From Dehalococcoidia bacterium (GTDB lineage Bacteria; Chloroflexota; Dehalococcoidia; Bin125), in NCBI GenBank assembly GCA_963555985.3, contig OY820591.1, positions 736,001 through 800,000 on the forward strand: DNA of 64,000 nt, read 5' to 3'. Within the stretch, counting starts at the first letter, position 1; every line of letters begins with the position of its first letter. The translations under genes were made by a program, and so were the position numbers. Below the pieces are notes generated by a model that saw nothing but the letters and a program-made list of their open reading frames with translations, had not been told where the DNA came from and ran no database searches. Shown here piece by piece: positions 1 to 64,000 of this stretch.

Positions 1-402
1 GACAACGTGGCCTACGACGCCGAGACGGTCGGCGGCAGCCGCAAGATCGAGTTGCACGTGACTTCTTCCGTTCCCGATGACGCCATGCAGAGTGAGCCGG
101 CGGACGGCGACATGCTCGAGGCCGAGGAGGACGACGGCGCGATGATGGAAGCCGCCGACGAAGATGCCATGGAGTCGTCTGAGGCTGAGGACGATGGCGA
201 CCTGATGGAGGCCGAAGACGACACCATGCAGACCGCGTCGGATGGCGACGGGGAGGAAGACTACCCCGACAGCGGCAGCGGCGGACTGCTGGAGCAGCAG
301 GGCGCCAACTGGCCGCTCGCGGTTGGCGTCACCGCCGCGCTGATGGCCGCGGTGGCCGGCGCCGCGCTGGTGATCAGCCGCCGAACGGACGGCGCGAGCT
401 AA
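1..402 (+). CDS. 3' end of a surface protein with acidic low-complexity linker and sortase-like C-terminal signal (partial)
   Basis: Frame open from base 1; D/E/M-rich repeats (DDGxMxEAE); YPDSG motif, hydrophobic helix, RR tail. Confidence 0.65.
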   Translation, partial: DNVAYDAETVGGSRKIELHVTSSVPDDAMQSEPADGDMLEAEEDDGAMMEAADEDAMESSEAEDDGDLMEAEDDTMQTASDGDGEEDYPDSGSGGLLEQQGANWPLAVGVTAALMAAVAGAALVISRRTDGAS

Positions 403-430
403 TCACATTGACCGCAGTGGTGCGGGGTTA

Positions 431-462
431 CCGCCCGCGGGGGAACACTCCCCCGTGGGCGG
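431..462. terminator. GC-rich stem-loop, possible terminator
   Basis: ccgcccgcggggga-acac-tcccccgtgggcgg inverted repeat just after the stop at 402; no clear U-tract. Confidence 0.45.
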
Positions 463-553
463 CTCCGTGTCTGCTAACCTCGCACTTGGATCTGTCCAGT
501 GATCGCGCCGATATGGTTTGGCGCAGACGAGACGCAGAAGGAATCGAGCGCCC

Positions 554-766
554 ATGCTGCTGGTGAGCCGTAAAGAGCACGAGAGCCCGGAGGCTCTGAT
601 TCGCCGTTTCAACAAGATGGTGCAGCGCGATGGGGTGTTGCAGGAGGCGCGGCGACGGCGACGGTTCATTTCCAACCGCGAGAAGCAGCGTCAGGCGGAG
701 CGCCGGGCCGCGCGGCGGCGGCGGCGCGCGATGGTCAAGACGCGCCGCCGCGTTCCGGTCATGTAG
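554..766 (+). CDS. rpsU: 30S ribosomal protein S21
   Basis: ESPEALIRRFNKMVQRDGVLQEARRRRRF pattern, basic, 70 aa from ATG 554. Confidence 0.9.
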   Translation: MLLVSRKEHESPEALIRRFNKMVQRDGVLQEARRRRRFISNREKQRQAERRAARRRRRAMVKTRRRVPVM

Positions 767-921
767 GACTTCGTCGCCGCAGCTCTTCGATCCTTCGCAG
801 ATGATCTGCGGTTGATTGTCCGCGTCCGCCACTTTACGGGACTCTGACCCAGCGCTGACGCGCCGATGATCTCGCGTCCGCGCCTGCGTGCGATGATGAG
901 GCGGCGCGGGAGGAATGCTCA

Positions 922-1626
922 GTGCCGACGATTCTGGTCGTAGACGACGAAGCCAACATCCGCGAACTCTGCGCTCTCTATCTGGAGCGAGAGGGTTTCG
1001 CGGTCGAGTTGGCCGCCGACGGCGAGGAGGCGCTGGCGGCGGCTCGTGAACGCGGCCCTGATCTGATCGTGCTCGACCTAATGCTGCCCAAACGCTCCGG
1101 TTTCGAGGTGACGCGCGAGTTGCGCAGCGATCCGGGCCCGATCCGCGACATCCCGATTCTGATGCTCACGGCGCGGTCCGAGGATGTGGACCGGATCGTG
1201 GGGCTGGAGCTGGGCGCAGACGACTATCTGGGCAAGCCGTTTCATCCGCGCGAGTTGACCGCGCGCGTGAAGGCGATCCTGCGCCGAACCAATAACGGCG
1301 CTGAGCGCGCCAGCCGAGGCCGCGTGAGCGTGGGCACGCTCACGCTCGATTGGGAACGGCACGAAGTTGTGCTCCGGGGCCGGGCCTTGCAGCTGCGCAG
1401 CAAGGAGTTCGATCTGCTCCGGCATCTGGCCGAACACGCCGGCATGGTGCTGACCCGCGAGCAGCTTCTCGAACAGGTCTGGGGCTACCAGTACTTGGGC
1501 GAGACACGCACAGTGGACGTGCACGTGAATCAGTTGCGGCGCAAGCTGTCGCCGGATGGGGAAGACCCGGGCGTGGCGATCGAGACGGTGCGGGGACTCG
1601 GCTACAAGTTGGTCACGACCGGCTAG
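922..1626 (+). CDS. OmpR/PhoB-family response regulator
   Basis: ILVVDDE, DLMLP, GADDYLGKPF, winged-helix RTVDVHV...ETVRGLGY. Confidence 0.95.
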   Translation: MPTILVVDDEANIRELCALYLEREGFAVELAADGEEALAAARERGPDLIVLDLMLPKRSGFEVTRELRSDPGPIRDIPILMLTARSEDVDRIVGLELGADDYLGKPFHPRELTARVKAILRRTNNGAERASRGRVSVGTLTLDWERHEVVLRGRALQLRSKEFDLLRHLAEHAGMVLTREQLLEQVWGYQYLGETRTVDVHVNQLRRKLSPDGEDPGVAIETVRGLGYKLVTTG

Positions 1627-1636
1627 GCGGCGCGGC

Positions 1637-3058
1637 GTGGGCGGGGGCTACGGACTGCGGCTGTTTCTCGGTTTCGCCGCGGTGGTGCTAGTGATGCTGT
1701 TAGTGTCGGGCGCGGTTTTCGTTTCCGCCTTCGGCGGCTACCGCGACCAATTCGACCGCTCCGAGCTGCGCGCCGCCGGCAATGTCTTGAGCGTGGAGAT
1801 CGCCAGACTCCTGCGAGGCTCCGCCAACTACTACGACCGCGAAGTACTGGTCACGCTGATCCGCGCTCAGGCTGATCACGCCGGACTGATCGTGATCCTC
1901 ACGGACGGCCACGGCCGCGTCCTGAGCGGCTTCGAGCCGAGGCGCTGGTTCGGTGAGGACAAGGCAGACATTGACTACATGAGCATCGTCAGCAAGGTGG
2001 GCCGGTCCGGCTGGTTCGAGACCAAGCTGCACCTGGCAGGCGAGTGGCGTCCGGCTCTGGCGCGGATTCTGGTTCACCCGGGACGGGACGGAGATCCCGG
2101 CGAAGCAGTGCTCATGGCCGTGACCTTCGGCGACGAACACAGCTTTGGCTCCCTCGATGAGCTGGTCGGGCGCCTGCTGCTATCCGGTTTGGTCGGTCTG
2201 GGGGCGGCAGTGCTGATTGCGATGATCCTCTCGAGGCAACTCAAGCGGCCTCTGGAGGCGCTGACCAGCGTGGTGCGGCGGTTTGGACCGGACCGCTACG
2301 ACGCCCGCGCCGCCGAGACCGGCCCCGCCCAAGTGCGCGATCTGGCGCGGGCGTTCAACGCCATGGCCGAGCGTGTCGCCGCTAATGAACGCGCCATGCA
2401 AGGCTTCATCGCGGATGTCTCGCATGAGTTGCGCACCCCGCTCACCTCCATTCGCGGCTTCGTGGAGGCGTTGCGCGACGGCACCGTCTCCGAACCCGAA
2501 CGGCGCGAGCACTCGCTCGATGTGATCCAGGAGGAGACGCAGCGGATGTTGCGGATGGTGGAGCAGCTACTGGATCTCTCCCGACTGGAAGCAGGACAGT
2601 ACCGGCTCCAATCCTCGCGGATCGATCTTGGAGAGTTGATCGACCATGCGCTGGCGATGTTCGAGGTGCGCGCGGAAGGGCAAGGCCTCGAACTGCACGC
2701 CGAGACTGCGCCTGCGACGCCGGTCATTGAGGCCGACTACGACCGGCTAGTGCAAGTGCTGAGCAATCTGCTCGACAACGCCCTGCGCCATACAGCCGAG
2801 GGGTCGGTGACGGTCTCGGCCAGACCGATGGACGACGGCGTGGAGCTGCGCGTCTCCGACAGCGGCGAAGGCATCGCGCCCGACGACCTGGAGCGGCTCT
2901 TCGACCGCTTCTGGCAACCGGAGTCGAGGTCCGGCCCCGGGGCCGGGCTGGGGTTGGCGATCTCGCGGGAAATCGTCAGAGCGCACGGCGGACGGATCAG
3001 CGCCGCGAGCGAGTTGGGCGTCGGCACGACGATCACGGTGTGGTTGCCTGCGGGATAA
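1637..3058 (+). CDS. HAMP-domain sensor histidine kinase
   Basis: Two TM segments, HAMP, DVSHELRTPLT H-box, NLLDNA N-box, DSGEG and GAGLGLAI; start chosen at GTG 1637. Confidence 0.92.
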   Translation: MGGGYGLRLFLGFAAVVLVMLLVSGAVFVSAFGGYRDQFDRSELRAAGNVLSVEIARLLRGSANYYDREVLVTLIRAQADHAGLIVILTDGHGRVLSGFEPRRWFGEDKADIDYMSIVSKVGRSGWFETKLHLAGEWRPALARILVHPGRDGDPGEAVLMAVTFGDEHSFGSLDELVGRLLLSGLVGLGAAVLIAMILSRQLKRPLEALTSVVRRFGPDRYDARAAETGPAQVRDLARAFNAMAERVAANERAMQGFIADVSHELRTPLTSIRGFVEALRDGTVSEPERREHSLDVIQEETQRMLRMVEQLLDLSRLEAGQYRLQSSRIDLGELIDHALAMFEVRAEGQGLELHAETAPATPVIEADYDRLVQVLSNLLDNALRHTAEGSVTVSARPMDDGVELRVSDSGEGIAPDDLERLFDRFWQPESRSGPGAGLGLAISREIVRAHGGRISAASELGVGTTITVWLPAG

Positions 3059-3186
3059 CGCTCGTCCAGCCCCCCGGTTCACTCGGAGACCCGCTTGGGC
3101 TGGGTACCGAGCAGGTCCTGAGCGAGTCAGGGGCTGAGGTTGAGCGGTTGACTTGTATCTTCGCGTTGAGCCGAGGTTGATATCCC

Positions 3187-4437
3187 ATGCTCTACTTCCA
3201 GGCTGTGCTTGGGATCGTCTTGATCATCGCTGTCGCCTGGGCGCTGAGTGAGAATCGGCGGGCGTTTCCGGTTCGGACGGCGGCGGCTGGGCTGATCGTT
3301 CAGTTTGCGCTGGCGGCTTTGCTGATCAAGGTGCCGGGGTCGCAGATTGTCTTCGAGTGGATCGGCGACGGCGTGGATGCGCTGGCGCGCTCAACCGAGG
3401 CGGGCACGACGCTGGTGTTTGGTTATCTGGGCGGTGGAACGCTGCCGTTTGAGGAGTCGTACCCGGGCGCGGCGTTCATCTTCGCCTTCCGCTCGCTGCC
3501 GGTCGTGATCTTCGTGGGCGCGTTGTCGGCGGTGCTCTATCACTACCGCGTGCTGCCCGTGATCGTGCGGGGCTTCGCCTTTGCGCTGAGCAAGACGCTG
3601 AACATCAGCGGCGCGGCCAGCTTCTCGACCGCCGCCAACGTCTTCCTGGGCATGGTCGAGGCGCCGCTGCTGGTGCGTCCGTACTTGCAGAACATGAGCC
3701 GCTCAGATCTGTTCATTGTGATGACCGGCGGGATGGCGACGATTGCGGGCACGGTCTATGTGCTGTTCTCGGTGATCCTGGACGGGATCATTCCCGATCC
3801 GGCCGGGCATTTGCTGACCGCGTCGATCATCAGCGCGCCGGCTGCGGTCGTGATCGCGCTGATCCTGATTCCTCGCGACGTCGACGCGGTGGATGAGACC
3901 AAGATCGAGTTCGCGCGGATTTACGACAACGGGATCGACGCGCTGACTCGCGGCGCGATCGATGGACTGCGTTTGTTGGCCTACATCATCGGGATGTTGA
4001 TCGTGTTCGTCGCGCTGGTGGAGTTGGCCAACATCATCCTCGGCGCATTTCCCGAGGCCGACGGTGCTGATCTGACCCTGCAACGCATCTTCGGCTGGGT
4101 TCTGGCGCCGGTCGTCTGGCTGCTGGGCATCCCCTGGTCCGACGCGGTGGAGGCGGGACAACTCTTGGGAACCAAGGTTGTGCTCAACGAACTGGTCGCT
4201 TACATCGACATGTCGAATCTGCCCGAGGGCGCGCTGAGCGAGAAGAGCGCGCTGATCATGACCTATGCGGTCTGCGGCTTCGCCAATTTCGGCAGCGTCG
4301 GGATCATGTTGGGTGGGCTGGCGGCGATCGTGCCCGAGCGCCGGGGCGAGTTGGCGCAGCTGGGCCTGAAGTCGATCATGGCGGGGACGATGGCGACCTG
4401 CATGACCGGCGCGATCGCGGGTCTGCTGTTCTGGTAG
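3187..4437 (+). CDS. Concentrative nucleoside transporter (CNT/NupC family)
   Basis: ANVFLGMVEAPL, GMATIAG, LNELVAY, CGFANFGS motifs. Confidence 0.92.
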   Translation: MLYFQAVLGIVLIIAVAWALSENRRAFPVRTAAAGLIVQFALAALLIKVPGSQIVFEWIGDGVDALARSTEAGTTLVFGYLGGGTLPFEESYPGAAFIFAFRSLPVVIFVGALSAVLYHYRVLPVIVRGFAFALSKTLNISGAASFSTAANVFLGMVEAPLLVRPYLQNMSRSDLFIVMTGGMATIAGTVYVLFSVILDGIIPDPAGHLLTASIISAPAAVVIALILIPRDVDAVDETKIEFARIYDNGIDALTRGAIDGLRLLAYIIGMLIVFVALVELANIILGAFPEADGADLTLQRIFGWVLAPVVWLLGIPWSDAVEAGQLLGTKVVLNELVAYIDMSNLPEGALSEKSALIMTYAVCGFANFGSVGIMLGGLAAIVPERRGELAQLGLKSIMAGTMATCMTGAIAGLLFW

Positions 4438-4466
4438 GCGCCCGAGCCTGCGATACGCTGCCAAGC

Positions 4467-5396
4467 ATGGATGCCCAGCAGCAGCTGACCCTTCTGGCGG
4501 CGACGATGACGCGCGACGCGCTAGTCGCGGACGGCGTGTCGGAGGTGTCGTTTGAGCCGCCGTCAGCGGGTTCGCTGAGCACGGCATTTCGCGCCAACGA
4601 CGCAGCGGGAACTCTCGCTGTCTGTCCGTTGTTCGACCTCGCTGCCTTACAGGCCGATGGCGCGACGCTGGCTCGCAAGGTGGACTTGGAGGAACGGCTG
4701 CACGCCTATGGGGCGCGGGATGTGGCGCTCTGGGTTCCGCCGGGGGCGGCACTGCCGGAGGACGCCGACCACACGGCGGGACTGATCGCCGATGCCGCGC
4801 GCGAACTGGAAGTCGGCGACAAGGGCGAGGTGACGTTCAAGGTCGATGTGGCGGTTCGCAAGACCGGCGGCGAGGGCTCGTACATGAGCGTGTTGGGCGG
4901 GCTGTCGCAGCAGTGGGCGCGGTTCACGAATCAGGTGATGGGTGAATATCAGCTCGATTCGTCCAACATCTATCGCCTGCCCGAGGACGAGGGCAAGATC
5001 ACGCAGATGGTGGATTTTCTCGTGCTGGTCGCCAACGGCATCCGCAAGGAGGGCGTGGCGACGATGGTCGCGGGCGAGGACACCTGGCGGATTCAGCGGT
5101 TGGACGGGGTTGAGGAGCCGATCGTGATCTGTGCGCCGCCGGCCTCGGTGGTCGACGGACGAGCGGTGCGGCGCTTGATGCGTCGCTCGCTGCGCGAGGC
5201 GGAGGCGGCGATCGGGGGAGCGAGCGGCTTTCGGATCGCTTCAATGATCACGCTGGCCAACAGCCTTGACCGTGAGTTGGTCAGCACGGCGCTGCGCGGG
5301 CTGGATCCGCTGCTGCTGGCGGGTTGGGACTATATGCCGCTGCTGGTCGATGGGCAGGTCAGGACGCTGCTCGAACCATCGCCGCCGCTGGCCTGA
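4467..5396 (+). CDS. Hypothetical protein
   Basis: 309-aa ORF with host-like codon usage directly after the CNT gene; no motif recognised. Confidence 0.75.
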   Translation: MDAQQQLTLLAATMTRDALVADGVSEVSFEPPSAGSLSTAFRANDAAGTLAVCPLFDLAALQADGATLARKVDLEERLHAYGARDVALWVPPGAALPEDADHTAGLIADAARELEVGDKGEVTFKVDVAVRKTGGEGSYMSVLGGLSQQWARFTNQVMGEYQLDSSNIYRLPEDEGKITQMVDFLVLVANGIRKEGVATMVAGEDTWRIQRLDGVEEPIVICAPPASVVDGRAVRRLMRRSLREAEAAIGGASGFRIASMITLANSLDRELVSTALRGLDPLLLAGWDYMPLLVDGQVRTLLEPSPPLA

Positions 5397-5431
5397 TCGT
5401 CAGCGGCGGCGGCCCGTAGGTGCTTGATGCG

Positions 5432-6667
5432 TTACGGATTCTGACCTCCCTGGCCCTGCCGGATCGAGCGCATGAACTGGAGCCAGGCGGCGGCGTTCTC
5501 GGCGGTGTAGATCTTCGTGCCGATGTAGATCTGCGCGTTGCCGATCACGTCGAGCGGGACGCCCACGCCGAAGCGCTGACGCAGCGTCGCTTCGGCGTTG
5601 ATCAGGAACTCCATTGAGGCAAGCGAGTAGAAGGCCTGCAACGCGGGGTTCGTGTTGATCGCGAACAGCATGTCGCCGGCGACGATTGCATTGAGCACTT
5701 CGAGGGTCTGGTCGAACGTGGCCAGCACGACGTCTGCGCCGGCTTCGTCGATGGCGTCGATCGCCGCCAGCCCGATTTCGGTGTTCAGCGTGATCACCGC
5801 GCCGAACGACGATGCGTCTTCCGCTCGCAAGCGCTCGGCGATCTCCTCCGTCGTCGCGGCGAGATCGCCGACGCCGGTGACGTAGAGGCGTTCAACCTGA
5901 CCGTTGGCGTAGCCCTCCTCGATGCCTTCGCAGCGTTCCACGAGGCCGATGTTGCGCTCTTCGTGGAGCACGCAGAGGACATCGCCGCTGACATCGGACT
6001 CGTGCAGCAACTCGGCGACGCGCTGACCGGCGGCTACCTCGTCGATGCTCACGTGACGCAGCGAATTGACGCTCTCGTAATCCTGGAGTCCGGAGTTGAA
6101 CGAGGCGATCAGCACTCCGGCTTGGCTCGCCTCCAGCAGCGCGTCGCGCAACGCATCGGGGTCGCCGAGCGAGGAACCGATCACCGATGCGCCGTCGGCG
6201 ACGCACTCTCGGATCATCGCCGCCTGTTGGTCCGGCGTCGCGCCGTGTTTGACCATCACGTCGTAGCCGGGTTGGCGAGCGTCCCAGACATTCGCGCCGG
6301 TCTCGAACAGATCGACCCAGAAGGCTTCATCGCCCGGCCGTCCGTGAGTGACGAGGCAGAACAGTTCTGGCTCAGGAGCCGGTGCGGCTACCGAACGATC
6401 GGCGTCTGAGGCGGAAATGGCGACGCCGTTGCTCCAATACCAGCGCCCGGGCTCGGCGTCGGTGCGCAGGAACCGCGCGTTGGGCAACTGGGTCTCGCTC
6501 CAGCCGTCCTCCCCGCGTTGCTGCACGGCGACTTCGACTCGACCGTCGTCTAGCTGCCGCGCTCCGATCCGCACTTCCGCCTCGCCGCCGCTCAGCGCCA
6601 GTACGCCTCCTAGGGCGGCGGCCATTACGACGGCTCCAGCCACAAACGCAATCGCCGTTCTCAACAT
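5432..6667 (-). CDS. Sugar-type ABC substrate-binding protein (RbsB-like) with extra N-terminal domain
   Basis: Signal/anchor helix; HGRPGDEAFW, FNSG, ERCEG, ATFD periplasmic-binding motifs. Confidence 0.8.
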   Translation of the reverse strand: MLRTAIAFVAGAVVMAAALGGVLALSGGEAEVRIGARQLDDGRVEVAVQQRGEDGWSETQLPNARFLRTDAEPGRWYWSNGVAISASDADRSVAAPAPEPELFCLVTHGRPGDEAFWVDLFETGANVWDARQPGYDVMVKHGATPDQQAAMIRECVADGASVIGSSLGDPDALRDALLEASQAGVLIASFNSGLQDYESVNSLRHVSIDEVAAGQRVAELLHESDVSGDVLCVLHEERNIGLVERCEGIEEGYANGQVERLYVTGVGDLAATTEEIAERLRAEDASSFGAVITLNTEIGLAAIDAIDEAGADVVLATFDQTLEVLNAIVAGDMLFAINTNPALQAFYSLASMEFLINAEATLRQRFGVGVPLDVIGNAQIYIGTKIYTAENAAAWLQFMRSIRQGQGGQNP

Positions 6668-6768
6668 GGCACTCTCCCGTCATAAAATGAGTCCAAAGCT
6701 CACATTCTGTCCATGATAGACGAGGGCAAGTGAGATGATACGCACGCGACGCGCGTTACCGCCGTCGC

Positions 6769-8868
6769 TCAGGCTCGCTCGATGATGGTGACCTGACCGC
6801 TGGAGCCGTCCACCCGCAGCAGATCGCCCGAACGAATCTGTTGCGTCGCCTTCTGCACGTTGACCACCGCCGGGATGCCGAATTCGCGGGCGACGATCGC
6901 GCCGTGACTGAGGACGCCGCCGATTTCGGTGACGACGGCGGCGGCGAGCGGGAAGATCGGCGTCCAGCCGGGGTCGGTGAAGCGGGCGACGAGGATCTGG
7001 CCGGGTGTCAGCTCGCGCCCGGCGGCGGCAGAGTCGGCGACGTGAGCGCGGCCTTCGGCCTCGCCGTTGGATGCGGCGATGCCTCTCAGGGTGAGCGGCA
7101 AGCGGACTTCCTGCTCGGCTTCGGGCGCTGGCGCGCTGAGCGGCTGCTCAAGCTGCCTGTCGGCTGCGCTGACGATCGGATCGCCGAAGCGATCGCGCAA
7201 GGGCGGCGCCGGCGATTGCTTCCATTGCGCGAATTGCAGCTTGCGGCGGCGAATGCGGCTGCCCATTCGGGCGGCGACGAGCGGATCGGTGGAGCGGCGG
7301 GTGAGGGTGGCGAGCTCGTCGAAGAGCAGGTAGTAGACGTCGTCGGGATCGTCGATCAGGCCGCGCTCGATCCAGCGCCCGGCGAGTTCCCGCCACAGAC
7401 GGCGCTGTTGCAGCGAGAGTTCGAGCAGCGTGAATTTGGGGTTCTCGCGCAGCGGTTGCAAGCGTCGAGCCTGCGTGATCTGCGCCCGGAACAGCGGCCA
7501 ACGCAGCCATCCCAGCGGATGACGGTAGAGGCGCTCTTTGATCTCGCGCTCGGCCTCGCGCCGCGCCGTGTTCTGCCGTTCGATCATCTCGTCGGGGTTG
7601 TTGCCTTCAGGATTGAGCACATAGTCGCGGAAGGTGTCGAGGATCAGCTCGGGCCGTTCGACCCAGCGAGGTTCGGCGGCTTCGATCTCGCCGGCGGCGC
7701 GGTGGCCGTATTCGGCCATGAAGCTGTCGAGCTCGCTGCGCAGCCAATGCAGTTGCTGGGGGAGTCGGTCGCTCTGCAGGGCGGGCCAGAGCCCGGCGGC
7801 GTCTTGTTGGCGGACAAACTCCCGGGCGCTTTGGTCATAAGACGCCCGCTGCGCGATGCGGCGGAGCGCGATGTTGCCCTCCTGGGTGCGAACGCCCGGC
7901 AGTCCCTGCATGACCGAGAGCACTAGATTGTGACGGTTCGATCTCAGCCAGCGTTCGTTGGCCCAGAGCAGGCCCTGGGCGGCGCTGAAGACCGCCGACT
8001 GACAGCGCATCAAGAACAGCGTCTGTCGTTCGCTTTCCGCGCCCGAGCGCGAGAGTTCGCGGAAGATGTCGCGTTCGGACAGGGTGGAAGCGTCTAGCGC
8101 TTTGAGCCGGTCGCGTTCCGCTTCAGCCGATGCGCGTTCGAGCGGCCAGCGCTTCGGGAGTCGATCTTGGTCGCGCATCCAGCGAAGCATCATCGGAAGC
8201 TGGCGCAGCATCTTGGACCATTGGATCTTGGTAGATCGATCTCCATTGCGGTTGGGTTGCACTAACTCCGCCGCTTCCGGGCCGCCCACCGCTTCGAGGA
8301 AGTGCACTCCCGTCAGGCCCATCCGCTGCTGGATCAACTCCAGCATCAGGCCGATGTTGAAGTAGGCGTAGCCGTCGTAGAGCGCGACGAAGCGGCGTCC
8401 GTCGGTCCAGTCGCCCCAGGGCGCGTGGAAGCCGCGGTCGAGGGCGTCGGCGATCACGGACCAGCTGAGCGGGGTCATCACGTTGGGGATGACTTCGCCG
8501 GCGTTGGCGCGAGACCAGCGATCGAAGGAGTGCGGCGTGTGGGGCAGGCCGCGGCCCGGTCCGCCGCCCCAAGGCAGGGGCTCGTCGATCAGGCGGGCGT
8601 CGTAGCTATCGACGTTCTCGCCGTAGCTGCGCCAGCGCACGGCGACCGGTCCGCCGAGTTCGAGTTCGGACTCGAGCACGCGCTCGCGGAGCGCGCTGAG
8701 CAGTTGCGGATCGCCGCCCTGCGTGAGCCGGAGTGCGCCCCGCCGAGGGATGCTGAGCGAATGCGCGTGCGCGCCCTCGAAATCGATCCGCAGGGCGGAG
8801 AGCTGGTAGCCCCTGGGGTCTTCGGACCAGGCGATGCCGCCCTCGGTCTCGCGCGCTCGCTCAGTCAT
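6769..8868 (-). CDS. PEP-utilizing mobile-domain phosphotransferase (rifampin phosphotransferase-like, no ATP-grasp domain)
   Basis: WSRANAGEVIPNVMTPL, YGHR..GEIE...PRW, C-terminal TDPGWTP and SHGAIVAREFGIPAV. Confidence 0.85.
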   Translation of the reverse strand: MTERARETEGGIAWSEDPRGYQLSALRIDFEGAHAHSLSIPRRGALRLTQGGDPQLLSALRERVLESELELGGPVAVRWRSYGENVDSYDARLIDEPLPWGGGPGRGLPHTPHSFDRWSRANAGEVIPNVMTPLSWSVIADALDRGFHAPWGDWTDGRRFVALYDGYAYFNIGLMLELIQQRMGLTGVHFLEAVGGPEAAELVQPNRNGDRSTKIQWSKMLRQLPMMLRWMRDQDRLPKRWPLERASAEAERDRLKALDASTLSERDIFRELSRSGAESERQTLFLMRCQSAVFSAAQGLLWANERWLRSNRHNLVLSVMQGLPGVRTQEGNIALRRIAQRASYDQSAREFVRQQDAAGLWPALQSDRLPQQLHWLRSELDSFMAEYGHRAAGEIEAAEPRWVERPELILDTFRDYVLNPEGNNPDEMIERQNTARREAEREIKERLYRHPLGWLRWPLFRAQITQARRLQPLRENPKFTLLELSLQQRRLWRELAGRWIERGLIDDPDDVYYLLFDELATLTRRSTDPLVAARMGSRIRRRKLQFAQWKQSPAPPLRDRFGDPIVSAADRQLEQPLSAPAPEAEQEVRLPLTLRGIAASNGEAEGRAHVADSAAAGRELTPGQILVARFTDPGWTPIFPLAAAVVTEIGGVLSHGAIVAREFGIPAVVNVQKATQQIRSGDLLRVDGSSGQVTIIERA

Positions 8869-8872
8869 GCAA

Positions 8873-9184
8873 TCAGCCTATACAACGGCATGGCCAACTG
8901 CTGAGAATTTTGGCGTTCGTCAGCCCAGGCTCGAGCTGGAATCTCGCTTCCGTGTCGCCGGATCCGGTTCGCTCGCTTCCGCCGTTCGGGGGCTGACTGC
9001 GCTGCGACGGGAGAGTTGGGGACAACGACTGGTGTTTGAGTGTTTGATGGCTAGGGAACAAGTCTCTCTGCTCTGTTCGAGCTGCTGAGAGAAGTGCGGA
9101 AGTGCCGGTTTCTCCAGGAGATCGTGACTTTTGAGGTGGATAGAAGTGGATAGTTTTGGATGGTCTTGGATAGTCGGTGATCAT
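8873..9184 (-). other. Low-GC ORF of doubtful coding status, with SD and 10-bp repeats at its 5' end
   Basis: aaaggga upstream of ATG 9184; TGGAT at 9137/9147/9157/9167 on + strand. Confidence 0.3.
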
Positions 9185-9212
9185 GGCGGCTTGTCCCTTT
9201 CTGCCTTCTAAT

Positions 9213-9226
9213 GAAACTAAAGTTCT
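9213..9226. promoter_or_regulatory. Candidate LexA (Gram-positive/Chloroflexi-type) box
   Basis: Minus strand AGAAC-TTTA-GTTTC, one mismatch to GAAC-N4-GTTC, in an AT-rich promoter-like patch. Confidence 0.45.
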
Positions 9227-9377
9227 TTATTCATATCCGGTCGGAGCGTGATTGAGGAGGGAGAACAGAGACTGTCACCCGGGTCTCAGAGCGCGGTCGG
9301 CACCTGGCGGCGCCGTGATCTGCGATGATGACCGCTCCGATCGCCATCATGGGATTCCGAGTTTCGAGGAGGGGAAG

Positions 9378-10346
9378 ATGTCTGCCGCGAATCCCGCTAG
9401 CTCCCCACTGGGTAAGTTCCCGCCTGAGTTGCTATTCGCGGCTCTCGGCGGCGCTGCCGACGACCGCGTGATCCAGGGGCCCGGGCCTGGACTGGACGCG
9501 GCGATCATCGAATGGGACGGGCGCGGGCTGGCGGCGACGTCCGATCCGATTACGTTCGTGGACACCGACGCCGGGCGGCTCGCGGTCACGGTGAATGCGA
9601 ACGACATCTGGGCGGTTGGCGCGGAGCCGGAGTGGTTGCTGGCCACGATTCTCGCGCCGCCGGACGCGACTGCTGAGCAAGTCGCGGCGTTGCTCGCTGA
9701 GTTGCAACTGGCCTGCGACGAGGCTGCGATCGCGCTGGTTGGCGGTCACACGGAGGTGACCGATGCGGTCAGGCGAACGGTCGTCTCCTGCACGTTGTTG
9801 GGCAGCGCGCCGTTGGATCGGATCATTCGCTCGGACGGAGCGCACGACGGCGATCTGGTGATTCAGGCCGGGGCGGCGGCGGTGGAGGGGACCGCCATTC
9901 TTGGCCATCCCCGGCTGCTGGAGGATCCGGGCATCAGCATTGCCCGTGCGGCGCGAGCGCTGCGGGCCGTTGATGGCGTCCACGCCATGCATGACGTGAC
10001 CGAGGGCGGCGTTGCGACGGCGGCGCTCGAACTGGGGGAGGCGGCGGGGTTGGGGGTCGCGCTGAGCAAAGACGAGCTGCTCTGGCTGCCGGAGACGCTG
10101 GCGGTCTGTCGAGCGCGCGGCCTGGATCCGCTGGGACTGCTTGCTTCAGGCACGCTGCTGGCGGCAGTGTCGCCCGGTCAGGTCGAATCCGCGTTGTCTG
10201 CGTTGTCGGCTGCCGATGTCTCCGCCGCCGTGATCGGGCGCTTGACGGCGGGGACACCCGCTACACTCACTCACGGCGGCCAGACGCGACCGCTCCTCCG
10301 TTTCACGCGGGACGAGGCGCTTCGGGCATTGGCCGATGCCGACTGA
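9378..10346 (+). CDS. AIR synthase-related (HypE/ThiL-like) protein
   Basis: GPGPGLDAA, SDPITF, NANDI, GGHTEVT, MHDVTEGG; SD gaggagggg before ATG 9378. Confidence 0.88.
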   Translation: MSAANPASSPLGKFPPELLFAALGGAADDRVIQGPGPGLDAAIIEWDGRGLAATSDPITFVDTDAGRLAVTVNANDIWAVGAEPEWLLATILAPPDATAEQVAALLAELQLACDEAAIALVGGHTEVTDAVRRTVVSCTLLGSAPLDRIIRSDGAHDGDLVIQAGAAAVEGTAILGHPRLLEDPGISIARAARALRAVDGVHAMHDVTEGGVATAALELGEAAGLGVALSKDELLWLPETLAVCRARGLDPLGLLASGTLLAAVSPGQVESALSALSAADVSAAVIGRLTAGTPATLTHGGQTRPLLRFTRDEALRALADAD

Positions 10347-10400
10347 TGTGGCGCGGCCACACGCCTGAGACGAATTGGGCAGCAAGGGACAGGAGTCGTC

Positions 10401-11798
10401 GTGAGCGCAGCACCAGCCACCGTGGGACAGCTGAAAGACTCCGGCTACCAATCACGAACAGTCCGTGAAGAAATCCGCGCCAATCTGATCGCGCGCCTGG
10501 AGTCCGGTGAACCCCTCTTTCCCGAGATTCACGGCTACGAAGACACGGTCGTCCCAGCGCTCCAGAACGCGCTGCTCGCCGAACAGGACGTGATCTTCCT
10601 CGGCGAGCGCGGACAGGCCAAGAGCCGCATGATCCGCGCCATCACCAGCCTGCTCGACGACGAATTGCCGGTGCTGGACGGCGTTGAGATCTTCGAGGAC
10701 CCGCTCAGCCCGATCTCGCTCGAAGGCCGGCAACTGGTCGAAGAACAGGGGGACGACGCCCCAATCCGCTGGATCCCCCGCACCGACCGCTACGGCGAGA
10801 AGCTCGCCACCCCCGACATCACCATCGCCGACCTGATTGGCGAGGTCGATCCGATCAAGGTGGCCGAGGGACGCTATCTCTCCGATGAACTCACCATTCA
10901 CTTCGGCCTGATTCCGCGCACCAATCGCGGCATCTTCTGCATCAACGAGTTGCCCGACCTCGCCGAGCGCATCCAGGTCGGTCTGCTCAACATCATGGAA
11001 GAGCGCGACGTCCAGATTCGCGGTTTCCGCGTCCGCCTGCCGCTCGACGTGCTGATCGTCGCCTCCGCCAACCCCGAGGACTACACCAACCGCGGACGTA
11101 TCATCACCCCCCTCAAAGACCGCTACGGCGCTCAGATTCGCACCCACTACCCCAGTGAGCTCGAAACCGAACTTGAAATCGTGCATCAGGAAGCCGCAGT
11201 CACGGGCGCGCCCGGACGCAGCCTCCAGACTCCCAGCTACATGGCCGAAATCGTCGCCGAAATCGTCCGCCTCGCGCGCAAGAGTCCCGATGTCAGCCAG
11301 CGCTCAGGCGTCTCCGTGCGCGCATCTATCTCCGGCTTCGAGACGCTCACCGCAAACGCTATGCGGCGCTCAATCCTGGCCGGCGAGATGCAGGTCTCCC
11401 CTCGCATCTGCGACCTCTGGCACCTCGCGCCGGCGCTGCAAGGCAAGCTCGAACTCGAAACGATCGACGAAGGCGCGGACGAGCGCGTGATCGAGAAACT
11501 AATCGGCGGCGCAGTTGCCCAGGTCTTCGGACGCTACTTCAACGTCGCCGAGCTGGAGCCGGTGGTCGACCAGTTCCGCAGCGGGCTGGCGGTTGAGGTC
11601 GGCGAAAGCCTCGCCGCCGGCGACTACGCCGGCATCGTCCAGCGGATCGAGGGATTGCAGGAGGCGTTGCAGCCGCTTGAGGTAGGTGAGGACACCGCTT
11701 CGCTGGCATCCGCGATCGAGTTCCTGCTTGAAGGCCTGCACCTCAACAAGCGCCTGAACAAAGACGTCGTCGGCAGCCAGATCTTCTACCGCGGCTGA
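10401..11798 (+). CDS. Mg-chelatase subunit I-like AAA+ ATPase (Rv0958-like)
   Basis: GERGQAKS Walker A, INELPDL, SANPEDYTNRGRIITPLKDR. Confidence 0.9.
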   Translation: MSAAPATVGQLKDSGYQSRTVREEIRANLIARLESGEPLFPEIHGYEDTVVPALQNALLAEQDVIFLGERGQAKSRMIRAITSLLDDELPVLDGVEIFEDPLSPISLEGRQLVEEQGDDAPIRWIPRTDRYGEKLATPDITIADLIGEVDPIKVAEGRYLSDELTIHFGLIPRTNRGIFCINELPDLAERIQVGLLNIMEERDVQIRGFRVRLPLDVLIVASANPEDYTNRGRIITPLKDRYGAQIRTHYPSELETELEIVHQEAAVTGAPGRSLQTPSYMAEIVAEIVRLARKSPDVSQRSGVSVRASISGFETLTANAMRRSILAGEMQVSPRICDLWHLAPALQGKLELETIDEGADERVIEKLIGGAVAQVFGRYFNVAELEPVVDQFRSGLAVEVGESLAAGDYAGIVQRIEGLQEALQPLEVGEDTASLASAIEFLLEGLHLNKRLNKDVVGSQIFYRG

Positions 11799-11834
11799 TC
11801 GCACGCCAGCACCCCGCTCGAACGGAGGGCGCTC

Positions 11835-13976
11835 ATGCCCACCCGCTTCCGCTATTCGCAATGGGATGGCAGCCAGGATGTCGAGATGCTCGACGCCGAT
11901 GACGTGCTGCAATCGCTCTCCGACGACCTGCTCAATTTCGGCGACCTGCAACAGGCGCTGCGGAACATGATGCAGCGCGGCATCCGCACGCCCGACGGCG
12001 ACCGCACCGACGGTCTGCGCGATCTCTTGCAGCGGCTGCGCCAGCAGCGCCGGCAAGCGCTGGAGCGGTTTGACCTCTCCTCCGTCTTCGACGACATCCA
12101 GCGCCAGCTGGACGAGATCCTCGATCTGGAACGCGACACCCTTGACGACCGCCTCGATGAAGTCGGCCCGCGCCCTCAACCGCCCACAGGCGCGCCGGAA
12201 CAGAGCGCACAGCCCGCGCCGACCGGCCAGCAGCAATCCGCCGAGCAGCAGGCCGGCCAACAACAGCAAGCCCAACCGCAAGCGCTCACCGACGACGAGA
12301 TGGAGCGGCTCAAGGAAGCCCTGCGTCAGCGCCTCGAGCGCAAGCAGGACCAACTCGAGCAGCTACCCGAAGACGCCCCCGGCCAGATTAAGGACCTCCA
12401 GGAGTACGAGTTCGAGAACGACGAGGCGCGCGAAAAGTACCAGGAACTCCTCGAACAACTGAAGCAGGCGATGATGAATCGCTTCTTCAACGACATGTCG
12501 CAGATGCTCCAGGGCATGTCCGACGCCGACATGGACGCAATGCGGCAGATGCTCCAGGACCTCAACGAGATGCTGGAGCGTCAGCGGCGGGGCGAGGATC
12601 CGCGCTTTGACGAGTTCATGGACAAGTACGGCGATATGTTCGGCGACGATCCGCCGCAGTCGCTGGAAGAGCTGGTTGAGCAGATGCAGCGGCAAGCGTC
12701 GCAGATGCAGAATCTGCTCGACTCATTGCCCGGCGAAATGCGCCAACAGCTCCAAGGCCTGATGGAACAGCGCATGGGCGAGATGGGAATGCAGAACGAG
12801 CTGATGCAGCTCGCCCAGAACCTCGAAGCGCTCTACCCCATGCGCGACATGCGCAACCAGTACCCGTTCCGCGGCACCGAAGAGCTCGATCTTCAGGCCG
12901 CCATGAACCTGATGGGCGATATGCAGCGGCTCGACGAGATGGAGCGAGCGCTGGAACAGGTGCAGTACGGCGGCGATATCAACAGCATCGATCCCGACGA
13001 GTTGGAGGAACTGCTGGGCGAGGAGTCACGCGAGATCCTCGAGCAACTCCAGCAACTACTCGAACTTCTGGAAGAAGCCGGCTACATCCAGAAGAGCGGC
13101 AACAGCTGGGAACTGACCCCGCGAGGCAACCGCCGCATCGGCGAAAAGGCGCTCGCCGAGATCTACGCCAACCTCAAGCAACAGACCTTCGGCAAGCACA
13201 ACATCCCCGAACAGGGCCGCTACGGCGATCGCGCCGACGATACGAAGGCGTACGAGTTCGGCGATCCGTTCCACCTGCACCTGAAGGAGACGATCTCGAA
13301 CGCGATCTTCCGCACCGCGCCCGAAGGCGGGCCGCAGGTCCCGGTCAATCTGCACCCTGACGACTTTGAGGTCTACCGCTCCGAAACACTCACCCAGACC
13401 GCCACCGTAGTCATGCTCGATCTGTCCTGGTCGATGGCGCTGCGCGGCTCGTTCCAGGCCGCCAAGAAGGTGGCGATGGCGCTCAACAACCTGATCCGGA
13501 TGCAATACCCGCGTGACTCGCTCTACCTCGTCGGATTCTCCGCCTACGCGCGCGAACTCAAGGCCGATCAACTGCCCTACGTGCGCTGGGACGAGACCGT
13601 GCTCGGCACCAACATGCACCACGCCCTGCTGATCGCCCAGCAGCTCCTGGGCAAGCACAAAGTCGGTACCCGCCAGATCATCATGATCACCGACGGCGAA
13701 CCGACCGCCCACCTCGAACACGGCCGCAGCTACTTCGCCTATCCGCCCAGCCCGGTCACGATCCGCGAAACGCTCAAGGAAGTGCGGCACTGCACGAAGA
13801 AAGACATCGTGATCAACATCTTCATGCTCGATCGCAGCTACTACCTCAAGGAATTCGTCGATCGGGTGGCGCGGATCAATCGGGGGCGGGTGTTCTACAG
13901 CACGCCGGACGTGCTGGGCGAATACCTGCTGCACGACTTCGTGACGCACCGGCGCAAGACACTGTCGCGCTCGTAG
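11835..13976 (+). CDS. VWA-domain protein (Rv0959-like), AAA partner
   Basis: RYSQWDGSQ start, coiled region, MIDAS DLSWSM, GTNMHHAL, ITDGEPTAH. Confidence 0.9.
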   Translation: MPTRFRYSQWDGSQDVEMLDADDVLQSLSDDLLNFGDLQQALRNMMQRGIRTPDGDRTDGLRDLLQRLRQQRRQALERFDLSSVFDDIQRQLDEILDLERDTLDDRLDEVGPRPQPPTGAPEQSAQPAPTGQQQSAEQQAGQQQQAQPQALTDDEMERLKEALRQRLERKQDQLEQLPEDAPGQIKDLQEYEFENDEAREKYQELLEQLKQAMMNRFFNDMSQMLQGMSDADMDAMRQMLQDLNEMLERQRRGEDPRFDEFMDKYGDMFGDDPPQSLEELVEQMQRQASQMQNLLDSLPGEMRQQLQGLMEQRMGEMGMQNELMQLAQNLEALYPMRDMRNQYPFRGTEELDLQAAMNLMGDMQRLDEMERALEQVQYGGDINSIDPDELEELLGEESREILEQLQQLLELLEEAGYIQKSGNSWELTPRGNRRIGEKALAEIYANLKQQTFGKHNIPEQGRYGDRADDTKAYEFGDPFHLHLKETISNAIFRTAPEGGPQVPVNLHPDDFEVYRSETLTQTATVVMLDLSWSMALRGSFQAAKKVAMALNNLIRMQYPRDSLYLVGFSAYARELKADQLPYVRWDETVLGTNMHHALLIAQQLLGKHKVGTRQIIMITDGEPTAHLEHGRSYFAYPPSPVTIRETLKEVRHCTKKDIVINIFMLDRSYYLKEFVDRVARINRGRVFYSTPDVLGEYLLHDFVTHRRKTLSRS

Positions 13977-14011
13977 TCGGCAGGCAGAACGCGGGGCGGT
14001 TCGCGCGACGC

Positions 14012-14422
14012 CTAGGTTGGGGACAGCCCCAGGACCAGGTCGCGCAGGGTGACCAGACCGAGAGGCGCGCCTTCGTCGTCGATCACCAGCGCGCGGGATA
14101 CGCGAAACTGCACCAGCAGCCGCACCGCGTAGCGCGCAAGCATCCCCGAGCGCACAGTCAGCGCCGGCTTCGACATGATCTCGTAGACATTGACCCGCTC
14201 GGGCGCGCGATCGAGGGTGATCACCTCCCGCGCCAGGTCGCTGACCGTGACGAGCCCCAACTCGTCGTCGTCGTGCCGCCGGTTCACCACCAGCGAACTG
14301 ATCTGTAGCTGCTTCATCGCCGCCATCGCCTCGGCCGCCGTCGCCAGCCCGTCAACGGTGTGCAGCTTCGTGCCCATCAGGTCGGACACGCGGATCGGCG
14401 GCTGGTCGCTCTGATTGGTCAT
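14012..14422 (-). CDS. CBS-domain protein
   Basis: VSDLM, ISSLVV...GLVTVSDL, VYEIMSKP, GLVTLRDLV. Confidence 0.88.
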   Translation of the reverse strand: MTNQSDQPPIRVSDLMGTKLHTVDGLATAAEAMAAMKQLQISSLVVNRRHDDDELGLVTVSDLAREVITLDRAPERVNVYEIMSKPALTVRSGMLARYAVRLLVQFRVSRALVIDDEGAPLGLVTLRDLVLGLSPT

Positions 14423-14769
14423 TGGGCTTCTTCCAACTCTTCCATCAGCTTGGGCAACTGGGTCGAGAGGCCAACCGCGTCCTCGATCGTGATCTGAAAG
14501 GCGACGCCGTCGCCATGCTCACGATCCATGCCGCCGGCCGCTGCAATGCGCTCGAGGATGTTCCGCGCCCGCGGCTCCGCCACCAGGAACAGCACCATGT
14601 TCCGCCGTGCCGTCAGATCCAGCCCCAGAAAGGTCTTCTCCGGCCGCAGTCCCTCGCCGCGCACGCCGCTGATGATCGTGTCGCCCGTTGCGCCGCCCGC
14701 CCGCGCCGCATCGATAACCTCGGTTGTCTTGTCGTCGCTGACCAGCGCGACGACCAGCGCCATCTTCAT
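14419..14769 (-). CDS. P-II-like regulator
   Basis: AARAGGATGDTII..RGEG...FLG, GDGVAFQITIEDAVG; real start MKMALV overlaps upstream stop. Confidence 0.85.
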   Translation of the reverse strand: MKMALVVALVSDDKTTEVIDAARAGGATGDTIISGVRGEGLRPEKTFLGLDLTARRNMVLFLVAEPRARNILERIAAAGGMDREHGDGVAFQITIEDAVGLSTQLPKLMEELEEAQ

Positions 14770-15548
14770 AGTTCCACCTCCTGTTGCTCCTTCCGCTTGC
14801 GCCAGCGCTGCGCCCAGTCGGCGGCAATGGCATAGCCTAGTACCGAGATGATCGGGAAGACACTGGCGAACGCGATCAGTCCAAAGCCGTCGATCAGCGG
14901 GCTGCGCCCCGGTACGTTGGCGGCCAGTCCCAGCCCGAGGGCAGCCACTACCGGCACCGTCACGGTCGAGGTCGTGACGCCCCCGCTGTCGTAGGCCAGC
15001 GGGACGATCATGCGGCTGCTCAGGTACGTCTGCACGATGACGATCACGTAGGCCCCCAGGATGTACCACAGCAGCGACGTGCCCGTCACGATCCGGAAGC
15101 AGCCCAGCGCCACGCCCACGGCCACCCCCACCGCCACGGCGATCCGCAGGCCCCAGGCATTCACCGCGCCGCTGGAAACCTCCTCGGCCTTCAGGCCCAC
15201 CGCGATCAGCGACGGCTCGGCCACGGTTGTGGCGAAACCGATCGCCCCCGCGAAGAGATAGACCAGCCAGTAGTCCTCCCACCGCACCGCGCCCGCCAGC
15301 GCCCGCGCCTCCTCTGTCAGCTGGCGCGCCATCGTCTCCCCGATTGGGAACAGCGCCTGGTCCAGTCCGATCAGGAACAGCGCTAGTCCTAGCAAGACCA
15401 TCACCGACCCGGTGACGATGCCCCTGATGTTGGGGGGCTTGCGCCGCAGTACCGCCAACTGGAACACCACAAGGATGATGATGATCGGCGACACGTCTCG
15501 AAGCGTGTACATCAGGGTTTCCCCGAACAGCGCGAGCGACTCCAGCAT
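14766..15548 (-). CDS. DUF1538 membrane protein
   Basis: [36 protein letters not shown]. Confidence 0.88.
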   Translation of the reverse strand: MLESLALFGETLMYTLRDVSPIIIILVVFQLAVLRRKPPNIRGIVTGSVMVLLGLALFLIGLDQALFPIGETMARQLTEEARALAGAVRWEDYWLVYLFAGAIGFATTVAEPSLIAVGLKAEEVSSGAVNAWGLRIAVAVGVAVGVALGCFRIVTGTSLLWYILGAYVIVIVQTYLSSRMIVPLAYDSGGVTTSTVTVPVVAALGLGLAANVPGRSPLIDGFGLIAFASVFPIISVLGYAIAADWAQRWRKRKEQQEVEL

Positions 15549-16261
15549 CAGGACACCATCCCATAGCCCAGCACGCAGATCATCGGCATGAGACTGGCGA
15601 ACGCGATCAGGCCGAAGCCGTCGAGCATCGGGTTGCGCCCGCGGATCGCGGAGGCCAGCCCCACGCCCAGCGCCGTGATCAACGGCACCGTGATCGTGCT
15701 GGTCGTCACCCCGCCCGAGTCGTAGGCCACGCCCACGATCTCCTCGGGCGCGAACACGGTTATCACCATGACCACGATGTAGCCGCCGATGATGAACCGG
15801 TGAATCGGCCAACCCTTGAGAATGCGCAACACTCCCAGGACGATCGCGAGGCCAACGGCGACCGCGACCACCACGCGCAACTCCAGCGCGTACCGGTCCT
15901 GGGCAGCCTGGCTGTAGCCGATGAATCTCGCCTCGGCCGCCACTTCAGCCGCCTCGGCCGCCACCGCGATCAGGGCCGGCTCCGCGACCGTCGTGCCGAA
16001 CCCGAGACTGAAGGCCAGCGCCAGCAACGCCGCCGTGCTTCCCTTCTGCGCCATCCCCTGCGCCAGCGCCTCGCCCAGCGGGAACAGCCCACTCTCCAGG
16101 CCCTGAATGAACAACGCCAGCCCCGCGACGACGCACACCAGCCCGACCACCACGTTGACCACATCGGGAAACGGTTCTCGCACCACCACTACTTGGAAGA
16201 AGACGATCACCGCGATGATCGGGAGCAAATCTCGAACGGCGCCCAGGACGCGCTTCGCCAT
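15548..16261 (-). CDS. DUF1538 membrane protein (paralog)
   Basis: [36 protein letters not shown]; start approximate. Confidence 0.85.
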
Positions 16262-16441
16262 GGTCAGCGCGAAACGCAGCAAATCATACTCCTCGCGCGC
16301 GGCTGCACGATACGCAGCGGCTGCGAACGGGTCAAGCGCCAATCGACGCCGCGAGCCGACCGGCATCTCCATCTGCAGCGCGGAGGGAGAACAGAGCGTC
16401 GTTCGGTACCCTGCTTGAATGAGTTCGATGGGATGGGATGC

Positions 16442-17260
16442 GTGAAGGCGCGAGCACAATCGGTACGCGCCTACGTCACCGCGCCGCTGCGACTGATCTG
16501 GCGGCTGATCCGGCGTGTGGCTCCGCTCGCGCCCGACGAGGCCCTGCATCGGATGGTCTGGGCCTTCCTGAGCCTCACCCTGACCGCAGGGTTAGGTGTC
16601 GTTGGCTACGTCGTGATCGACGATTTCTCGCCGTTTGATGCGCTCTACCAAACGTTGCTGACTCTGACCACGGTCGGCTTCCAAGAGCTCTACCCGCTCA
16701 GCCGGGGAGCGCGGATCTTCACGGTCTTCCTGATGGTGTTTGGGGTCGGTATCGCGCTCTATCTGCTCGCCGCAATCGCTACGCTGCTGCTGGAGGGCGA
16801 TCTCTACCGTGATGTGGAGGAACGGAGAAAACGTCGCATGATCGAGCGCATGACCGGACACACGGTCTTCGTTGGGGCCGGGCGAATGGGCAGCCGTCTG
16901 GCTGATGTCGCAGAGCAGGCCGGCGATTCGTTCGTCATCATCGAACACGACGCCGACGCTGCTCAGGCCGCCCGCGACCGCGGTTGGACCGTCTTTCAGG
17001 GCGATGCCGAGCAGGTGCCGGTGCTGAGCGCGGCTGGAGTGGAACGCGCAGGCGCCATCTTCGTGGTGACCGGAGAAGACTCGACCAACGCGATGGTCAC
17101 GCTCCGCGTGAGAGAAATCGCGCCGGAGCTGCACGCGACGGTGCGCTGCAACCAGCCGGGCGTCGAACAGGCCATGCGCACCGCCGGCGCAAACGACGTG
17201 CTTTCGCCGATTGAGATGGTCGTCGAGCGGGTGGCCGCGGCACGAGCAAACCGGAGCTAA
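16442..17260 (+). CDS. 2-TM potassium channel-like protein with TrkA-N (RCK) domain
   Basis: [17 protein letters not shown] pore helix/filter, [11 protein letters not shown] Rossmann, GDA...L.AAGVERA; start approximate. Confidence 0.85.
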
Positions 17261-17266
17261 TCGCCG

Positions 17267-17779
17267 CTAGTGCAGCTCGCGCCAGACGGCCCAGCGCTTC
17301 GCGAACATCCTCAACCCGGCCCGGTAAGCGAAGCCCTGCACGAGCACGTTGCCGAAGAACACCCCAGCGAAGTATCCGCCGAGTACGAGCACGATGATCG
17401 CAAACACCTTGGTCCAGCCGGGCAGCAACAGAATCATCAGGATCGACAGTCCGGTCGCGAGCAGGATGCCCGTCCACGCCGCCAGGTGTACGTAGAGTCC
17501 TTCGCGCTTGCGCTTGGCCACATAAATCTGCGCGAGCTCGCGGTCGATCTTGTCGACGGCGGGCGTGTGTTCGGTAGTTTCGCTGCAAACACCGCAGGAC
17601 TCTTCCTGTCCCAGCGGAGCCGAACAATATCCGCAAAAGCGCCCGAGGTTCGGTGCACGGCCGGCTCGAATCTCCGCGATCAGTTCGTCCAGCTCCGACG
17701 AGAACGGCACCTCGTGCGTCGGCACGAACTGACCGTTGTCGAAGGTGGGTTCCGGGACCGTCGCGGCGCGGGCCATCAA
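17267..17779 (-). CDS. Hypothetical membrane protein with zinc ribbon
   Basis: CGYC...CGVC followed by two TM helices; coupled to upstream VOC gene. Confidence 0.7.
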   Translation of the reverse strand: MMARAATVPEPTFDNGQFVPTHEVPFSSELDELIAEIRAGRAPNLGRFCGYCSAPLGQEESCGVCSETTEHTPAVDKIDRELAQIYVAKRKREGLYVHLAAWTGILLATGLSILMILLLPGWTKVFAIIVLVLGGYFAGVFFGNVLVQGFAYRAGLRMFAKRWAVWRELH

Positions 17780-17780
17780 G

Positions 17781-18278
17781 CTACTCCGGCCAGTCGGCCG
17801 GACGCCGGCCGGGCAACCATGAGTAGAGCTGAATCAGCACACCGCCGGTGTCGCGCGGATGAATGAAGAACTGGCTCCACTCGAAATCGCTGAATGGCTC
17901 CGAGATCGGCTCGATCTCCAGTTCTTCGCGCACGTACCGATACGCCTGCTCCGCGTCTTCGACCTCGATCGTGATGTGGTGCATTCCGGGCCCGCGCGTA
18001 TCCAGGAAGCGCTTCATAAACGAGGATTCATCCCAGGGGCCGATGATCTCAAGTCCCATCTGCCGCTTCGGGAAATGAAACTGAGCGACCCGAAATCCCT
18101 CGTCCTGGCTCAACGTCCAGTGGTCGAGCTCCAGTCCAAACAGCTTCTGCCAAAACGTCGCCGCCCGCCCCGGATCCTCCGCAGCAATGGCGACGTGATC
18201 AAACCGCACCCAGCCGATCCCACCCTTGCCGCGCCGGCTGGGAGTCCCCTCGTGACCGCTGGGTGATGCACTCGCCAT
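17781..18278 (-). CDS. VOC-family protein (methylmalonyl-CoA epimerase-like)
   Basis: FDHVAIA, FLDTRGPGMHHITIEV, FFIHPRDTGGVLIQL. Confidence 0.85.
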   Translation of the reverse strand: MASASPSGHEGTPSRRGKGGIGWVRFDHVAIAAEDPGRAATFWQKLFGLELDHWTLSQDEGFRVAQFHFPKRQMGLEIIGPWDESSFMKRFLDTRGPGMHHITIEVEDAEQAYRYVREELEIEPISEPFSDFEWSQFFIHPRDTGGVLIQLYSWLPGRRPADWPE

Positions 18279-18355
18279 ACCAACCTCCCAAGCGAATGGT
18301 AGCTGTCGCTCGGCGGCGAGCGTAATCGCGGGACGAGGCAGCGTATCCTGCACTC

Positions 18356-19345
18356 ATGTCACAGCCACTTGAGATTCGTCCTGGCTCGGTCGTATTCGTG
18401 ATCAATCCCCGCGCCGGGGGAGGTGGGCAGGTGCGTACGATCGCGGAAGCGTGTCGGTGGGCGTCGCGGCGCGCGGGTCTCGATGGCGTGATCGCGCCTA
18501 CGCAGTCGCCTGAGCACGCGGCGCAAGTGGCGGCGGCCGCTCACTCAGCCGGCGCCGCTGCGATCTTCGGCTGCGGCGGAGACGGCACGCTCGCAGCCAT
18601 CCTCCAGGGACTGCCCGCAGGATCGCCGACAGCGCTCGGAGCGATGCCGCTGGGGACGGCGAACGTCTGGGTCGACGAGACCAGAATCCCGCGTCAGCCC
18701 GTCCGCGCGCTTGAGGCCCAGTTAGACGTCCTCAACGGTATGCGCGGCGCAACGCTGTGGGCTGATACCGGGCGCATTCATACGCCCGATCACAGTCGCC
18801 GCTTCCTGCTCATGGCGGGCTTTGGTCTCGACGCCGCAGCCGTCGCCGGAATCGTTGCCAGCAGGCGCCGCCAGCGCCTGAAACGGCTCATCGGCGAGCC
18901 GATCTACTTCTTCTCGGCTGTGAGCGAAGCGATCGGCCAATCCGGTTGGCGCGTGCGCATGAGTATTGACGGCGGCCCGCCCCAAGACGCCGAAATCGGG
19001 ATGCTTACGGTCGGCAACACCCGTCAGATCGGTACTTGGCTCGAAATCAATCCCCGCGCCGTCGCAACGGATGGAATGCTCGACGTGATCCTCGTGGACG
19101 CCCCGCCCTGGCGGGCGCTCGCACTTGCCCCCCTCGCGCGAAACGGCCTGATGGTCGAGAGCCCCGGCGTGCGCCACCTGCGCCTCCGCAAGCTGGAGTT
19201 GTGGCCGCTCGGCACGCCCCCGCCTTGCCAGGTCGACGGCGATCCGGGTCCAACTGGCGTTCATACCATCGAGATCGAACCCTACTCGTTGAGAATCCTC
19301 TCCCCCAATCCCGATGCCCCAGTCCTCGCAGGCGACTTGGCATAA
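18356..19345 (+). CDS. Diacylglycerol/lipid kinase family protein
   Basis: INPRAG, GGDGT, PLGTAN, GFGLDA, DGMLDV, QVDGD. Confidence 0.9.
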   Translation: MSQPLEIRPGSVVFVINPRAGGGGQVRTIAEACRWASRRAGLDGVIAPTQSPEHAAQVAAAAHSAGAAAIFGCGGDGTLAAILQGLPAGSPTALGAMPLGTANVWVDETRIPRQPVRALEAQLDVLNGMRGATLWADTGRIHTPDHSRRFLLMAGFGLDAAAVAGIVASRRRQRLKRLIGEPIYFFSAVSEAIGQSGWRVRMSIDGGPPQDAEIGMLTVGNTRQIGTWLEINPRAVATDGMLDVILVDAPPWRALALAPLARNGLMVESPGVRHLRLRKLELWPLGTPPPCQVDGDPGPTGVHTIEIEPYSLRILSPNPDAPVLAGDLA

Positions 19346-19474
19346 CCGCGTCGGTCTCAAAGCTCCTCTGCACAGTCCCGATTCCCCCACGAACACCGAT
19401 GCGTAACCAGAGCTCGCTCCTCTTCCCCTTACATCTTCGGGACATCTGACCGCTGTGTCGCGGCGGGACGAGGA

Positions 19475-20245
19475 TCAGCCTTCCCGCAGCCGCCGCAGTT
19501 CCTCCTCCAATTCCCGCACCCGCGCTTCCGCCGCCAACCGCCCCTCCTCTGCCGCCAACCGCCCCTCCTCGGCTACCAACCGCCCCTCCTCGGCTACCAA
19601 CCGCCCCTCCCGCTCAGCCAAGCGGCCTTCCCGCTCCGCGTCGAAGGTAGGGATGTGCTCACCCGTCGCCGGGTCGTACCAACCGAGCGCGCCCTGCTTC
19701 CAGCGCAGCCAGAGACCCAAGGCCTCGCTCTCGCCTTGCAAGACGCCCGCTGACAACTCCACGATCGGGATCGGCTCGTAGCGCTCGCCGACCAGGCGGT
19801 CGCCGGCCAAACGCGCGCCGTGCCACTCGCCGCTGTGGTCGAAGCGCCAGTACTCGCGCACGCCCAGGGCGGCGTAGTCGCGCCGCTTGTCGACCGTGTC
19901 GATCTTCGCCGTGCTGGGCGAAGCGACCTCGAGGATGAAGTCGGGCGGCTTGCCCTGGTCGGCGATCACGTAGCCGTTCTGCGCGTAGTACAGCTCGGGA
20001 TCGACATCGAAGGCGATCAGCAGGTCGGGCACCCGCCGCCGCGAGCCGCGAGCGGCGACGAGGTAGCGCTCCGCGCTGACGAGCGTCGTCTCGGGCTGGG
20101 CGAAATGCTGCGCCAGGAAATGCGGGTTGCCGGTCAGATGGACGTAGTCGTAAGAAGTCACTTCGTCGGGATTCCGCTCCGGCGGTTCCGGCAGGCGGAA
20201 GCGGACCAAGGTTTGGGCGGTGGATGAGGCATCGGCAGTGGACAT
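19475..20245 (-). CDS. Uma2-family endonuclease with heptad-repeat tail
   Basis: PDLLIAF, KPPDFILEVASPST...D...KR..YA.LGVREYWRFD; (AE.EGRL)n tail. Confidence 0.9.
   Translation of the reverse strand: MSTADASSTAQTLVRFRLPEPPERNPDEVTSYDYVHLTGNPHFLAQHFAQPETTLVSAERYLVAARGSRRRVPDLLIAFDVDPELYYAQNGYVIADQGKPPDFILEVASPSTAKIDTVDKRRDYAALGVREYWRFDHSGEWHGARLAGDRLVGERYEPIPIVELSAGVLQGESEALGLWLRWKQGALGWYDPATGEHIPTFDAEREGRLAEREGRLVAEEGRLVAEEGRLAAEEGRLAAEARVRELEEELRRLREG
19530..19640 (-). repeat. 21-bp tandem repeats in the Uma2 tail
   Basis: About five copies of gcc/ggctaccaaccgcccctcctc-type unit. Confidence 0.8.
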
Positions 20246-20307
20246 GTCGCTCCGGTCAATGGCTACAGCCTAGCGACCACGCAACTGAGCAGAGATACAG
20301 GGCGCGC

Positions 20308-21660
20308 TCATGGTATGTCCGCATCAAAGTCCATCCCAATCTGACCCCGCTCCCGGAACTCCGCGATCTCCGACTCCGAATAGCCCAGCACCTCCCCATA
20401 CACGTACTCGTTGTCTTCACCCATCGCCACCGGAGCCTTCCGCATCTCCGTCGGCGTCGACTCAAACCGGAAGAACGGGGCATTGAACCGAAACGGGCCG
20501 ATCCCGTCATGCAGCGTCATCGACTGGTTCAGCCCCCGTGCCTGCACGTGCGGATCATCCAGCACTCGCGACGCCTCCAGCACCGGCGCCGCCGGTACGT
20601 CGTGCCCCTGGAGCAGATGCATCAGCGCATAGTCGTCTTGCCCCACCGTCCACTCCGCGATCCGCGCATCCAGCTCAGCCTCCCGCGAGCGCCGCCCAGC
20701 CTCAGTCTCCAGTTCCGCATCCTGCGCCCACTCCGGCTCCCCCATTGCCGCCCGCAGACCGCGCCACTGCGCGTTATCCAGCACCGAGATCGCAATCCAG
20801 CGATCGCCTCCATTCGTGCTGTCGCCACCAGTCTCCGAGCGTGCGGGATAGACTCCATGCGGCGCGTAACCTTCGATCGAGCGATTCCCCATCCGCTCCT
20901 GCACCACTCCGTTGAGCGAGTAGTCCATGAACGCCTGCGCCAGCATCCCTCCGGCGCATTCCGCCTGCGCCAACTCGATCCACTGCCCCTCGCCTGTCCG
21001 TCGGCGATGCCGCAGCGCCGCCATCACCGCAAACGCCGCGTGCGCTCCCGCCACATAATCGCCCGAAAAGATCGACGTGATGTACGACGGATCCAGATCC
21101 GGATAGCCGCGCAGCAAGGTATGCCCCATCACCGACTCCAGGTGCACCCCCAGCGCTCGCGCCTCCCGGTAGGGCCCGTCTGACCCGTAGGCCGGCATCC
21201 GCACTGCGATCAGGTCTGACCGCGACGCCCTCAGAAACTCCGGCCCGATCCCCAGCTTCTCCAGCGTCCCCGCCGCATTGTTCTCCACCAGCGCATCCGA
21301 ACGCGAGACCAGCCGCGCAAAGATCTCCCGCCCCTCCTCAGTCAGCAGGTCCACCGTCATCGAGTGCTTGTTCCGATACTGCTGCACGAAGGTGGGGCAA
21401 TAGTTCCAGGGCCGCGGACCCGGCTCCGAGTTCGGGTAGCCCGTCGCCCAACCCGCCCCTGCCTGGATCGCCGCAGCCGACGGCCGCGCCTGCCCGCCCC
21501 GAGTCATCGGCTGCCAGACGTGAATGTTCTCAACCTTAATCACCTCAGCGCCCAAGTCCGCCAGCAACGTCGTCGCAAACGTCCCCGCCCAGACCACGCA
21601 AAGGTCGATCACCCGAAACCCGTCAAGCGGCGCTGTCATGGCAGGATGTTCGTCGTTCAT
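20308..21660 (-). CDS. Family III CoA-transferase (CaiB/BaiF), Asp-containing subunit
   Basis: PLDGFRVIDL, LADLGAEVIKVE, RNKHS, SGDYVAG. Confidence 0.9.
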   Translation of the reverse strand: MNDEHPAMTAPLDGFRVIDLCVVWAGTFATTLLADLGAEVIKVENIHVWQPMTRGGQARPSAAAIQAGAGWATGYPNSEPGPRPWNYCPTFVQQYRNKHSMTVDLLTEEGREIFARLVSRSDALVENNAAGTLEKLGIGPEFLRASRSDLIAVRMPAYGSDGPYREARALGVHLESVMGHTLLRGYPDLDPSYITSIFSGDYVAGAHAAFAVMAALRHRRRTGEGQWIELAQAECAGGMLAQAFMDYSLNGVVQERMGNRSIEGYAPHGVYPARSETGGDSTNGGDRWIAISVLDNAQWRGLRAAMGEPEWAQDAELETEAGRRSREAELDARIAEWTVGQDDYALMHLLQGHDVPAAPVLEASRVLDDPHVQARGLNQSMTLHDGIGPFRFNAPFFRFESTPTEMRKAPVAMGEDNEYVYGEVLGYSESEIAEFRERGQIGMDFDADIP

Positions 21661-21710
21661 CTGCTCAATCCCCTCTGCCCAATGAAGACTTGCTCGCCAG
21701 TCCAGAATTC

Positions 21711-21767
21711 CGTCATACCCGCGCTTGCCGCCGAGCCTGTCCCCGCGAAGGCGGGGATCACTCGCCG
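21711..21767 (+). repeat. REP-like palindrome, family 1 (GTCATWCCCGCG...GCGGGGATC)
   Basis: Same unit recurs at 23205, 25731, 40255 (inverted), 57410, 59590, 60780. Confidence 0.8.
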
Positions 21768-21852
21768 AGTCGAACGCGGACTTCGAGACCGAAGCCCGGC
21801 AACTCTTCGATCAATCTCGATCGCCGCCGTCTCAGTCTGAGGCCGCCAGCGG

Positions 21853-23067
21853 CTAGCACACCACACCTCGCTGCTTCAGCTCCCCAATCTCCGACTCCCC
21901 AAACCCGCACTCCGACAACACTGCCTCCGTATCCTCCCCCAGCTTCGGCGCCGCGCGCCGCAGACGCCACGGCGACGCCGGCATCACAAACGGACGCCCC
22001 GGAATCTGCACCGACCCCAACTCCTCATGCTCCGACGTCGACCAGAATCCCCGATCGCTGAAATGGCCGTCCTCAAACAGCTCGTCCACGCTGAACAGCG
22101 GTCCGCAGAGCACCTTCGCTTCCCGCGCCTCTGCCCAGATCTCCCGTTTCGTCCGCTCCAATGCCCAGGGCAGGAAGTTCGCGTGGAACTCGTCCACCAA
22201 CTCCGCTTGCAAGCCCACCATCGGTCGCCACCACTTCACATCTTGCAACCACTCAGGCCGCCCCAGCATCTCGTTCAAACGCGGAATCCGAATCCCCGCC
22301 CCCGAAAACTCCACGTACCCGTCCGCGCAGGGATAGACCCCCGCCAGAATCCCCGCGCTCGGCCCAGGCGCGCGCAGCGACCTACGCCCCGCGAACTCCC
22401 AGCCCATCGTCGCCGCGTGCCGCCGATCTACCCCGTTGAACTGGGCATCGGCGAGGGCGAAGTCGACTCGCTGGCCTACGCCCTGCAACTCGGCGGCGAT
22501 CAGCGCCCCGATCGCGGCTGCGGCTGCGGTCGAACCGCACTCCACCAGCGCCGCCGTGCCGTACATCTTCACCGGCTCGCGATCCTGCACCCCAATTGAG
22601 TACATCTCCCCCGCAAAGCCGTAGAGCACGAGGTCGGAGACCTTGAAGTCTCGGTAGGGCGACTCCTGTCCGAAGGGGGCAATCGAGACCAGGGGCAAGT
22701 CGTCGCGCCGCGATTGGATGCGCTCCCAACCGAGCCCCAGCGAGTCCAATCGCCCAGGCGGCAACGCCTCAATCACAATCGAAGCCCGCTCCAGCAGACG
22801 ATCAAAGACCACAGCCGCGCCCTCATGCTCCAGGTCGAGCGCCAGCGAGCGCTTGTTCGTGTTGAAGTAGAAGAACGTCCCCGATCGCTCCAAACCCTCC
22901 ACACCCCCATACCAGGGCCCCACCCGCCGCAGCGAGTCCCCATCCGGCGGCTCAACCTTGATCACCTCAGCCCCAAAGTCAGCAAACAGCTTCGTGCAAT
23001 AAGCCCCAGCAACCCCCTCAGTGAGGTCAAGCACAACAGCCCCGTCAAGCGGTCCAAGCTCGGTCAT
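21853..23067 (-). CDS. Family III CoA-transferase, subunit lacking the catalytic Asp
   Basis: PLDGAVVLDL, FADFGAEVIKVEPPDGD, NTNKRS, YPCADG. Confidence 0.9.
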   Translation of the reverse strand: MTELGPLDGAVVLDLTEGVAGAYCTKLFADFGAEVIKVEPPDGDSLRRVGPWYGGVEGLERSGTFFYFNTNKRSLALDLEHEGAAVVFDRLLERASIVIEALPPGRLDSLGLGWERIQSRRDDLPLVSIAPFGQESPYRDFKVSDLVLYGFAGEMYSIGVQDREPVKMYGTAALVECGSTAAAAAIGALIAAELQGVGQRVDFALADAQFNGVDRRHAATMGWEFAGRRSLRAPGPSAGILAGVYPCADGYVEFSGAGIRIPRLNEMLGRPEWLQDVKWWRPMVGLQAELVDEFHANFLPWALERTKREIWAEAREAKVLCGPLFSVDELFEDGHFSDRGFWSTSEHEELGSVQIPGRPFVMPASPWRLRRAAPKLGEDTEAVLSECGFGESEIGELKQRGVVC

Positions 23068-23204
23068 GGTCAGCCAGTCTAAGGCGAAGCGCGCCTTCCT
23101 CTCCTCCACACCACAAAGAGAGCCACCCCTCCTCTCCAAACCTCCTCCCCCCTCTCCCCAGATCCCCCTTCCCACCTCCGGTCATACCCGCCCCAAACAA
23201 GTTC

Positions 23205-23343
23205 CGTCATACCCGCGCCCCGTCGCGGAGCCTGTCCCCGCGCAGGCGGGGATCACTCGCCGTGACCAGCACCCAACCCCCAAACCCCTTCCTCCCTCTC
23301 CCCCTTGAGGGGGAGATGTCACGAAGTGACAGAGGGGGTGAAA
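23205..23343 (+). repeat. REP family 1 plus family 2 (CCCTCTCCCCCTTGAGGGGGAGATGTCACGAAGTGACAGAGGGGG) hairpins
   Basis: 23294-23348 is identical (55 nt) to the reverse complement of 40066-40120. Confidence 0.85.
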
Positions 23344-23399
23344 ACGCCACAACCCTCAAGAACCCACATGCGCCTTCCGACAACCACGACACACTCCCA

Positions 23400-23470
23400 A
23401 ACTACCCACCCGAACACCCATCCATATAAGATCAAGTGTCCTTCATTGAGCGAGAGAGGAACCCGGACCC
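23400..23470 (+). promoter_or_regulatory. Putative promoter of cassette A with CGAAC half-site
   Basis: CGAACACCCATCCATATAAGATCA, conserved with 39981-40004; TAAGAT -10 at 23427-23432; SD gagagga. Confidence 0.55.
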
Positions 23471-23842
23471 ATGCCCTTCAACTACAGCTACCAGTCCGCC
23501 ATGGCCGGCGTCGGCGAGCTCGCCTTCTCCAAGCGCGAACCCGGCTACGTCCGCGCCCAAGCCTTCGCCATCCTGCGCCGCGAACTCTCCCCGGCCAACC
23601 CCAAGAGCCGCGAGATCCACCACGCGCTCGGCATCGCACCCCACCCCGAACCCGCGCCCCGGCCCAACCATTCCCCCCACCTGCCCGAAGCGCCGCTCAG
23701 TCCTGAGCAGCGGAAGGACTTCCACCTCAACCCGGACGAGTTCTTCGAGGCCTACGAAAAGATCGACGCCATCATGCGCGGCGAAGACGTCCCCCTGAGC
23801 GAGGAGGAAGAAAGCACGGAAGAAGAGGATGAACCACAGTAA
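23471..23842 (+). CDS. Hypothetical acidic-tailed protein, candidate small-terminase-like (cassette A)
   Basis: SD + ATG, C-ending codons, EEEE tail; overlaps terL-like start; weakly similar to 39613-39948. Confidence 0.55.
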   Translation: MPFNYSYQSAMAGVGELAFSKREPGYVRAQAFAILRRELSPANPKSREIHHALGIAPHPEPAPRPNHSPHLPEAPLSPEQRKDFHLNPDEFFEAYEKIDAIMRGEDVPLSEEEESTEEEDEPQ

Positions 23843-24092
23843 TACCCACGCCCCGGAGCGGCTGAACTTAGCGTTCAGCTCCTCCCACGACGCCCGCCGT
23901 TTTTTTCCCACGGACAGACAGCGCGATCTCTATAGCGCAGTCGCTGCCGTGCCCAATCCCGGCCTCGCCTTGGTCGGGTACGGCGGCGCCATGGGCGGCG
24001 GCAAGACCCGCGCCCTGGCCGAACTCGCCCAAGCCCGTGCTCACCTCCCTCACAGTCCCCCTCCCCCCTCTGCGGGGGGAGATGTCACGTAG
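23829..24092 (+). pseudogene. N-terminal stub of phage terminase large subunit-like ATPase
   Basis: FFPTDRQ...LVGYGGAMGGGKTRALAELA resembles the TerL P..Q...YGGAxGGGKT start; frame then runs into a REP hairpin. Confidence 0.65.
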
Positions 24093-24130
24093 AGTCTGCC
24101 CCCGCGAAGGCGGGGGGACAGAGGGGAGCG
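24056..24130 (+). repeat. Composite REP (family 2 shell with family 1 hairpin) closing cassette A
   Basis: cccctctgcgggggagatgtcac...ccccgcgaaggcgggg...acagagggg. Confidence 0.7.
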
Positions 24131-24175
24131 CAACCGGCACAAACGCTCCAACCAGCACAGCCACCCCACAACACT

Positions 24176-25006
24176 TCAAACCCCCAACCCCCGAGCAACC
24201 AACACCCCCAACCCCGCAACCCCGCAATACAACGCAAACGGAACCAAACTCCGACCCCGAACCAACCACAACAACCCCCGAATCGCAATCAGACCGGTGA
24301 GAAACGAGATCACCGCCGCCAGCGCCAACGTCGGCTCATCCACGCCCGCCGACTCCGTCGCCACCGCCCGCACCGCCAACACTCCCGCTCCCGCCAGCGC
24401 CGGAATCGACAACCAGAACGCCCATCGAGTCGACGCCGAACGCCCAAACCCCAGCGACATCCCTGCCGCCATGCACACCCCACTCCGAGAAATCCCAGGC
24501 AAAATCGCCAAACACTGCGCCACTCCGATCGCAAGCGCGTCCAAACCCCTCATCGAGCCCAACTCGCGCGGTCGCCGCAACCGGCGCAGCAACACCTCCG
24601 ATCCCCCGATCAGCGCCGCCGTCGCCAGCAGCAACGCCCCCGCCGTCGTCGGCCCGCGCAACTCGTCCTCAAGCGCCTCATACAGCAGCGCGCCCACGAC
24701 CACGATCGGCATCGTCCCAATCAGCCCCAGCCAAATCAGCCGTCGCGGCCGCAGCCCGTCAACTCGCTCGCCCTCTGGCGAACGCAGCCCGCGCAGCACC
24801 CCCGCGACCTCCCGCCGAAACGCGAACAGAATCGCCGCCAGCGTGCCCAGATGCACCGCGACATCGAAATCCAGCCCCGGATCGTCCCAGCCGAACAGCC
24901 AGCGCGCCAGCGAGAGATGGCCGCTGGACGAGATCGGCAGAAACTCCGTCAACCCCTGCACCACGGCCAGCACGATCACTTCAAGCAGGTTCGATTCAGC
25001 CGACAC
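24176..25006 (-). CDS. uppP: Undecaprenyl-diphosphate phosphatase
   Basis: VQGLTEFLPISSSGH, HLGT, PGISRSG. Confidence 0.93.
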   Translation of the reverse strand: MSAESNLLEVIVLAVVQGLTEFLPISSSGHLSLARWLFGWDDPGLDFDVAVHLGTLAAILFAFRREVAGVLRGLRSPEGERVDGLRPRRLIWLGLIGTMPIVVVGALLYEALEDELRGPTTAGALLLATAALIGGSEVLLRRLRRPRELGSMRGLDALAIGVAQCLAILPGISRSGVCMAAGMSLGFGRSASTRWAFWLSIPALAGAGVLAVRAVATESAGVDEPTLALAAVISFLTGLIAIRGLLWLVRGRSLVPFALYCGVAGLGVLVARGLGV

Positions 25007-25057
25007 CTAGACTCCACCTAGCCCGCCAACGCCACTCTACGACCAGGAGCCGCCCCA

Positions 25058-25723
25058 ATGGACATCACCGAAGTCATTCGCACCACCTTCGCCTGCCGCG
25101 ACTTCACCGACGATCCCGTCTCCGATGAGACGATTGCCAAAATCCTCGAACACGCCCGCTTCGCCCCCTCCGGCGGCAACCGCCAGGGCTGGCACGTGAT
25201 CGTCGTCCGCGATCCCGAAATCCGCGCCCAGATCGCCGACTGCGCCCAGCGCCCCGCCCGCCGCTACGTCGCCATGCAGCAAGCCGGCGAGGGCCCCTGG
25301 AACGCCGCCTTCCCCTCCTCCGTCACCGACGAGTCCGCCGCCGACGTCCGCGTCCCCAGCCGCCTTTACACCACCTACACCGACGCCCCCGTCCTCCTCG
25401 CCGTCGTCGTCGACCTCGGCGTTGTCGCCTCCGTCGACAAGGAACTCGATCGCGTCGGCGTCATCTCCGGCGCCTCCATCTACCCCTTTGTCTGGAGCAT
25501 CCTCCTCATGGCCCGCAACGAAGGCCTCGGCGGCGTCCTCACCACCATCCCGATCGCCGAAGAGCCACGCCTCAAAGAGCTCTTGGGCCTACCCGACCAC
25601 TACGCCGTCGCCGCCTTCCTCCCGATCGGCAAACCCGTCCAGCAACTCACCCGCCTCAAGCGAGGCCCCATCGAACACTTCACCACCATCGACCGCTTTG
25701 ACGGAGAGGCCTTCAATGGCTAA
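25058..25723 (+). CDS. Nitroreductase-family protein
   Basis: RDFTDDPV, ARFAPSGGNRQGW, ARNEGLG, IGKP. Confidence 0.9.
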   Translation: MDITEVIRTTFACRDFTDDPVSDETIAKILEHARFAPSGGNRQGWHVIVVRDPEIRAQIADCAQRPARRYVAMQQAGEGPWNAAFPSSVTDESAADVRVPSRLYTTYTDAPVLLAVVVDLGVVASVDKELDRVGVISGASIYPFVWSILLMARNEGLGGVLTTIPIAEEPRLKELLGLPDHYAVAAFLPIGKPVQQLTRLKRGPIEHFTTIDRFDGEAFNG

Positions 25724-25730
25724 AAACTTC

Positions 25731-25768
25731 CGTCATTCCCGCGCTCCGCCGCGGGAATCTCGCCGTGA
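25731..25768 (+). repeat. REP family 1 copy
   Basis: cgtcattcccgcg-ctccgc-cgcgggaatctcgccgtga. Confidence 0.75.
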
Positions 25769-25864
25769 ACAGCACCGTCGTTTCATCCTCAGGACATCCT
25801 GTCCCGAATCGCTCGGCGCAGGCGCAACTACCGCCAACTGCTTCGGCGGCGATGCCTTCAGGAG

Positions 25865-26152
25865 CTAAGAGCCGCCAGCGGCCTCGGTCGGCGACGGCCG
25901 GTTCGCCACAGTCAACACATCGGCGATCCGGTCCATGGCTGCATGCTTGATGAAGTCAAGGGAGTCTTCGTTGGTCACACGGCAAGCGGCCAACAGGAGC
26001 TTCAGCTCGGCAGGACTGAAGTCGACACAAGGGCTGCCCCAGACCTCGGCAGTTGGGCCAAACGGAGACTCAAGCTCTACGGCCGTGTCCCAGTCCGTGT
26101 CCGCTAATTCGTCCAGCTCTGTGTCGATCGGCGGGTCTAGTTCGTTGCTCAT
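25865..26152 (-). CDS. Putative antitoxin (BrnA/CopG-like)
   Basis: Small acidic ORF right after a BrnT-like gene; C-terminal RHH-like segment. Confidence 0.5.
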   Translation of the reverse strand: MSNELDPPIDTELDELADTDWDTAVELESPFGPTAEVWGSPCVDFSPAELKLLLAACRVTNEDSLDFIKHAAMDRIADVLTVANRPSPTEAAGGS

Positions 26153-26155
26153 CGC

Positions 26156-26482
26156 CTAATGTCTCCGTCGCCGTTGCCGGTACTCTGCGCGCTCCCGTTT
26201 GCCCGCCAAGCGACCAGTGACTACGTGTGACCGACCGTCATCGTCAGGATAGTCAATCACGATGACCAGCAGTCGATCGCCGCGATCGGTTCCGATCAGT
26301 CGTTGCCGATCGGGTCGCCTGCGAGTGGAACCGTCTTCCTGTTCTTCGACCTTCCCGTCCTGGTGGATCAAGATCGGCCAATCATGAGCTACATCGAGCA
26401 CATCGTCGATTGTGAGTCCGTGGAACCACAATTTGTCACGCGTGACGTCGTTCCACGTCAATCTTGGGACTCGCTCCGTCAT
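26156..26482 (-). CDS. BrnT-like ribonuclease toxin
   Basis: W.....K...HGL...[28 protein letters not shown]; start overlaps ispG stop. Confidence 0.7.
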
Positions 26483-27642
26483 CTCTCGCCCTGCGCCGCG
26501 ATGATCGCGTCCAACTCCGACTTCAGCCGCCCCAGAATCTCGTCGTAGGGATAGTGCCCCAACGACTCTTCCCCGCGTTTCAGGTTGACCGCCAGCGGCC
26601 CGCACCAGAGACCCAAATCCGCATCGTCCGTCTCGCCCGGACCGTTCACCCGGCAACCCATCACCGCAATCGTGATGTCGTACTCCGAGGCGTACGCTGT
26701 CATCGCCTTCACGTCCTGCGCCAGATCGACGAACTTCTCGTTCTCGACCCGCGAGCAGGAGGGACAACTAATGATGTTCAGACCCTCGTCGAAACGCGGC
26801 GGCACCGAGCGGAAGCGTCCCGCCGCAATGTCCGCCAGAATCTCCCGAGCAACCGTGATCTCCTGCCCCTTGTCGTCAAACGGCACCGTCAGCGAGACCC
26901 GAACCGTATCCCCGATCCCTTGCGAGACCAGTTGCTCGAACGCGACCCGAGTCTTGATCACGCCCTCCGGCGGCATCCCCGCCTCAGTCACGCCAAGGTG
27001 CAACGGCACATCCGGACGCTCCGCTGCAAAGCGCTGGTTGACCTCAACGACCTGCTTCCAGTCGGAGTCCTTGAGCGAAACGACGTAACGCCCAAAGCCC
27101 AAATCGTCCAGCAAGTCACAGTGCTCGCTCGCCGAAGCCACAATCGCCGACACGTGATCATGCGGATATCGCTCCAACATGCGCGGATCAATCGAGCCGC
27201 AGTTCACTCCAACCCGGATCGCGCAATCGTGCTTCGCCGCCGTCTCCGCGATGAACGCCACCTTCTCAGGCACGGACTTCTGCTTCTCGTGATGATGCAG
27301 GTGGCCGGGGTTATAGCGAATCTTGTCCACATGCGGCGCGACCTGCGTGCAGAGCCGGTAGTTCTCTTGGAGATCGACCGAGAGCGGCGCGGAAGTCTGC
27401 TCCCGCACCTGCGCCAGCGCCTCCACATCCTTGCGCGAGTCCACCGCCACCCGCACCAGATCCGCGCCCGCCGCCTCCAGCAGTCGCACTTGACGCACCG
27501 TCGCCTCGACATCCTGGGTGCGCGTCGCAGCCATCGACTGCACGAGGATCGGATTGGCTCCCCCAATCGCAGTCTTGCCCACGCGCACCTCGCGCGTTGG
27601 GTTGCGGCGCAATTGTCCGGTGAGTTCAAGCGGCTCTGCCAT
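26479..27642 (-). CDS. ispG: (E)-4-hydroxy-3-methylbut-2-enyl-diphosphate synthase
   Basis: [50 protein letters not shown]. Confidence 0.95.
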
Positions 27643-27679
27643 CTGCGACCTCCGATTACCCGCATCGTACCGTTGCACT

Positions 27680-27985
27680 GTGCTCTTCAACGTGATCTTC
27701 TTGATCCTCTTCGTAGCCGCCTGGAGCGTGGTCGGGATGCTGGTCTGGATCGCATTGAGTCTCCGCCGGCGTGCCGTCGGCGCGCTCTGGGCAGCGCCGT
27801 TCGCAATCCTCGGCGCGGTCGGAGCCGGAGCCTTGACCGGAGTGATCGGCGTGGACGTGGGCTGGAGTTTCCTCGCCGCCGCATTGGGGTCGGGTGCGCT
27901 CTGCTCCCTAGCATTCCGCACATGGGACGCATGGAAATTAGGCGATCGCTTCGCATCCTGGTCCCGGCGCGATCGCTCGCGCTGA
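27680..27985 (+). CDS. Small hypothetical membrane protein
   Basis: Three hydrophobic helices, upstream of proS; start approximate. Confidence 0.55.
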
Positions 27986-28024
27986 TATCGTCGGCTGAGC
28001 GCGTGATCCGTTGATCCTGGAGTG

Positions 28025-29737
<1,713 letters not shown>

Positions 29738-29950
29738 GCACCTGCATTCACCTGCATTCGGCGTGCCCTGAGCGACACTCGCATCGCCCCCGGCTCCGAT
29801 CCGCGTGTATAGTTTCTCAGTGAAGGGCGGGCGTTGGGTCGGTTCGGTCGCTGGTGACTGGCGTAGCTCTGGTCGGCATCCGAGCCGCACTCGCTCGCCG
29901 ATGCGCGCGAATCGCCGCCGATCCGGTGGCGCGGCGATAATAGGCTGAAC

Positions 29951-31399
29951 ATGAAACCTGATTTTCTGCTGGCAGTGAAGCAGCTCACCGCTGAGAAGGG
30001 CCTTGACGAACAGGTCGTGTTCTCCGCGATCGAGCGCGGCATGGCCGCGGCCGTCAAGCGCCGCTATGAACTGCCCGGCAACGTCCTGGTCAACATCGAT
30101 CGCTACGACGGCAACCTGGCCGTCTGGTCGGAAATGGAAGTCGTCGAAATCGAGGAGGACATCGCCGACGAAGACCTCCAGATCGAGCTCGATCGAGCCC
30201 GCCTGGTCGATACCGCCGTCCAGATCGGTTCGACCCTGCGCCAGCGCCATGAGATCAGCGATGTCGGCGGCCGGATCGAAGCCCAGACCGCGAAGCAGGT
30301 CGTTTTGCAGGCCCTCCGTGAGGCCGAACGCGAAGCCGTCTTCGCCGAGTATTCGGGTCAGGAAGGCGAACTGGTTTCCGGCCAGGTACAGCGGGTGGAA
30401 CCGCATCAGGTCATCGTCGACTTGGGCGGCGCGACCGAGGCAGTGCTGCCCGCGCAGGAACAGGTACGGATGGAGCGCTACCGCTCGGCTCAGCGCGTCA
30501 AGGCGATCATGGTCGAGGTCTTGAGAGCCAACAAGGGGCCGCAGATCGTGATCTCACGCTCACGCCCGGACTTCGTCCGGCGTCTGTTTGAAGTTGAAGT
30601 GCCCGAGATCGCGCGCGGATCAGTCGAGATCCGCGGAATCGCGCGCGAGCCGGGACATCGCACGAAGATCGCCGTCTGGTCGCGTCAGGAAGGTCTGGAC
30701 CCAGTCGGCGCCTGCATCGGCATGAGAGCGATGCGGATCCAGAACATCGTTAATGAGATGCACGGTGAGCGGATCGACGTGATCGAATGGGATCGCGACC
30801 CGCGCCGCTTCGTCGAACATGCCCTCAGCCCGGCTCAGATTCTGGCTGTCCGCATCGACCCCGAAACGAAGACGGCCGAATGCGCCGTACCGGATCTGCA
30901 ACTCAGCTTGGCGATCGGGCGCGAAGGCCAGAATGCTCGCCTCGCCGCTCGCTTGACCGGCTACCGGATTGATCTGAAGCCGCAGACCGTCGCTGAGCGA
31001 ATGCAGACAGAGGACCGCGGGCCGTTCGCGCTGCAACCGGAACTGGAACTCGAACCGGAGCCGCTGCCGGAGCCCGAACCCGTATCTGCGCCGCTCGCTG
31101 TGGACGAACCCCCGCTCACCGTCGCCGCACAGGTGGCGCAGGCGATCTCCGAACCGGCCGAACCGGCCGCCGCACAGGTGGAAGAGGAAGAACTGGAACC
31201 CGAACCGGCACTGCAAGCGATGGAAATCTCGCAGCCGCTGCGTGAAGGCCAGATTCGCTTCGGCGAAGATGTGCTCCGCCGCGAACCCGAGGAACCGCGC
31301 GACCGCCGCCGGCGACGGCGACCGCGCTACGTCGAAACAGACGAAGGTCTGGACGACGACCCCTACGCCGAGTACTCCGAATTTGAGGACGACTTCTAG
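29951..31399 (+). CDS. nusA: Transcription factor NusA
   Basis: GRIEAQTAKQV, S1, AREPGHRTKIAV, SLAIGREGQNARLAARLTG. Confidence 0.96.
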   Translation: MKPDFLLAVKQLTAEKGLDEQVVFSAIERGMAAAVKRRYELPGNVLVNIDRYDGNLAVWSEMEVVEIEEDIADEDLQIELDRARLVDTAVQIGSTLRQRHEISDVGGRIEAQTAKQVVLQALREAEREAVFAEYSGQEGELVSGQVQRVEPHQVIVDLGGATEAVLPAQEQVRMERYRSAQRVKAIMVEVLRANKGPQIVISRSRPDFVRRLFEVEVPEIARGSVEIRGIAREPGHRTKIAVWSRQEGLDPVGACIGMRAMRIQNIVNEMHGERIDVIEWDRDPRRFVEHALSPAQILAVRIDPETKTAECAVPDLQLSLAIGREGQNARLAARLTGYRIDLKPQTVAERMQTEDRGPFALQPELELEPEPLPEPEPVSAPLAVDEPPLTVAAQVAQAISEPAEPAAAQVEEEELEPEPALQAMEISQPLREGQIRFGEDVLRREPEEPRDRRRRRRPRYVETDEGLDDDPYAEYSEFEDDF

Positions 31400-31473
31400 T
31401 CGTCGTGCGAAGGGAGCGGAGCGTCGGCGGGTGAAGAGTCTCCGGTCGGCGTTCGCCCCCGCGAGGAACGCCC

Positions 31474-31818
31474 ATGCCCTCCGTCGCCGCGCCCAACGCT
31501 GCCGCCGCCGCTCCTGGCCGCCGCGTCCCCGAGCGCCGCTGCGTGGTCTGTCGCCGCATCGCCGCCCGCGATCAGTTGCGCCGGGTCTCCCGCCGCGCGG
31601 ACGGGCTCATCGCATTTGATCCTGAAGCCCGGCTCGAAGGACGCAGCGCCTATTTCTGCCGTTCGGCGAACTGTGCCCTGGCCGTCGCAACAGACCCGAA
31701 AGGGCTGGCGCGAGCGCTGCGAGCCGCGCCGCCGCAGCGCGTGCTCGACGAAATCGCTCGCCACGCAGACGCGCAATTCACGCTCTCATCCCCGGCTGAC
31801 TGCAAGGAGTCGCTCTAA
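31474..31818 (+). CDS. ylxR: YlxR/RnpM-family RNA-binding protein
   Basis: PERRCVVCR, GRSAYFC; between nusA and infB. Confidence 0.85.
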   Translation: MPSVAAPNAAAAAPGRRVPERRCVVCRRIAARDQLRRVSRRADGLIAFDPEARLEGRSAYFCRSANCALAVATDPKGLARALRAAPPQRVLDEIARHADAQFTLSSPADCKESL

Positions 31819-33647
31819 TGGTGCGCCGCACTGCCGATCCCACCGTTCAAATCCCGCGCACGCTGACCGTGCGCGAACTCGCCGACCTCTTGGGCGACAC
31901 CCCAATCACGATCATCAAAGTGCTGATGACCAACGGCGTGATGGCGAATGTGTCGGAGACGCTCGATTACGGCACCGCCGCCCTGGTGGCGATGGAACGC
32001 GGCTTTGAGCCGGAAGAGCAGGGAGATGCAATCGAGGTCGCGGATGCGCCCTCGACGCTCGACTTGCTCGGCCCCCAGGAGGAAGCGGAGGAAGATCCGG
32101 CGAGTCTGCGCAGCCGGCCGCCGGTCGTGGCCGTGCTCGGCCATGTCGACCACGGCAAGACCTCGCTGCTCGATTACATTCGCCGAGCAAACGTGGCCGA
32201 GGGAGAGGCCGGAGGCATCACTCAGCGCGTGGGCGCGTACCAGGCGGCGGTGGACGAGCGCGTCTTGACCTTCATCGATACGCCGGGCCATGAAGCGTTT
32301 ACCGAGATGCGCGCTCGCGGCGCCCGGGCCACCGATATTGCCGTCTTGGTCGTGGCCGCGAACGACGGCGTGATGCCGCAGACGCGAGAGGCGATCGATC
32401 ACATCCACGCCGCCGGTGTGCCCATGGTGGTCGCGCTGAACAAAATGGACCTCGACAACGTCAACCCCGATCGCGTCAAGGCCGCCCTGGCCGACGCAGA
32501 GGTCGTGGTCGAGGAGTATGGCGGCGACGTGCCGCTCACGCCCGTATCCGCGACCCGCGGTGACGGCATGGACGATCTGCTCGAGACGCTGCTGCTGGTC
32601 GCGGACATTGAGGACTTTCGCGCGAATCCCGATCGTGCCGCCTCCGGTGTCGTGATCGAGGCGGAGTTGGACCGTCGGCAAGGACCGCGAACGACCTTGC
32701 TGGTCCAACACGGAACCCTGCGCCAAGGAGACGCCCTCCTGGTTGGCCAAACCTGGGGCCGGATCAAGGCGATGTCGGACTTCACCGGCAAGCGGATTCA
32801 GGAAGCCGGGCCGTCCATGCCCGTAGTCGTGCTGGGCCTACAGGATGTGGCCGATGCAGGCGACGCCTTCCGCGCGGTGGAGAGCGATCGCGAGGCCAAG
32901 CGCATCTATGAGCAGGCGCGCCGGGAACGCGAAGCGCGCGAAGCGCAATTGCAGCACTCGGCCTCGCTGGATGCGCTCTTCGGCGAAATCTCGCGTGGCG
33001 ATGTCTCGGCCCTGAACCTGATCGTGAAGACCGACGTCGTCGGGTCGGTCGAAGCCTTGCGCGAATCGCTGGAACAGCTCACCAACGAGGAAGTCACGGT
33101 CAAAGTCATTCACGCCGCCGCGGGCGCAGTCTCCGGCAGCGATGTCAACTTGGCGCTCGCCTCCGAGGGTCTGATCATCGCCTTCAACACCACGATCGAG
33201 CCGGGCGCGCAGCGCTTGGCCGAGCAGGAAGGCGTCGAAATCCGCAGCTATTCCATCATCTACCAGGTGATCGAAGAGGTCGAAGCGGCGATCAGCGGGA
33301 TGCTCGAACCCATTCGGATGCAGGTCGTGGACGGGCATGCCGAAGTCCTGCAAGTCTTCCCGATCCGCGGCTTGGGCAACATCGCCGGCTGTCGCGCGCT
33401 GGATGGCCCCATTCGCAGAGACGCCCAAGTGCATCTCTACCGCAACGGCCAGCAGGTGGCCGAATCGACGATCAGCAGTCTGCGCCGCTTCCAGGACGAT
33501 GTGCAGGAGGTCGACGCGGGTCAGGAGTTTGGCGTCGCGCTCGTCCGCTACGACCAGTTCGAGGCCGGCGATCAGCTCGAGTTCTTCCACATCGAGACCC
33601 AGTCGCGGATCGTCCAGGGCGGCGAAATCCGCAACGTGACGCGCTGA
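31818..33647 (+). CDS. infB: Translation initiation factor IF-2
   Basis: [27 protein letters not shown]. Confidence 0.97.
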
Positions 33648-33650
33648 TCG

Positions 33651-34118
33651 ATGTCACGGCGATCGAGCGACCGCAGCGCTGGACGCAGCTTCGCGCGCCC
33701 GCTCCTTGGCGGCGCCGAGCGCGTCGATCGCATGGCCCGCGTGAATGATCTCCTGCGCGACACGATCGCCGAGGTGGTCGCGGGCGAACTCAAGGACCCG
33801 CGACTCGAAGTCCCGCTGCTGAGCGTGACCGAGGTTCGCGCATCCCGCGATCTCCGCAATGCGCGTGCGTTCGTCTCGGTTCTGACTGATGGCCCGGACG
33901 CGACTGATGATGACGATGATGCCGCCGCCAACGCGATCACGGCCCTGAACAGCGCCGCTCCGTTTGTGCATCGCGTCATTCGCCGCCGCTTACGGATGAA
34001 GCGCGTCCCCTTTGTTGAGTTTGAACTGGACCCCCGAATCGCCGGTTCGGCTGCGCTCCAGGAACGGTTGCGCGAGCTGAACACGAGTCCACCTGCAACG
34101 GAACAGCCGCTGCCATGA
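33651..34118 (+). CDS. rbfA: Ribosome-binding factor A
   Basis: RMARVN, LKDPRL, VTEVRASRDL, RMKRVP.F..D. Confidence 0.9.
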   Translation: MSRRSSDRSAGRSFARPLLGGAERVDRMARVNDLLRDTIAEVVAGELKDPRLEVPLLSVTEVRASRDLRNARAFVSVLTDGPDATDDDDDAAANAITALNSAAPFVHRVIRRRLRMKRVPFVEFELDPRIAGSAALQERLRELNTSPPATEQPLP

Positions 34119-35092
34119 CTGACGCCGCCGCACAATCGGCAGAGACGGAGCGCGCGGAACGCCCCCGTCGCCGGCGCGGATCCCGTCGCCGCCGCGAGTT
34201 CCACCCGGGCGCGGTCTTCCTGGTCGACAAACCCGATGGGCCGACCTCGCACGACGTTGTCAGCAAGCTGCGCCGCTGGACCGGTCTCCGTCGGGTCGGG
34301 CACGGCGGCACCCTCGATCCACTCGCCACCGGACTGCTGCCGGTCTTCGTCGGCGTAGCGACGCGGCTCAATGAGTACCTCACGCCGTACCGGAAGTCAT
34401 ACGAGGCGACTGTGCTCTTGGGAACGAGCACCGACACCGACGACGCCGAGGGCGACGTGATCGCAACCGCGCCGGTTCCCGATCTCTCCGCCGAGCGGAT
34501 CGAGTCCGCACTGGAGGCGTTTCGAGGAGAGATCGCGCAAACGCCCCCGCGCTTCAGCGCCGTCAAGCGCGACGGCGTAGCCGCCCACCGCGCCGCACGC
34601 GCCGGAGAGCCGCTCGAACTAGAGCCGCGCGACGTGACCGTGCATGAGTTGACCCTGACCGCGCTCGCGCTGCCCCGGATCGAACTCTCAATGAGCGTGA
34701 GCACGGGCACCTACGTGCGCGCGATCGCCCGCGATCTGGGTGAGGCGCTGGGAGTCGGCGGGCATGTACTCGCCATGCGCCGGACCGGGATCGGCGAAGT
34801 CCGGGCGGAAGACGGACACACGCTAGACGCCTTGGCCGAGGCTGCGGATGCAGGTGAGATCTGGTCATGCGCGAGTTCACCGGCGGTGCTGTTCGAAGAC
34901 TGGCCGCAGTTTCACCTCGAAGGCGAGCAACTCACGCGCATCCGCCGCGGACAGGCGATCCGCCATCGGCCCATACCCGGCCGCAGCCAGGCGATGGCGC
35001 TCGACCCGGAGGGTCATGTGGTCGCAGTGCTGCGGCACGACCGCCTCGCCGCCGGACGCTGGGAGCCGGAGAAGGTGCTGGCCGGGGCGTAG
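34115..35092 (+). CDS. truB: tRNA pseudouridine(55) synthase
   Basis: DKPDGPTSHDVV, GHGGTLDPLATG, QTPPRFSAVK, GTYVR. Confidence 0.95.
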   Translation: MTDAAAQSAETERAERPRRRRGSRRRREFHPGAVFLVDKPDGPTSHDVVSKLRRWTGLRRVGHGGTLDPLATGLLPVFVGVATRLNEYLTPYRKSYEATVLLGTSTDTDDAEGDVIATAPVPDLSAERIESALEAFRGEIAQTPPRFSAVKRDGVAAHRAARAGEPLELEPRDVTVHELTLTALALPRIELSMSVSTGTYVRAIARDLGEALGVGGHVLAMRRTGIGEVRAEDGHTLDALAEAADAGEIWSCASSPAVLFEDWPQFHLEGEQLTRIRRGQAIRHRPIPGRSQAMALDPEGHVVAVLRHDRLAAGRWEPEKVLAGA

Positions 35093-35097
35093 GCGCA

Positions 35098-35412
35098 TCA
35101 GTTGGGCGCGGACGGCGGCGGTGCCGGAGTTGAGAAGACGAAGGCGAGCGCGTCATCGACGGCTACCAGCGAGTAGGCCTCGCCGTTCTGCAAGAAGACC
35201 CCTTCGCCGGGTGCGAGTTCGGCGTCGTCGTCGCTGACGCCGACCTGTAGTTGCCCGTCAACCACGATCAGCATTGAGGGCGCGTTGGCGATCCGGTTGA
35301 GCAGCGAGCGTCCGGCGGGGAGGCGGATTGCTTCGGCGTTGAGGGTGGTGGACTGTTCGGGGTCGCGCAGGGATTGCGCGAGGGCGCTCGCCTGGATTCG
35401 GAGCAACGGCAT
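35098..35412 (-). CDS. Small cupin-like protein
   Basis: LIVVDGQL.V, LAPGEGVFL beta-barrel pattern; co-oriented with acpP. Confidence 0.6.
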   Translation of the reverse strand: MPLLRIQASALAQSLRDPEQSTTLNAEAIRLPAGRSLLNRIANAPSMLIVVDGQLQVGVSDDDAELAPGEGVFLQNGEAYSLVAVDDALAFVFSTPAPPPSAPN

Positions 35413-35429
35413 TGCAGCGCGGGGTCGGC

Positions 35430-35711
35430 TCAGTCGCCGGCGACGCCGGCGTTGGCGAGGTAGTTGAGCAAGTCCTGGACGGAGCGAATTTCGGCGGCGT
35501 CTTCTTCCGGGATTTCGAGTTGGATTTCGTCGGTGGAGAACTCTTCTTCGACTGCGATGGTGAGGTCGACGATGTCGAGCGAATCGGCTTCGAGGTCGTC
35601 AATCAGGTGGGCGTCGGTGGTGACGTTGTCGAGCGGCTGCCGGAGCTGGTCGGCGACGAGTTGGCGGACGCGAAGTTCAAAGCTGTTGGGTTCGCTGCTC
35701 ATAGGGGCCAC
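35430..35711 (-). CDS. acpP: Acyl carrier protein
   Basis: DDLEADSLDIV, EEEF, IPEEDA. Confidence 0.92.
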   Translation of the reverse strand: MAPMSSEPNSFELRVRQLVADQLRQPLDNVTTDAHLIDDLEADSLDIVDLTIAVEEEFSTDEIQLEIPEEDAAEIRSVQDLLNYLANAGVAGD

Positions 35712-35754
35712 TCTCCGATTGGGCCGCGGGCGGACTGATGCGGTCGCTCAGAGA

Positions 35755-37023
35755 TTAGTCATTCACCCGCGTGAGCGCGACTACTCCGTTCTGGCCGCCG
35801 AAGCCAAAGCCGTTTACCAACGCCGCCTCGAACGCGCAGTCGCGCGCCTCGTTGGGAACGTAATCGAGGTCGCATTCGGGATCGGGGAACTCATGGTTGA
35901 TCGTGGGAGGGAGAACGCCGTGATAGAGCGCGAGCGCGGTAGCGGCGGTAGAGATCGCCCCGGCTGCGCCCATCAGGTGACCAGTCATGCTTTTGACGGA
36001 ACTGACGGCGAGTTGATCGGCGTGAGCGCCGAAGACATCGCGGATGGCGCGGGTCTCGACGGCATCGTTGAGGGGTGTGGAGGTGCCGTGGGCGCAGATG
36101 TAGCCGACGGATTCGGGTTCGAGTTGGGCGTTGCGGAGCGCCGTGCGCATGGCGCGGGCGGCGCCGTCGCCGGTCGGATCGGGAGCGGTGATGTGATAGG
36201 CGTCGGCGCTGCGCCCGCCGCCGCGGATTTCGGCGTAGATGCGAGCTTCGCGGGCGCGGGCGGCAGCGAGCGATTCGACGATGCAGATCACCGCCCCCTC
36301 GCCGAAGACGAAGCCATCGCGCTCGCGGTCGAAGGGACGGGAGGCCGCTTCGGGATCGTCGTTGCGGCGCGAGAGCGCCTGCATATTGGCGAGGCCAGAG
36401 ATGCCCAGCGCGGAGACGTTCGACTCCGTGCCGCCGGCGAGGGCCCAGTCGGCTTCGCCGGTGAGGAGCAACTGGCGGGCGTCGATGAAGGCGTAGATGC
36501 TCGCGGCGCAGGCGGCCAGCGAGGTGATCGCGGGTCCGCGCAGCCCCAATTCGATAGAGACCTGGCAGGAGGCCATGTTGCCGGCCATCATCGGCACAAA
36601 GAGGGCTGAGACGCGGCCGGGGCCTTTCTGATTCAGGACTTCGGTTTGCTGGGCGATGGTGGTGACGCCGCCGCCGCCGGTGTTGACGACCGAGGCGACA
36701 CGCTCGGGATCGCTTTCGCTGAGATCGATGCCGGCATCCTCAATGGCGAGCCGGGATGCAGCGACGGCAAGCTGGGAGAAGCGCGCCATCCGCCGCGCCG
36801 CCTTGCTCTCCATGTACTCCGAGGCCTGAAACTCGGGCACATCCGCCGCGATCTGCACCTTCAGTCCCGCCTCTTCCAATTCGGGCACGCGGCGGACGCC
36901 GGAACGCCCCTCGCTCAGCGAGGCCCAGAACTGATCAACGCCGATCCCGATCGGGGTCACCGGCCCGATGCCGGTGATGACCATGCGTTGGTTGGGGTCG
37001 AGGTTGGCGGTGGTGTGAGTCAC
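35755..37023 (-). CDS. fabF: Beta-ketoacyl-ACP synthase II
   Basis: VITGIG, AACAAS, AHGTSTPLND, KSMTGHLMGAAG, NGFGFGGQN. Confidence 0.93.
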   Translation of the reverse strand: MTHTTANLDPNQRMVITGIGPVTPIGIGVDQFWASLSEGRSGVRRVPELEEAGLKVQIAADVPEFQASEYMESKAARRMARFSQLAVAASRLAIEDAGIDLSESDPERVASVVNTGGGGVTTIAQQTEVLNQKGPGRVSALFVPMMAGNMASCQVSIELGLRGPAITSLAACAASIYAFIDARQLLLTGEADWALAGGTESNVSALGISGLANMQALSRRNDDPEAASRPFDRERDGFVFGEGAVICIVESLAAARAREARIYAEIRGGGRSADAYHITAPDPTGDGAARAMRTALRNAQLEPESVGYICAHGTSTPLNDAVETRAIRDVFGAHADQLAVSSVKSMTGHLMGAAGAISTAATALALYHGVLPPTINHEFPDPECDLDYVPNEARDCAFEAALVNGFGFGGQNGVVALTRVND

Positions 37024-38267
37024 TCGGAGTAGCGCTTCAAGAGGACAGCGGAGTTGTGTCCGCCGAGGCCGACGGAGAAGGAGAGAGCGGCCTTGGTGTG
37101 GAGTTCACGCGCCTCGTTTGGGATGACATCCAGGTCGAGTTCCGGATCGGGTGTGTGGTGATTGAGGGTCGGGGGGGCGACATTGTCCTTGAGCGTCATT
37201 GCGGCGACGATCACCTCCAGTGCGCCCGACGCGCCCATCATGTGCCCGGTGGCCGGTTTGATCGAGGAGAGCGCCAGATCGTAGGCGTGGGAACCGAACA
37301 TCCGCTTGAGCGCCGTGATCTCTACTTGGTCGCCCAGTTTGGTCGCAGTGCCGTGGGTGGAGACGTAGCCGATCTCGGTTGAGTCGATGCCGGACTCGTC
37401 CAGCGCCTGCCGGACGCTGACCATGAGGCCGCGGCCGTGACTCTCGGGCTGGGCGATGTCGTGGGCGTCGTTGGCGCTGCCGCCGCCGACCACTTCGGCG
37501 TAGATGGGCGCGTTGCGGGCCAGCGCGTGCTCGAGGTCTTCGATCATCATCGCCGCCGCGCCCTCGCCAGGGACGAACCCGTTGCGGTCTAGATCGTAGG
37601 GCTGACAGGAGGCGCTGAGCGGCTCGGCCGGTGTTGCGAGCACGCCCATGCGCTCGAAACAGATATGGAAGAGTGGCAGAATGATCGCCTCCGAGCCGCC
37701 GACGATCAGCGCGTCGGCGCGTCCGGCCTTGATGTGCAACATACCGTCGGCGACGGCGTTTGCCCCGGTTGCGCAGGCGCTGGTGGGAGAGTAGTTGGGC
37801 CCGGTCGCGCCGGTGGCGATCGAGAGATGTCCGCTCGCCGCGTCTGCGATCAGATTGGGCATGGCAAAGGGAGAGACGCGCCGCGCGCCGCGGTCGATGA
37901 GCCGTTGCTGCCAATGCGTGACGAGTTCCATGCCGCCGCCGCCGGAGCCGAAGATGATGCCGACGCGGTGCTGATTGTCGTCGCTGATCTCGAGTTGGCT
38001 ATCGGCGAGCGCTTCCAGTCCGGCGGCCATCCCGTACTGGGTGTTGAGATCCATGTGGCGCAGCGCTTTGGCGTCGGGCAGAAGCGCTTCCGCGTCGAAG
38101 TCGCGCACCTGCGCGGCGAGCGGAACCTTCGCGCCCCATTCGTCGGGATCGAAACGATCGAGCCGCGCGACCCCGCTCTGACCATCCAGCAGCGCCTGCC
38201 AGGTGCTGGGCAGATCGTTGCCGACGGGCGTGACCGCGCCCACGCCGGTGATGACCACCCGTTTCAC
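37020..38267 (-). CDS. fabF: Beta-ketoacyl-ACP synthase II paralog
   Basis: RVVITGVG, SACATG, HGTAT, GHMMGASG, GLGGHN. Confidence 0.88.
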   Translation of the reverse strand: MKRVVITGVGAVTPVGNDLPSTWQALLDGQSGVARLDRFDPDEWGAKVPLAAQVRDFDAEALLPDAKALRHMDLNTQYGMAAGLEALADSQLEISDDNQHRVGIIFGSGGGGMELVTHWQQRLIDRGARRVSPFAMPNLIADAASGHLSIATGATGPNYSPTSACATGANAVADGMLHIKAGRADALIVGGSEAIILPLFHICFERMGVLATPAEPLSASCQPYDLDRNGFVPGEGAAAMMIEDLEHALARNAPIYAEVVGGGSANDAHDIAQPESHGRGLMVSVRQALDESGIDSTEIGYVSTHGTATKLGDQVEITALKRMFGSHAYDLALSSIKPATGHMMGASGALEVIVAAMTLKDNVAPPTLNHHTPDPELDLDVIPNEARELHTKAALSFSVGLGGHNSAVLLKRYSE

Positions 38268-38307
38268 GAGCAGCTTCCTTCAGGACTGAGTGACTGAGTT
38301 GAGCGGA

Positions 38308-39342
38308 TCACTTGGGGATGCCGTCGCTCTTGTCGGGATAGTTGCGTTGGCGCAGACCGTGGTCCTCGTCGGAGAGTGGGAACGTCCAGGAGGTGCGCGA
38401 AATCCGCCGCACGAGTTTGGAGAGCACATCGCCCGGCCCCGCCTCAACGAAGAGGGTCGCGCCCTGGGACGCCATCGTCTTGACCGCCTGCTGCCACTGC
38501 ACCGGCGAGCAGAGCGCCTGCGAGAGTTCGTCCGCCAGTTGCTCTTTGGTCAGCATCAGACCGCCGGAGATGTTGCTGACGACCGGCACGACCGGATCGC
38601 GCCAGTTGACCGCCTGGACGGCGTGCTGGAACTGGGTCTGGGCGTCGGCCATGAGGGGGGAGTGGGAGGCGATCGAGATCGGCAGTCTCACGACGCGCCG
38701 CGCCCCATGCTCGTCGGCCAGGCGCATGAGCTTGCGCAGCGGGGCTTCGTCGCCGGAGACGACGGTTTGTCCGGGGCAGTTGTCGTTGGCGACGACGATG
38801 GTGCCCTCATCGCCTGCTTCGCCAACAAGTTTGCGCAGCGCGCGATCGCGCAGGCCGATGATCGAAGCCATCCCGCCGGGGCGGATCGAATCGGCGTCGC
38901 GCATCAGCTCGGCGCGCCGCTTGACCAGGCGGAGGGCGTCGTCGAAGTCGACCGCTCGGGCGGCGAGCATCGCGGTGATCTGGCCCATGCTGTGTCCCGA
39001 GACGACATTGGGTGCGAGCACGCGCCCGGAGGCGGCCCACTTCTCGCGCAGCGCTTCGAGCCAGGCGACGCTGGCGACGAAGATGGCGGGCTGGGAGTGG
39101 GTGGTGTCGTTGAGTTGCTCGGAGGGTCCGTGCTCGATCAGGTGCAGCAGGTCGTAGCCGAGCACCTCATTGGCGCGCTGGAACCAGTGCTCCGCACCGG
39201 GGTAGACGGCGAGCACCTTGCTGGCCATGCCGACTGATTGCGAACCCTGGCCAGGGAAGAGGAGCGCGTACTCCTCATCTGCACTGGCAGGGTCGGTGAA
39301 TGGATCTGTGGTCTCGTCCGTCACCGGACTCTGGCTGGTCAT
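38308..39342 (-). CDS. fabD: Malonyl-CoA:ACP transacylase
   Basis: FPGQGSQ, GHSMG, ANDNCPGQ, ASHSPLM, EAGPG. Confidence 0.93.
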   Translation of the reverse strand: MTSQSPVTDETTDPFTDPASADEEYALLFPGQGSQSVGMASKVLAVYPGAEHWFQRANEVLGYDLLHLIEHGPSEQLNDTTHSQPAIFVASVAWLEALREKWAASGRVLAPNVVSGHSMGQITAMLAARAVDFDDALRLVKRRAELMRDADSIRPGGMASIIGLRDRALRKLVGEAGDEGTIVVANDNCPGQTVVSGDEAPLRKLMRLADEHGARRVVRLPISIASHSPLMADAQTQFQHAVQAVNWRDPVVPVVSNISGGLMLTKEQLADELSQALCSPVQWQQAVKTMASQGATLFVEAGPGDVLSKLVRRISRTSWTFPLSDEDHGLRQRNYPDKSDGIPK

Positions 39343-39443
39343 GTCGGCTCCTTCGGCGGCCTGACCGTGCGCGGACGGCATTGCACCGAGCGCGCGGTAC
39401 CTAATTCTAACCGTGTCTGTGCGTATCGTGGGTGACGTTGGGT

Positions 39444-39629
39444 TCAGGCCCCGCCGTAGCCGAGCAGGTGGAGGCGGTCCGCCTGCTTGGAGGCGGATTT
39501 GGGGGGCACGGCGGAGAATGCCCGGTAGAGCTCGCGTTGCCGATCGGTCGGAAAAAAACGGCGGTCTTGGTGGAGGAGGCGAAAGAGCTCCTCCGTCCGC
39601 CCGGCTGGGGTATTACAAAGGGTCTGCAT
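39444..39629 (-). pseudogene. N-terminal stub of terminase large subunit-like ATPase (cassette B)
   Basis: RRFFPTDRQRELY...LLGYGGA-stop, homologous to 23829-24092; ends inside Walker A. Confidence 0.6.
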
Positions 39630-39948
39630 CCTCTTCGCCGCCTTCCTCTTCGTCATCCTCCGAGGGAAGCTCGCCGCCGCGCTGGAGGATGCGCACTTTC
39701 TGGATGTTGGTGAGCTTCTTCTTCTTGGGTTTGCCGTTCGTCTCCGGTTCGCCGAGGATCGGCTCGGCCAGGCGCTTGGCCAGGTCCTTGGTCTGGTCGT
39801 AGAGGCCGAGGATGCGGGCGAGCGCGTTGGTCGCCTGGTGCTGGATGTAGGGGGGTCCGTTGTTGGCCTGGTGCTGGAGCTTGGCGACGACGGCCTTGGG
39901 CGAGAAGGGGAGGGGCGGGTTGTAGATGGCGCTGGGGCAGGCGGTCAT
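39613..39948 (-). CDS. Hypothetical acidic-tailed protein, candidate small-terminase-like (cassette B)
   Basis: SD aaagga + ATG 39948; ALARILGLY segment; EDDEEEGGEED tail overlapping the stub start. Confidence 0.55.
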   Translation of the reverse strand: MTACPSAIYNPPLPFSPKAVVAKLQHQANNGPPYIQHQATNALARILGLYDQTKDLAKRLAEPILGEPETNGKPKKKKLTNIQKVRILQRGGELPSEDDEEEGGEEDADPL

Positions 39949-39980
39949 GGGGTGTCCTTTCTTGGAGGTTCTCGGACTGA

Positions 39981-40012
39981 TGATCTTATATGGATGAATG
40001 TTCGATTGGCAA
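39981..40012 (-). promoter_or_regulatory. Putative sigma70 promoter of cassette B with degenerate SOS-like box
   Basis: TTGCCA-N18-TAAGAT on minus strand with CGAACATTCATCC in the spacer. Confidence 0.55.
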
Positions 40013-40065
40013 GTTGGGGGTGTGTTGTGGTTGTCGGAAGGCGCATGTGGGTTCTGTTGGGTTGC

Positions 40066-40313
40066 GGCGTTTTCACCCCCTCTGTCACTTCGTGACATCT
40101 CCCCCTCAAGGGGGAGAGGGGGGAAGGGGAGAGGAGAGTTGTTGGGCGGCGTTTGTGCTGGTTGGGGGCGTTTCACCCCCTCTGCCCCTTCGGGGCATCT
40201 CCCCCTCAAGGGGGAGATTTTGGGGGAGGTGGGGTTTGGGGGTTGGTAGTCGTCATGGCGAGTGATCCCCGCCTTCGCGGGGACAGGCTCCGCGACGGAG
40301 CGCGGGTATGACG
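40066..40313 (-). repeat. REP cluster: two family 2 units plus one family 1 unit
   Basis: Inverted near-copy of 23205-23348 with an extra family 2 hairpin. Confidence 0.85.
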
Positions 40314-40346
40314 GAGCTTGTTGTGGAGGGATGGCGCGCGGGTCTG

Positions 40347-41099
40347 TTAGGCGGTGACCATGCCGCCGTCGACGTGGATGGTTTGGGCGGTGATGTAGCG
40401 TCCTCCGGGGCCGGCGAGGAAGGCGACTAGGGGGGCTACGTCTTCGGGGTCTCCGAGGCGTTCGAGGGGGATGCGTTCGAGCACGGCTGCGACTTGTTCT
40501 TCGCTGAGGTCGGCGGTGATGTCGGTTTGGATGAAGCCTGGTGCGACGAGGTTGACGGTGATGTTGCGGCTGCCGAGTTCTTTGGCGAGCGAGCGGGTGA
40601 GTCCGCCGAGGCCGGCCTTGGCGGCGGCGTAGTTGATCTGTCCGGGGTTGCCGATCGAGCCGATCACGGAGCCGATCGTGATGATGCGTCCCTGGCGGGC
40701 GCGGATCATGCCGCGCAGGAAGGCCTGGGTGACGAGGAAGGCGCCGGTGAGGTTGGTATCGAGGACGGCGCCCCACTCGGCCGCTTTCATGCGCATGGCG
40801 AGGGTGTCGCGGGTGATGCCGGCGTTGTTGACGAGGATCGTGGGCGCTCCGAGTTCGCTCAGGATCGCCTTGCGCATGTCGTCGACCTGGTCGGCGTCGC
40901 TGACATCGGCGCGGACGGGGAGGGCGTTGCGTCCGAGTTGTTGGATTTCGGCGGCGACTTCGAGGGCGGCGTCTTCGGAGGAGACGTAGTTGACAGCCAC
41001 ATCCGCGCCCCGCTGCGCCAGTTCGAGCGCAATCGCGCGCCCAATCCCGCGCGACCCGCCCGTGACCAAGGCAATCTGTCCGCTGAGTTCGTCGCTCAC
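40347..41099 (-). CDS. fabG: 3-oxoacyl-ACP reductase
   Basis: TGGSRGIG, NNAGITRD, GQINYAAAK, VAPGFI. Confidence 0.95.
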   Translation of the reverse strand: MSDELSGQIALVTGGSRGIGRAIALELAQRGADVAVNYVSSEDAALEVAAEIQQLGRNALPVRADVSDADQVDDMRKAILSELGAPTILVNNAGITRDTLAMRMKAAEWGAVLDTNLTGAFLVTQAFLRGMIRARQGRIITIGSVIGSIGNPGQINYAAAKAGLGGLTRSLAKELGSRNITVNLVAPGFIQTDITADLSEEQVAAVLERIPLERLGDPEDVAPLVAFLAGPGGRYITAQTIHVDGGMVTA

Positions 41100-41259
41100 G
41101 CTGATTCCGTCCCGGGTCGGCTCGGGCTGGAGCTCAACACTCCCGCACGACCGCGCCTGCATCCCATTTCATATGTCTGTAACATACCCGCAGACGGCAC
41201 GGGCGACACTGATCCGACCGGATGCGGGCCGCAGTCGCTGCGGAACTGAGGGGGCGACG

Positions 41260-42561
41260 ATGGATAGTGGCAATACGGCCTGGTTGCTGACGTCGTCGGC
41301 GTTGGTGCTGTTGATGACGCCCGGGCTCGCGTTCTTCTACAGCGGGCTGGTGCGGACCAAGAGCGCGGCGGCGACGATCATGCAGTCGTTCATCATGATC
41401 GGCGTGGCCTCGATCGTCTGGGTAATGTGGGGCTACTCGCTCGCGTTCGGCGACGGCGCGCTGTCCGGTTTCGTGGGCGACTTGCAGCACTTCGGTCTGC
41501 GCGAGGTGGATGATCTCGCGTTCATGGTGTTCCAGCTGATGTTCGCGATTATCACGCCGGCGCTGATCACGGGCGCGTTCGTGGAGCGGATTTCGTTCAA
41601 GGCGCTGCTGGTCTTCACGGTCGCCTGGATCACCTTCGTCTACGCGCCGATCTGCCACTGGGTCTGGTCGGCGGACGGCTGGTTGCTGGATCTGGGCGCG
41701 GCGGACTTCGCGGGCGGCACGGTCGTGCACATCAACGCCGGCGCTGCGGCGCTGGCGGGGGCGCTGTTCGTGGGACGGCGGCGGGACAGCGTGGCGGAGA
41801 CGAGTCCGCACGATGTCTCGAAGGTGGTCTTGGGCGCGGGGCTGCTCTGGTTCGGCTGGTTCGGATTCAACGCGGGTTCGGCGCTGGCTGCCGACGGCCT
41901 CGCCGTCAACGCTTTCGTGCAAACGCAGATTTCGGCTGCGGCCGGAGCGGTCGCGTGGGCGGTGCTGAGTTGGCGCTACACCGGGCAACCCTCGATTGTG
42001 GGCGCGGCCACCGGCGCGGTGGCCGGGCTGGTCGCGATCACGCCGGCGGCGGGGTTCGTTGGTCTCTGGCCGGCGACGGACGGTTATCTGAATGCGATGC
42101 CGGCGATCATGATTGGGGCGGTGGCGAGCGTGGGCGGTTTCTACGCGGTGCGAGCGCTGCATAGCTGGCGCGACATGGACGACACGCTGGATGTGTTCGC
42201 GGTGCACGGCATCGGCGGGATCTGGGGCGCGTTTGCGACAGGGCTGTTCGCCGTGGCCGCGATTAATGGCGTCTCCGGCGCGATCGAGGGCGGCTGGGAT
42301 CTGGTCTGGAAGCAGATCGTGGGGATTTTGGTGGCGCTGGCCTGGTCGCTGGTGCTGTCCTCGGTGATCTTGTGGGTGATCGGGCGCTTCATGCCGCTGC
42401 GTGTTGACGCGGACGCAGAGTTGCTCGGACTTGACCGTGCGGAGCACAACGAACCGGCCTACCGCTTCGATGAGATCGGCTTCGGCTGGGCGGCGAGCGA
42501 ACAGACCGAGGACGATGATCTCGTCACCGGCTTCCGCGCGTTGAGGAGGCTGCTGCCATGA
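41260..42561 (+). CDS. amtB: Ammonium transporter
   Basis: MTPGLAFFY, DFAGGTVVH, WFGWFGFNAGS, DDTLDVFAVHG. Confidence 0.95.
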   Translation: MDSGNTAWLLTSSALVLLMTPGLAFFYSGLVRTKSAAATIMQSFIMIGVASIVWVMWGYSLAFGDGALSGFVGDLQHFGLREVDDLAFMVFQLMFAIITPALITGAFVERISFKALLVFTVAWITFVYAPICHWVWSADGWLLDLGAADFAGGTVVHINAGAAALAGALFVGRRRDSVAETSPHDVSKVVLGAGLLWFGWFGFNAGSALAADGLAVNAFVQTQISAAAGAVAWAVLSWRYTGQPSIVGAATGAVAGLVAITPAAGFVGLWPATDGYLNAMPAIMIGAVASVGGFYAVRALHSWRDMDDTLDVFAVHGIGGIWGAFATGLFAVAAINGVSGAIEGGWDLVWKQIVGILVALAWSLVLSSVILWVIGRFMPLRVDADAELLGLDRAEHNEPAYRFDEIGFGWAASEQTEDDDLVTGFRALRRLLP

Positions 42562-42899
42562 AAAAGATCGAGGCTGTGATTCGGCCCGAGGCGCTGGAGA
42601 ACGTGAAACAGGGTCTGCTGGAGGCTGGGCATACCGGTCTGCACGCGGAGAACGTGGTCGGTCACGGGCACCAGGGCGGCATCGTCCGGAGCGGACGCGG
42701 CGGCCAGTTCTACGTGATCGACATGATCCCGAAGGTCAAGCTGATTGTGGTCGTGACCGAAGACAAGCTCGAGGGTGCGATCGACGCAATTATCGAACGG
42801 GCGCGGACACCGCAGACCGGCGACGGCAAGATCTTCATCTCCGAAGTCCACGATGCGGTGCGGGTGCGTACCGGGGAGCGCGGGCCTGAGGTCCTGTAG
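42558..42899 (+). CDS. glnK: P-II nitrogen regulator
   Basis: MKKIEAVIRP, GDGKIF, RVRTGERG; overlaps amtB stop. Confidence 0.9.
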   Translation: MKKIEAVIRPEALENVKQGLLEAGHTGLHAENVVGHGHQGGIVRSGRGGQFYVIDMIPKVKLIVVVTEDKLEGAIDAIIERARTPQTGDGKIFISEVHDAVRVRTGERGPEVL

Positions 42900-42922
42900 G
42901 CCCGCGACCGCGCGATCGGGAC

Positions 42923-45478
42923 TCAGTAGACGACCTGCTCGATCAGCAGATCGACGTAGCGCTCATCGTCGATCCCGAACTCGCCCTTGAGGATTTCTTC
43001 GGAGTGTTCGCCCAACTCCGGCGACGGTCTCGTTCCCAAACGCGCGCCGTTCCAGGTGAACGGCTGGTGCTGAATGATGAAGGGGATGTCGCCGCGCTTG
43101 AAGCGGAAGAAGAGTCCGGCGGCGCCGGTATCGGTTTCGGCGAGGTCGCCAGCCGTCTCTGCGGGCGCGGCGGGAATGCCGCGCGCCTGAAGCTTGGCGC
43201 TCGCGGCCCAGACGTCTTGGGCGGCGGACCAGCTTGAGACGGCGGCGTCCAGCTCGTCCTCGACGGCTTTGCGGCCGGCCAGGCTGAGCAGCTCGGGCCG
43301 GGCGGCGAGATCGTCGCGGCCGATGATTTCGCAGAGCGCTCGCCATTCGGCGCGGTTGCGAACCGCAATCGCCAACCAGCGGTCATCGCCCGCAGCCGGG
43401 AAGAGACCGTGGGGCGCGTACTCGTTCGAGCGGTTGCCGATGCGGGGGGCGTCGACGCCGTTGAGGAGCGCGTCCATCAGTTCGTGGTCGAGCAGGTGGA
43501 CGGCGGCTTCGTATTGGGCGATCTCGATCTCCTGGCCTTCGCCGGTGCGCTCGCGGTGGATCAGGGCGGCGATGATCTGGGAGGCGGCAATCGGCGCGAG
43601 GGTGAAGTCGGTGTGCAGCGAGCCCAGGCCGATCGGGGCGCGGTCGGGCGGGCCGGTGTGTCCGGCGACGCCGGACATGGCGGTCACGCCGTTGCCGATG
43701 CCGCGATAGGCCTTCTTCGGCCCGAACGTGCCCATCACCGGGAACGATGTGTAGATGATGTCGGGCTTGATCGCTCGCAGTTCGTCGTAGGTGAGGCCGA
43801 ACTTCTCCATCGCGCCCGGGGCGAAGTTGTTGGTCACGATGTCGAAGTGGGGCAGCATTTCGAGTGCGAGTGCGCGCGCTTTGGGGTGGTGGAGGTTGAG
43901 CGTGAGGCTGCGCTTGTCGGTGTTGGTGTCGTTGAAGAAGGCGCCGGTATCGATCGTGAAGCCGCGCGGCGGGTGGCAGAACTCACGCACGGTGTCGAGG
44001 CCGGAGGCCGATTCGATCTTGACCACATCGGCGCCGAGATTCGCCAGCATCTCGGTGATCAGCGGCCCCGCTGCCATCCAGCAGAAGTCGAGCACGCGCA
44101 CGCCGGCGAGCGGGAGGCCGGACTCAGGCGCCGGGTCCAGCGTGAGCGGGGCGCGTGCGGCGGGCTGAACGCTTGCGCTTGGCTTCTCACCGCGGACCAG
44201 ACCGAGGTCAATCAGCGCACTGATTTCGTTCGCGGAGCAACCGGCGAGGTCTCGCAGGGCGGCTGCCGAATGCTGTCCGAGCGCGGGAGCGGGGCGTGGG
44301 TTGTGGGGCAGCGCGGTGGAGCGGTAGGGAGTGCGCGGCAGCGGCAGGGTTCGTTCGAGCGCGGGATGCTCGACTTGGGGGAAGAATCCGCGTGCGTGCA
44401 GATGCTCCTCGTTGGCGATATCGAGGGCGGTTTGGACGGGGAGGCCAAGATCGCCGTTGGCCTGAGCGCGCCGGATGAGCTCGGCGCGGGGTTGCGCGGC
44501 GCAGAAGCGCTCGGTGAATTCTTGCATCTCGTCGCGGTGCGCGACGCGGTACATCAGGTCCGTCCAGGGTTCATGCAAGAGCTGATCGTCGCCGGTGACC
44601 TCGGCGTACCACTCGGGGAAGTCCTTCCAGGTGGTGTTGGTGGGCGATTGCAGGTAGGTGACCCAGAGGTCGTCGGAGGTGCGGTAGGTGGTTCCCGGGG
44701 TGTCGATGAAGACGATTTCGCCGTCCTCGAAACTGCCCCGCTCGAATGAGCCGGCTCCGGTACCGACGACGGGATAGCGCAGGCCGCCGGTTCCGGTGCG
44801 TTCGGCGACCATGCCGTGCCAGAGGTAGAGGTTCGGATTGGCGGCCTGGATGATCGTGGAGGCGACCGCTTCCTGGAGGCTGATCGTGGCGTGGACCGAA
44901 GCGCCGCCGCGCGCCTGCTGGAAGATGCTAGAGACGCTCGCAACCGTGGCCAGATATGAGGCTTGCTTGTAGCCCAACTTGCCGACGGGATAGTCGGGCG
45001 ACAGGTCGGGAAAGCCGTTGCAGACGAGCTGGCTGCCGGCGGCCATGGCGATCAGGTCGGTGGCTTGCTGTTGCGGGTGTTCGCGGCGGAAGACGACATC
45101 GATCAAGCTCGGGCCGCTGCCGCTCGCGGCGCGTTGCCCGAGTCCGGCGAAGAAATCGCGCGCGACCTCGTGCTGCTCGATCGGCGCGATGATGATGTCC
45201 GCCGAATTGCTCATCTGCTCGATCAGCTCCCACGCCGCCGGGTCGGACAGGTCGAGCGCGAGCGACTCCTTGCCCTGGTTGTAGAGCAAGTGTCGGAGGG
45301 CGCGCTCGTTGCCGGGCGTTCCGTCGAGCCAGGGTCCGGTGCGGCGGATGTAGTCGCCGGTGGCGGATTCGATCCGGATGACGCGAGCGCCCAGATCTAC
45401 GAGATAGCGTCCGGCGATGATCAGCGGCTCGTCGGAGAGGTCGAGGACGGTTGCGCCGTCGAGGGGTGGGGTGGTCAT
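42923..45478 (-). CDS. Fused double family III CoA-transferase
   Basis: Two CaiB/BaiF repeats: PLDGATVLDL...NQGKES and PLAGVRVLDF...NTDKRS. Confidence 0.9.
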   Translation of the reverse strand: MTTPPLDGATVLDLSDEPLIIAGRYLVDLGARVIRIESATGDYIRRTGPWLDGTPGNERALRHLLYNQGKESLALDLSDPAAWELIEQMSNSADIIIAPIEQHEVARDFFAGLGQRAASGSGPSLIDVVFRREHPQQQATDLIAMAAGSQLVCNGFPDLSPDYPVGKLGYKQASYLATVASVSSIFQQARGGASVHATISLQEAVASTIIQAANPNLYLWHGMVAERTGTGGLRYPVVGTGAGSFERGSFEDGEIVFIDTPGTTYRTSDDLWVTYLQSPTNTTWKDFPEWYAEVTGDDQLLHEPWTDLMYRVAHRDEMQEFTERFCAAQPRAELIRRAQANGDLGLPVQTALDIANEEHLHARGFFPQVEHPALERTLPLPRTPYRSTALPHNPRPAPALGQHSAAALRDLAGCSANEISALIDLGLVRGEKPSASVQPAARAPLTLDPAPESGLPLAGVRVLDFCWMAAGPLITEMLANLGADVVKIESASGLDTVREFCHPPRGFTIDTGAFFNDTNTDKRSLTLNLHHPKARALALEMLPHFDIVTNNFAPGAMEKFGLTYDELRAIKPDIIYTSFPVMGTFGPKKAYRGIGNGVTAMSGVAGHTGPPDRAPIGLGSLHTDFTLAPIAASQIIAALIHRERTGEGQEIEIAQYEAAVHLLDHELMDALLNGVDAPRIGNRSNEYAPHGLFPAAGDDRWLAIAVRNRAEWRALCEIIGRDDLAARPELLSLAGRKAVEDELDAAVSSWSAAQDVWAASAKLQARGIPAAPAETAGDLAETDTGAAGLFFRFKRGDIPFIIQHQPFTWNGARLGTRPSPELGEHSEEILKGEFGIDDERYVDLLIEQVVY

Positions 45479-45532
45479 GGTTGGCTCCGGGCGGGGTTGG
45501 GTGTTGGGGGGTGGTTCCGTGCTGTGGGGGCA

Positions 45533-45586
45533 CCCCCCTCTGTCCCTACGGGACATCTCCCCCCGCAAGGGGGGGAGAGGGGAGAG
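45533..45586 (-). repeat. REP family 2 copy
   Basis: cccctctgtccctacgggacatctccccccgcaaggggggagagggg. Confidence 0.75.
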
Positions 45587-45626
45587 TGCTTGTGGCGTTG
45601 CTCCCGCGTGCGTGGGAGTTGACCGA

Positions 45627-46562
45627 TCAGAACATGGCGATTGGGTTGATTGGGGAAGCGGTGCCTCCGACGAGGCGGAGGGGGGCGATGGTGAGGAGGA
45701 ATTCCCAGCGGTTGCGTTCGGCGCAGGCTTGGCCGAGCGGTCCGAGGCGGGCGTTGTCGATCAGGTGGACGCCCATGTAGGTAATGATGATGTGGTGGAT
45801 GGGGAGGGGCGAGCCTTCGACGTTGGAGGGGATGAGGTCGGAGACGCCGTCGCAGCCGAGGATGGCGACTTCGCGCTCGTAGATCCAGGGCAGGGTTTCC
45901 ATCATCAGTCCGGCGAGGCCGCTGAACGGCGGCCAGGCGCCTTCCGCCTCGCGGCGTGAGTCGCGGCCGGTGCGGATCAGAAGGATGTCGCCGGAGCGGA
46001 CGGTGACGTTCTGTCTCGCTTCGGCGGCTTCGAGGTCGTCCACGCTGATGCCTTCGCCCGGTTCGAGCCAATCGACGCCTTTGAGCGCGGCGATGTCGAG
46101 CAGCACGCCGCGCGTAGCGATGCCCTGCTCGCCGGCCATGATCGAGTTTTTGGTCGCGCCGGTGCTGAGCACGGCGGAGGCGTCGAAGCCGTTGTACATC
46201 TTGCCCTGGTCGAGGATGTGGCAGAGCGCGTCGATGTGGGTGTTGGCCATGCCGTGAGGCGAGATCATGAAGCCGTCGCCGGTCGCTTCGAGGCCGCGGA
46301 TCGCGCTGGCGCCGGAGACGTCGCCGGCGCCGGTCATGAAGTGCATCACCGGCGTGGGATTGTCGGCGGCGGGTGTCTTGGCGAGTTCGAGCGCGCAGGA
46401 GACGGTGACGCCCTCGCTGACGAGGGCGGCGGCCGCAGCGGAGACTCCGGGCGTGATGAAGTTGAGCGCGCCGCGTTCGTCGTCGGGGCCCCAGCGTCCC
46501 CAGTTGGAGAGTTGTTGGGCGAGGGCGTCGACATCGGCGCGGGTGGCTTGCTGGCTTGGCAT
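45627..46562 (-). CDS. Cyclase (kynurenine formamidase-like) family protein
   Basis: NWGRWGPDDERG.LN, THIDALCH, RGVLLD, GDILLIRTG, GGTASP.NP. Confidence 0.9.
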   Translation of the reverse strand: MPSQQATRADVDALAQQLSNWGRWGPDDERGALNFITPGVSAAAAALVSEGVTVSCALELAKTPAADNPTPVMHFMTGAGDVSGASAIRGLEATGDGFMISPHGMANTHIDALCHILDQGKMYNGFDASAVLSTGATKNSIMAGEQGIATRGVLLDIAALKGVDWLEPGEGISVDDLEAAEARQNVTVRSGDILLIRTGRDSRREAEGAWPPFSGLAGLMMETLPWIYEREVAILGCDGVSDLIPSNVEGSPLPIHHIIITYMGVHLIDNARLGPLGQACAERNRWEFLLTIAPLRLVGGTASPINPIAMF

Positions 46563-46657
46563 GGGCGGGGCTCCTTGGGTGCGGGAATGTGATCGCGGGC
46601 AGTATGCCAGAGCGCAGAGCGCAGAGCGCGGTGGGATGATTGGTGTTCGCGCCTATA

Positions 46658-46823
46658 GAAGGGCTTTGCCAACGTCCATCTCTGTGCATTGGGGGCTCAG
46701 AGAAGCGGATCGTGCAATGTGAGGTCGGTGGTACGACCAGATTGGGAGTGATTTCACACTTGGTTGCTTCGAGATTCCCGCCTGCGCGGGAATGACGGAA
46801 ATGGGGATTTTGCAGAGGTCTCC
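46658..46823. mobile_element. MITE with IS5/IS1106-like ends carrying a REP hairpin
   Basis: Right end ggattttgcagaggtctcc, degenerate left end, ctata on both flanks; body homologous to 59433-59590. Confidence 0.6.
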
Positions 46824-46896
46824 CTATAGTGGGCAGGATTGTCCCGGCTTGGGGGCAGTGAGCGGGCGCGGCGTGCGCCGAGGAGGCTGATCGGGC

Positions 46897-48246
46897 GTGT
46901 TAGCCGCGATTCAGGGACGGATTTTCTACGGTTGGTACATCGTCGCTGCGGGGATGGTCATCAACGCGCTGATCGGCGGGTTGGTGATGCACTCGTTCAG
47001 CTTCTATGTGGCCGAGCTGAAGGCTGAGTACCTCTGGTCGGCTTCGCTGTTCGCCTTCGCCTTCACCCTGACCCGGATCGAGAGCGGCGTGTTGGGTCCG
47101 GTCCAAGGCTGGCTGATCGACCGCTTCAGTCCACGCACAATGATGCGGCTCGGGATCGCATCAACGGCGCTCGGGCTCTTCGCCTTTAGCCGACTTTGGG
47201 ACCAGGGCAGCTTCATCGGCTTTTACTTCCTGCTCTCGGTGGGCGCGTCGGTGGGCGGGTTCATGACGATCTCGGTCGTCACCGTGACCTGGTTCGAGCG
47301 CCTACGCTCCCGCGCCCTCGGATTCATGGCGATGGGATTCGGGTTGGGAGGATTCCTGCCACCGGTCGTGGGCGCGTTGATCGATGAGATCGGTTGGCGC
47401 TGGACGGCCGTCGGCTCGGCGATCGTGATCATGGTTGTCGGACAGCTCTTGTCCACGCTGTTCGTCCGTCATCCACGCGAAAAGGGCATGTTGCCGGATG
47501 GCAGTCCGCCGGCGGTGGCAAACAGTTCTGGCGCCAGCCGGACAGCGACTGCGTTGCCCCAGAATCCGTACCGCCACCGCGATTTCACCGCGCGCGAAGC
47601 GCTCCGCACCCGCTCCTTCTGGGCGCTGGCGCTGGCTCACGGCGCGCCCCTGATGGTGGTGTCGGGGATGATGGTCTACTTCGCTACCCGGGTGCAGGAG
47701 ATCGAGGGACTGACCGCGGCGGACGCCGGTCTGGCCTGGTTCGTGATGTCTGCGTGTCAGTTGGTGGGACAGTTGACGATGGGTTATCTGGGCGACCTGA
47801 TCTCGAAGCGGCTGATCCTGCTGTTCTGCATGGTTGGGCACGGCGCGGCCGGGATCATTCTCGGCATTGCCGACAGCTATCTGCTGGTGATGCTCTGCTC
47901 AGTCGTGAACGGGCTGGCCTGGGGTGCGCGAGGACCGCTGATCACGGCGCTGCGGGCGGACTATTTCGGCGCATCGAGTTTCGGGCAGATCATGGGTTGG
48001 TCGTCGACCGTGATGATGCTGTTCATGGTCGCGGGTTCGCTCATTGTCGGCAGCGTGCGCGATATCACCGGCGACTACCAGATCGGCTTCATTGTCGTGG
48101 GTCTCGGCGCGGCGACCGGCATTCTCTGGGTCGCGATCGCCAATCGACCCCGACTCGCGCAGGTGGCCGCCGCCGCGCGCGGTCTGGTCCCGCCCGCCGC
48201 CGAGATGATCGCCGTCTCCCGCCCCAACCGCCCGTCAGGCAGCTGA
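46897..48246 (+). CDS. MFS transporter
   Basis: FYGWYIV, GWLIDRFSPR motif A, 12-TM pattern, ADYFG. Confidence 0.92.
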   Translation: MLAAIQGRIFYGWYIVAAGMVINALIGGLVMHSFSFYVAELKAEYLWSASLFAFAFTLTRIESGVLGPVQGWLIDRFSPRTMMRLGIASTALGLFAFSRLWDQGSFIGFYFLLSVGASVGGFMTISVVTVTWFERLRSRALGFMAMGFGLGGFLPPVVGALIDEIGWRWTAVGSAIVIMVVGQLLSTLFVRHPREKGMLPDGSPPAVANSSGASRTATALPQNPYRHRDFTAREALRTRSFWALALAHGAPLMVVSGMMVYFATRVQEIEGLTAADAGLAWFVMSACQLVGQLTMGYLGDLISKRLILLFCMVGHGAAGIILGIADSYLLVMLCSVVNGLAWGARGPLITALRADYFGASSFGQIMGWSSTVMMLFMVAGSLIVGSVRDITGDYQIGFIVVGLGAATGILWVAIANRPRLAQVAAAARGLVPPAAEMIAVSRPNRPSGS

Positions 48247-48283
48247 GCTTTCCGCAAGCTCGGCGCACGCTACGTTGATCTGA

Positions 48284-49594
48284 GTGTTACTCCGCTTTGT
48301 CACGGGTCGCGTCTTCTATGGCTGGTACATCGTTTCCGGCGGGATCGTGGTGCAGATCTTGCTGGGCGGGCTGGTGATGCACGCGACCGGGTTCTATGTG
48401 GCGGCGCTGAAGGAGGAGTTCGCCTGGTCGGCGACGCTGTTCGGGATCGCGCTGGCGATGACGCGGATCGAGTCGGGGGCGCTGGGACCGCTCCAAGGCT
48501 GGGCGATCGACCGCTACGGGCCGCGCACGATGATGCGGATGGGGATCGCATCGACGGCGCTGGGGCTGATTCTGTTCAGCTTCATCGAGAATCAGGCCTC
48601 CTTTTTCATCTTCTACTTCATCGTCTCGATTGGGGCGGGCGTGGGCGGGTTCATGACGCTGACGGTGGCGGTGGTGCACTGGTTCCAGCGGACGCGCTCG
48701 CGGGCGATGGGTTATCTGATGACCGGGCTGGCGTTCGGGAGCCTGATTACGCCGTTGATCTCGTTCCTGATTGAGGGCGTGGGTTGGCGGACGACTTCGT
48801 TGGGGTCGGGGATCCTGCTGTTTGTCGTCGGTCAGCTGATCGCCACGCTGATTGTGCGTCCCGGTGATCGGGGGGAGTCGCCCGAGCCGGCGCGGGCGGC
48901 GACGGTGGCGCGGCCGGGCGTGCCGGCGGAGCAGATCGTCGAGCAGCCGCGCGACTTTACGACGCGGGAGGCGATGCGCACGCGGGCGTTTTGGGCGCTG
49001 TCGTTTGCGCATGGTTCGCCGTTGCTGCTGGTGTCGGCGGTGAGCGGGTTTTTCGTCGTGCGTGTGAGTGAGATCGACGGTCTCAATGCGGGACATGCGG
49101 CGATCGCGATTGTGATTGGCACGGTCTGTCAGTTGGCGTCGCAGCTGATCGCGGGGTATGCGGGCGATTTCATCTCGAAACGGCTGATCATTGCGGTCTG
49201 TCTGGCGGGACATGCGGCGGGTGCGGTGGTGCTGGCGATTGCGGATTCGTTTGCGCTGATCGTGCTGGCGGCGGTGCTGCACTGGACGGCGTGGGGCGGG
49301 CGTGGGCCGAATATCAACTCGCTGCGGGCGGATTATTTCGGCTCGGCGAATATCGGCAAGATCATGGGTTGGGCGTCGCTCGTGATGATGGTGTATTCGG
49401 CGGGCGGGGGTCTGCTGGCGGGCGCGCTGCGCGACGTGAGCGGGGGTTGGACGCTGCCGTTCGTGGTGGTCGGGATTGGGGCGGCGAGCGGGCTGATCTG
49501 GATTGCGCTGGCGACGCGCCCGAGTCTGCCGGACTCGGCTCGCGGGGCGGCCTCAGAGGAGCGGGAGATGTCGTACTCTCAACGGCGTCGCTGA
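48284..49594 (+). CDS. MFS transporter (tandem paralog)
   Basis: FYGWYIV, GWAIDRYGPR, ADYFG; colinear with upstream MFS. Confidence 0.92.
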   Translation: MLLRFVTGRVFYGWYIVSGGIVVQILLGGLVMHATGFYVAALKEEFAWSATLFGIALAMTRIESGALGPLQGWAIDRYGPRTMMRMGIASTALGLILFSFIENQASFFIFYFIVSIGAGVGGFMTLTVAVVHWFQRTRSRAMGYLMTGLAFGSLITPLISFLIEGVGWRTTSLGSGILLFVVGQLIATLIVRPGDRGESPEPARAATVARPGVPAEQIVEQPRDFTTREAMRTRAFWALSFAHGSPLLLVSAVSGFFVVRVSEIDGLNAGHAAIAIVIGTVCQLASQLIAGYAGDFISKRLIIAVCLAGHAAGAVVLAIADSFALIVLAAVLHWTAWGGRGPNINSLRADYFGSANIGKIMGWASLVMMVYSAGGGLLAGALRDVSGGWTLPFVVVGIGAASGLIWIALATRPSLPDSARGAASEEREMSYSQRRR

Positions 49595-49621
49595 GGGTCA
49601 GCACGCAGAGGGGGATTTTCG

Positions 49622-51178
49622 ATGGAGTACGACGTCATCATTGCCGGGGCGGGATCGTCAGGAGCGGTCATGGCCGCGCGCTTGAGCGAGGATCGGTCTC
49701 GTTCGGTGTTGCTGCTGGAAGCGGGGCCGGATTTTCCGACGCTGGAGTCGCTGCCTGCGGATGTGAACAGCATTCGCGAGCCGTCGGTGGTTCTGCACGA
49801 CTGGGGGCTGAATGCGAAGTTTGTGCCCGGCCGTGAGCAGCCGCTGCCGCGGGGCAAGCTGGTCGGCGGGTCTTCGGCGGTCAACACCGGGGTGGCGATC
49901 CGAGGGGCGCCTGGGGACTACGACACCTGGGCGGAGCTGACCGGGGACGAACGCTGGGCGTGGGAGCATTGCCTGCCGTATTTCCGGGGGATCGAGGACG
50001 ACAAGGACGAGGGCGGCGATTTTCACGGTCAGAACGGTCCGATTCCGGTTCGGCGCTGGAGGCTGGACGAGATTGATCCGCTCCAGCGGGGGTTCTACGA
50101 CGCCTGTGTCACGGTTGGCTTCGAGGAGACGAACGATCAGAACGATCCGGAGAGCACGGGGATATCGACGGTGGCGATGAACCGCGACGGCCCGGAGTTG
50201 TTGACGCGCTGGTCGGCGAACATGGGCTTTCTCTCGCAGGCGCGCAAGCGGCTCAACCTGACTGTGCGCGGCGACTGCCTGGTCGATCGGGTGTTGTTTG
50301 AGGACGGCCGCGCGATTGGGCTGGTGGTGGAATGCGACGGAGAGTTGCAGACCGTCTACGGGCGCGAGATCGTGCTTTGCGCGGGCGCGATCATGAGTCC
50401 GGCGATTTTGCTGCGTTCGGGCGTGGGCCCGGCGGAGGAATTGGCGGAGCTGGGGATACCGTCGGTGGTGGACTTGCCGGGTGTGGGCAAGCACCTGATG
50501 GATCATCCGATGACGCCGCTGTTGCTGAAGCCCAAGCCGGGCGTGGTGGATCCGACGCATTCGATCATTCAGACGCTGCTGCGCTATACCTCGGCGACGG
50601 GTGAGTTTAACGACATGCAGGTGTATCTGTTGGGGCACGTGCTGGTCGCGCCGGGATCGTGGTTTGGGGCGTGGCGCGGGTCGGATGAGGGCGAGGGTCA
50701 CTGGGTGTTTGGGATCGCGCCCGGGGTGCAGTTGCCGAACTCGTACGGTTCGGTGACGCTGGCGAGCAGCGACTACCGCGAGCATCCGGTGATCGATCTG
50801 AAGTTCGATGAGGACGAGGCGGATCGGGTGCGCTTGCGCGAGGGGGCGCGTCTGGCCTGGCAGCTAGCGGGGACGCCGGAGTTGTCGCAGTATCACGAGG
50901 GCGCGATTGATCTGGATCAGGCGACGGTCGACGACGACGCGCTGCTGGATGAGTGGATTCACGCGACCTCAACGAGCATGGCGCATCCGACCTGTACGTG
51001 TCCGATGGGTCCGGATCCGGCGCAGGGAGCGGTGGTCGACTCGGAGGGTCGCGTATACGGGGTAGAGGGATTGCGCGTGGTGGACGGGAGCATCATGCCG
51101 ACGATCGTGCGCGCGAACACGAATTTCACGTGCATGATGCTCGGCGAGCGGGTCTCGGAATGGATGGACGCTGGCTGA
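49622..51178 (+). CDS. GMC-family FAD oxidoreductase
   Basis: GAGSSG, RGKLVGGSSAVN, LLRSGVG, HPTCTCPMG, NTN. Confidence 0.93.
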   Translation: MEYDVIIAGAGSSGAVMAARLSEDRSRSVLLLEAGPDFPTLESLPADVNSIREPSVVLHDWGLNAKFVPGREQPLPRGKLVGGSSAVNTGVAIRGAPGDYDTWAELTGDERWAWEHCLPYFRGIEDDKDEGGDFHGQNGPIPVRRWRLDEIDPLQRGFYDACVTVGFEETNDQNDPESTGISTVAMNRDGPELLTRWSANMGFLSQARKRLNLTVRGDCLVDRVLFEDGRAIGLVVECDGELQTVYGREIVLCAGAIMSPAILLRSGVGPAEELAELGIPSVVDLPGVGKHLMDHPMTPLLLKPKPGVVDPTHSIIQTLLRYTSATGEFNDMQVYLLGHVLVAPGSWFGAWRGSDEGEGHWVFGIAPGVQLPNSYGSVTLASSDYREHPVIDLKFDEDEADRVRLREGARLAWQLAGTPELSQYHEGAIDLDQATVDDDALLDEWIHATSTSMAHPTCTCPMGPDPAQGAVVDSEGRVYGVEGLRVVDGSIMPTIVRANTNFTCMMLGERVSEWMDAG

Positions 51179-51179
51179 C

Positions 51180-52883
51180 GTGCGTCCGGCCGCAGTGCTC
51201 GCTGCCGCGCTGCTCGCCGCCATCGGCTGGTTCAGCGTCGCGGCCTCCGCGTCCCAGACAGCGACGCTCAGCCTGCAATCCGGCCAAAACGCCGTCACCT
51301 GGAACGGCGCGGAACCGTATCCGATCGCGGATTTCGCCGATACGCCGGTCACGCACGTTCACCGCTGGGATGCGGTGGGACAAGAGTGGCTGTCGCATTT
51401 CGTGGGACAGGCCGATCCGACGCTGCCCGAGTTGCACCTGCTGCCGCGCGCCCAGTATCTGCTGTTCGCTGAGGCGGATTATGAGCTTGACGTGCTCAAT
51501 CCGCTCGCGGGAATCGATCCGCACGCCGACCTGCGCATGGCCGAGCCGCCGGACGATCCGCTCCGCTTCGAGGCCTACTGGCCCAACGAGGACAGTCCGT
51601 TGGAGGACCTGATCGTCCTGCGTCCCGATGACGAGCGATTGTCGGTCAAGGCTGAAGTGGCGGGCGGCGTCGGCGAGGTTGAGGTGTATTGGGTCTTGGA
51701 CGGTCGGCTGAACCATCAGGGGATGGCGTCGAACGACGTGGAGTTGCTACCGGGCAAGCACGATGATGCGCGGTTGAGTGCTGTTGATGCAACCGGTCAA
51801 GCGGTTGTGGTCAAGCTGCCACGCGTGGTGAAGCTGCTCCCGTTGGAGCTGCCTGAAATGACACATGGAATGTTCGCCTTTATGGGCGCGCTGCATCGCT
51901 TTACTGATGCTGAGGTCAAAGTATCGATCGAGGAGATCGCGAACGCAGGGTTCAATCTCCTCGTACACCCGATATGGCAGTGGGGCGCCGCCGGCCAACG
52001 ATCGCCGGGCGCCCCCTACGCAGTCAACTTGCAGCGCCTCGGCTACACGACCGACCTGGCGTTGGCAAATGGCCTGAGCGTGCTGTTGCTCGCCGCTAAT
52101 GAGCCCGCCTGGGCTACACGGGCAGACCTACGCATTCACGACTATTGGGACGTCGGCTTGGCTACCGATCTGCATCTGCTACAAGACACCTTGAGGCTCT
52201 TCTCTGCGCGTCATCCTAAGATCAAGTACTGGTGGGTATCACACGAGTCGAATCTCAACCATTTCTTCGTGACGCTCGATCCACACACGGATGTGGAGCG
52301 CATTCGCATGAGTGCGCTCGGCGTATGGTACGAGAATCCATCAGCGGCGATCATCGCGAATGGACTAGTTCCAGTCGATTATCCGCAGGGGACCTATGTG
52401 GATTGCCCCGACTGGCACGACGAGCCCGATTGTGCCGCTGATGCGGAAGAGTACCTGCAAGCCTTGTACGACTACGGCTTCCGCCGGTGGACAGATATCG
52501 TTGCGTATCATCCCAATTCGAGCTTTCAAGCAGTCGTGCAACAAACCGCGTTGGTGCGCGAAGTGATGGTCCGCAATGGCGATGGGGACGCCCCACTATG
52601 GGCTACATCGGTACTGATTCCTTCAGCGGATCGTGGCCACCAGGGGCTGAGTGACCAGCAGCGCGCTAATGAGATGGCGCGGGCGATTCAGTGGCTGGAC
52701 GAACATCCCCATGTGAGCGGGCAAATCATATTCAACTTCCGCGAAACGCTTTTTGACCGACCGCTGTTCTGGGGCCTGGTAGAGCGAGACTTTGTGAATG
52801 GCCAGCCCGTTCCCACGCCCACCTGGACCGCCGTCGTCGAGTTCCTCCAGCGGCAACGTGAGCAGAGCGCGGCGAACGAGTGA
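51180..52883 (+). CDS. Secreted protein with C-terminal clan-A glycoside hydrolase-like domain
   Basis: Signal peptide; WWVSHESN, DIVAYHP, NGDGDAPLWAT, FWGLV resemble GH5/GH39-like barrels. Confidence 0.6.
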   Translation: MRPAAVLAAALLAAIGWFSVAASASQTATLSLQSGQNAVTWNGAEPYPIADFADTPVTHVHRWDAVGQEWLSHFVGQADPTLPELHLLPRAQYLLFAEADYELDVLNPLAGIDPHADLRMAEPPDDPLRFEAYWPNEDSPLEDLIVLRPDDERLSVKAEVAGGVGEVEVYWVLDGRLNHQGMASNDVELLPGKHDDARLSAVDATGQAVVVKLPRVVKLLPLELPEMTHGMFAFMGALHRFTDAEVKVSIEEIANAGFNLLVHPIWQWGAAGQRSPGAPYAVNLQRLGYTTDLALANGLSVLLLAANEPAWATRADLRIHDYWDVGLATDLHLLQDTLRLFSARHPKIKYWWVSHESNLNHFFVTLDPHTDVERIRMSALGVWYENPSAAIIANGLVPVDYPQGTYVDCPDWHDEPDCAADAEEYLQALYDYGFRRWTDIVAYHPNSSFQAVVQQTALVREVMVRNGDGDAPLWATSVLIPSADRGHQGLSDQQRANEMARAIQWLDEHPHVSGQIIFNFRETLFDRPLFWGLVERDFVNGQPVPTPTWTAVVEFLQRQREQSAANE

Positions 52884-52904
52884 CCCGTTCTTCCCAAGCC
52901 GCGG

Positions 52905-53306
52905 TCAAGCAGCGAGGTCAACCCGGCGTGGTCGTCCTTGGAGGGACGTGCGAAACACGAAGGGGTGCTCCTCTGCGTCAATCCGGCGCAGCCAGTCCAT
53001 CCGCCGGACGATGAAGGAGAGCACGTCGTAGTTCACCGCGTCGCCCGGCTCGAGGATCACCAGTCCGGCGGCGTGTTCGACCACTGCTGCGCGTTCCAGC
53101 GGACGAGTCAAGATCGCCTGATCCTGCGTCAGGGCCAGCCAGCCGTGCAGGCCGGCATCGCGTATCCACACCACGTCCGGAATTTCGAGACCATGCTGCG
53201 GAGTCTCGCGGTATTGGTCCACGAGCGTGACGCATTCGAGCGCGGGCGCTTTCACCAGGCCCAACGCACGGGCGACACGGGTACCGAGGTCCGCGTCGAA
53301 GAACAA
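52905..53306 (-). CDS. VapC45-like PIN toxin
   Basis: FFDADLG, PDVVWI..AG..GW..LTQD..I. Confidence 0.75.
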   Translation of the reverse strand: MFFDADLGTRVARALGLVKAPALECVTLVDQYRETPQHGLEIPDVVWIRDAGLHGWLALTQDQAILTRPLERAAVVEHAAGLVILEPGDAVNYDVLSFIVRRMDWLRRIDAEEHPFVFRTSLQGRPRRVDLAA

Positions 53307-53308
53307 GG

Positions 53309-54007
53309 TCAGGCTGCGGTCTTGAACTTGATCACCGCTTCCGCGAGTGCGATCGGCAGGCGCAGGTCGTCGGTGATGTCCTCCGCCGTGTAGCCCTGCT
53401 CAATTCGCGCGAACACGGCCGCGGCCCGGATGTTGGTGCCCGCCACGGTTAGGCGTCCGCTGCCGTACACGGGGTCAATCACCAGCGGCGCGTCTCGCCC
53501 GTGCGGGTGATACCGCCGCGCCCACCCGTTTCCCTGATCGTCCGAGTAGTCGAACCGCTCCAGCGCCTCCGTGAAGTAGAACGGCAGCGCCTTCCTGCCG
53601 GCTTCGAGGCTGAAGTCGGCGAGCACATCGCCGGACCGACGGCTGGGCGACTGTTGCTCGAGGTCGAGCAAAATTCGGAGACTCGCGAGTTTGAACTGGC
53701 GCGTCGCCAAGGGGTACTCGTTGCCTATCCGGGTGCGCGTAAATTCGCGCGCGGTGCGGAGTCTGGCCATCGAGGCGCCGTTCCGGCGCAGAAGCGCGGC
53801 GACGATCGTCTCGCTCACTTCCAGAAAGGAGAGGCGAACTTCGCCGCCGCCGTCGCGGAGCCGATCGGCGAACAGCGGCGTCTGCTCCGATCCGGCGCGA
53901 CCGCGAAACCAGTAGCTCACGGTCTGCGTCGAGACACCCGCCAGCTCGGCCGCCTCGTTGAGGCGGTAGGTGGGCTGGGTCAGATGCTGTTCGAGCGGGG
54001 AGATCAC
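53309..54007 (-). CDS. VapB45-like HTH + DUF433 antitoxin
   Basis: Y...EAA..AGVS..T...W, LSFLE, IDPVYGSGRLTVAGTNI. Confidence 0.8.
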   Translation of the reverse strand: MISPLEQHLTQPTYRLNEAAELAGVSTQTVSYWFRGRAGSEQTPLFADRLRDGGGEVRLSFLEVSETIVAALLRRNGASMARLRTAREFTRTRIGNEYPLATRQFKLASLRILLDLEQQSPSRRSGDVLADFSLEAGRKALPFYFTEALERFDYSDDQGNGWARRYHPHGRDAPLVIDPVYGSGRLTVAGTNIRAAAVFARIEQGYTAEDITDDLRLPIALAEAVIKFKTAA

Positions 54008-54059
54008 GGCTCGGTTCCTCCCAACCCTGATCCTACCGTAGGGGTGCCGCTCCAACCGC

Positions 54060-55280
54060 CTAGCTCAACGCGCCGGAGGCGGCGAGGGCTGCGATCTCCC
54101 CGTCGCTTAGACCCAGGACTTCGCGCAGGATGAGCTCGTTGTGTTCGCCGTACTGAGGGGCGGGACGCTCGGGTTGTGCGGGCGTGTCGGAGAGGATGTA
54201 GCGGGGGGCTTCGACGACGGTTTCGCCGTGGAGGGCGTGGGGGAGGCGGCGGAAGTGGTTGCGGTGGGCGAGCTGTGGGTCGTTGGCGGCGTCTTCGGTG
54301 GTAGAGAGTTCGTGCGCCGAGATCGCCAATGCTTGCAACTCCGACTCGACTGCTTTCGCGCTGTGTTGCAGCGTCCAGTTCGATACGTTCCGGTCCAACT
54401 CGCGGCGTTGTTGTAAGCGCTCGTCCAGGGTCATGTCCGGTGAGGCTGCAATGATTGGGGCGAACTTTCGCCATTGATCATCGTTCGAGATGGCAATCGC
54501 CACCCAAGACTCACTCCGGCCTGCGGGGGGAGCGCAGGGATAGACGCCGTGCGGCGCCATCTGGGGGTCGTCGTTGCCGCGCCGTTCGAGGGCGGGGCCG
54601 CCGTTCATGTGGTCGATCAGCGCGGGCGCGAGCAGTTGCAGGGTGCACTCGGCTTGGGCCTGATCGATGAAGACGCCTTGGCCGGTGCGCCGGCGGTGAT
54701 CGAGCGCGGCCAGCAGCGCAGTGAGCGCGAAACGTGGGGCGGGATAGTCGGTGTAGGGACCGAACGGACCCGCCGGCGCGCGATCGGGCCAGCCGGTGAG
54801 GTATTGGACGCCGGCCATGCCCGCGCCCTGGCTGCCGAAGCCGCTGACCTGGTTGTAGGGGCCGGTCTGACCGAGCAGGGTGCTGCTGAGCATGATCAGG
54901 TCGGGCTTGAGCTGGCGCAGATGCTCATAGTCAAGCTGCCAGCGCGCGAGCACGCCGGCCGTGAAGGACTCGCAGACGATATCGGCCCAGAGCGCGAGTT
55001 TGCGGAAGATGTCTTGCGCTTCGGGGATGCGCAGGTCGAGCGTCAGCCCCCATTTGCCCGCGTTGACGTTGCCGTACAGACCGGAGTTCTCCACGCCCGG
55101 CTCGTCGCGGTGGAACGGCCCCACCACACGGGCGGTATCGACGCGGCTGGGCGATTCGACCCGGATTACGGTTGCGCCGTAGTCGGCCATTGCGCGGCCC
55201 ACGGTCGGCCCGGCCACGATCCAACTCAGATCGAGGATCTTGACGCCGGCGAGCGGTCCCGTGCCTGTGGGGAGCGTCAT
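54060..55280 (-). CDS. Family III CoA-transferase, Asp-containing subunit
   Basis: PLAGVKILDLSW, NAGKW, PYTDY, APHGVYPC; true start MTLPTG overlaps upstream stop. Confidence 0.9.
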   Translation of the reverse strand: MTLPTGTGPLAGVKILDLSWIVAGPTVGRAMADYGATVIRVESPSRVDTARVVGPFHRDEPGVENSGLYGNVNAGKWGLTLDLRIPEAQDIFRKLALWADIVCESFTAGVLARWQLDYEHLRQLKPDLIMLSSTLLGQTGPYNQVSGFGSQGAGMAGVQYLTGWPDRAPAGPFGPYTDYPAPRFALTALLAALDHRRRTGQGVFIDQAQAECTLQLLAPALIDHMNGGPALERRGNDDPQMAPHGVYPCAPPAGRSESWVAIAISNDDQWRKFAPIIAASPDMTLDERLQQRRELDRNVSNWTLQHSAKAVESELQALAISAHELSTTEDAANDPQLAHRNHFRRLPHALHGETVVEAPRYILSDTPAQPERPAPQYGEHNELILREVLGLSDGEIAALAASGALS

Positions 55281-56515
55281 AGCACGCCCTCCGTCTCCAA
55301 CTCGCGGAGCTCGCCGCCGGATAGACCGAGCTCGGCGTAGAGCTCGTTGTTGTGCTGTCCGATCGTGGGCGGCGGGCGGCGGTTGTAGCCGAAGCGTTCG
55401 CCGTCGATGAAGATGTTCAGGGGCGGCCCTGGATAGGTGATGGCGCGGCCGTCCGAGTGCTCGATTTGCCGCCAGAAGTTGCGCGCTTCGAGTTGCTTGC
55501 TCTGGGCGAGGTCGACGATAGTCAGGACGGGCACGAGCAAGAGGTCGTATTCGATTGAGATGTTGAGCATTTCCTGTTTCGTTCTGGTTGCGACCTGTTC
55601 GCGCATGGCCTGTTGGACGCGGGGAAACAGTTCCGGATCGGCGTCGCCGGAGAGGGCGCGCTCGGCGTAGGTGACGAAGTTCTCTTCGAGCAAGCTGGTG
55701 TCCATCGCACCGGTGTCCACCAGCCACTGAGCCGCGTGGTTGGCGAAGTGCCCGACCGCCGGTCCGGGCGCCATCATCAGGACGATGTGGCCGTTGGTCA
55801 CATCGGCCGTGCCGCGAATGCTCTGGCCGCGAATCTTGACGCCGCCGCCGTAGCGCTCGGGGTCGACCGCGCCGAGTTGATAGGCGAGGACTTGAGAGAG
55901 GGTCGCCTGGGCTGCGGAAACCTGGGCGGAGACATCGACATGTTGCCCCTGTCCGGTTTGGTGACGGGCGTGGAGCGCGAGCATCGCGCCGCCGGCCGCA
56001 TCGGCGGCGGCGTGTCCCCAGGCTTGGGGCTGGGAGACGCGCACGGGCGCGCGGTCGTCGTCGCCGGTCATCAGCAGCGGCGTACCGGCGGCCCAGATTG
56101 CGAGGTCGGAGCCGACGTAGTGCGCCTTGGGTCCGGTCTGGCCGAAGGCGGAGATCGAGGCGTAGATCAGGTTGGGGTTCCGCGCGTGGAGGGTCTCGTA
56201 GTCGAGACCGAGCGCGGCCATGCGGCCGACATCGGACGATTCGAGCAGGAAGTCGGCGCTCTCGGCCAGGCGCAGCAGCAGTTCGCGTCCGCGCTCGTCG
56301 TCGAGGTTGCAGGTGATGCCGCGCTTGCCTCGGGTGTAGGCGGCCCAATAGGTGGACTCGTGCGGAGGTTGGGCGAAGAAGGGGGCGACTGCGCGCGCTG
56401 AAGAGCCGACGGGCGGTTCGACCTGGATCACGTCTGCGCCGAGGTCGGCGAGCATCTGTCCGGCGAGGAGGCCGCGCTCGTCGGTGAGGTCGAGGACTCG
56501 GTAGGGAGAGAGCAT
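55277..56515 (-). CDS. Family III CoA-transferase, subunit lacking the catalytic Asp
   Basis: LSPYRVLDLTD, LADLGADVI.VEPP, RGKR, GQGQHVDVS. Confidence 0.9.
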   Translation of the reverse strand: MLSPYRVLDLTDERGLLAGQMLADLGADVIQVEPPVGSSARAVAPFFAQPPHESTYWAAYTRGKRGITCNLDDERGRELLLRLAESADFLLESSDVGRMAALGLDYETLHARNPNLIYASISAFGQTGPKAHYVGSDLAIWAAGTPLLMTGDDDRAPVRVSQPQAWGHAAADAAGGAMLALHARHQTGQGQHVDVSAQVSAAQATLSQVLAYQLGAVDPERYGGGVKIRGQSIRGTADVTNGHIVLMMAPGPAVGHFANHAAQWLVDTGAMDTSLLEENFVTYAERALSGDADPELFPRVQQAMREQVATRTKQEMLNISIEYDLLLVPVLTIVDLAQSKQLEARNFWRQIEHSDGRAITYPGPPLNIFIDGERFGYNRRPPPTIGQHNNELYAELGLSGGELRELETEGVL

Positions 56516-56538
56516 TGCTGGAGGGTAGCGGCAGTTGG

Positions 56539-57321
56539 CTAACGACTCTGCTGCGGACGGCCCTCGCCCGGTGGGCCGGCGAAGGCTTGGGCGACTTGGA
56601 GGAACTCTTCGGCTGGGCCGGAGGTGTAGCTGAGCGCCGTGTCTTTGTAGTGGATGCGCTGGGTGACGACGCGGCAGAAGTCGGGGGCTGTGCCTTGCAC
56701 TCGGTTGGGGGCGTCTTCGTCGCCGCGCGACCAGGGCGCGCCGGAGGGGAGGCTGAGTTCGACGCGCAGCGGTTCCGCGTTCGGTTCGAGACCGCGTGTC
56801 TGGTAGGCGAACTGGCGGGTGATGTAGCCGAGGTGGGCGATGTGTTGGAGGCGGTCGGAGTGGACTGGCTCAACGCCGGCGCCGTCGAGCGCATCGAGTC
56901 CGTGCGACCAGCACTCCATCAGGCGGGCGGTGGCGAAGGAGCGGGCGCTCATGGGCGGTCCGGCCCAAGGCAGGCGCTGGCGCGCGTCGAGCGGGCGCAG
57001 GGCGTCCTGCAAGCGTTGCCTCGCCGCTCGCCACCAATCGACGAGTTGGAGCCGGGTCATGTGGCGGGAGCTGTCCTGCAAAGCCGAGCGGGTGCCGTCT
57101 TGGGAGCGTTCGCCCGCTGCCATCTGGCGGGCGGCGCCCGAGGCGACGGCGGCGGCGCTGTCGTCGACCTCGGCCAGGTGCGCGATCACGTCGCGCACCA
57201 TCCAGCCTCGACAAGGGGTGTCGTGCTGCCAGTCGGAGTCGGGCAGGTCGGCGAGTTGCGCGTCGAGGTAGCGCTGTTCGGCGACGAGGTCGTCAAGGAG
57301 TTGCTGGTAAGGGTCGGGCAT
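56539..57321 (-). CDS. MDMPI/DinB-like metal-binding protein (TIGR03084-like)
   Basis: TPCRGWMVRDVIAHLA, LPWAGPPMS..SF.TARLME.W.HG.D, DFCRVVTQR. Confidence 0.85.
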   Translation of the reverse strand: MPDPYQQLLDDLVAEQRYLDAQLADLPDSDWQHDTPCRGWMVRDVIAHLAEVDDSAAAVASGAARQMAAGERSQDGTRSALQDSSRHMTRLQLVDWWRAARQRLQDALRPLDARQRLPWAGPPMSARSFATARLMECWSHGLDALDGAGVEPVHSDRLQHIAHLGYITRQFAYQTRGLEPNAEPLRVELSLPSGAPWSRGDEDAPNRVQGTAPDFCRVVTQRIHYKDTALSYTSGPAEEFLQVAQAFAGPPGEGRPQQSR

Positions 57322-57409
57322 GGGGCGCTCCAATCCAGTTTGCAGGGTAGGGCCGCCCCCTCTACTTTCGGCGTCTCCCCCTGCGAGAGACGGATGCATA
57401 ACCCATATC

Positions 57410-57632
57410 CGTCATTCCCGCGCAGGGAGACTTTTGCGTGGATCAAAGATCGTCATACCCGCGCTTGCCGCGGGTATCTCGCCGTGATCTGCACCGTCGT
57501 CGCGCACACGACGAGATTGCCGCGGCGGAGCGCGGCAATGACGGAGAACATCGACTTTCGCAAAGCTCTCCGCAGGCGGGAATCCATGCCCACCAGATAC
57601 GCCTTGTGGATTTCTACCTGTGCGGGAGTGAC
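57410..57632. repeat. REP cluster with nested MITE (57426-57571)
   Basis: gtcattcccgc-GCAG[ggagac...ctctcc]GCAG-gcgggaatcc; 4-bp duplication. Confidence 0.75.
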
Positions 57633-57749
57633 GAGTTCAGCTGATCGTAGGCTGATGCATCAGTCTTTATGAGCGGGAGGGGAGGGATAGAGATGTGCAA
57701 ATTGAAGGTAGTACTTTCATTTTGCGCAGTTTGCCGATGTCTTCTGGGC

Positions 57750-57902
57750 GATCCGGTGGTCGCCGATCTGATCCCGGAGATCAATGCCCGCGCGGTTGTC
57801 TACGGGGGGTCTGAGCGTCAGTCGCGGAGCGACGGTGAGGTGTTGCCGCTGTCGGACGTGGGCGAGCTGTTGGAGGGGTTTGAGGCTGGGATGCGGGAGT
57901 AG
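57750..57902 (+). pseudogene. Possible C-terminal fragment of an AAA_14/DUF4143 ATPase
   Basis: AVVYGGSERQSRSDGEVLPL resembles DUF4143 C-termini (from memory); no upstream part. Confidence 0.4.
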
Positions 57903-58010
57903 GGTCTGGTTGCAGAGCGAGAAGTCTGCGGGGTTGCGGTGGTCGTGGCGAGTTGCTGGTTGGTGGCGATGGCTCCCATCTGTTGCGCGTCTTCGGATCC
58001 TCTTGCCTAG

Positions 58011-58201
58011 CTGCCTGGCAGCTGCTTCACCGAATCCGCAAGGCGCTCGAATCGGGCGAACTGGCCATGTTTGAGGGGGGACGTAGAGGTAGACGAGACT
58101 TACGTCGGCGGCGCGAGAAGAACAAGCACCAGAGCAAGCGGCTCAAATCTGGTCGCGGGACGCAGGGCAATCGCCTCCGCTACGCGGACCTGGTCAGCTA
58201 G
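58011..58201 (+). pseudogene. IS1595-family transposase relic
   Basis: AWQLLHRIRKAL, then VEVDETYVGG in a shifted frame, KNKH..KR...GRG, and NRLRYADL end; frameshifts and internal deletion. Confidence 0.8.
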
Positions 58202-58258
58202 TCGCTAAACTCACTCCATTAAGGTGTGCGTATAACGGAGCGAGTTTAGGAGGCGCGC

Positions 58259-58915
58259 ATGGCATCATCTCTAGAACTCAGGCTTGCCATTGTCGAGCTG
58301 CATCAGGCGGGCAAACTGCCAATCGAGGTGACGGCTGAGGATCACGTTGAGCTGCTGACCCAAATCGGCGTACAGGCCAACGCCCGCCGAATCGGGAGAG
58401 CGCTTATCGCACTTCGCTTCGAGGTCGTCAGCCAAAAGAGACAGCGCAAATGCAGATGCCGGACCAGTCAATGCGATTGGCCGCTCGAGCAACGCTGCCG
58501 CGCGCCGCGCAAACGGTCTGACGGCAAGGCCAGGAAGAGCCATATGGTCGTGGTCCGCCCGCGCGTTTGGCGACGCCCGTTGGCATGGTCGCCCGAAGTC
58601 CACGCCCAGCTCAGGTTGAGCCGTTCGCACGCGCTCAAGTCGAATCAGGTGGCCCGCGCTTCCGATGTGGCGTTTCACAATGGAGAACTGCTCAACAAGG
58701 CAATCGACCACGCGCTTACGTCACGCGACGCTCCGCTCGACCATCGTGGTATTCTTAAGGCCGCGATCAAGGAGGTCGTCGACGACCTCTGGGAAGATGC
58801 GATTCCACGGCGAGAGCTCGCCGAGTGGCTTGGGGAAGACCCGACGGTTATGAACCGAGCCGGCCTAGAGTCACGGACCAGGGGGCTTGTCCGCCTGGCC
58901 ACCAGCAGGGAGTAA
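58259..58915 (+). CDS. Hypothetical protein (possible IS passenger)
   Basis: aggagg SD, 218 aa, basic, C.C...C....C cluster, atypical codons. Confidence 0.6.
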   Translation: MASSLELRLAIVELHQAGKLPIEVTAEDHVELLTQIGVQANARRIGRALIALRFEVVSQKRQRKCRCRTSQCDWPLEQRCRAPRKRSDGKARKSHMVVVRPRVWRRPLAWSPEVHAQLRLSRSHALKSNQVARASDVAFHNGELLNKAIDHALTSRDAPLDHRGILKAAIKEVVDDLWEDAIPRRELAEWLGEDPTVMNRAGLESRTRGLVRLATSRE

Positions 58916-58924
58916 GGAGTTTCT

Positions 58925-59347
58925 ATGTCCCTGTCCATCTCTCGGAGGCGCGAAGCGTGCCTCAAGTACCTGCAAAACGACTTCGATACCGATCGCACGA
59001 TTGCCTGGGTGTTGAAGGAGTTCGCCAACGAATCGGCGTTTCAGAACGCCACGCACAAGGATCGCCTCGCCCGCAACATCATCACGATGGGCGGCTCCGG
59101 CGACCAGCAGCAGTTGAACTGCGTCGCTTTCCAGCAGGCGCTTAGTCAGCATGTCGAAGCCATCCTGGATCGGCGCAATGCCGAAGACCGCAAGGCGCTG
59201 ATCGACGTGCGCGAGCAGAACAAGACGCTGAACGCGCGGAACAGCGAACTGCATCAACGGGTCGATCAGCTCAATGGTGAGCTTCGGGACTTGATGTCCC
59301 GTGCGCACGAAGCGGAACAACTCCAGATCGGGGCTGGTTCCGCCTAA
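58925..59347 (+). CDS. Hypothetical coiled-coil protein (possible IS passenger)
   Basis: taaggag SD, 140 aa, C-terminal heptads. Confidence 0.65.
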   Translation: MSLSISRRREACLKYLQNDFDTDRTIAWVLKEFANESAFQNATHKDRLARNIITMGGSGDQQQLNCVAFQQALSQHVEAILDRRNAEDRKALIDVREQNKTLNARNSELHQRVDQLNGELRDLMSRAHEAEQLQIGAGSA

Positions 59348-59432
59348 TCAGGCCGCTCGCCGTGGAATCCGAGCGGTCAGAAGTCCGTGCTCTGACTGAC
59401 AGCAGTGGGCAACTCTGCCATGTAACCCTGCC

Positions 59433-59700
59433 TGCAAAAGTCCACTCCAGACGGCCGACGCCTCGGAGGAGCGGATCGCGCGATGTGAAGTTGGCGGTAC
59501 GACCAGATGTGGAGATGGCTTCGGACTTGAGAGATTCGTGATTCCTGCCTGCGCAGGAATGACGAATCTGGGGATTTTGCAAAGGCCTCCGCAGGCGGGG
59601 ATCACTCGCTGTGATCTGCACCGTCGTCGCGCACATGGCGAGATTGCCCCCTGTTCAGGCCAGGGGCAGGCTGTGGCGGAGCGCGGCAATGACGGAGATA
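59433..59700. repeat. MITE/REP composite
   Basis: Homologous to 46658-46823; 59590-59690 repeated directly at 60780-60870. Confidence 0.75.
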
Positions 59701-59795
59701 GGGGGCGAGGACGACAGAGCAGTGCGGGAATGATCGAACGCATCAACATGAACGGCGACCTCACTCGGGCTTGGCCTGGATCTGAGTTCTCGCAA

Positions 59796-60101
59796 TCAGA
59801 TAGCGAGTTGGATGTAATTCGCATCGAAAACCGCTGAGGGCACGATTTCGATGTGCCAGGGGTTGTGCCAGACGAGCCAGTCACCGGGGTAGATCGTGGC
59901 TTCTGCGCGGTCGTAGTCGTGCCGGGGATCGTCGATGGTGATCTCGCCGAGGTAGGAAAAGGCTTGGATGCTCGCGTTGGTTGGGTTGAGGTGCAGGCAG
60001 CCGACGCCGGCGTTGGCGAGGTGGTTGAGCGCGCGGTTTGGCCCGTCCGGTTCGTAGCGGACTGCGTTGACGGTTTCGCCGTTGCGGGTGTATTGGCGCA
60101 T
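59796..60101 (-). CDS. Small phage-type hypothetical protein
   Basis: SD aggagg; Y......V.AVRY ... PGDWLV ... VF.ANY resembles a common phage family (K.VVIEA.Q...GDWII...F..TY). Confidence 0.6.
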   Translation of the reverse strand: MRQYTRNGETVNAVRYEPDGPNRALNHLANAGVGCLHLNPTNASIQAFSYLGEITIDDPRHDYDRAEATIYPGDWLVWHNPWHIEIVPSAVFDANYIQLAI

Positions 60102-60289
60102 GTGGCCCTCCTGGTGAACTGAGCGGACCGTATCGGGCCGAGCTCGTGGGATTGGCTTGTGAGCGCGGAATTGTGGGCCTTGTGTGGGCCGATGAACGGT
60201 GGCTCCCGCTGGGAGTAGGGAGGCGGGAGAACTGTCACAAAGTGACAGAGAGGGATCATCATCCCCACCCAAACCGACTATCGTGGCAC

Positions 60290-60303
60290 AGAACACCAGT
60301 CCT
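60290..60303. promoter_or_regulatory. Candidate LexA box
   Basis: AGAAC-ACCA-GTCCT, one mismatch to GAAC-N4-GTTC. Confidence 0.4.
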
Positions 60304-60516
60304 CGATAGTCAGAGGCGCGCCGATGCCCGAGCTTTTTCCCTTTCCCCTCCAACCACGCGCGAACACGCGCCCGAATTTATCCGAATTGATCGAGCGACA
60401 GCTGGAGATTTCCGAATGCCCCAAACTCGAATTCCCTGTCCAGGACAGGAAAAACGCAAATTCGACCCCAATAGATTTCGCGCCCGAACGCGAACATAAC
60501 GAGAATCCCGCCGGTG

Positions 60517-60611
60517 CGAATACCCCCAAACGAACCCGAACCTCCCCGAACAAGCCGAACACTTATCGAACGGAATCGACCAAAATCGAACGGAATCGAA
60601 CACCTGCGAAC
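60517..60611 (+). repeat. 10-bp-phased CGAA(C) array
   Basis: CGA at 60517, 60537, 60547, 60556, 60567, 60577, 60587, 60597, 60607. Confidence 0.75.
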
Positions 60612-60620
60612 GCTGCGTTT

Positions 60621-60870
60621 CGTCATTCCAGGGAACGGAGACCTTTGTAAATTGGCATTCCCGCCACTCTCGTCATTCCAGCGAAAGCTGGAATCTCGCC
60701 CGACCAGATAAACCGAACTCCGAACGAGATTCCAGGTCAAGCCTGGAATGACGGAAATGGGAATCTTGCAATGGTCTCCGCAGGCGGGGATCACTCGCCG
60801 TGATCTGCACCGTCGTCGCTCACACGGCGAGCTTGCCCCCTGTTCAGGCCAGGGGCAGGCGGCGGCGGAG
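60621..60870. repeat. REP cluster with MITE (60637-60779)
   Basis: ggagacctttgtaaatt ... aatcttgcaatggtctcc ends enclosing an inverted gtcattccag hairpin pair. Confidence 0.75.
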
Positions 60871-60888
60871 AGCGTTTTCGGCGTCCTG

Positions 60889-61989
60889 CTAGTCCACCAC
60901 CGGGGTTGCTCCCAGAGGGCGAAGTTCGTCCATCAGCCAGGTGAGGCGCTCTTCGGTCAGGGTGGGGGCGTGCGACTCTCCGCGCCGCTGTCCCGGGTAG
61001 CCGAAGTTGCTGCGGCCTTCTTGCTGCTGGCGGACGTACTGACCGAGCGAGATGCGGCTGGCGTAGCTGAGGTTGGTGCGGACATACTTGGGCAGGTCGT
61101 CCCAGGTGGTCGCGTGGGCCATTTCCGCGGCGACCTCGAAGTTGACCGCGTCGGCCATCTTGTCCCACTCGCCCTTGAGCGAGAGTTCGTGCAACTGCAT
61201 CCCCAACGACTCCAGGCCGTGGGCGCGGAAGACGCCGTGGTAGCTGCGAGTCGAGCCGTAGAAAGAGATCGCGCGGCGCAGGCCGTCGATCGACTGCTCG
61301 ACCTCGGACTCGTTCTCGCCGAAGGCCATGAAGCCGCCGACGCTGAAGTCGATCTCGTCGAGACTGCGCCCGGCGCGGTCGGCGCCCTTCTTCACGTTGG
61401 GGATGACCGTCTCCATCATCACCTTGTGGGTCATGAAGCCGTGCGGACGCAGGCCGTCGGCGCAGGCGCCGGCGGTCCGCGCCATCAACGGGCCGACGTT
61501 GGCCAGTGAGATCTTGGGCGGGTCGTACTCGATCGGGCCGGGATCGAACATCGGCGTCATCAGCGTGTAGGTGTAGTTGTCGGAGATGTATTCGGGGCGC
61601 TCGCCGGTCTGCCAGGAGTGCCAGACGGCGCGCATCATGTTGATGTAGTCCTCCATCCGCTTGGCGGGCGGCGCCCAGGTGCCGCCGAAGCGGCGCACGT
61701 TGTGGCCTTTGACCTGGCTGCCCAGACCGAGGTTGATCCGGCCCTTGGACAGTTCCTGCAAATCCCAGGCGGCCTGGGCCATGATCATCGGCGTGCGCGG
61801 GAAGGCGATCGTGACCGAGGAGGAGATCTCCACGCGCTCGGTGTGTTCGGCCGCGATCATCATCTGGAAGAGCGAGTTGTGCTTGGTCTCGGGCACGACG
61901 ATGGAGTCGAAGCCGCGCGCCTCCAGCGTCTTGACCTGCTCGGCGATTCCGCCCAGCCAGCCGCCGCCAAATCCGGTTTCGATTTTCAT
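60889..61989 (-). CDS. F420-dependent LLM-class oxidoreductase (TIGR03617-like)
   Basis: PETKH, IAFPRTPM..AQ.AWDLQ..S.GR..LGLGSQVKGH..RRFG, FYGSTRSY. Confidence 0.9.
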   Translation of the reverse strand: MKIETGFGGGWLGGIAEQVKTLEARGFDSIVVPETKHNSLFQMMIAAEHTERVEISSSVTIAFPRTPMIMAQAAWDLQELSKGRINLGLGSQVKGHNVRRFGGTWAPPAKRMEDYINMMRAVWHSWQTGERPEYISDNYTYTLMTPMFDPGPIEYDPPKISLANVGPLMARTAGACADGLRPHGFMTHKVMMETVIPNVKKGADRAGRSLDEIDFSVGGFMAFGENESEVEQSIDGLRRAISFYGSTRSYHGVFRAHGLESLGMQLHELSLKGEWDKMADAVNFEVAAEMAHATTWDDLPKYVRTNLSYASRISLGQYVRQQQEGRSNFGYPGQRRGESHAPTLTEERLTWLMDELRPLGATPVVD

Positions 61990-62063
61990 GGTTCCTTCGC
62001 CTTTCCGACGACTTCCGTTGTCGCTTGCGTCTGCTGAGGCTCATGTTAGAACGGAGATGGTCA

Positions 62064-62113
62064 TTGGCGATAGCGACAACACTGGCAAGAAAACCGAGGT
62101 AGGCTATCGCCAA
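62064..62113. promoter_or_regulatory. Perfect 11-bp inverted repeat upstream of the phd-vapC pair
   Basis: ttggcgatagc-N28-gctatcgccaa. Confidence 0.35.
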
Positions 62114-62168
62114 CGGTGCAAGGACGACTGTCATGGCGGCTGAACCAGCAGGTGAGCACTGCGATTCG

Positions 62169-62435
62169 GTGAGATACTGCCCTGCCATCGTGGCGCGGCA
62201 TCGATTCGATCAGATGCTCGAACAAGTGGAGCGAGGGGAAACCGTCCTCATCCACCGGGGAGGACGCATCATCGCCCAATTCTCGCCGCCGTCCGAGGCG
62301 CAGTGCGATAGCCCCGAAGTGGACTCAAAGTCGCTCCTCTTCTTGGAGCGGGTCGCGGAGCTGAGAGACGGCAAGCCCACGAATGTCACACGCGAGGAGA
62401 TTCTTGCCTGGCGCCACGAGGGTCACAAGCGGTGA
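62169..62435 (+). CDS. Phd/YefM-family antitoxin
   Basis: ARHRFDQMLEQVERGETVLIHRGGRIIA; WRHEGHK end; start approximate. Confidence 0.8.
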   Translation: MRYCPAIVARHRFDQMLEQVERGETVLIHRGGRIIAQFSPPSEAQCDSPEVDSKSLLFLERVAELRDGKPTNVTREEILAWRHEGHKR

Positions 62436-62839
62436 ACGAAGTCATCTTGGATGCCTCGATCACGACCGGCTGGCTGCTAGAGGACGAACAAGACCCGCGC
62501 TCGCTGGCTGTACAAGCTCAAGTTCTTCGCGAAGGAGCGACCGTGCCGCGTCACTGGCATTTCGAAGTCGCGAATTCGCTGCTGTTCGCCGAGCGAAGGG
62601 GTCGGTTGCAGCCTGGCAGCGCCAGGTTGCACATACACTCGCTCAGTGACTTGCCAATCCGAATCGATCACTCCCCCAATATCGAGGCCGCGTTTGACTT
62701 GGCGTTCGAGTTCGGGTTGACGTTATACGACGCGATCTATCTGGACCTGGCGCTACGAAGAGGGCTTCCGCTGGCGACGCTGGACGGCGACCTGTTGCAT
62801 GCCGCACCTAGGTCGGGCGTTGAGCTGTACGGTGCCTAG
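62432..62839 (+). CDS. VapC PIN-domain toxin
   Basis: ILDAS, EVAN, LTLYDAIYL.LA, LATLD. Confidence 0.9.
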   Translation: MNEVILDASITTGWLLEDEQDPRSLAVQAQVLREGATVPRHWHFEVANSLLFAERRGRLQPGSARLHIHSLSDLPIRIDHSPNIEAAFDLAFEFGLTLYDAIYLDLALRRGLPLATLDGDLLHAAPRSGVELYGA

Positions 62840-64000
62840 CCGCCCACCCGCGACAACTCGCGCGGGGCTAGCGACGCCCAGAAGTCTCGTTCCTCGTCGC
62901 CGGGGGCGTTGACGACCTCGCAGTCGTGATTGAGCGTCATGACGGCGCGGTCGCCGGTGTCGTAGGTAGGCCATTCGGGCAGGTGATCGTTGTTGGGATT
63001 GCCAGTCTTGGCGAAGGCGAGATAGGTCTGCATCATCGTCTCCGAGAGCGCCGCCAGCTCGGGTGAGGCCTCTCCGCAGAAGCGCTTCATGTTCTCGGCC
63101 TCGTATGTGCCCCAGATAAAGGGGATATCGAGCGAGTGGCAGGAACCGAGCGCGCCGTCGTAGGCGGGCGAGGGGTAGTCGAAGCGGTAGCTCCAGACGC
63201 TCTCGGTATGGCGGCGCTGGGCTTCGGCGGTCTTGACCGCGGGGATGCGGAACATCGAGTCGGTCATGATCGCGTTCCAGACGGCGAGGTTGTCGGTGGG
63301 TTCGCCGCGCGCGTCGCGGGCGCGCTGGTAGCGATCGACACCTTCGGCGGCGCGCATTCCTCCGAAGGGAGCGGTGGCAGCGGCGAGCAGGTCGTTGTCG
63401 GACATGTTTTGCGTGTCGGAGCGCGCTGAGGTGAAGAGATTGAACTCGTCCTTGGTGTGTCCGATCAGCAAAGGCATGCCTTTGGTCTGGATGCCTGCGC
63501 CGATCCGAATCTCGGCATCGAGGCCAAGCGAATAACCGTCGGCGACGGGACCGAATCGGACTCCGCCGAATCCACCGGCGGTGGCCTCGACCTGGTAGTC
63601 GAGCAGGTCTTCGGCGTTGACCGAGCGCATTCGCTCCGGGTCGTCCCAACCGCCGAAGCGGAGCATGAACTTCTCGGCGATGGCTCGGGCTTCGAATTTG
63701 GTGATGGTCGGGATCAGCGATCCGCTCATGGGGATCGCCTTGTCGAAGGCGCCGGTTGCGGCGGGCATCGCCATCAGATGGGCGATGTCGAAGCCGCCGG
63801 CGGATTGTCCGAAGACGGTGACGTTGTTGGGGTCGCCGCCGAAGGCTTCGATCTCGCGTCTGACCCAGAAGAGGGCGGCGGTCTGGTCGAGCAGGCCCTC
63901 GTTGCCGTAGGCGCCCAGGATCGGAGCGTGCAGCCAGCCGAAGACGCCGAGCCGGTAGTTGAGCGTGACGACCACGACATCGCCGGTGAGGGCGAGGCGG
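62836..64000 (-). CDS. Type B carboxylesterase (5' end outside window)
   Basis: NYRLG, FGGDPNNVTVFGQSAG, G.TKDE, CHSLDI. Confidence 0.92.
   Translation of the reverse strand, partial: RLALTGDVVVVTLNYRLGVFGWLHAPILGAYGNEGLLDQTAALFWVRREIEAFGGDPNNVTVFGQSAGGFDIAHLMAMPAATGAFDKAIPMSGSLIPTITKFEARAIAEKFMLRFGGWDDPERMRSVNAEDLLDYQVEATAGGFGGVRFGPVADGYSLGLDAEIRIGAGIQTKGMPLLIGHTKDEFNLFTSARSDTQNMSDNDLLAAATAPFGGMRAAEGVDRYQRARDARGEPTDNLAVWNAIMTDSMFRIPAVKTAEAQRRHTESVWSYRFDYPSPAYDGALGSCHSLDIPFIWGTYEAENMKRFCGEASPELAALSETMMQTYLAFAKTGNPNNDHLPEWPTYDTGDRAVMTLNHDCEVVNAPGDEERDFWASLAPRELSRVGG

What the first reader, a model, noticed from the sequence alone, without database searches (positions are those of the whole stretch)
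23205..24130. Dispersed, REP-framed small-terminase / truncated large-terminase cassette (copy A)
Seen: REP1-REP2-promoter-SD, then a 123-aa acidic-tailed ORF, an overlapping ORF (junction gaagaggATG) reading RRFFPTDRQRDLY...GYGGAMGGGKTRALAEL, then a REP. The same architecture occurs inverted at 39444-40313. The 13-codon block RRFFPTDRQR(D/E)LY differs between copies at six synonymous codons and one D/E change, so the peptide was under purifying selection. Known: phage TerL proteins of the Terminase_6 type begin with P..Q...YGGAxGGGKT directly after terS. No portal, capsid or integrase is nearby. Inference: a multi-copy family of packaging-motor stubs. These could be expressed decoys that poison phage packaging, variable TerS-like specificity modules serving one domesticated (GTA-like) terminase elsewhere, or REP-mobilised debris.
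Basis: partly seen in the sequence, partly recalled or inferred. Interest (0 to 1): 0.85.

Follow-up and report, generated by a model that had tools for sequence, protein, structure and literature searches.

The report
Orphan terminase gene-pair family, decayed copies
The two loci are broken copies of a phage-derived small-plus-large terminase gene pair that one group of Chloroflexota keeps without any capsid genes, with the small gene multiplied up to thirty times per genome, which points to an undescribed role in phage DNA packaging.

Summary
Copy A (23196-24130, +) and copy B (39444-40322, -) share a REP-framed leader. Each has a small acidic-tailed ORF overlapping the first 60-67 codons of a terminase large subunit (TerL) gene.

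They are decayed members of a 1.9-kb two-gene cassette. The 3.33-Mb genome holds 5 intact cassettes with a 472-473 aa TerL that keeps its Walker A, Walker B and nuclease residues. It holds 30 copies of the small ORF, about 20 of them as stand-alone units of roughly 540-560 nt. Each stand-alone unit starts right after a REP and ends sharply 87 nt into the former terL.

The small ORF resembles the helical core of Terminase_2 small terminases but lacks their N-terminal DNA-binding domain; this evidence is weak. It is predicted to grip the TerL N-terminus.

The pair occurs in 45 of 65 genomes of the order, in 1-5 copies. It is under purifying selection. No neighbouring gene resembled a phage structural gene by size or sequence start; these neighbours were not profile-scanned. 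The own genome shows no portal or capsid.

Nearest viral TerLs are 42-44% identical and sit in ordinary terS-terL-portal-size arrangements. The function is inferred, not shown: a capsid-less terminase pair that acts on the packaging machinery of infecting phages. Rival readings are a selfish REP-associated element and an undetected gene transfer agent (GTA).

The parts
23196..23287 (+). REP-like palindromic repeat, type 1 (head ..CCGTCATACCCGCG..), 5' frame of copy A
   Evidence: Inverted-repeat pair I2 with 40231-40322, 88%. The 14-nt head motif occurs 292 times in the genome. 5' flanks of this type have 123-165 genomic matches.
23297..23363 (+). REP-like repeat, type 2 (CCCCCTTGAGGGGGAGATGTCACGAAGTGACAGAGGGGG)
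   Evidence: I3, I10 and family D4.
23377..23470 (+). Cassette leader. The 5' terminus CCGACAACCAC (23377-23387) is shared by all units and by relatives' units. TATAAG lies at 23425-23430 and a purine-rich SD at about 23453-23459.
   Evidence: Upstream alignments of the 28 units and of units in G046 and G061. The promoter scan found no site, so the promoter is read by eye only.
23471..23842 (+). ORF1-A, 123 aa: a TerS-core-like small protein with an acidic tail (type III)
   Evidence: One of 28 paralogs. dN/dS is 0.33-0.54. The profile of this family gives a small terminase as its best PDB hit (E 0.08) and hhalign E 5.6e-5 to a viral TerS. It has no Pfam, PHROG, NCBIfam or PADLOC hit.
23829..24032 (+). 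TerL stub A: codons 1-67 (N-terminal helix, FFPTDRQR Q-motif, Walker A GYGGAMGGGKT). Homology to intact terL ends about here; the open frame runs on to 24092 into the REP.
   Evidence: 78% and 70% identity to the N-termini of intact 472-473 aa TerLs. blastn similarity ends at C1:760030, which is window 24030. No Pfam hit on its own.
23855..23905 (+). 12-bp hairpin with one bulge (23855-23885), then a T7 run (23899-23905) that also encodes FF of the Q-motif
   Evidence: Fold: -27.4 kcal/mol, z -2.6. The stem sequence differs between copies. The hairpin and T-run are kept after the small ORF in stand-alone units of G061, and the T-run in those of G000 and G046. They are absent from type I cassettes.
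24049..24130 (+). REP-like repeat (type 2 variant) at the truncation point of stub A
   Evidence: I9 and I11. Depth spikes at this place in public contigs, as for the REPs.
40060..40322 (-). Copy B 5' frame: REP type 1 (40231-40322) and two REP type 2 copies (40160-40217, 40060-40117)
   Evidence: I1, I2, I3 and D4.
39949..40059 (-). Copy B leader, 78-94% identical to the leader of copy A
   Evidence: I1 and I6; sequence.
39613..39948 (-). ORF1-B, 111 aa: small acidic-tailed protein of type II (..NGPPYIQHQATNALARILGLY..)
   Evidence: 33% identity, E 7e-19, to the small ORF upstream of an intact TerL in relative G018. A second copy, 97% identical, lies at C1:906017-905709.
39444..39629 (-). TerL stub B, 61 aa from the junction ATG (70 aa from ATG 39656), cut inside Walker A (..LLGYGGA*). 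It sits 62 nt upstream of the co-directional 357-aa gene at 38308-39381, which is fabD-like by recall and was not scanned.
   Evidence: The paralog at C1:905.5k runs 6 codons further (..GGGKG) and is also truncated.

Best explanation
SHOWN. The two window loci are decayed copies of a phage-derived two-gene cassette: a leader, a small ORF and terL.

Intact cassettes encode a small protein of 85-140 aa and a 460-520 aa TerL. The small protein has a confident N-terminal helical hairpin, a linker, a C-terminal helix and an acidic tail. The TerL has invariant Walker A, Walker B and nuclease acidic residues.

This genome has 5 intact cassettes and TerL-truncated copies (window A, window B and two more). 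It also has about 20 stand-alone small-ORF units. Each unit begins just after a REP, carries its own leader, and ends 87 nt into the former terL.

The pair is kept in 45 of 65 genomes of the order. No phage structural gene was recognised beside it, and both genes are under purifying selection. Copies exchange sequence by gene conversion.

INFERRED. The small protein is a TerS core that has lost its DNA-binding domain. Its variable C-terminal helix docks on the variable N-terminal helix and ATPase lobe of TerL. Because the cell encodes no portal or capsid, the pair can only act when a phage supplies them.

The host TerL and the many HTH-less TerS-like proteins would then engage the invader's procapsids or terminase. 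Either they poison its packaging (defence), or they divert capsids to host DNA.

The hairpin and U7 behind the small ORF may stop most transcripts before terL. This is by-eye speculation: the hairpin lies about 13 nt from the U-run, and the terminator scan found no + strand site there. If it does act so, that would explain why deletion derivatives keep that piece.

Odds. That the loci are decayed members of this conserved family: about 0.9. That the family acts on phage packaging in trans: about 0.4-0.45.
For: Copies. The stub A protein finds 5 full-length frames and further stubs. ORF1 finds 28 places, of which 27 have an intact ORF of 108-126 aa. The small-ORF profile finds 30 places.

TerL identity. 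Terminase_6N 4.9e-8 and Terminase_3 1e-7, both above cut-off. phrog_2 1.6e-26. The profile hits solved large terminases 5oe8 and 5oea at 6e-12, with the acidic nuclease residues aligned. Catalytic columns are invariant in 43 sequences.

Conservation. 45 of 65 genomes carry it: g7 34/37, g8 8/9, g3 2/2. The quick tree groups the copies by genus, and the cellular clade is separated from two viral TerLs with support 100. Within-genome TerL dN/dS is 0.10-0.16 at dS 0.12-0.19 for four copies, and 0.25-0.28 against the fifth. ORF1 dN/dS medians are 0.33-0.54 over 349 pairs.

No capsid machinery. Phage_portal, SPP1_portal and Phage_portal_2 give 0 hits. Phage_capsid gives only 18.7 bits against a cut-off of 24.2. 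Of all ORFs of at least 80 aa from four viral contigs, only the TerL frames match the genome.

Viral origin. The closest IMG/VR TerLs (44% and 42% identity) have a true Terminase_2 TerS upstream (2e-21, 1e-24) and a 710-735 aa ORF downstream.

TerS likeness. The best of 4 PDB matches is a small terminase (E 0.08, its residues 61-111). hhalign to the viral TerS of L040 gives 66% probability and E 5.6e-5 over its residues 112-153.

Binding. Complex prediction scored 0.65 against a best control of 0.00. That mark was reached by 58 of 80 solved complexes and 2 of 110 mismatched pairs. The runs agree in at least 53% of contacts and the partner's pLDDT is at least 57. The interface is ORF1 87-108 with TerL 6-22, 69-75 and 123-128.

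Gene conversion. Between strain variants C9 and C1 the flanks and leader are about 100% identical, but the ORF1 coding sequence differs by about 11%, with its C-terminal segment swapped. The first 101 TerL codons are identical in four copies that differ at 94 later codons.

Excess of small ORFs over TerL in relatives: G046 29 against 3, G061 21 against 3, G048 15 against 2, G063 9 against 0.
Against: - No experiment, no RNA data and no phage of these hosts is in hand. The trans-acting role is inference only.
- TerS homology is weak. There is no Pfam hit, hhalign to the second viral TerS found nothing, and the fold search gave no match with E below 2.5.
- PADLOC holds no match.
- Portal and capsid families of this phage lineage are themselves not in Pfam: the viral 710-735 aa ORFs had no Pfam hit. 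Divergent structural genes could therefore be missed, and the Portal_Mu control rang nowhere.
- The predicted complex could reflect likeness to solved TerS-TerL pairs.
- Sharp unit ends, a REP at every 5' end and unique DNA at most 3' ends look like transposition, not like an ordinary host gene family.
- 15 of 19 stand-alone units sit just upstream of a co-directional host gene. This fits a regulatory or insertion-bias reading as well.
Confidence: 0.45

Rival explanations
1. Selfish, REP-associated mobile or duplicative element. The cassette and its short derivative spread by insertion next to REPs. TerL, an ATPase with an RNase H-like nuclease, serves as the element's own enzyme, and the small protein as its DNA or partner adaptor. 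The stand-alone units are non-autonomous derivatives. They would arise when the 3' end was set at an internal CCGTGCC that resembles the true end CCATGCC.
For: Unit ends are sharp. All 24 of 24 5' flanks examined are multi-copy REPs with 18-165 genomic matches. 16 of 18 stand-alone 3' flanks are unique DNA. The same 5' terminus CCGACAACCA is seen in another genus. Copy number varies from 0 to 30 between genomes. Truncated copies exist. Both 3' ends finish in CC(G/A)TGCC. No Y1/RAYT transposase is present that could otherwise move the REPs.
Against: There are no terminal inverted repeats: the best local score was 6 or less and none of the 24 units stood out from its shuffles. There is no consistent target duplication; a shared string of 7-8 nt was measured in 4 of 24 units (5 rows with the C9 variant), in C-rich sequence. 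TerL paralogs are old (dS 0.12-0.31) yet all intact, with dN/dS of 0.10-0.28. The TerL tree follows genera, and three of the four g8 loci examined share flanking genes. G063 keeps 9 small ORFs with no TerL. The REP motif and TerL do not depend on each other: G063 has 118 REPs and no TerL, while G021, G047, G057 and G058 have TerL and 0 REPs.
Confidence: 0.2
2. Terminase of a gene-transfer-agent-like or cryptic particle. Its capsid, portal and tail genes would lie elsewhere and be too divergent to detect, and the many small-ORF units would mark packaging start sites on the chromosome.
For: The terS-like/terL pair is conserved and selected without neighbouring structural genes, as in split GTA clusters (that comparison is recalled). 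In pac phages the pac site lies in or near terS (recalled). About 30 units are spread over the 3.1-Mb contig. The portals of the related viruses are not covered by Pfam, so detection is weak.
Against: Four portal families and the HK97 capsid family give nothing above cut-off. None of the non-terminase ORFs of four related viral contigs has a match in the genome. The small protein lacks the DNA-binding domain that TerS uses to recognise pac.
Confidence: 0.1
3. Mobile promoter or leader unit. The stand-alone units matter as transcription and translation signals for the host gene downstream. The small ORF would be an upstream ORF kept open for that reason, and the terminase ancestry would be incidental.
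For: 15 of 19 stand-alone units have a co-directional host gene starting within about 155 nt of the unit's end. Copy B sits 62 nt upstream of the co-directional 357-aa gene at 38308-39381, fabD-like by recall. The units carry a TTGCAA-N17-TATAAA-like box, read by eye. A hairpin and U-run could act as an attenuator.
Against: dN/dS below 1 and conservation of the predicted TerL-binding helix argue for a working protein. The orientation bias may simply reflect where insertions are tolerated. The promoter scan of copy A found nothing.
Confidence: 0.1
4. Plain prophage debris: the remains of old prophages, with no function for the cell or for an element.
For: The window's two TerL pieces are truncated and cannot work. 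One other stub is frameshifted at the T-run. There are no phage genes around them.
Against: This holds for the stubs only. The family is intact in 45 of 65 genomes, with invariant catalytic residues and low dN/dS. 27 of 28 small ORFs are open at dS of 0.05-0.6.
Confidence: 0.05

Closest known systems
Phage terS-terL packaging operon (Terminase_2 small subunit with a Terminase_3/Terminase_6N large subunit), as in IMG/VR contigs L039 and L040
   Same: The small gene overlaps the start of terL. TerL has a Q-motif, Walker A and B, and an RNase H-like nuclease. The core helix motif of the small protein aligns to TerS.
   Different: No portal-size gene follows, and no capsid or portal was found in the genome. 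The small protein lacks the N-terminal DNA-binding part and passes no TerS profile. TerL is only 42-44% identical to the nearest viral ones and 22-28% to cultured phages. The small gene is multiplied 10-30 fold.
Gene transfer agents (domesticated prophage clusters with their own terminase)
   Same: Phage packaging genes are kept by the cell under purifying selection and inherited along host lineages. GTA properties are taken from abstracts in the listing and from recall.
   Different: GTAs encode capsid, portal and tail genes, and none was found here. GTAs are not known to carry dozens of terS-like copies (recalled).
Phage satellites (SaPI/PICI) that redirect or block helper-phage packaging through TerS homologues or small TerS-binding proteins
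   Same: A non-viral element encodes a TerS-type or terminase-binding protein that works only with a helper's capsids. This is stated in a passage of the discussion of PMC10884400; the rest is recalled.
   Different: No integrase, replication or regulatory module was recognised beside the cassettes. The flanks are unique host-like genes, but they were not profile-scanned. Here TerL is present as well.
TERi (TerI) prophage-encoded defence of Listeria phages
   Same: [quoted passage not shown] Only the abstract of bioRxiv 10.1101/2025.02.27.640495 was seen. This is a functional analogy for the decoy reading.
   Different: No sequence relation was tested. TERi sits in a prophage with self-immunity genes. 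Here the genes are chromosomal, multi-copy and paired with a TerL.
REP-targeting insertion sequences and MITE-like non-autonomous derivatives (recalled: some IS3- and IS110-family elements insert into REPs)
   Same: There are long and short forms, sharp ends, a position next to REPs, and a variable copy number.
   Different: No transposase family, no inverted ends and no target duplication were found. The short form keeps a selected ORF.

Membership tests
Terminase large subunit (Pfam Terminase_6N / Terminase_3) | Profile score above the curated cut-off | tested here: met
   Intact cassette copies: Terminase_6N 33.3 bits (cut-off 22) and Terminase_3 32.1 bits (cut-off 23.2). The window stubs alone gave 0 families, so the stubs are members only through their 70-78% identity to the intact N-termini.
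Terminase large subunit | ATPase motifs: Q/adenine motif, Walker A, Walker B with a catalytic Glu | tested here: met
   F25, T28, R30, Q31, GYGGAMGGGKT and D155-E156 are invariant or nearly so in 43 sequences. Stub A keeps the Q-motif and Walker A only; stub B ends inside Walker A.
Terminase large subunit | C-terminal RNase H-like nuclease with conserved acidic residues | tested here: met
   D285, D351 and D429-D435 are invariant and align to the large terminases 5oe8 and 5oea, E 6e-12. This domain is absent from both window stubs.
Terminase large subunit as part of a virus | Neighbouring portal or capsid genes, or such genes in the genome | tested here: not met
   0 hits for 3 portal families, and the capsid family is below cut-off. 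Only TerL frames of four viral contigs match the genome. Ten 20-kb loci of relatives show no portal-size gene after terL; this was judged from ORF lists, not from profile scans.
Terminase small subunit (Pfam Terminase_2) | Profile score above the curated cut-off | tested here: not met
   There is no Terminase_2 hit for any of the 5 distinct cellular small ORFs scanned, at E up to 10. The two viral neighbours score 77 and 88 bits.
Terminase small subunit | N-terminal helix-turn-helix DNA-binding domain | tested here: not met
   Alignments reach only TerS residues 61-111 and 112-153. The model shows a helical hairpin from residue 7 with no extra domain.
Terminase small subunit | Helical core (oligomerisation region) homologous to TerS | tested here: inconclusive
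   The best PDB hit is a small terminase, but at E 0.08. hhalign gives 66% and E 5.6e-5 to one viral TerS and nothing to another. Foldseek gave no match with E below 2.5.
Terminase small subunit | Gene directly upstream of terL and overlapping it; protein binds TerL | tested here: met
   The overlap is seen in the own cassettes (-14 nt) and in 34 of 40 loci of relatives. Binding is predicted only: score 0.65 against a best control of 0.00.
Gene transfer agent | Capsid, portal and tail genes encoded by the cell | tested here: not met
   Divergent genes could escape these searches.
Insertion sequence / MITE | Terminal inverted repeats, target-site duplication, and a transposase of a known family | tested here: not met
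   No inverted ends and no consistent duplication in 24 units. No Y1 transposase was found. Other transposase families were not searched.
Known anti-phage defence systems (PADLOC-DB 2.0) | Match to a defence-protein model | tested here: not met
   0 families for TerL and for three small ORFs.
Phage satellite (PICI-like) | Integrase, replication and regulation modules beside the packaging genes | not tested
   The flanks of the five intact cassettes are unique and differ from each other. The neighbouring genes were listed but not scanned against profiles.

The most novel reading that the evidence does not exclude
A capsid-less terminase system is kept by the cell. One to five TerL enzymes would work with a swarm of fast-recombining, DNA-binding-domain-less TerS-like proteins, up to 30 genes per genome. 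These would dock on terminase N-termini and act on the packaging motors of infecting phages. This would be a new kind of anti-phage or capsid-hijacking system built from the phage's own motor.

The bolder variant is that TerL itself moves the units, making it a terminase-derived transposase. That variant is not excluded, but I put it at about 0.08.
Probability: 0.3. Interest if true: 0.8.

Novelty: new variant of a known kind. Interest (0 to 1): 0.68.

Why it matters
Terminase large subunits are used as hallmark genes for calling viruses and prophages. Here a TerL clade is a stable cellular gene in 45 of 65 genomes of a Chloroflexota order, so marker-based virus calling would mislabel these loci.

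A terminase pair maintained by selection without a portal or capsid has no described function. The parallel multiplication of an HTH-less TerS-like gene in several genomes makes it testable how cells, or elements within them, exploit phage packaging motors.

Four searches of the held literature found no description of orphan or multi-copy terminase cassettes in Chloroflexota. Subscription-only papers and supplementary files were not searchable.

Tried and rejected
No earlier notes were seen.
- Searches failed because a coordinate range included a stop codon. They were repeated correctly.
- RNA evidence: no RNA holder is listed.
- Read laying on four runs gave only short contigs. The joints were REP-to-REP, for example 23288 to 24063. 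No listed contig bridges the truncation point at 24007-24097. Nothing could be concluded about empty sites or expression.
- The IMG/VR scan with the single protein found nothing. The alignment-based scan did.
- Fold search of the small-protein model gave no match with E below 2.5. A small terminase (6w7t_B) appeared at rank 12 with E 6.8, which is not significant.
- Rfam: 0 families in the window.
- The hairpin as a universal element is rejected. Only some cassette types show it, and z-scores are mostly near 0 (a first, slower script timed out).
- A REP-TerL dependence is rejected. The genera overlap, but individual genomes break the link.
- Synteny of copy A with the single-copy locus of relatives is not established. 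CoA-transferase genes flank terL in G024 and G018 and also flank copy A, but the orientation differs and this gene family has several paralogs in the window alone.
- The careful tree search did not finish. The quick tree was used.
- Strict co-variation of the small protein's C-terminal helix with the TerL N-terminus is not seen. Two cassettes with nearly the same TerL N-terminus carry different helices.
Full report
**Observation.**

Copy A has two REP-like repeats (23196-23287 and 23297-23363) and a leader. A 123-aa acidic-tailed ORF follows (23471-23842). An overlapping ORF (23829-24092) reads through RRFFPTDRQRDLY and GYGGAMGGGKT and runs into another REP (24049-24130).

Copy B is inverted. 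Its REPs lie at 40060-40322, a 111-aa ORF at 39948-39613, and a stub from 39629 to 39444 that ends ..LLGYGGA*.

The repeat finder pairs the leaders (116 nt at 94%, 92 nt at 88%, 67 nt at 82%, 46 nt at 78%) and the RRFFPTDRQR block (70 nt at 77%). The 13 codons differ at six synonymous positions plus one D/E change, as claimed.

Two things are not confirmed. The promoter scan found no sigma-70-like site. The two small ORFs are only 23% identical.

**What the stubs come from.**
The 87-aa stub finds five full-length frames in the same genome, which is 3.33 Mb in 11 contigs; the window is C1:736001-800000. These encode 472-473 aa proteins. Each is preceded by a 118-120 aa ORF like ORF1-A that overlaps it by 14 nt.

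The long protein is a terminase large subunit. It scores Terminase_6N 33.3 bits and Terminase_3 32.1 bits, both above cut-off, and phrog_2 1.6e-26. Its profile matches the solved large terminases 5oe8 and 5oea at 6e-12 with the acidic nuclease residues aligned.

In 43 family members the Q-motif (F25, T28, R30, Q31), Walker A, Walker B (D155, E156) and the nuclease aspartates are invariant or nearly so.

Stub A keeps codons 1-67 and stub B about 60. A second type-B copy at C1:905.5k is cut 6 codons later. A further stub is frameshifted at the T-run.

**The small ORF is the more numerous part.**
tblastn finds 28 copies:
- 5 with an intact terL;
- 2 with stubs;
- 19 stand-alone on C1;
- 1 on the strain-variant contig C9;
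- 1 degenerate.

Of the 28, 27 are open at 108-126 aa. With the two type-B copies, the family profile finds 30.

Stand-alone units share a 5' terminus (..CCGACAACCAC..), a TTGCAA-N17-TATAAA-like box (read by eye), an SD, the ORF, and an 87-nt tail. The tail is homologous to the start of terL but has lost the terL ATG. It ends sharply at ..CTACCGTGCC.

Every 5' flank examined (24 of 24) is a multi-copy REP with 18-165 genomic matches. Of 18 stand-alone 3' flanks, 16 are unique DNA. Intact cassettes end about 9 nt past the terL stop, at ..TAACCCATGCCC. I found no inverted ends and no consistent target duplication.

Of the 19 stand-alone units, 15 lie just upstream of a co-directional host gene.

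**Selection and exchange.**
Median pairwise dN/dS among 27 small ORFs is 0.33-0.54 in every dS bin. This covers 349 of 351 pairs; pairs with dS = 0 were dropped.

The four closest TerL copies differ at dS 0.12-0.19 with dN/dS of 0.10-0.16. Against the fifth copy dN/dS is 0.25-0.28. Their first 101 codons are identical, while 94 later codons vary.

The C-terminal part of the small protein comes in four variants that are shuffled between subfamilies.

Contigs C2-C11 are 95-99% identical variants of parts of C1. At one locus the flanks and leader are about 100% identical between variants. The ORF1 coding sequence there differs by about 11%, with its C-terminal segment swapped. Gene conversion among copies is therefore ongoing and centred on the small ORF and the 5' part of terL.

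**Is the small protein a TerS?**
It has no Pfam, PHROG, NCBIfam or PADLOC hit.

A profile of 22 small ORFs taken from upstream of TerL homologues gives a small terminase as the best of four PDB matches. That match has E 0.08 and aligns to the terminase's residues 61-111.

hhalign against the Terminase_2 TerS next to the related viral TerL of L040 gives 66% probability and E 5.6e-5 over residues 112-153. Against the other viral TerS it finds nothing.

AlphaFold gives a confident helical hairpin (residues 7-39, pLDDT above 90), a disordered linker and C-terminal helices. Foldseek finds nothing significant.

I read this as a TerS core without the N-terminal DNA-binding domain. The evidence is weak but consistent.

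The complex prediction supports binding. The score is 0.65 against a best control of 0.00; that mark was reached by 58 of 80 solved complexes and 2 of 110 mismatched pairs. The runs agree in at least 53% of contacts, and the partner's pLDDT is at least 57. The contact is between the variable helix (residues 87-108) and TerL residues 6-22, 69-75 and 123-128. This is a model, and it may reflect likeness to known TerS-TerL pairs.

**Distribution.**
More than 200 database homologues are listed at E of 0.001 or below; the 119 other listed clusters are 55-73% identical (two more, 97% and 87%, are the genome's own). Where they are named, the name is Chloroflexota or Chloroflexi.

In the order, 45 of 65 genomes have TerL: g7 34/37 with 1-4 copies, g8 8/9, g3 2/2, and six other genera 0/16. 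A quick tree separates the cellular clade from two viral TerLs and groups the copies by genus (the careful search did not finish).

In 34 of 40 loci of relatives (38 distinct; two were fetched twice) a small ORF of 85-140 aa overlaps or abuts the terL start. These fall into at least three sequence types that share a ..YVR..AL....R / LRAWELLGK..G.F core.

Small ORFs outnumber TerL in many g7 genomes: 29 against 3, 21 against 3, 15 against 2, and 9 against 0 in G063. Stand-alone units in G061 have the same build, with a leader starting ccgacaacca, the ORF, and a hairpin and T-run from terL; those fetched from G046 show only parts of it.

The ORF1-A sequence type itself is almost confined to this genome, with one outside hit at 54% identity.

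**Viral relatives and missing virion genes.**
Cultured phages reach only 22-28% identity over 56% of the protein (35 records). The best IMG/VR loci reach 44% and 42%. Both have a genuine Terminase_2 TerS upstream and a 710-735 aa ORF downstream.

The own genome gives no hit for Phage_portal, SPP1_portal or Phage_portal_2, and only a sub-threshold Phage_capsid hit. The Portal_Mu search had no working control. Of the ORFs of four viral contigs, only TerL frames match the genome.

Ten 20-kb loci of relatives show ordinary-looking neighbours and no portal-size gene after terL. This was judged from ORF lists, not from profile scans.

**Side tests.**
- The REP head motif is abundant in g1, g7 and g8 and nearly absent elsewhere. 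Individual genomes break any link with TerL.
- No Y1/RAYT transposase is present.
- An 11-13 bp hairpin and a U7 run lie in the first 30 codons of terL in this genome's cassettes. They appear in only some types elsewhere.
- There are no Rfam matches.
- No RNA runs are listed.
- Contigs of four public runs were too fragmentary to bridge the truncation point.

**Reading.**
The window loci are decayed members of a conserved, capsid-less terS-core/terL family (about 0.9).

How the family works is inferred. The small protein docks on TerL. Lacking its own portal and capsid, the pair can act only on an infecting phage's machinery, either by interference or by diverting capsids. The multiplied, recombining HTH-less copies would serve as adaptors or decoys (about 0.4-0.45).

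A TerI-type defence that targets terminases exists in Listeria phages (abstract only). Satellites that block phage TerS are described in a passage of PMC10884400. Both are functional analogies only.

The rival readings are a selfish REP-associated element (0.2), an undetected GTA (0.1), a promoter or leader unit (0.1) and plain debris (0.05).

Literature searches found no description of such cassettes. Supplementary files and subscription-only papers could not be searched.

Noticed in passing
G000 contigs C2-C11 against C1: The ten small contigs are 95-99% identical variants of parts of C1 (a second strain or haplotype), which fits the 7.5% contamination figure. They give within-population comparisons, for example C9 against C1:421.4k.
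   Followed up: partly
whole order, 65 genomes: The REP head motif CCGTCATWCCCGCG occurs 292 times in this genome and up to about 1500 times in a g8 genome. It occurs 0-2 times in 18 genomes of seven other genera (g2, g3, g4, g5, g6, g9, g10). No Y1/RAYT transposase is found in this genome, so what spreads these REPs is open.
   Followed up: partly
19 stand-alone small-ORF units on C1; window 39381-39444 for copy B: 15 of 19 units lie directly upstream of a co-directional host gene. Copy B sits 62 nt upstream of the 357-aa gene at 38308-39381, which is fabD-like by recall and leads a run of fatty-acid-synthesis-like genes.
   Followed up: partly
G063 (relative, genus g7): Nine small TerS-like ORFs, but no TerL at E of 1e-40 or below. 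The small gene can persist without a resident TerL.
   Followed up: no
C1:1690.4k, 5' flank of an intact cassette: A tRNA-like sequence, read by eye as tRNA-Met with a CAT anticodon loop, lies about 100 nt upstream of the REPs that precede this cassette. It was not checked with ARAGORN.
   Followed up: no
window 20308-23175, 42923-45568, 55277-56515: Several paralogous genes with the N-terminal motif ..LDG..V(L/I)DL......G....LAD(F/L)GA(E/D)VIKVE.., recalled as family III CoA-transferases, lie in one 64-kb window. Similar genes flank terL in relatives G024 and G018.
   Followed up: partly
window 46696-46823, 57469-57584, 59462-59698, 60745-60874: A second family of dispersed repeats (D2, D3, D9, D10, D14; 80-89% identity), unrelated to the cassette, includes a 130-nt pair spaced 1189 nt apart.
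   Followed up: no
TerL codons 1-24, copy A against intact copies: Non-synonymous changes exceed synonymous ones (pN/pS 2.0 and 1.2) in the predicted small-protein-binding helix, against 0.12-0.37 in codons 25-67. The counts are small (3 synonymous, 13-21 non-synonymous).
   Followed up: partly
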